Shown piece by piece: positions 1 through 64,000 of a stretch of 64,000 bases of DNA. The stretch is from assembly GCA_013239625.1 (NCBI GenBank), contig MU053881.1:62001-126000 (forward strand), in the 5' to 3' direction. Origin of the DNA: Lama guanicoe (lineage: Eukaryota). The notes under the pieces are model-generated. The model made no database searches and was not told where the DNA came from. It saw only the letters and a list, made by a program, of their open reading frames with translations. Numbering within the stretch: position 1 is the stretch's first letter; every line of letters starts with the position of its first letter. Both the position numbers and the translations under genes were made by a program.

Positions 1-705
1 AAAGAGAAAGGAAGTCTGTGAAACGGTTGCCAAGTCAGAGAGTAAAGTGTGACCTGATAAAAGGACTTATGAATGAGCTCAGAGCAGAACTATTTGCAGG
101 AGATCTAAAGAGGAGGCCATGCCTGAAGGATGGAGGTTTCTTATACTGGGTGCCTGGCCCTAGGGTGCGGCCTCCATCTATGCACCAAGAGGGTGGTAAG
201 ATAGAGCTTGCTAAAGGTTCTCAAGTTTTGGACATATTGCTATTTTAAATTATGTTTATTGCTCTTTTTTCTTACTTTAAACGTTGTATTTATTGATTGA
301 AGTAAATTACAGAGAACTGCGCGCTGCCACATTTTGTCCAGTCTTGACTGCGGGGTTCATTCCCTTTTTAGCGCACAGTGAGACTGGCGCATTACCTGCA
401 TTCTCCGCCCGCCCGGAGGGTCCCAGGGCAGGCCTGAAGGGCTGCTGGAAGTGGGGCACGGACCAGCCTTCACTCGGCGGTGCAAAAAAGGCACCCTCGG
501 CGCTAGGCTGGACCCTCCCCTGGCTGGGGGGGCGGGGCGGGACTGAGAGCCGAGGGGGCAGGGCCAGGAGGCCTGGCCCCACCCGTGGCACCCCGCCTGG
601 CCCCGCCCCGGCCTCAGCCCCGCCCCGACCCCGCCCGCGCCGCGGGCCCACTCTCGGTGCCCCCGGCTGCGGTCGCTCGTCTGACCCGTGCCACAGCGGC
701 CGGAG

Positions 706-37529
<36,824 letters not shown>

Positions 37530-39240
37530 GAGCAGCTCCAGGCAAGGCCCCCTCGACCCTGGGCTCCAGCAGTTGCCGGGGTCCGTGCCTGGCCAGCGGG
37601 CAGAGGGCTGGAGGCCCAGGCCAGGGACTCACCTCCCTTAGTGTGGGCTGGGAGGCAGAACACCCAGGCCCCAGGGCTCCCCTGAACCCCATCGCCATGC
37701 CTGCCCGGGGCCACCCTACAGACCCCCAGCGCCCTCCTCCCCTTCAGACTCAGATGCTGCTTAGCCACAGGGGCAACTGTGGGCCAGCACTGTCACAGGG
37801 TCATCTCTGTGTGCCTCACCCCACCATGGTGGGTGGTGTGAGCCCTGACTTCTGATGCGGGACATGAGGGTCTGGGGGTCACACAGCGGTGGAGGTTGAG
37901 CTGCAGTCTCCCGGCCCCCACCCCAGTGCTGCTCCCTCCACGTGGCTCTCTGTTCCTGTGGGAACGGCTTTCCTCTCCTGGGCCGAAAAGAGGGCACCAT
38001 ATTTCCAGCTTAAAGCAGCAAATGAGGGATTTGTGTGTGTTTGGGGGTGGGGGTGGGGTGTCCTCTCCTAAGCCTGGCCTAGCAGCTAACATCTCGGAGC
38101 AGCTCTCAGCCGTTAGCTCACCTTCTCCTGATGCGGAGAACTATTCAACATTGTTTTTTTAATTAGACCTTCAGAGACTCCTTGAGCTGCTGTGAAGAAC
38201 TGACTTTGCAACACTTCAGTCTGAAGGGAGCCCAGGGAAGGTCTTTCTGAATCTAGACAATTCCTGCCTCTGACCTCCCGGCAAGTGCTGGCATAACAGA
38301 CCCCACCATGGCCACCTCTTTCTGGACGAGGTCCCCAGCCCCACCTGCCTGGGCCAGATTTGGAAGGACCACCTGATGGTCCAGAGCCGCCCCATGTGAG
38401 AAACGCCTGGTTCTTCTCTCTGGGACCTGGATCTGCCACCGGAGGCACCTCTCAAGCTGTGAGCATCCTTCCCACGTGTGATGAGAAGCAAACACTGTGG
38501 GCTCCACCGAGGAAGGCCTGGGGCCGGCCCGGAGGACCCACCAGCACTGCTCTGTGCCATGAGGCCATCAGCGGATGTTTCTGTGGTCCTGGGGGGACCC
38601 TGTCTTCTGCCCGCTGGTCTGTACCTGGCATCAGTGCCCTGGCAGGTCAAGCCTCTGCCGTCACAGGGGCACAGCTGAGGACCCTCTGGAGGCTGGAGCC
38701 ATTCTGCCCAGGCCCCCCATCCCAGTGCACACTGCTCAGTCACCCACACCCCCCGCAGGAGAGGTCCCCATCCCAGTCATCCCACTTAGCACCACAGCAG
38801 TTGACACCCCACCCCCCACTCCATGAGACGCTTGCGGGACAGGCGGCTGGTGCAGTGAGCAGGGGCTCGCCCAGCAGACCCCCAGCTCCCCATTACGCAT
38901 GGTTCCTTTAGGATGCGTGGAATGCAGGTGTGTGCAGTCCTCACTGTCCCCGGTGGGCCTCCTCTGATGTCACCTGACTGTGCGACTTGGGTCTCAGGCT
39001 TACCTGGTGGGAGTCCAGGGGCTGTTCTCAATCAGAGGAGCAACATGCAGCTTGGGTACAGGGTCCAAGCCTGAGACCCCTCCCCACGTGGGTACCACTT
39101 GTTTTGTCTCCTCCTGTCACATAACTGCACACACACAAATGTACCGAGAAGAAAACCTACCCCCGCCCCTTATAGAACATGTGCTCCGAAAACAGTATTT
39201 AACAAAAGATAATAATAAATTCGATGCCAGTCTTTGAGTT
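37530..39240 (+). other. FLT4: FLT4 3' UTR (~1.7 kb; end approximate)
   Basis: Runs from the stop codon to the first canonical AATAAA, which sits in an AT-rich patch. Confidence 0.75.
39214..39219 (+). terminator. FLT4: FLT4 polyadenylation signal AATAAA
   Basis: gataatAATAAAttcgatgcc, followed by GT/T-rich sequence. Confidence 0.8.
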
Positions 39241-39299
39241 ACAGTGAATGGGTTCTCAGCTAAGTCCCAGCTCTCTGAAGATTTTATTCCAGCCTGCCT

Positions 39300-40050
39300 C
39301 TCGCCGGATCGTCAGCCCCATGAGGCCACTGGACAAGCCACGCGAAGGGAAGGTCAGCAGAGGCGGCTCAGCACCCCTCCTCTCCCAGCCGCCAGCAGAG
39401 GGCGCGGGAGCACCGGGACGCCCGGCCGGGGAGCGTGCGGCGCGGCTTCCTCTAACGCTTGTGGATAAAGTGGCAGCGTCTTGTCCCCACCTCCTAGAGC
39501 CGAGCGCTGCCTCGGGCCCTGAGGGCCTGGGAGCACCGCCCAGGCCGGGCGCCTGCTGCCAGCTCCCCGGGTCCCCCCACCCCGGCAGGAGCCTACCCCA
39601 GGGCCAGCCCGAGGGCTGCGCGCGCCGCTGGACCCTCGGTGCGGAGGGTTCTGAGCGGGGACCGCAGCACCGAGGCCTGCGCGGAGAGGAGCGCTCTGGC
39701 CCGGGGAGCGTGGCAGGGCCCCCGCCGCCTTGCCCTGCGGTGTGTGTGTGTGACTGCTCTGCACAGCTGAGCGCCGGCAAAGGGGCGGCTTCAGGCTGGG
39801 GCGTGGCGCTGGCTGTCTGGACGGCGTCTCCCAGGCCTCCTGGGAGCGGCCAGCCCAGCAGCCGGGCCAGGGCCTTCGGGGGAAAGCGGGCTGTGGGCGG
39901 GGCCCGGGCGCGTGGGGCTCCGCAGGGCTGCCCGCGCCGTCCGGCGGGCACCTCACCCAGGGGAGGCGAGGGGCGGCCAGCAAAGGTCAGGAGCCAGAGG
40001 CCACCCTGTGCTCAGGCCCGGTGCCTGCCCTGGCCAGGCTTCTCCCACTC
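39300..40050. promoter_or_regulatory. CpG-rich island immediately downstream of the FLT4 polyA site
   Basis: Dense CG dinucleotides and very high GC; no recognisable protein. Confidence 0.55.
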
Positions 40051-42072
40051 CTCGGGGGCCTGCTGGGTGCCTACCACCCCCAGCTGCAACGCCTGCTGTC
40101 CCGGCCTTGTTTTCAACTCTCGTGGGCAGAACCCCTCTCCACAAAGGTAGCTGGTGGTGGTGGCTTTGCCGTGCTTGTTACCTCTATAATAATTCTAAAT
40201 GTGAATACAGAAAAGACCCCCATTGGGTTTGGACATTTTAACCCAACAGCCTCACTGGTTGAATTTTTGCCACTTTCCCTGAATGGACATCTCAACTCAG
40301 GTGACAGCCATCAGGAGGCCTGCCTGGTCACCCAGCCCCAAATGCGCCCACAAGTGGTGGGAACCAGTGTCCCCACTGTGCCCAGTTCCAGGTGGGGCTG
40401 CCCTCACCCTGTTGGGCTCCTCTGGTCCTGCCTGGGCTGGATGTTCAGGGCTGCATCGAGTGTCATCAGGCCCCAGTCCTGCCCTCACTCACCAGAACAC
40501 CCGAGACTGCAGGTGTGACGGGCCCTCAGTCGGGGAGGGCGCCCTCAGGAGGCAGCCCGCCAGGCGACGGTGCGTCCCCACCTCAGGGCCCCTCAGCCCT
40601 TCCCACCCCCGGGAGGCTCTGGTCTCCTCCTCTCCAGCCCCAGCCCTTCACAGGGTGCCCACCCACCCCGCCGCCCCACCTGCCCTCGTCCCAGCCCCAC
40701 GCTCCCATTCATTTCTACCGGAGAGCTGTGCGTTACTTCCTTTAGGAGGAATTAGGCCAAGGGCACACGTGAGTGTCCCTCGATTCCATCCTGGTCTCAC
40801 CACTGCCCTTTGGCATCGGGCTTTGCAGTAGCCCCAGGCTCTGCTCTGAGCCACGTATGGTCTTAAGCTCTGGGACACAGCAGGGTTCACAGGCCACAGT
40901 CCCTGCTGTAAGCAGTGACACATGGACAGAGCTCTGCATGGGAGAAAGATTGGCGGCAAAGGCCTTGGGTCAGAAGGAAGGAGGGGGCCTCGGGGGGGTG
41001 GAACGAGGAGAAGCTGGCAGGAGCCCATCCTATGGGGCCTGGGGGCCCAAAGTTAGGGGTTGGTTTCTTATTTTAAGGCAAAGTTTAGAGAAAGGGGTGA
41101 TGTGCTCTGACTTCCACTTACGCTCCGAGAAGCACACATCTTGAAGGAATGGAGCAGGGCCTCCTAGAAGCCAGGCAAGGCCTGGGTGGGGAGAGGCTGG
41201 ACTGCACCGGGGCAGCTCTGAGGCATAGGGGAGGGCAGCTTTGGAAGACACAGGAAGGGCAGAGGGCTCTGCTTTTGGATGGGTCCTTGTCCAGGCTGGA
41301 TATGCAGAAAAATTCTTTTTCCTAAGTGGTCGTCCACAAGAGCTGGTCCTAAGACTGCGCCACCCCCATCGCCTGAGGCCCAGGGCAAGTACCAGGGGAA
41401 GAGCCCAGAGGACAAGGGCAGGACAGGGATGGAGTCTGACCCACATGCAGGGAGGGGTCTTCCTGGCTTCCTCAGGCCTGGGAAGCAATTGAGGTTCAGA
41501 TGGAAAAAGAAATAGTTCAAAAGGGAAGGGAGAGCCAGCGCCAGAAGCACCCGGGATCTGCTGGATGGGGCACAAGGCCGGTGCCCTGGGGAAGCCAGAG
41601 GGCTACTCGGAGGGAGTGGGCCAGGCCTCCCGGCTCTGTCAGCACCCTCAGACCCACAGGGCCCTGACCCTGATGTGCACTGTCAGCAAGGGGAATCCAG
41701 GAGCCAGCTTCCAGCACAGACACTGGCCTCCTCCACCCCCATGGTGGCCTCCCGCAGCCCACTCGTCCCTAGCAGGCCCAGGGAGGCCACAGAGTGTATC
41801 TGAGGTGCTGGCCAGTGCCCATGTCATGGGACCACTCCACCAGATGTCCACATGCAGGTTCAGAGAGGGGACTGGGAGCATCACCGGGAGGGAGGCCTGC
41901 CCTGTGGGCCAGCAAGCAAGGCCGAGGGGCCCTGAGCCACCAGGCAGAGAGCCTGGGCCAGGCCGTGCGCTGGAGGCTGCTGGGGGCTGAGAGTGGAGCA
42001 CGTGGCCTCCCGAGGCTAGATGGCCTGCGCCCATGTCCTTCAAAAGCAATATTAAAAGTCAGCTGGGATGGA

Positions 42073-42222
42073 GGGGAGGGTGTAGCTCAAGTGGTAGAGC
42101 ACATGCTTAGCTTGCATGAGGTCTTGGGTTCAATCCCCAGTACCTCCTCTAAAATTAAACAAATAAACCTAATTACCTCCCCTCTCAACAGCAACAAACA
42201 AATTAAAAGTAAACAAACTTTA
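42073..42222 (+). mobile_element. tRNA-derived SINE (camelid Vic-1-like)
   Basis: GGGGAGGGTGTAGCTCAAGTGG (A box), GTTCAATCC (B box, 42128), A-rich tail, imperfect TSD at 42054 and 42223. Confidence 0.85.
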
Positions 42223-42238
42223 AAAAGTCAACCGGGAT

Positions 42239-42371
42239 ATTCATTATTTTATAATATCTATAATGGAAAAATAATCTGAAAGAGAACATGTATTTATATA
42301 TATGTATAACTGAATCACTTTGCTGTACACCTGAAGCATTGTAAATCAACTATATTTTAATTAAAATGTTT
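42239..42371 (+). mobile_element. 5'-truncated L1 3' end (artiodactyl type)
   Basis: gtataactgaatcactttgctgtacacctgaa...ttgtaaatcaactat, a typical L1 terminus with AT tail. Confidence 0.75.
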
Positions 42372-45300
42372 TAAAGTCGACTGGGAAAGACACTGTCCAC
42401 AGTGGCATCCAGCCCCAACCCCTCCCCTCCATTGACTCACCCACCTACCACCCCCCAGACACCCATTGCCCCATCCGTCCACTCACCCACCCATCAATCC
42501 ATCCGTGGCAGAATAAGCGGGAACTCACTCACCCACACTAACGTCCTTCTGGGGAATCACAGGGAGACTTTTGGGGGCCACAGCCTAGGAGGATGGGGAA
42601 AGCCAATCGGGGAGGCCTTCCGTGAGGAGAACAGGCGGGAAGCCTGTTGCTAGAAGGATTAGGGTCAATATGATTTTAATAGAAGAACACGCATCCTTTG
42701 TATGAGACCAGACTGAGGAGTTGTGGGAGTCCGTGGGCACCCCCTGAGCATCCGGCTCAGCCTGTGCTGCCGGGCGAGTGAGCGCCCCTGTCCTGGGCCA
42801 TAGCGGAGTGCATCGCACCACTGTCTCTTCAGAGCCAGCATTTGCAGGGAGATGGAAACCCCTTTATTTTCCAGCTGGAGCCAGAGGTGGCAAAGTTTGT
42901 CACAAACTAAACGCGCGGGGCAGGAGGGATTCTGAAGGGGCCACTCCAAAGGGGCTGAGGGAGGAACACAGAGAGGTTGGGAAGAAAGAACTGAGGGCTT
43001 TGGAAGGCAGGGGGGCAGCATCTCTGAAGGCCTTGGTGGCCCTCCATGGGACAGGGGGTCCAGTTGGGCAGGTTGGGCTGGCTCCCGGGGTGATGTCTCT
43101 GTGCCGCCCTGGGCTGCTGTCGGGGGTCCATCTGAGCTGGTTTGTGCGCAGGAGGGCAGCTAGGTGTGGACCCCCTGGAAGGAGACAGATCCCCTCCCGA
43201 GAATGGAGGGCCTGGCCCCCTTGGGTACAGATAGGTGTCGTGGTTCCCTCCATGGCCTGTGAGAGATGAGATTAACAGAAAGGATTGCTATTAAGTCCTT
43301 GGGTTTTAAGCTGTTGAATCAGCTTCAAAGAGTCTTCACTTTGGGGTGGCGGCGAGCACATCTCTGTGTGGGCTGGGACATCCCCTGGGGTTCGACCCCC
43401 CAGCTCACACCCCTCCCCTGGCCAGCGGCTGCTCCCAGCCCCAGTGCGGAGAGGCAGCACAAGGTGCTGGTCAGTGGGGGGCCTTCTAGCCCTGCAGGGT
43501 GCCAGGCATGGGGAGAGACCCAGGCACGCCGGGCACTGGCCCAGAGCTTTGGGCAGGTCCCCAGTGTTCTCTGAGCTGCCCTTCTTCTGACTCCAGAGGG
43601 TTACATCGTCAACCACCCCTCGTACCATTACATTTAGGGAACCACTGCCGGCCATACCTCCAGCCCACTCGCACCCAGGCTGAAACAGGTAAGCTGGGCC
43701 TAATTATACAGGACATGACTTGGCCACTGGTGCTTCCCTCAGCACAGCCTCTGAGAGCAGTGGGATGTGGGGAACCCTCGTGGGAGGCCCCTGGGGATGG
43801 CAGCTTGTCCCCCAAGCCGGAATCAGTGTCTCAGGCTCGGCCCTGCAGAATCTCAGTCTTTGCTTAAGTCCTAGGACGTGGCTTTTCCGCCACTTTCACC
43901 AAAGCCGGGAGCCCACGCAGCAGAGCCACGTGAGTGGCAGCTGACCACGTCCGCCCTCCCCATAGCGGGGCTCTGCAGGGAGGAGGGCCCTGGACAGGGA
44001 AGGGGAAGAAGGAAGGAGTCGAGGGAGTCAGACCAACACTGACCCAAGTGAAGGTGCCCACGGAGGCAGGAATAGACACGTTGGTGACACGTCCCAGAGC
44101 CCCGGGGCCCAGGTGACCGAGCTATGAGGAAGGGGAAGGAGACCGAAGTGGGGTGGTGTTGGCAGATTCATGGCATGACCACTGGGCAGGACCCCGCAGC
44201 TCTGCACCTGGCAGGTGTGCCTGGCAACCCTCCTGCTCTGGTCCCACCCTAAGCCTGCTTATCTTCAAGCCACTCCAACTTGTGCCAGAGAAAGCCCCAA
44301 AGCCTTGCTGGGGTGGCCTCATCCTGGGGTCGCAGGAGAGCCCCGGACAGGCCCACCTGAGTGGCTGTGACGGCTCAGGACAGGAGAGGGAGGGGTCTGA
44401 CCCTGGGTGGTTGGTGTGGCGGTCCTGGCCCAAGAGGACTTCCCTGGGAGGGGGTAGGACGGCCATACGGGCAGGAGGAATCTGTGAGGCCAGGCCTGTG
44501 GCAGAGGGGCCCCGGATCCTGGGAGCTGCCTCAGGGCTGCCCATCCTGCCCAGCTTCCGCGGGAAAGGAGCACAGAAGGAGAAGAAACAGAAGGTGGGCA
44601 TCGAGGACCCCCAGAGACAGCTCCAATGACACGTGGTCACCACGGCCCCAGCTGTCTGCTGGTGTGAAGGGCGGGGCTGAGGGCACCCCCCAGCACAGCC
44701 ACGCTCCCCACTGAAAGGTGGGATTGGTGTCCACGATGCACTCCGGTTTGCTCAGTAATTAACTTAGCGGGGCTCTCGGAGCTCAGAAACACAGGCGCTG
44801 GCCCAACAGAAAGGGAGTGAGAAGAGAGTGAGGGAGCTCCTGGGATCTCGGAGGGGGGTACCTGGCAAGGGAGCCCCAGCCCAGCATGGAGGGGCTGCTG
44901 GCCTCGCCGCCTGGGTCACAGCACAGGGACAGCCGCCACGCCCTCCGCAGGTGTTCGCCTAGGTCAGAGCCACGGAGGAAGCCCGAGCAAAGCGCTGGCG
45001 CGCACCTCTCAGCTCCCAGCCGGAACACCCCACCTGAGTGCTGGGCTTGCAGGCCTGGGAGGCCCCATATTTGGTATTTGACCCCCACCTGGGACAGCCA
45101 GCACCTCATTCCCAAGGGAGTAGGACAGGTGCCAATGTTTGTTTTGGCCCAAAGGATGTCTTGCAAACATTGCCCAGGAGATGTTAGGACTGGGGCGCCA
45201 TTAGATGGGTTTTGGCCGAGAACCTATGGAATGCTGCTTTGCGTCAGCCATCCATTTGGGGCCTCCAAGGAAGCCATGGCACAGAAAAACCAAGTGCAGA

Positions 45301-47459
45301 GTATGCTGGGCGTGGAACTGGCCGGCAGGAGTCATCTCTTGGGGAGGCAGTGGCTAGGATGGGAGGCAAGGCAGCAGAGAACTCGGTCCATCTTTTTCTT
45401 TCTCCTGTAAACCCACTCTTTCTAACAGCTAAGACTGTGGCCAGCTGGGCCTGGGGGAGCGTCGGAACCTCTGCCACAGCCCTCAGGCACACGGCTGTGG
45501 CTCCTTGTATTCTAAGGAAGGCAGTCAAGATGCAGCCCCAGAACTGTGAAATAGGGTAGTAATTATGTTGACGCAGCAGAGCCACTCACCCAGAATTCTG
45601 CCCTGTCCCAGATCCAACTGGGAATTACGCTCAGCTGTGTTGGCCAAGCTCTGCAGACAGGGCTGCTGTCTGACCAGCAGACGACAAGGAAGAGGTCTGG
45701 GTGAAATCAACAACGCCATCAGTCGGGGCGCAGTCCCCGCCGCACCCCCCACAACTGAACGTCAGCTGAAGAAAGTCCTGCCTCAGGTCCCCACAGCAAA
45801 TGGCAGTCTGACTTCAGATTTCTACATGGCTCACCCTGGCCAGAGGTCCCCCACGCCCACCACGGCAGGCCCACAGTGGTTCTGGGGTCCTTTGGCACTG
45901 GCTGGACCTAGATGGTGGTCGCGAGGGGGGCCCTGGGAACTACTGACACTCCCCCCAACTCCAAGCTGGCATGAACCACACCTGCTCTTGCAAGACCCAT
46001 GTCTCCAAGTCTCAGAGGGACAAGAGGGCAAACAGGAACATTCCAGCACCAACTGGCACCACCCTCCCTACACACACACACACACATACACACACACAGA
46101 GGAAGTTTTATTGACAATTCTCAGCTGCCCCACCAGCTTCTTCTCAGAGCACATGGTCTCCATCTGTCACCAAGGTGGTGCTCCTGGAAAGGGACACAGT
46201 GCAGGGGACACCATGTCCCTGTGATGGGCCTGAGAAAGTGGCAGGAGCCTCTTGCTGATACGGGGAAGAGGAAGGTGGGCAAAGACAGAATCTCCTTGGT
46301 TTGAAAGTGAGAGCAACCTCTTAGCTGTGTCCAGATTTTCCTTATCAGCCTTGTGCTGTTGTCCCCACTCAGCCCAGAACCAGCCTCTATCTTGGGGAGC
46401 ACTTGGACCTCCATGAGGTCCTAGAGAAGCCTCTGCCTCCAGAGGAGGGAGTTACCCTGACTGGTGGGAGAAGGGAATCTTGCCTGGTGGCCCAGGCTTT
46501 TCAGGAAGGGCCAGGCCAGGGCAGGGGCCCTTGGACACACTCCCCCTTGAGAGGAGGAGGCTTGGGCACTGTGGGCACAGTGACGGCCTGCTGCCTTTCC
46601 CACCCCACGGCATCCACGTGAATGTGGAGGGCCTCGTCCCTGCCTCATAAGCAGGATGCCTTCAGAAAATCCCTGGGCAGGTGAATTTTCACAAGCAGAA
46701 AATAAACACATTTCCTATTGAACTTACTTCCGCAGTGACCACCAACAAAACATACACTTATAATAATGCAAAAACTCCCCCAACCAACAGAGTCAAGGAA
46801 AACGTAAGAAATGAGCGAGACCACATGAGTGTTACCAACAAGCAGCGTCTGCGGGTGCAGAGTGTGACGGACCTGCAGAGGTGAGAATGGCCTTGGGAGT
46901 TCAGGGCAAGGGACCCCCAGGCTGCGGAGGTCAGACCTGTTTGTGACCACAGTCGGGTACCCTAGGACACTCCCTGAAGGTCATCCTCCCCCTGAAGAGC
47001 CGGCGTCACGCAGCTGAACATGTTTTGCTTATAATCCATCAGCATACTCTGTAGTGACTTTGGGAGAAATTCCCCAACATGTAGACTGATTTCAAAGATG
47101 GAAAAATGTCCTGCATCCTTCTGTTGGCTTCAGTAGCTTTCTGTGGCCCCAACCAGGGAGATGGCCAGGAGTGAGGCCTGACCACCTAGGGGGCTAGCCA
47201 GAGTTTATGCCTTCGTCAACCTCCCCAAGGACCAGAAGGAGCCGAGAGGAGCTCCACTGCATGGCATCTCCATGGTCTGGGAGCAGGGGGAAGGACCAGG
47301 GCCACAGACTTAACCCTTCCTCACCCTCAGCACTGCTGGAGGCCAGGTGAGGTCAGGCCAGAAAGCTCTCTGGAAAGGTGAAGACCTGGGTGGGCCTTGT
47401 GCCGACAAAGCACAGCCTCCATTTCTGTGCTTGTAGGAGGACCCAGGCCTCTGGCCCAG

Positions 47460-47713
47460 GAGACCCCGCCGCCGAGAGGAAGTTCCTGAGACCTGGGAGG
47501 GGGGAGGGGGCTACAGTTCTCCCAGGACCCACTGGCCTGAGCAGGGAGTTGGCCAGGCCTCTGCGCATTAGCTGAGCAAACAGCGCATTTCTCAGGAGGA
47601 TGGGGTGAGGCCCAGCCCTGCAGAGAGGCAAAGACGGGGTATGTGAAGCCCACGGGCCCAGACCCTGGGAAGCGCGACTTTGGTTGTAGGAGCGTCGCTG
47701 AGCCCAGCCTGCC
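47460..47713 (+). promoter_or_regulatory. Relic SCGB3A1 proximal promoter
   Basis: AGAGGAAGT (ETS) at 47475, GAS-like TTCCTGAGA 47483 and TTCTCAGGA 47589, forkhead-like TGAGCAAACA 47573, degenerate TATA (TATGTGAAG, 47640) 74 nt upstream of the relic ATG. Confidence 0.55.
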
Positions 47714-48927
47714 ATGACGCTCCCAGCCGCCCTCCTGGTGCCCTGCGCGGCCCCGCTCGGCCGCTCTGGGGGGTGCGCTCAGGCCTTGCCCCCGGGCCCT
47801 CGCCGGGGGCCCCGGCAGCGGCTCTGCGCACCCCCCCTTCACCTCCAGCCAGTCCCGGCCCTGCTGCCTCCGCACCCTGGGCGCCAGCTCCTCACGCCCG
47901 CCCCTTCGGTGCCCTGGAGAAACCAGACCACGAAGCTGCTCGTCGCCTCCTAGGGCTCCCCATCCCCCTGGGCAGGAAGGCCTGCTCCTCCCGAGGCCGC
48001 CGAGGTCCCCTGGGGCGCGCCCTACCCGAGCCCTCGGGCTTCCCTTCACGCCCCCGCGAGCCCAGCCTCCCTGCTTCGTGCACCGGCAGCGGGCTCTCCC
48101 GCCCCCAGGCTGGCGCGCGGGCCTCCGTCTGCGGGCTCCTCAGCTCCGCCCCACCCTTGGAGACACAGCCCCGCCTCCTCGGGGCCCGGGGCCGGACGAG
48201 CAGGGCTCCTCCGCTGGTGCTACCGTTGCTGCTTCTTCCCAGACGCAGCGGCCCCGCCCGAGGTCCCGCCTGCGGCTGACCTCGCCCCTGTTGCGGAGGC
48301 CGGGCTGGGGCCTCGGCCAAGCCCTTCCTCAAAGGCTCCAGCCCCCTGAAGTGCATGCCGGCCCGTCTGGGAATCCCGGTGGAGCATCTCGTGGAAAGCG
48401 GGCGGCTGAGCTGGGCCCCGAGGCCATGGGGGCCCTGCCGGCAATGTGGGGCCCTGCGCACCTCCCTGCCGGGCGGTGGGGTCCTCCCCAGCCATCCTCC
48501 TGAAAAATGGAAACACTCTACTCCCTAGAGCCTTTAAGAGCGTCCTGGCCCGGCCGGGAGAGCTCATTTCCCGCCCCCAGGTGGCCCTGGGCAGGAGCTC
48601 GGCTGATCACACCTGCAGGGCGGGGGGCTGCGGAGGGCCGGGGGAAGGGGGAGGTGCTGGCCATCCCGTCACGAGGGTGCTGCCCGGGCTTGCCTCAGCC
48701 GGGAGCAGGGGCACGACCAGCCGGGAACCCTCCCTGCCCGGGGTCCCTGGGTGCCTGGGGCCCTGCCTCGCTCTCCCGCTGACCGTGGGGTGGGGGTGGG
48801 GGGACGACACTCAAGCTCGGCTTCTCCTTTCCGGGGGCCCAGCGTTCTTTGGCTGAGCTGAGGCTGGAGCATCGCTGCCTAAAGACGAGATGCTGCCGCC
48901 CAGCGCTGTCCCCGCTCTCTCAGTAAA
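47714..48927 (+). pseudogene. SCGB3A1: SCGB3A1 (secretoglobin 3A1 / HIN-1 / UGRP2) unitary pseudogene, three-exon relic
   Basis: Syntenic slot between FLT4 and CNOT6; exon 1 MTLPAALLVPCAAPLGRS (47714-47768); exon 2 pieces FFPDAAAPPEVPPAADLAPVAEAG / AKPFLKGSSPLKCMPARLGIPVEHLVES / AAELGPEAMGAL in three different frames (~48226-48445); exon 3 ..AFFG* (TGA 48854-48856); AGTAAA at 48922. Confidence 0.88.
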
Positions 48928-50742
48928 AACGGGTAAGAGCAGCTTTGCGGTGATGTTTTCTCACCAGATGCCCCTCCCGTTCCTCCCCCTGCTGTGAGCA
49001 ACAGAGCCGAAGGAAGAGGGCCTCAAATGGGCGTAAAGTTGGGTTGGTCCCTGCCCCTACAAGGAAATCAACTCAATATTCTGAAAACAATTTTTTTTAA
49101 AAGAATGCTTATCATTTTGAAATATGAACTGAAATATTTACAGATGAAATGATACATCTGGACTTTGCTTTGAAATAACCCAGAGTGTGCACAAGAGGTG
49201 GGCTAGCTGAAACAGGATTAGCTATGTACTGATAACCAAAATTTGGTGATGGGTGAATCAAATTCATTCAGTTGTTCTCTGCACTTTGGCATATGTTGGA
49301 AATATTTCAAAATAGAAAGTTAAAAAAAAGATTAAAAGAAAAGTGACAGAATATATGCAACACACGAATCTGATTAAAGGACACTGAGTGTGTAAAGAAC
49401 TATGTGTCAATCAGAAAACGACAAGAGGTATCTGAATGGCAAAACCAAAAAACAAAACAAATAACAACCCTTTTATTAATAAGGGAAACCCAGACTGAAA
49501 ACCACAATAAACTATCATTACACTTACCAGACCGTCAAACATTAAAAATCAGACAAAAACAAGCTTTGGCAAAGTTGTGGAATAATGAAAAAAAAAAATC
49601 TCCTAAACTGCTGGTAGGAGAGTAAATGGGAACAAGCACTCTAAACAGAGTTAAGCTTACCTAGTAGGTCAAATGCATGCGTGCGCTGCCACCTCGCAGC
49701 TCCAACCCTCAACCCGGGCTTGCCTCAGCCGGGAGCAGGGGCACGACCAGCCGGGAACCCTCCCTGCCCGGGGTCCCTGGGTGCCTGGGGCCCTGCCTCG
49801 CTCTCCCGCTGACCGTGGGGTGGGGGTGGGGGGACGACACTCAAGCTCGGCTTCTCCTTTCCGGGGGCCCAGCGTTCTTTGGCTGAGCTGAGGCTGGAGC
49901 ATCGCTGCCTAAGGACGAGATGCTGCCGCCCAGCGCTGTCCCCGCTCTCTCAGTAAAAACGGGTAAGAGCAGCTTTGCGGTGATGTTTTCTCACCAGATG
50001 CCCCTCCCGTTCCTCCCCCTGCTGTGAGCAACAGAGCCGAAGGAAGAGGGCCTCAAATGGGCGTAAAGTTGGGTTGGTCCCTGCCCCTACAAGGAAATCA
50101 ACTCAATATTCTGAAAACAATTTTTTTTAAAAGAATGCTTATCATTTTGAAATATGAACTGAAATATTTACAGATGAAATGATACATCTGGACTTTGCTT
50201 TGAAATAACCCAGAGTGTGCACAAGAGGTGGGCTAGCTGAAACAGGATTAGCTATGTACTGATAACCAAAATTTGGTGATGGGTGAATCAAATTCATTCA
50301 GTTGTTCTCTGCACTTTGGCATATGTTGGAAATATTTCAAAATAGAAAGTTAAAAAAAAGATTAAAAGAAAAGTGACAGAATATATGCAACACACGAATC
50401 TGATTAAAGGACACTGAGTGTGTAAAGAACTATGTGTCAATCAGAAAACGACAAGAGGTATCTGAATGGCAAAACCAAAAAACAAAACAAATAACAACCC
50501 TTTTATTAATAAGGGAAACCCAGACTGAAAACCACAATAAACTATCATTACACTTACCAGACCGTCAAACATTAAAAATCAGACAAAAACAAGCTTTGGC
50601 AAAGTTGTGGAATAATGAAAAAAAAAAATCTCCTAAACTGCTGGTAGGAGAGTAAATGGGAACAAGCACTCTAAACAGAGTTAAGCTTACCTAGTAGGTC
50701 AAATGCATGCGTGCGCTGCCACCTCGCAGCTCCAACCCTCAA
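48683..50742. repeat. Head-to-tail tandem duplication, 2 x 1030 bp
   Basis: 48683-49712 and 49713-50742 are identical by eye except A48883 vs G49913; the ORF track shows identical ORFs 1030 nt apart. Confidence 0.97.
49090..49712 (+). mobile_element. Ancient L1M 3' fragments (repeated at 50120-50742, continuing to ~51010)
   Basis: gaaatatttacagatgaaatgata..tctgggactttgctttgaaataa and ctgctggtaggagagtaaatggg..aagcactct resemble L1M 3' and ORF2-end motifs. Confidence 0.6.
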
Positions 50743-51194
50743 GTTCATGCCCTGGAGAAGCCCTTGTGCCCCAGCACCTAGCAGAATGCTCAGGGAATGA
50801 TTTGCTAAGGGCAGCGAGAAGGAGGAAGACAGCTTGAGACGACCCAAAGATACTTGCAGAGAAGAATAGATAAATGTATTTTGGAATAGTCGCACAATGT
50901 AATACCATACTACAGCGAAAACAAATTAACTACAGCTCTTACAATTCCATGCATTAACATGAAGTAATCTCAAAGACATAGTGGCCAAAGAATTCCAGCC
51001 CCAGAAGAAATCATACAAAACTCTTTTTTTTTTGAGACAATTCATATACCATAAAATTCACCTCTTTAAAGTGAATTTGGAGTTTTTAGGTATTCACTGT
51101 AGTGCAGTTATCACCACTACCTAATCTCGGGACGTTTATATCACTCCCAAAGGAATCTGCACCCATTAGAAGTCACTGTTCGTTGGAGAGTGTT

Positions 51195-51319
51195 TTTTAA
51201 AATATTTTTAGGGGGAGGTAATTATGTTTATTTATTTATTTTAATGGAGGGACTGGGGGTTGGACCCAGGACCTCGTGCACGCTAAGTGCACGCTGTACT
51301 GCTGAGCTCCACCCTCTCC
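51195..51319 (-). mobile_element. tRNA-derived SINE, same family as the one at 42073
   Basis: Reverse complement shares head (GGAGAGGGTGGAGCTCAGCAGT..), body and tail (aaataaacataattacctcccc) with the 42073 element. Confidence 0.8.
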
Positions 51320-51329
51320 TGTTTGCTGG

Positions 51330-54300
51330 GGAGGTGTTTATTCAAACCCTTTACCCATTTTTAAATTGGGTTGTCTTTTCACTGTTGAATTGTTAAGAGT
51401 TCTTTAAATATTTTGGAGACTAGACTCATCAGATACGATTTACAAATATTTTCCTCATTCTATGGGTTTCTTATTTTTTTCACTAACAACAAGTTTTCGA
51501 TTTTGATTAAATCCAGTTAAGCTAGTTTCTTCTTTGGTGGCTTGTGTTTTAAAAGGTGTCTTATCTAACTATTGCCTAATCCAGGGTCATGAAGATTTAT
51601 GCCTATGTTTTCTTTCTAAGGGTTTTTGTAGTTTTAGCTTTTACATTTAGGTTTTTTAAATTCATTTTGAGTTAATTGTCTGTGGTGCGTGGTCGAGGGC
51701 CAGCTTCACTCTTGCTTGTCGGTGCTCAGTAGTTCAGCACCATTTGTTGGAGATACCACTCTTTCCCTTACGGAGGTGCCTCGGATCTTTGCCCCAAATC
51801 AACTGGCCAAAAATGTAGTGTATTTCCAGGCTCTCAGTTCAGTTCTGCTGTATCTGTGTGCTTCCCTTACGCCAGTGCCGCGCTGCCGTGAGTACTGCAG
51901 CTGTGTAATACGCTTGGAAGTCAGCAAGTTTGAGTCCTCCAAATTTGTTTTTTCAAGGTTGTTTGGCTTTTGGGGTCCCTTGGATTTCCACTTGAATTTT
52001 TAAGGTCAGTGTCAGTTTCCCCAACAAACAAAAAAGCCAGTGGGGTTTTGTGAGGGATTGCACTGAATCTGTAGGTCAGTTTGGAGAGTATTGTCTTCTT
52101 AACTGTTTTGGTTTTCCCCTCAACTGTAAGTTTCTCAATCCATAAAAGGGAAATGCCTTTCCATTTACTTAAGTATTCTTCGCAATGTTTTACAGTTTTG
52201 TTGTAGACAGCCTACAAGTCTTGCGTTTCTTTTGCTAAATTCCTGAGTATTTTATTGTTTAATGCTATAGTAAATTAAATTGTTTTCTTAATTTGGGATA
52301 GTTCACTGCTAATGACTAGAAATAGAATGGATTTTTGTACATTAATCTTGCTGAACTCAGATCTGTTAGCTTTAACAGGTTTTTTGGTGCATGGATTACT
52401 TAAGATGTCCTATGTGCAATATCATGCCATCTGCAAGAATAGTTTTACTTTTTTGTCTCCAGTCAACTTCACCTACGCCATCTGATATGTTGTTCACAGT
52501 ATCCCATAGTAATCCTAACTCTGTAGGGTTGCTAATGTCCCCCTTTCATTTCTGACTTTGTAACTTGAATATTCCTTTTTTCTGTACAGTATACGTAAAG
52601 GTTCGTCAATTTTGCTGAACTTTCCAAAGAACAACAAATGCCATATGGCTCTTTACAAATGATAAAAATGTCTTTTATTTCATTTTCTTGCCTAGTTTGC
52701 CTGGCTAGAACATTTGTACACTGACCAGAAATGGCAAGAGAAGCCATCTGGGTTTTTTGTTTTGTTTTTTTTTCTGATCTCAGAGGGAAAGCCTTCAGTG
52801 TTTCACCGTTAAGTAGGATGTTAGCTGTGGGTTCGTTGTAAATGCCCTTTATCAAGTTGATTCCATTCCTAGTTTGGCGAGTGGGTTTTTGTTATTTGCT
52901 GTTTTTAAATGAAGGGTGGTACAATTTTGTCAAATACTTTTTCTGTGCCTAATGATGTAATTCTGTCATTTTGTCCTTTATACTGTTGATCTAGTGTGTT
53001 ACATTAATTGGGAATATTAAGCCAACTTGCATTCCTGAGATAAATTCCACTTGGGCTGGTGTATGAGTTTTACATTTTGCTGCATTGTTTTGGTAATTTT
53101 TTGAGAATTTTGTGCCTGTATTCGTAAGCGATAGTAGTGCCTGGTTTTGATATTAGGGTAATATTGGTCTTACAGAATCAGTTAAGAAGTGTTCCTTCAA
53201 ATTTTTGGAACAATTGTGAAGAACTGATATTGTTCTTAAGTATTTGGTAGGATTCCCCAGGGAAGCCACCGGGGCCTGGGCTTTCCTCCCCATATAGTTA
53301 TTTTCATTACGAATCCAACCTCTTTACTTGTTACGTGTATTCAAATTTTCCGCTTCTTCTTTAGTCAGTTTTGGTGGCATGGGACTGTCTAGGAGCCTGT
53401 CATCCATTCACACAGTATTCCGTAACAATCCTTATTCTGCAGAGTTGGTGGTAATGCCCCCCTTTAATTCCTGACTTTAGTAATTTGAATGCTTTTGTCT
53501 AACCAGTTTTGCTGCTCTTTCCAAAGAACCAACTTCTGTTCATTTCTCAATTGTTTATTCTCTGCTTCATTGTTTTAATTCTTACTATTCCCTTTCTTCT
53601 GCTTGCTTTGAGTTTGCCTTGCTCTTTGTTTCCCAGTATCTTAAAAAAAACCCCGTAACTTTCCACTTTATTTTTTGCAACAAATAAAATTGAAAATTTT
53701 AGAAGGGAATTTTTTTTAAATGTAGACATTTATAGCTATAAATTCCCCTTTAAGCAGTTTTTGTTGCAACCCACGGGATTTGGTGTGGATTTTCATTTAT
53801 TTCAATGTATTTCCTAATTTCTTTTGATTTCCCATTTGACCCATGGGCATTTAGGAGTGTGTTGTTTAACTTCCCCGTATTTCCAAATTTCCCAACTTTA
53901 TTTCTGGCTTCACTTCATTATGATAGAGATACACTCTGTATGATTTCAGTTCTTTTAAACTTGTTCAAGCTTGTTTTATGATGCAGCCCACGGCGTTTTG
54001 GAGATTGTCCCACGTGGGCTTGGGAAGCACATGTATTCTGGCGTCATTAGGTGGGGGGTTCTGTACACACCTTAGACCTGGTTGCCTCACAGTGCTGGTC
54101 AAGCCTCCTGTTCCATTGATCCCTGCCTAGTTGTTCTGTCCATCGAGAGCAGGGTATTCATGTGTCCAGCTGTCACTGCTGAACTGTCCGTTAACCCTTC
54201 CGTTCTGTCAGCTTTTGCTTCATGTAGTTTGGTGTTGCTCATCGTTATAAAACGTCGCTTTCTCCGGGCGTCTTTTGCTCTCACGTCTATCTTATCTGTC

Positions 54301-54520
54301 AGTACAGCCACTCCAGCTTGCTGATACCGTCTGTGTGTGACGCCTTTTCCCCTCCTTTGACTTTCACTATTTGTATCTTTAGATGTAAGGTATGTCTCCT
54401 GTACAGAGCATAGAGCTGGACTGTTTACTTTTACCCAGTCTCATCTCTTGTTTGTCAGACTGGATTAATCCATTCATATCTAATGTCATTATTGGATTTA
54501 TGTCTGTCATTTTACTTTTT
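51330..54520 (-). mobile_element. Old degenerate LINE-1 (L1M-type) ORF2 fragments
   Basis: Minus-strand translations IKGIYNEPTANILLNGETLKAFPLRS (ORF2 RT region) and KEQGKLKASRRKGIVRIK; T-rich + strand; many stops. Confidence 0.85.
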
Positions 54521-54560
54521 TTTTCAGTGTCTCATGTCTTTTTTTTTTTAACTAATGTCA

Positions 54561-54655
54561 TTTTATTTTATTTTATTGAGTTACAGTCAGTTTACAATGT
54601 GTCAATTTCCGGTGCGGAGCACATCTTTTCAATTATACATGCGCATACATAATCT
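54561..54655 (-). mobile_element. Short young L1 3' tail insertion
   Basis: T-rich tail then gagttacagtcagtttacaatgtgtcaatttc, reverse-complement match to the 36521 element; flanked by atgtcatttt at both sides. Confidence 0.65.
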
Positions 54656-56134
54656 CATGTCATTTTTATTCCTTACCTTTTTTTTTGCGTTAAGTGAATG
54701 TTTTCTAGTATAACATTTTAATTTTTCATAATTTTGCAGTTTCATATAGTTGACAAAGTGGATTCTGGCTGTCTGAACCCACAGCTTAAACTCACCCTGC
54801 CGGAAAGGAGAGGAGCACCTGGGAGTTCGAGCTCTTGACACCACCTCCAGTCACGCTGGCGTAGCGAACAAAGTTTCTCATGACAGGCCCAAAAAAGTTT
54901 AATAGTTTCAAGTAGATCAGAGTGATTTGGAGTGTGCAGTTCAAAGAAAATGAGGTAACAGACATCTTCTTATTCATTTGATTTAAAATGTTAATGATGC
55001 TAAAAAAACTGCAGAGACCGGTCTTTAAGCTGCCTTGTAATCGAGCAGTCCAGCTGGATTAGACTCATCTGGGGAACAATGTACGTAGAAAATTTTTTCT
55101 TTTATTACCTGGAGAAAATTATAAACTTATAGAAACAGGCTCAAATTCTTGTAAAATTCTAGTAAAAACTCTTCTGTAAGATTCCTCTAATATATATAAC
55201 CTGTACATTAAAAACGCCTTTAAAGTATTAGTTTTAAGCTTGTTTTAAACTGTTTCAACTTGAATACCTAAATAACACTCCAAGAGAGGAATTCTCAGTA
55301 TATAGAACATTGCTTAGAACTTTATTCTAAATACACTTCAGTTCATGTTTCCTTAGGTGTGTGTTCCTCTCAAGAACATCACCTAGAATTTGTAATGTGG
55401 GCATACTTCGTTAACTTTTACCACCTCTTTTCCCGGCAATTATAAAGAACAAGGCTTCTGTTATAGAGGTAAAATTATATATTAAGGATTAGGTAGAAAA
55501 TGCCTACTTTAAAAGCTGGACATCTCAGCAAACATTCATTTTATCTAAATTGTGCTGTGATTTAAAGGATTTGTTTTCCCAGCATCTACATAAAATTTTA
55601 CATTTGTTAAAAAAGTAGTTTCTAAAAAGCAAGTGGACTTAATGTTCTGAAGAGTTGGGAAGACAGACATTTTAAAAGTTTATATATACAGCAAAATATA
55701 TACATGTAACAAGTAAAACACTTAGTGAATTAGGATAACCCCACCAACACAATGTTTGCTATTGTATTTAAAAGCATTTATTTAAAATATGTCAGCCTCC
55801 TTCCAAAGGATGAAAGACACATGAGCCCATTTCTTATATTATGAGGTATCTGGTAACAACAAAATCCTAAATGCAAAAGGACCATCAGTTGCCTAAATAT
55901 AAAATCGAACTTTGGCAAAGATATGAGTGTTATACAGAATAACACAGCCAATAAGGACATTAAGTTTACAACGTCTCACCACATCACGGCCCTGTCCCCA
56001 TTTACGCTTCCCTTTCAAAGGGCGAGTTATAACCCTGTCCCAGATGACTCAGAATTTTAAATAGGTGGTGAGCCAATTAACACATATTTTTCTCAAACTT
56101 CAGTACTACAGCTATACAAATTACACTTTTAAAA

Positions 56135-59100
56135 TATTTCAAACAGATATTGAATTTATTGGTTGGCTATGAGTAGGAAAATACATCAGTAAAGAAAAGA
56201 CCCTGTATATAAATATAATACTAGCTAGCGACAATCCGACCAAGAAGGTTCCACTGGAAAGAACAGTAAGTAAAGTCCCTGTTACCACAAGTTCGTAAGT
56301 CATAGTCAGTTTCCCATCACCCTTGTCCAAGAGCTGCCTAGGCAGACGGGACATTCTTTGAGCTTAGTGCAGAAAATGTGCTGGGTTTTGTTACATAAAC
56401 GGTAAACAAAAGTTAGTCCAGTGCATTACACATTATATAATGTCCTGTGAATAAAGACTAGACGCTCTATTAGACACTACTTCAACATACTGGTCACTAA
56501 CATTTATGTAACCAAAAAGAAGAGCAAAGCGAACATCTTAAAATACTGTTCATGAGAGAGGGAGAAACACTTGCTAACGGTGTTCTTTGAGTCGCCTGCA
56601 GCATTTGTACGGGACATGCTGACTGGGCCATGAAAAGAACAAGCTGCTGTGAACTGCTTTGCCTCGGCTGGCTCTTGTCCTTCTATGATGTGACCCCAAA
56701 ACCCTAAAAGTCACTATGGAAATTAATTCTGTAAGTTTAAATAGTTAAAAAAAGAAGAAGAAGAAGAAAGAAAAAAGGAATACTTAAACTGGAATTTATT
56801 ACTGAAAATCTGAAATCTTAGAACTCTGAAATTTTAATTTCAACATTTTAGAAGTGCATTCCACCCAATTTAATAATGTCCTTAGGTTTCAAAGTGCTAA
56901 CTCAAAACAAGTGTTCCTGGCTATCACCAAATCAAACAAACATAAAACCACTTCTTGGAGATGTTCCTTGCCTGTCTTCTAGGACTATTAAAGTTGCAAT
57001 CAACAATTTGTTTCTACGACTTTAGTGTAAATAATGCCATAAATTAATTTGATGAACATTATTTAAATTCTTAAAACATAAATAATCATCACTAATATGG
57101 TAAATTGTACTGCAAGAGACTTTACACGAATTGAGCCCCTCCAAATTTCTGATCAGCAGAACAGAAAATATACCCCAAATTTTCTGTAAAACACTCATAA
57201 GATGGATTTACACTATGGCAACACCACATTAAATATATTTGTTATAGAATTTTTGAAAAAAAAACCTATACTACGAAAACATACTAGTTTTTATTGCATT
57301 TTAGGAAATATGGATTATTGGAAATTATTTAGGACACAGAAAATATTTAAAAAACAAAATCTTGCTTAACAAAAGTATCATAATCTATTATGGTGTGACC
57401 ATTTATTCCCTACAGACCCGAAGTATTTTTTTCTCTTTTGAAGGATACAGTCATAAACCTACACTCTTGGTTCAATTTATCACTATCTAATAAGGTAGAG
57501 AAGCTGTTCAAACTGCCCCACAGAACGCAGTATGCCTAGAAGAGGCAAGAACAAAGATTTTCAAGACTAACAGGCCATTATATCCTACTGTGCTGCCCCC
57601 AAATTCCAATATATTGTAGACAATAACAGTACAGATGAGAACATTTCATGTAAAGCTCAAACCTTCAGCGTCTAACAAGTGCACTCTAGTTCCAGCATCT
57701 ACGAGAACACACCCTCCGTTAACAAACACAGACAAGTAAGTGCTTCCCACCCCCTCCCGTAAAACTCTCTGGGCCTGCCGTCACACAACGCGGATCGCAG
57801 AACAGCGGGCTCCTTCGTCTCCTCAGTCCAACCAGCTCAAGCTTGCCCTTGCTGGAAATTGTCATGATGCACATTACCAACACAGTGTTTAGGAAAAATG
57901 AGTAAACACATCTTTTATTCACACTTTACAAAAACAAAACAAAACAAAAAACAAAACAAAACAAAAAAACCCAAAAAATAAAATTAGAAACAGAAGCCCC
58001 ATAAAAAGTTATGCATTGGTTTTGTATCAATAACACCAGCTTTCAATGTACTGATTATAAACTGGATGTGTTTGGTGTCAGCACAACTTAAAACAAAAAG
58101 TAAAAATTAAAAAAAATCACAACAAAATCTTAAAAAACAAACAAACAAAAACACCTCAAAGGAAAAACCAGGTCCCAAAGATTCAAGATCAAAATCTTCT
58201 GGAGAATTTTTTTAAAAGAAAAAGAAAGAAAAAAAAAAAAAAGGAAAAAAAAAAGAATCATTTACTTAAACAGTATGCAATTTTATTTTCTCTTAAAAAC
58301 AGAATAAGCACATTTAAGTGCTGAACATTTTTCATAAAATTTTAAGTCACTATCCAAAATGACTCATTCTCTGTATAAAAATTGTTACTAACATTCAACA
58401 ATTTCTTTTCTTAATGCTCACATACATGGTGTCCTTTTGCTTCCCTGCCTGCAGTTGAAACAAAAGCAGTTAGATCAAGTTCCCTCTGAATTCATTTGAT
58501 TTTTGAGAGAAGAATGAATGGATGAGAACAGAACATATACAAGTTACTTTGCAAAGTTAAAGCTGCCTTTAATTTCTACTCTACTAATGGCACTAAGGGC
58601 AAAATACAGGGTGTAATAACTCTTATCTTGGTTGACATATTAAAATGACTTAGTCACTTTAAAAATGATCTGAAGAACTGTCTTAGGGACCTGTTTTGAA
58701 AATACATCTCATTTATTTTATACTGCTTCATAAATTGAAAATTATCTTTTTTTTTAAAGGAATGATTTAAAAAAAAAAACATGGAGACTAAGGAATACAT
58801 GGAAAACAAAAAGAATTCACATGATAGTAGTATTCTGGGTGATGAACAGCACTGTGTAATGACACCAAGAAGCAGTGCTTGGGCCTGGTGAGCAAAGGCC
58901 CAGGGGCCCACCCTATGAGCATGTTCCAAAATGTGACATTCAATGCTTCACAAAGGAAAAAAGCCACAGTTCATACAAAAGCATCTTCATAAAACTCACA
59001 AATGTTAAACAGTATTTAAAAAATATAAAAGAGGATGCACAGATTTTCTCTGCATGCACAGGCAGTGTGTGGTGAGAATAAATTCAGGCAGGCACAGCGG

Positions 59101-60060
59101 AGATAGGACAGGAAGTATCTCAAAAAGGAGTTAAGAAGCTGTACTTAAGCAGCTGTAATTTTTCTTAACTTAAAAAAGTTAAAGATTTAAAAATATCAGA
59201 ATGTGCATATATTGACCATCACATTCAGTCCATAAATGCCTACAGATCGTTCACCGCTCAACTTACCCGTCCTGGTAGATAAGATAGTTTTTTGTAAAAA
59301 CCCAGGAATTCATGGGTAAGTTGCCTCTGGTCCAAGAAAATGTCCTAAGCTTTAAACAGATTTAGATTTAAACAGTAATGTTCTCGATTAAAAAACAAAG
59401 TAGTACAAAAGGGCTCACAAAACCCTAACAGCGCAAATCATCAGCAGAGAAAATTCTGTCACAGCCTCTTTTACAAGCTGGCCTTTGTAACACATGAAAC
59501 AGGCAAAAAAAATTAGCCTTAGATTACAATACAGTCATCTCCAAATCTGATTTTTTTTAGTACAAAATTTCATAAATCAGGTCTTCTGTGGATCATATAC
59601 AATCATAAAGGCTAAATTCAAATTCTGTATTTTACAAACATGTCTGAAAAAGGAGGAGAAGAGTGTGGAAGAATGGTCTCTGGATGTTATTACTGGCCTC
59701 AAAAATGTAGTGCTACAGATTTCTGTGCAAAGAGAATATGCTGTTCCAACATTTTCCTATTTCAAGGCATGAAAGTATTATATTGGGTACAAGAAACAGG
59801 AAAAGTACTTGTAACAAATTAAAGACAGGTGCAAACACACCAATCCCTGTCTGACAGTATATAAAGCATATTGGGCTCAGAGTCTGTTTGTTGCTAGCAC
59901 CTGGCTTTCATACCGTATCCTTATCAAATAATCAGATTGAAAACTCAAATCATTATTATTAAGGAAAAAAAAATCCCTAATGGCCATACCTCACTCCCCT
60001 ATATTCAGATTTTCTACGAGTTTATGAGTAAAACTGAGGTCATCCTCTGAAGGTACGTGG
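56135..60060 (-). other. CNOT6: CNOT6 3' UTR (~3.9 kb, AU/U-rich; end approximate)
   Basis: AT-rich sequence after the stop with no recognisable interspersed repeats; minus-strand AATAAA at 56155-56160 (others at 57914 and 55101). Confidence 0.65.
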
Positions 60061-60273
60061 CTACCTCCTGCCAGGAAGGTGAATGCCGTTAACCTGGGGC
60101 AGGAAAGGCAGTAAGAGCTCCAGCTGTGCAAAAAGTGAGAAGTGGTCGGACGGGATGAGTGGGTGCGGGCAGCCGCTGATGTTGTTCTCAACCAGCCAGT
60201 GGTGGTCCAGGGGTCCCAGGATGCCGAGTGTGTTCAGCTGAGGTTTAGAATAGAAGATGTAGTCTATTATACC
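60061..60273 (-). CDS. CNOT6: CNOT6 (CCR4a deadenylase) last coding exon
   Basis: cag|GIIDYIFYSKPQLNTLGILGPLDHHWLVENNISGCPHPLIPSDHFSLFAQLELLLPFLPQVNGIHLPGRR*; EEP-family IDYIF and SDH motifs. Confidence 0.97.
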   Translation of the reverse strand, partial: GIIDYIFYSKPQLNTLGILGPLDHHWLVENNISGCPHPLIPSDHFSLFAQLELLLPFLPQVNGIHLPGRR

Positions 60274-60499
60274 CTGAAAAACAGAAGAGGAGAAAAAAAA
60301 AAAAGACAAGGCACCACATAAGATAATACCGACATACTGAGAACTTTCAGCCATGTTTGGTAAGCAAAGAAACGTCACAGCCTGCAGGAAAAGGCAGCGC
60401 TCCACAGGCCAAATCTAACCCCTAGTCTTCAAGTGTCAGAATGAAGGAAGTTTAGAGATGATAATCATTCCTCCTTCTACCTGGATCTTTTCAAAATCT

Positions 60500-60950
60500 T
60501 TAAGGAGAACTAAAGAATCCTTCATGATATGGTCTCTGCTTCTCTTTCCTAACTTAATCCATGATCTTTCCCTTGCTTATGATCCCACTGCCACACTAGC
60601 CTTTTCCGGGGTTGGGGAGTGAAGTGGGGTACAGTGCCAAGCTCCTTTCTGCCCCAGGGCCCCCACACATGCTGTCCCTCTGCCTGGAACACTTTCTTTA
60701 ACTTGTCATCTGGTGAATTCCTTCTCAACCTTCAAGAACCAAATGTAATAATCACTTTCCCAAGACATTCCCTCACCCCCTTAATAGCTCCTACCACATG
60801 TGACTTCCCTGCTCATGCATACCCCAGGGTGTAACCACAGACCTCTCTGTCCCACCAGATCCTGATTCCACAAGGGCCAGGCTGACTCTGCCTCCCACAC
60901 CCTCAGCAGCACCCGGGCACAGCGTCTGGAACACAGCTAGGTCACTCCTC
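60500..60950 (+). mobile_element. L2 fragment in the last CNOT6 intron
   Basis: catgctgtccctctgcctggaacact..; gggcacagcgtctggaacacag are L2 3'-region motifs. Confidence 0.55.
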
Positions 60951-62171
60951 CCTGTAACTGCAGCCTCTCCTTTACAATGCTCTTGACTAGAAGCATTTCA
61001 AGCACATTCAAGTGTCTTCTTCCCAACTTTATATATCAGTAACAGGAACAAGAGAAAAAAATCCCTCATCTCTCTCACCTTTTGGTTATCATGCTCACTT
61101 CTTCAATCTGCTTGAAATAAGAACCTAAAAGTTGGCTTTTACTACCGCATTGCTCAGATATTCTTCAACTCATCATATTCTAGTTTCTCTGACCAGCTCT
61201 CCAGTGAAACAACTTAAATCTCACTCAGACACACACACACACGCACTTCTGAAGCTTACCACTCACTCCACTTTCCCTAGAAAGGCCTTCTTCCCTTGGT
61301 ATTTAAGTTCCAATTTGCTCCTGGTTTCCCTCCTCTCAGGTCACCGTCAGTCACACTAGTTTTCCCGAGTCTACTCCAGTCTCTCTACAGCTCTGCACAC
61401 TCATCTGTTTCCAGGGTTAAATCACTGTCTGCAGTACTTGACCGAAGTCAAGTAAAAAACTGTCAGTTTTCAAGTTTCTCAAAGGAGTCTGAACAGCCCT
61501 CTGCTCCAAAATTCAGAACCAATTAACACAACTATTTATACTCTATAGGACAGTCTAACCTGAATGATTATTTTTTTCAGCAGGTTAAAACTGGAAAACT
61601 AGGATTTAAGAGAGCAGAAAGGTAAAAGGTGGCTAAAAAGGCCACAAGCCCTAGACAAGGGCCGGTAATAAAAATGAGGAGAATCACTAAGGAAAGGCTA
61701 GCTCCACACTGTAATCCAGTAACTGTAGAAGAGAGCATGTGAATGATACATACATATTTTAGAAATTAAAACATCGCTAGTAATAAACTACATTTTGGTA
61801 CTCAAGGAGCACAGTTTCACTTAAACTGAAATAGGAGAGATGGGACCCCTCTTCTCAACTGACATCAGATTAAACACATCATCTGGTTGTTAGTAATGAA
61901 CCTATTAAAAAAAAGTCCAAAAAAGGTGAGTTAACTCAGGATTTACTATCATTATTTCACATGATTTCTTACCCTGGAAATTATTCTGATAGGTATGCAG
62001 GGATGGGCCTCTAATAGGGAATTCTACGTAAGAGTAACAAAAGAAAATCGCTGTCAACGAATTCGAGATGGCCTAATTCCATTCTGAACAGTAACGTTTT
62101 AAAGGTACCATAAGTTACAAGACTCTTTAAAAAAACAGATTTTGCAAGGTCATTAATCTCTCAACACTCAC

Positions 62172-62374
62172 CTTAAAATCAAACGTGTAATTTGTGTAAG
62201 GCATCAGGCCACTCTCGTAGGCACTCTTTAACTTGAAACCATGAGTGATCCTTCCGTTGGTTGTCCCATTTTTCCCATTACAGCTGAAGTTTGTAAGACT
62301 TTCATTGTATCTCAGTTCCTTGAAGTCTTTATGGTTTGTTTCTACTCCACCAGTGCTCAAATACTCTACAACAC
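62172..62374 (-). CDS. CNOT6: CNOT6 penultimate coding exon
   Basis: GVVEYLSTGGVETNHKDFKELRYNESLTNFSCNGKNGTTNGRITHGFKLKSAYESGLMPYTNYTFDFK|gtgag; phase-compatible with the last exon. Confidence 0.97.
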
Positions 62375-64000
62375 CTGTAAAGAAAATGAATGCACTTTTT
62401 GCACTGTCAAGTATAATACAGTGAACACATAAAATAATTGAGTAAGTAGTTTTAAACCACACATATTCCCACTTTCTAAAATGTTTTACTGTTTTTTACA
62501 TTGCCGGAAGTTGTATAAATCCATTTTAATATGGTTTTAATCACAGTATATTGAATATTTCACACGTCACTGTTATCACATGAACATGTGTGTCTTCTCA
62601 ATTATCTTTTTTCAAATGATTCTTACAACTGGGCTGGTGTAGAGTATTTGTTAAACTAGTTTCTTATGTTTTAAAACTTCATGTTTCTACCTAAAAAAAA
62701 AAATTAACACCTCAGTCAATATATCAGCATGTAGGTTTCAGCGTATGCTAAATTATTTATTGGTAAAAATACCAACATGAGGGTTCATTGTGGGGGGCAG
62801 TGGGGGGGGGTGCGGGGGGGTGTATGTCCTGCCAGCTACTAAAGAGTCACAGACACTTCATCCTCCCTGGACACTGTTTTCCCAAAATGCTAAGTATAAG
62901 ATTGGTTCTGCAAATATTTAATTTTCATTTAATTAGTTAGCAAAACTGGACACTGTCCCAAGTGTCTGTTATCAAAATATAGTTTTGTGACATGGAAATG
63001 GGTCTTAAGATCTGTGTTATTTGACAAGAGTCTCTGTTTGCCCCTCGGATATTTTGTTGCTAAACAGAGAATGAAAAGCATACAGAGAAACCGCCAGACA
63101 ATAACCCTCAACTGCTTCAGCAGCAGTAATCTCTGGATAGCTTTGATGAGATGGACTAAAGAATTATGGGTCTCTTATATCTATATCTTTATTTACCCTG
63201 AAATGAATTTTAACATAGTTTCTATCTTGTTAACTGCTCTCCATCTATCGTAAGGGCAGTGGCGCGCTACTGAATCTACCCACTCCAAACGTGTGTGCAT
63301 GGTGTGTGTGTGTGTGTGCATGCTCATGCATGCAAGTCCAAGGGAAAGTATTCTCGTGTATACGGTGAGGTATAAACAAGGGGCTAAAAGACAAAAAAAG
63401 AAATACTCAGTTTGATATTACAAGGACTATGATTTATTTACTGTCCTATCTATGGAAAAGTATTCAAGAACAAGGCTTTCTGTATTCTTCTCCTTTCTCA
63501 TAAAAAAAAAAAATTTAGATTCTTATTCCTTTTTTGTTAAAATCACCTGCCAGATCTGTGCAAATAAAAGACCTAAATTTCCACCTGAGGCATATTTTTC
63601 TAATCAAGCATACCAAAATTTGAGATCCTTAAATATATGATCATATTTAAACTGGATTATATTACCACATGCTGGAATCTCAAAGAGGCTGTCTTAATAA
63701 CATTTTCAGAGTCTGGACTGTATGTTACCTAGGGACAATGAAACACTATTATATGTTCTTTAACGAGTTACTTCAAGTCATCGCCTACATGTTTACTGAA
63801 GATAATTAACATCCTTCCTTCTGAGGTTTTTCGTATCACTTCATTTTCAAAATGGGCCTCCTACTTCACAAAAAGAGAAAATTTTAACCTGATTCATGGC
63901 TGCCACTACAAACTGAGTTTTCATTTACTAAATTTGGAATTATCACAAACAATACATTACAAAAACACTTTAAGTCAGAGTAAATATTCTATATAAAAGA

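Follow-up and report, generated by a model that had tools for sequence, protein, structure and literature searches.

The 64,000-nt stretch of the guanaco (Lama guanicoe) genome analysed here, referred to below as the window, contains, at 47714-48856 on the forward strand, a decayed gene of the SCGB3A family in which each of the three exons has left a remnant. This locus is very probably the orthologue of SCGB3A1 (HIN-1/UGRP2), left in its ancestral position as a unitary, unprocessed pseudogene. The identity had been proposed in a sequence-only reading of the window, and it is borne out by subfamily HMM scores, by a phylogenetic tree, by the position of the locus between FLT4 and CNOT6, and by the retention of its introns. 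The peptides named in that reading were all found at their positions in a three-frame translation.

Three of the four peptide fragments of the locus subjected to a Pfam scan matched PF20490 (SCGB3A), with 28.8 bits for 48316-48399 and 30.3 bits for 48280-48420 (cut-off 27) and with 13.9 bits for a third; the N-terminal fragment gave no Pfam match. In a genome-wide scan with PF20490, the remnant scored 28.1 bits. With X placed at the breaks to give one continuous reading, exon 2 scored 85.2 bits against an SCGB3A1 HMM and 27.8 bits against an SCGB3A2 HMM, each built from 16 sequences. The remnant is nested in the SCGB3A1 clade of the tree, in which the split between SCGB3A1 and SCGB3A2 has a support of 100/100, and forms the longest terminal branch of that clade (0.44, against a median of 0.11). 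When SCGB3A1-type proteins were compared by tblastn with the whole 64-kb window, the best HSP lay in exon 2 for 20 of 21, the exception being P0165, a repeat-rich protein. The significant alignment to SCGB3A1 that the proposal called for was thus obtained, with scores in exon 2 of up to 60.1 bits (E about 4e-14) and of 20-27 bits at other sites of the window, although one muntjac model also matched at 47020 with 44.7 bits. The orthologue sequences were drawn from a protein-representative search. A duplicate derived from SCGB3A2 was considered and is ruled out by synteny and by the scores, which were 25-26 bits against camelid SCGB3A2 proteins and similarly low on the SCGB3A2 HMM. The exon 2 fragment gave no match at E<=10 among 5.8 billion database sequences, being too short a query for this to show absence, and no relative of the fragment was found in PDB. 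Protein searches with an SCGB3A2-like exon and with a profile gave only SCGB3A2 proteins among the matches listed (for the profile, the best 120 of 203).

In human and mouse, SCGB3A1 lies between FLT4 and CNOT6, on the strand of FLT4 and with CNOT6 convergent. The same slot had been claimed for the guanaco locus, and the neighbours on both sides agree with it. Upstream, exons of FLT4 (VEGFR-3) extend over 14861-30350 on the forward strand, as judged by Pfam matches to VEGFR Ig-like and tyrosine-kinase domains and by PDB entry 4bsk_A (E 3.8e-44 for VEGFR-3 against 3.7e-6 for VEGFR-1). Downstream, CNOT6 is encoded on the reverse strand past the end of the window, with a nuclease exon at 2.7 kb and an LRR exon at 16.8-17.1 kb, and is distinguished from CNOT6L by 7ax1_A (E 5e-34 against 2.5e-29). 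No CNOT6 coding exon was found in the last 13 kb of the window (50.7-64 kb), where 143 ORFs gave no relevant match. The three exon remnants occur in the right order and spacing, with intron-like stretches of about 456 nt and about 392 nt between them, although their boundaries, other than the GT that follows exon 1 in a relative (see below), were placed by comparison with protein models, in some of which introns are read through, rather than with genomic DNA of orthologues. Since introns are retained at the ancestral locus, the remnant is not a processed (retrotransposed) copy.

The disabling deletions lie in pseudo-exon 2 (48225-48440, forward strand), which encodes the SCGB3A core. As had been described, its homology is split over three frames, and both translation and tblastn confirm this; the frames follow in the order 2, 1, 0, with FFPDAAAPPEVPPAADLAPVAEAG from 48233, AKPFLKGSSPLKCMPARLGIPVEHLVES from 48316 in the next frame and AELGPEAMGAL from 48405 in the third. 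The first frameshift is a 1-nt deletion within 48299-48305, between ..VAEA and (R)AGASAKPF, placed by the frame switch and by codon-by-codon reasoning. The second, at 48405-48406, is a net 10-nt deletion that removes profile positions 50-52, including a Cys invariant in 16 of 16 orthologues. PF20490 positions 18-49 and 53-65 accordingly fall in different frames, only 8 nt separate ..LVE from AELG, and a Cys codon (TGY) is absent from every frame at 48385-48420; a deletion of about 10 nt with loss of the conserved Cys, as first suggested from the sequence, is therefore upheld. Around the end of the exon (48438-48442), about three codons (K-A-L) are lost in frame and the donor reads GC for GT (CCG/GCAATGTGG, the slash marking the boundary), as read from orthologue models that run through the donor (..KALLVMWAPS in Mesoplodon, ..KALLVM in Kogia). 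The GC donor is a soft lesion, as GC donors are sometimes used. In the acceptor region (48223-48242), the AG was said to be absent from its expected position. The dinucleotide at that position, which was placed from orthologue N-termini and from the acceptor of an SCGB3A2-like gene of the same genome, is indeed CC (48223-48224); however, a cryptic AG that keeps the frame and follows a good polypyrimidine tract occurs 18 nt downstream (48241-48242), so that this lesion is also a soft one. The homologous cccag appears to serve as the splice site in the model P0181 of Muntiacus muntjak.

A relative in the 90-95% identity class is represented by two contigs from an RNA library, one over 47500-47840 and the other over 48126-48558. 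The relative is about 4% diverged, and its standing as a separate camelid lineage is taken from this divergence only. Its contigs have no indel relative to the window at either frameshift or at the in-frame loss, and carry the same GC donor. Sharing of the exon 2 lesions with a relative diverged by about 4% indicates that the loss predates the split of the two lineages, and the recurrence of these lesions in independent contigs answers the question of sequencing error for them. The view that this is an old and real loss thus holds for exon 2. The loss had also been called lineage-specific; all 16 non-camelid protein models keep both the frame and the Cys, in agreement with that description, but the lesions themselves are demonstrated only as common to two lineages about 4% apart.

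Pseudo-exon 1 (47714-47768, forward strand) consists of an ATG and 18 codons plus 1 nt and encodes MTLPAALLVPCAAPLGRS, a signal peptide in decay whose hydrophobic core contains two prolines. Taken alone, its homology is weak (18 bits, E 3.5-8 in tblastn); the HSPs are with the N-termini (MKL..) of Meles, Neovison and P0171, at 53-56% identity. The assignment is made because of its position, its ATG and the GT donor of the relative, located exactly 55 nt after the ATG; the exon 1 of the relative is MKLPAAFLVPCAAPLGRS. A 55-nt exon 1 followed by a phase-1 intron fits the SCGB3A gene structure in the available part of PMC11884772, in which three exons are parted by a phase-1 and then a phase-0 intron. 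In the window, the expected GT at 47769-47770 is replaced by GG, the sequence GGGGGT noted earlier in place of a donor being present at 47769-47774, and the relative has T at 47770 (G/GTGGGT). As the relative keeps the GT, the donor loss would be specific to the lineage of the window; it was observed in this assembly only, for which an assembly error is the less likely explanation. A putative decayed TATA box, TATGTGAAG, precedes the ATG by 66 nt (47640-47648, same strand), and the relative has the identical sequence in its contig.

The coding part of pseudo-exon 3 (48833-48856, forward strand) encodes GGPAFFG followed by TGA, and these seven codons align with GALTFFG and stop of the orthologues; rhinoceros models matched with 35.8-38.1 bits, including read-through into the 3' UTR. 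As reported from the sequence, the reading frame ends in ..AFFG at 48856 and no AG precedes the exon, the expected acceptor at 48831-48832 being CC. This site was seen in this assembly only and lies outside the contigs of the relative. At the position of the poly(A) signal (48922-48927), AGTAAA is present, and the comparison of ..SVKTGKSSF in the window with ..SIKTDKSSF in the rhinoceros read-through fits a change from AATAAA. The altered hexamer had been counted among the lesions; it is in place, but it is a usable weak signal and hence a soft lesion. Pseudo-exon 3 and the hexamer lie within a tandem duplication of a 1030-bp unit (48683-50742, forward strand, one mismatch), which repeats them at 49863-49886 and 49952-49957, respectively, and may be real or an artefact of assembly.

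The suspicious exactness of this duplication, directly 3' of the locus, bears on the possibility that the animal has an intact gene and that the frameshifts and splice changes are short-read assembly errors in very GC-rich DNA. The GC content of the locus, about 0.58-0.59 per 2 kb and higher inside intron 1, would favour such errors, and three DNA runs gave only scraps of 18-21 nt at the locus, which count neither for nor against the assembled sequence. Of the 31-mers of the locus that were sampled, 0.91-0.93 were present in each of 14 DNA runs representing five organism codes and at least six studies. That no run exceeded 0.93 fits a few wrong sites, whereas agreement at this level among so many runs speaks for the assembled sequence. 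Moreover, both frameshifts, the missing Cys and the GC donor recur in independent contigs from another organism, and many radical substitutions accompany them, such as the prolines of the signal core and PLKCMP. An intact gene misread in this way is therefore highly improbable.

With two frameshifts and no Cys codon, the locus is not a functional gene as it stands. A search through 33,480 GT/GC-AG combinations yielded three-exon ORFs of 12,138 different kinds. Their highest score was 52.5 bits, against 108-166 bits for orthologues; hence, none of these combinations restores an SCGB3A1 protein. A further explanation is that the remnant is a decayed duplicate and that a working SCGB3A1 exists elsewhere in the genome or in an assembly gap. 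The assembly of 2.05 Gb is fragmented into 55,231 contigs, which leaves a small chance that a copy lies concealed in a gap, and for the SCGB3A2 of Camelus dromedarius (P0018) the best-matching locus of the assembly reaches only 67-68%, which indicates gaps or differences between lineages. Nevertheless, no second copy of SCGB3A1 was found in the assembly by a PF20490 scan or with a full-length whale SCGB3A1 query, the best candidates being scored. Both searches gave the same three loci, the remnant and two SCGB3A2-like genes, all above the cut-off in the family scan, and the intact relocated copy that would have turned the loss into a move was thus not encountered. The remnant also occupies the ancestral slot with its introns in place, and Table 1 of PMC11884772, as far as that source was available, gives one SCGB3A gene in dromedary and two in human, mouse and rat. 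A working gene at another site therefore deserves very little credence. The two SCGB3A2-like genes are located on another contig, have all three exons intact and are 97.7% identical to each other, and SCGB3A2-type genes, for which intactness had been raised as a point to verify, are accordingly preserved.

Alternatively, the protein may be dead and the locus kept as a non-coding RNA, as a source of a short truncated peptide or as regulatory DNA for FLT4 or CNOT6. Six RNA or possibly-RNA runs from three studies contained 0.06-0.10 of the sampled words, and the contigs of the relative, which cover the promoter with exon 1 and exon 2, come from an RNA library, so that the locus may still be transcribed. 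In addition, the ATG and first 18 codons are open in both lineages, and a mustelid read-through model can be aligned, as protein, to parts of intron 2. However, the contigs of the relative follow the genome colinearly, take in promoter and intron sequence and show no joints; either genomic DNA or unspliced RNA could be their source. No Rfam match was found in 46000-51500, and no Pfam family other than SCGB3A among eight long ORFs tested on both strands. Divergence in the exons (8 of about 271 nt) is within the range of the flanks, and each of the eight coding substitutions that separate the lineages is nonsynonymous. Retention of the locus for another function is therefore considered improbable, and a pseudogene of SCGB3A1 remains the preferred interpretation.

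For such a pseudogene, the following order of events would account for the lesions. SCGB3A1 was disabled in exon 2 by the 1-nt and net 10-nt deletions, which shifted the frame twice and removed the Cys; these deletions, the in-frame loss and the GT-to-GC change at the exon 2 donor preceded the split of the two lineages. The locus would then have drifted neutrally, and in the lineage of the window the exon 1 donor would later have gone from GT to GG and Lys2 would have changed. This change and the loss of the exon 3 acceptor, now CC, are both read from this assembly, and the weak poly(A) hexamer would likewise belong to the decay. With no SCGB3A1 protein possible, the airway secretory cells would lack SCGB3A1. 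Speculatively, the two intact SCGB3A2-like paralogues may cover part of its role.

The remnant shares with SCGB3A1 of other mammals the PF20490 family, the subfamily, the FLT4 and CNOT6 neighbours and probably the layout of three exons with a 55-nt exon 1, and the Cervus model is up to 71% identical to it over 48 columns. Unlike these genes, it has no ORF, has lost the Cys by deletion, deviates from the canonical sequence at three of its four splice sites and carries prolines in the signal core. SCGB3A2 (UGRP1) and the SCGB3A2-like pair of the guanaco have the same Pfam family and exon structure, but the pair lies on a different contig (C1176) and is free of such damage. Like other mammalian unitary pseudogenes, a class of lineage-specific losses recognised through comparative genomics, the remnant derives from a single-copy gene disabled in place, with lesions shared by relatives and later ones added. 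The mechanism is thus ordinary, and only the gene and the lineage are specific.

It is conceivable, though rather unlikely, that constraint on SCGB3A1 was already relaxed in the stem of even-toed ungulates and whales, that camelids are the lineage with obvious frameshifts, and that duplicated SCGB3A2-like genes took over the airway role. Cervid models share with the remnant several radical changes where other sequences are conserved, namely Leu to Pro in the signal core, PLKCMP for PLKF(I/M)L and HLVES for HLVEG, and have aberrant ends, and the canonical MKL.. signal exon is missing from four of four whale models. Besides the two SCGB3A2-like genes of the guanaco assembly, a third type is present in Camelus.

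In human and mouse, SCGB3A1 is among the major products released by the secretory cells of the airway; it is also a candidate tumour suppressor often silenced in cancers. To our knowledge, its physiological role is still poorly defined. The airway secretion and the tumour suppressor candidacy are echoed in the available part of PMC11884772, the supplements of which may name the dromedary SCGB3A gene. No report of an evolutionary loss of SCGB3A1 was found in the literature, and the available parts of PMC2291036 and PMC5957422 cite the gene in passing only. Camelids are natural upper-airway hosts of MERS-CoV, according to the part of PMC11929475 that was available, and differences in an airway secretory protein are therefore of some practical interest. 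For annotation, recognition of the remnant should keep gene predictors from forcing a model at this locus; as one more unitary pseudogene it is unsurprising. An ancient natural knockout across a mammalian family would mean that SCGB3A1 is dispensable in some airways, and it would provide a comparative handle on SCGB3A1 function through its replacements, such as the SCGB3A2-like duplicates.

Translation of 47640–48960 in the three forward frames (the window contains no N) gave a pseudo-exon 1 with an ATG at 47714 followed by MTLPAALLVPCAAPLGRS, three exon 2 pieces and a pseudo-exon 3, ..GGPAFFG-stop, ending at 48856, all on the forward strand. The exon 2 pieces are FFPDAAAPPEVPPAADLAPVAEAG from 48233, AKPFLKGSSPLKCMPARLGIPVEHLVES from 48316, one frame over, and AELGPEAMGAL from 48405, in the third frame. 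Every peptide quoted in the sequence-only reading, which had proposed a unitary pseudogene of SCGB3A1 with exon 2 homology split over three frames, was thus found in its place. Three of the four remnant fragments match the Pfam family Secretoglobin 3A (PF20490; curated cut-off 27), namely 48316–48399 (28.8 bits, E 1.4e-6), 48280–48420 (30.3 bits, E 4.9e-7, profile positions 18–49) and 48402–48470 (13.9 bits, E 0.063, profile positions 53–65). The N-terminal fragment, 48233–48304, had no Pfam match, which is unsurprising in the protein's variable part. No other Pfam family was found in the eight long ORFs on both strands of the locus, and Rfam gave 0 matches.

Searching 1.84 billion representatives with a profile gave 60 matches (E ≤ 0.001; ten clusters named), and SCGB3A1 proteins were taken from Muntiacus, Mesoplodon, Kogia, Eschrichtius, Balaenoptera, Rousettus, Neovison, Meles, Ceratotherium, Saccopteryx and Hipposideros, with an unnamed Cervus protein. 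When 21 SCGB3A1-type proteins were compared with the whole 64-kb window using tblastn, the best HSP lay in exon 2 for 20 of them (up to 60.1 bits, E ~4e-14), the sole exception being P0165, which has an internal repeat. Matches away from the locus scored 20–27 bits, apart from one of the muntjac protein P0195 at 47020–47130 (44.7 bits), and at the locus itself two SCGB3A2 proteins of camelids scored no higher than 25.0 and 25.8 bits. With subfamily HMMs built from 16 SCGB3A1 and 16 SCGB3A2 sequences, exon 2 read through across frames, with X at the breaks, scored 85.2 bits as SCGB3A1 against 27.8 as SCGB3A2. In a maximum-likelihood tree (12 + 12 sequences), a 100/100 split placed it with the SCGB3A1 sequences, as the longest terminal branch of that clade (0.44 versus a median of 0.11), its position within the clade not being fixed by the tree.

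Upstream of the remnant, VEGFR-type Ig domains and tyrosine-kinase exons were identified by Pfam at 14.9–30.4 kb on the + strand, and one Ig exon matched the VEGFR-3 structure 4bsk_A with E 3.8e-44, as against 3.7e-6 for VEGFR-1. These matches identify the gene as FLT4. Over its final 13 kb, the window is AT-rich (GC 0.33–0.44) and has no relevant coding match among 143 ORFs; this part is probably the CNOT6 3′ UTR and intergenic DNA. Pfam found an Exo_endo_phos exon and an LRR exon on the minus strand of the next 40 kb of the contig. The nuclease exon (L015:2722–2970, 2.7 kb beyond the window end) is closer to CNOT6 (7ax1_A, E 5e-34) than to CNOT6L (2.5e-29); the LRR exon of CNOT6 (L016:6797–7147) lies 16.8–17.1 kb beyond the window end. 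The remnant therefore occupies the slot between FLT4 and CNOT6, on the FLT4 strand, as proposed, and the order FLT4 (+), remnant (+), CNOT6 (−) is that of human SCGB3A1.

Seven lesions were called by comparison with 16 aligned SCGB3A1 proteins, some of them models whose read-through of splice sites reveals the site positions. The splice-site, frame and poly(A) lesions named in the sequence-only reading were present, though one, at the exon 2 acceptor, proved soft. Exon 1 (47714–47768) is 55 nt long, in agreement with the 55-nt exon 1 and phase-1 intron of Scgb3a genes in the part of a secretoglobin survey that describes them (PMC11884772), and its donor reads GG (47769–47770). In the signal peptide, Lys2 is replaced by Thr, and the core contains two prolines. 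The expected exon 2 acceptor (48223–48224) is CC, but a frame-keeping AG follows a pyrimidine tract 18 nt on, at 48241–48242; a muntjac model seems to use the homologous AG, and this lesion is therefore soft. The first frameshift, at ~48299–48305 between ..VAEA and (R)AGASAKPF, drops the frame by one and, compared codon by codon, fits a 1-nt loss. At the second, ..HLVESGR ends and AELGPE begins in another frame at 48405. Orthologues read (G/S)SRKCVAELGPE here, so that a net 10 nt are lost with K-C-V, including a Cys invariant in 16/16 SCGB3A1 orthologues. No TGY triplet occurs in any frame at 48385–48420, and PF20490 positions 50–52, missing between the two frames, are an independent sign of this loss. 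Whale models reading through the exon 2 donor place it at 48441–48442, which is GC, and their ..GALKALL/VMWAPS, compared with ..GALP/AMWGPA in the window (slash at the exon end), shows ~three codons lost in frame. The exon 3 acceptor (48831–48832) is CC, not AG, when the seven codons of GGPAFFG-stop are aligned with GALTFFG-stop. The poly(A) hexamer at 48922–48927 is AGTAAA; one rhinoceros model runs on into the 3′ UTR, and its SIK in place of the window's SVK fits, judged from the protein only, AATAAA in rhinoceros.

For a splice rescue test, 31 GT/GC donors, 9 AG acceptors, 20 donors and 6 acceptors flanking the three exons were combined. The 33,480 combinations gave 12,138 distinct three-exon ORFs, none of which carried both domain halves. 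The best reached 52.5 bits on the SCGB3A1 HMM, versus 108.4–165.9 for orthologues.

The bearing of assembly error on these lesions was assessed with public sequencing runs. Fourteen DNA runs, from five organism codes and at least six studies, contained 0.91–0.93 of 147 sampled 31-mers from 47600–48960. An RNA library of a relative (X15, a sixth organism code) gave two contigs in the 90–95% identity class, covering 47500–47840 and 48126–48558; they include promoter and intron sequence, show no joints, and may be genomic DNA or unspliced RNA. With the X15 differences applied, exon 2 keeps the identical three-frame layout, with no indel relative to the window at either frameshift and no Cys codon, and the exon 2 donor CCG/GCAATGTG is identical. 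The lesions of exon 2 are thus genuine and arose before the two lineages separated. In exon 1, X15 carries T at 47770, giving an intact donor (G/GTGGGT), and its signal peptide has Lys2 and Phe7. These exon 1 changes, read in the window assembly only, are probably younger and specific to the window's lineage; less likely, such single-base changes are errors of that assembly. The window and X15 differ at 30 of ~762 aligned positions, and each of the 8 differences that lie in exons 1 and 2 alters the amino acid, the pattern expected where purifying selection is absent, although the numbers are small.

Relocation was addressed by scanning all six frames of the 2.05-Gb assembly with PF20490, in which nine candidates were scored. 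Three loci were above the cut-off: contig C1176 carries two of them (102.8 and 98.7 bits), and the third is the remnant (28.1 bits). With full-length Balaenoptera SCGB3A1 as the query, these three loci were recovered again and no other match fell below E 1, so that neither search showed an SCGB3A1 copy elsewhere in the assembly. The C1176 pair is of SCGB3A2 type, the best named match being 'SCGB3A2-like' of Vicugna pacos (93%). The two genes, L001 (G000:C1176:3574276–3577476, − strand) and L002 (G000:C1176:3595896–3599096, + strand), are inverted, 21.6 kb apart and 97.7% identical over 2668 bp. Because each keeps exons 1, 2 and 3 intact, SCGB3A2 is judged intact. For the SCGB3A2 protein P0018 of Camelus dromedarius, the best locus in the assembly is only 67–68% identical; either there may be several SCGB3A2 types among camelids, or one is missing from the assembly.

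Other features were observed around the locus. A weak DDE_5 transposase-like match (41229–41489, +; 22.5 bits, below the cut-off of 27) between FLT4 and SCGB3A1 probably marks an old transposon. At 47020–47130 (+), the first 38 residues of P0195 (Muntiacus reevesi) align with 63% identity and one stop, evidently a conserved element ~600–700 nt upstream of the ATG that a gene predictor took as an exon. Protein-level similarity persists between intron 2 (48470–48552, +) and a Neovison model that continues past the exon 2 donor, ..PSQPPIEWKHPFPKRL against ..PSHPPEKWKHSTP-stop-SL, which suggests that other mammals have a conserved element in this intron or an isoform that retains it. A 1030-bp unit is tandemly duplicated (48683–49712 and 49713–50742) with one mismatch (48883 A, 49913 G) and no microhomology at its edges, so that both pseudo-exon 3 and the AGTAAA hexamer occur twice; the duplication could be very recent or an assembly artefact.

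Profile, tree, synteny, the exon 2 lesions and the lack of another copy bear out the reading of the locus as a unitary SCGB3A1 pseudogene, whose inactivation preceded the split of two camelid-like lineages ~4% apart. Table 1 of PMC11884772 gives one SCGB3A gene in dromedary versus two in human, rat and mouse, which is consistent with this loss; the available portion of that survey mentions no pseudogene. Evolutionary loss of SCGB3A1 was unreported in the full-text literature searched, and large comparative gene-loss resources may already flag the locus. The loss is an ordinary kind of event.

The cervid SCGB3A1 models P0172, P0181 and P0195 share with the remnant a signal-core proline (47741–47743) and PLKCMP and HLVES (48343–48399, +), features absent from the whale, carnivore, bat and rhinoceros orthologues. 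Such sharing is difficult to square with the accepted artiodactyl tree, unless changes were parallel or relaxation was early. In addition, a canonical MKL.. exon 1 is missing from all four whale models. These shared radical substitutions and missing signal exons hint that relaxed constraint on SCGB3A1 may extend more broadly among even-toed ungulates and whales, and this possible wider relaxation is the most interesting loose end.
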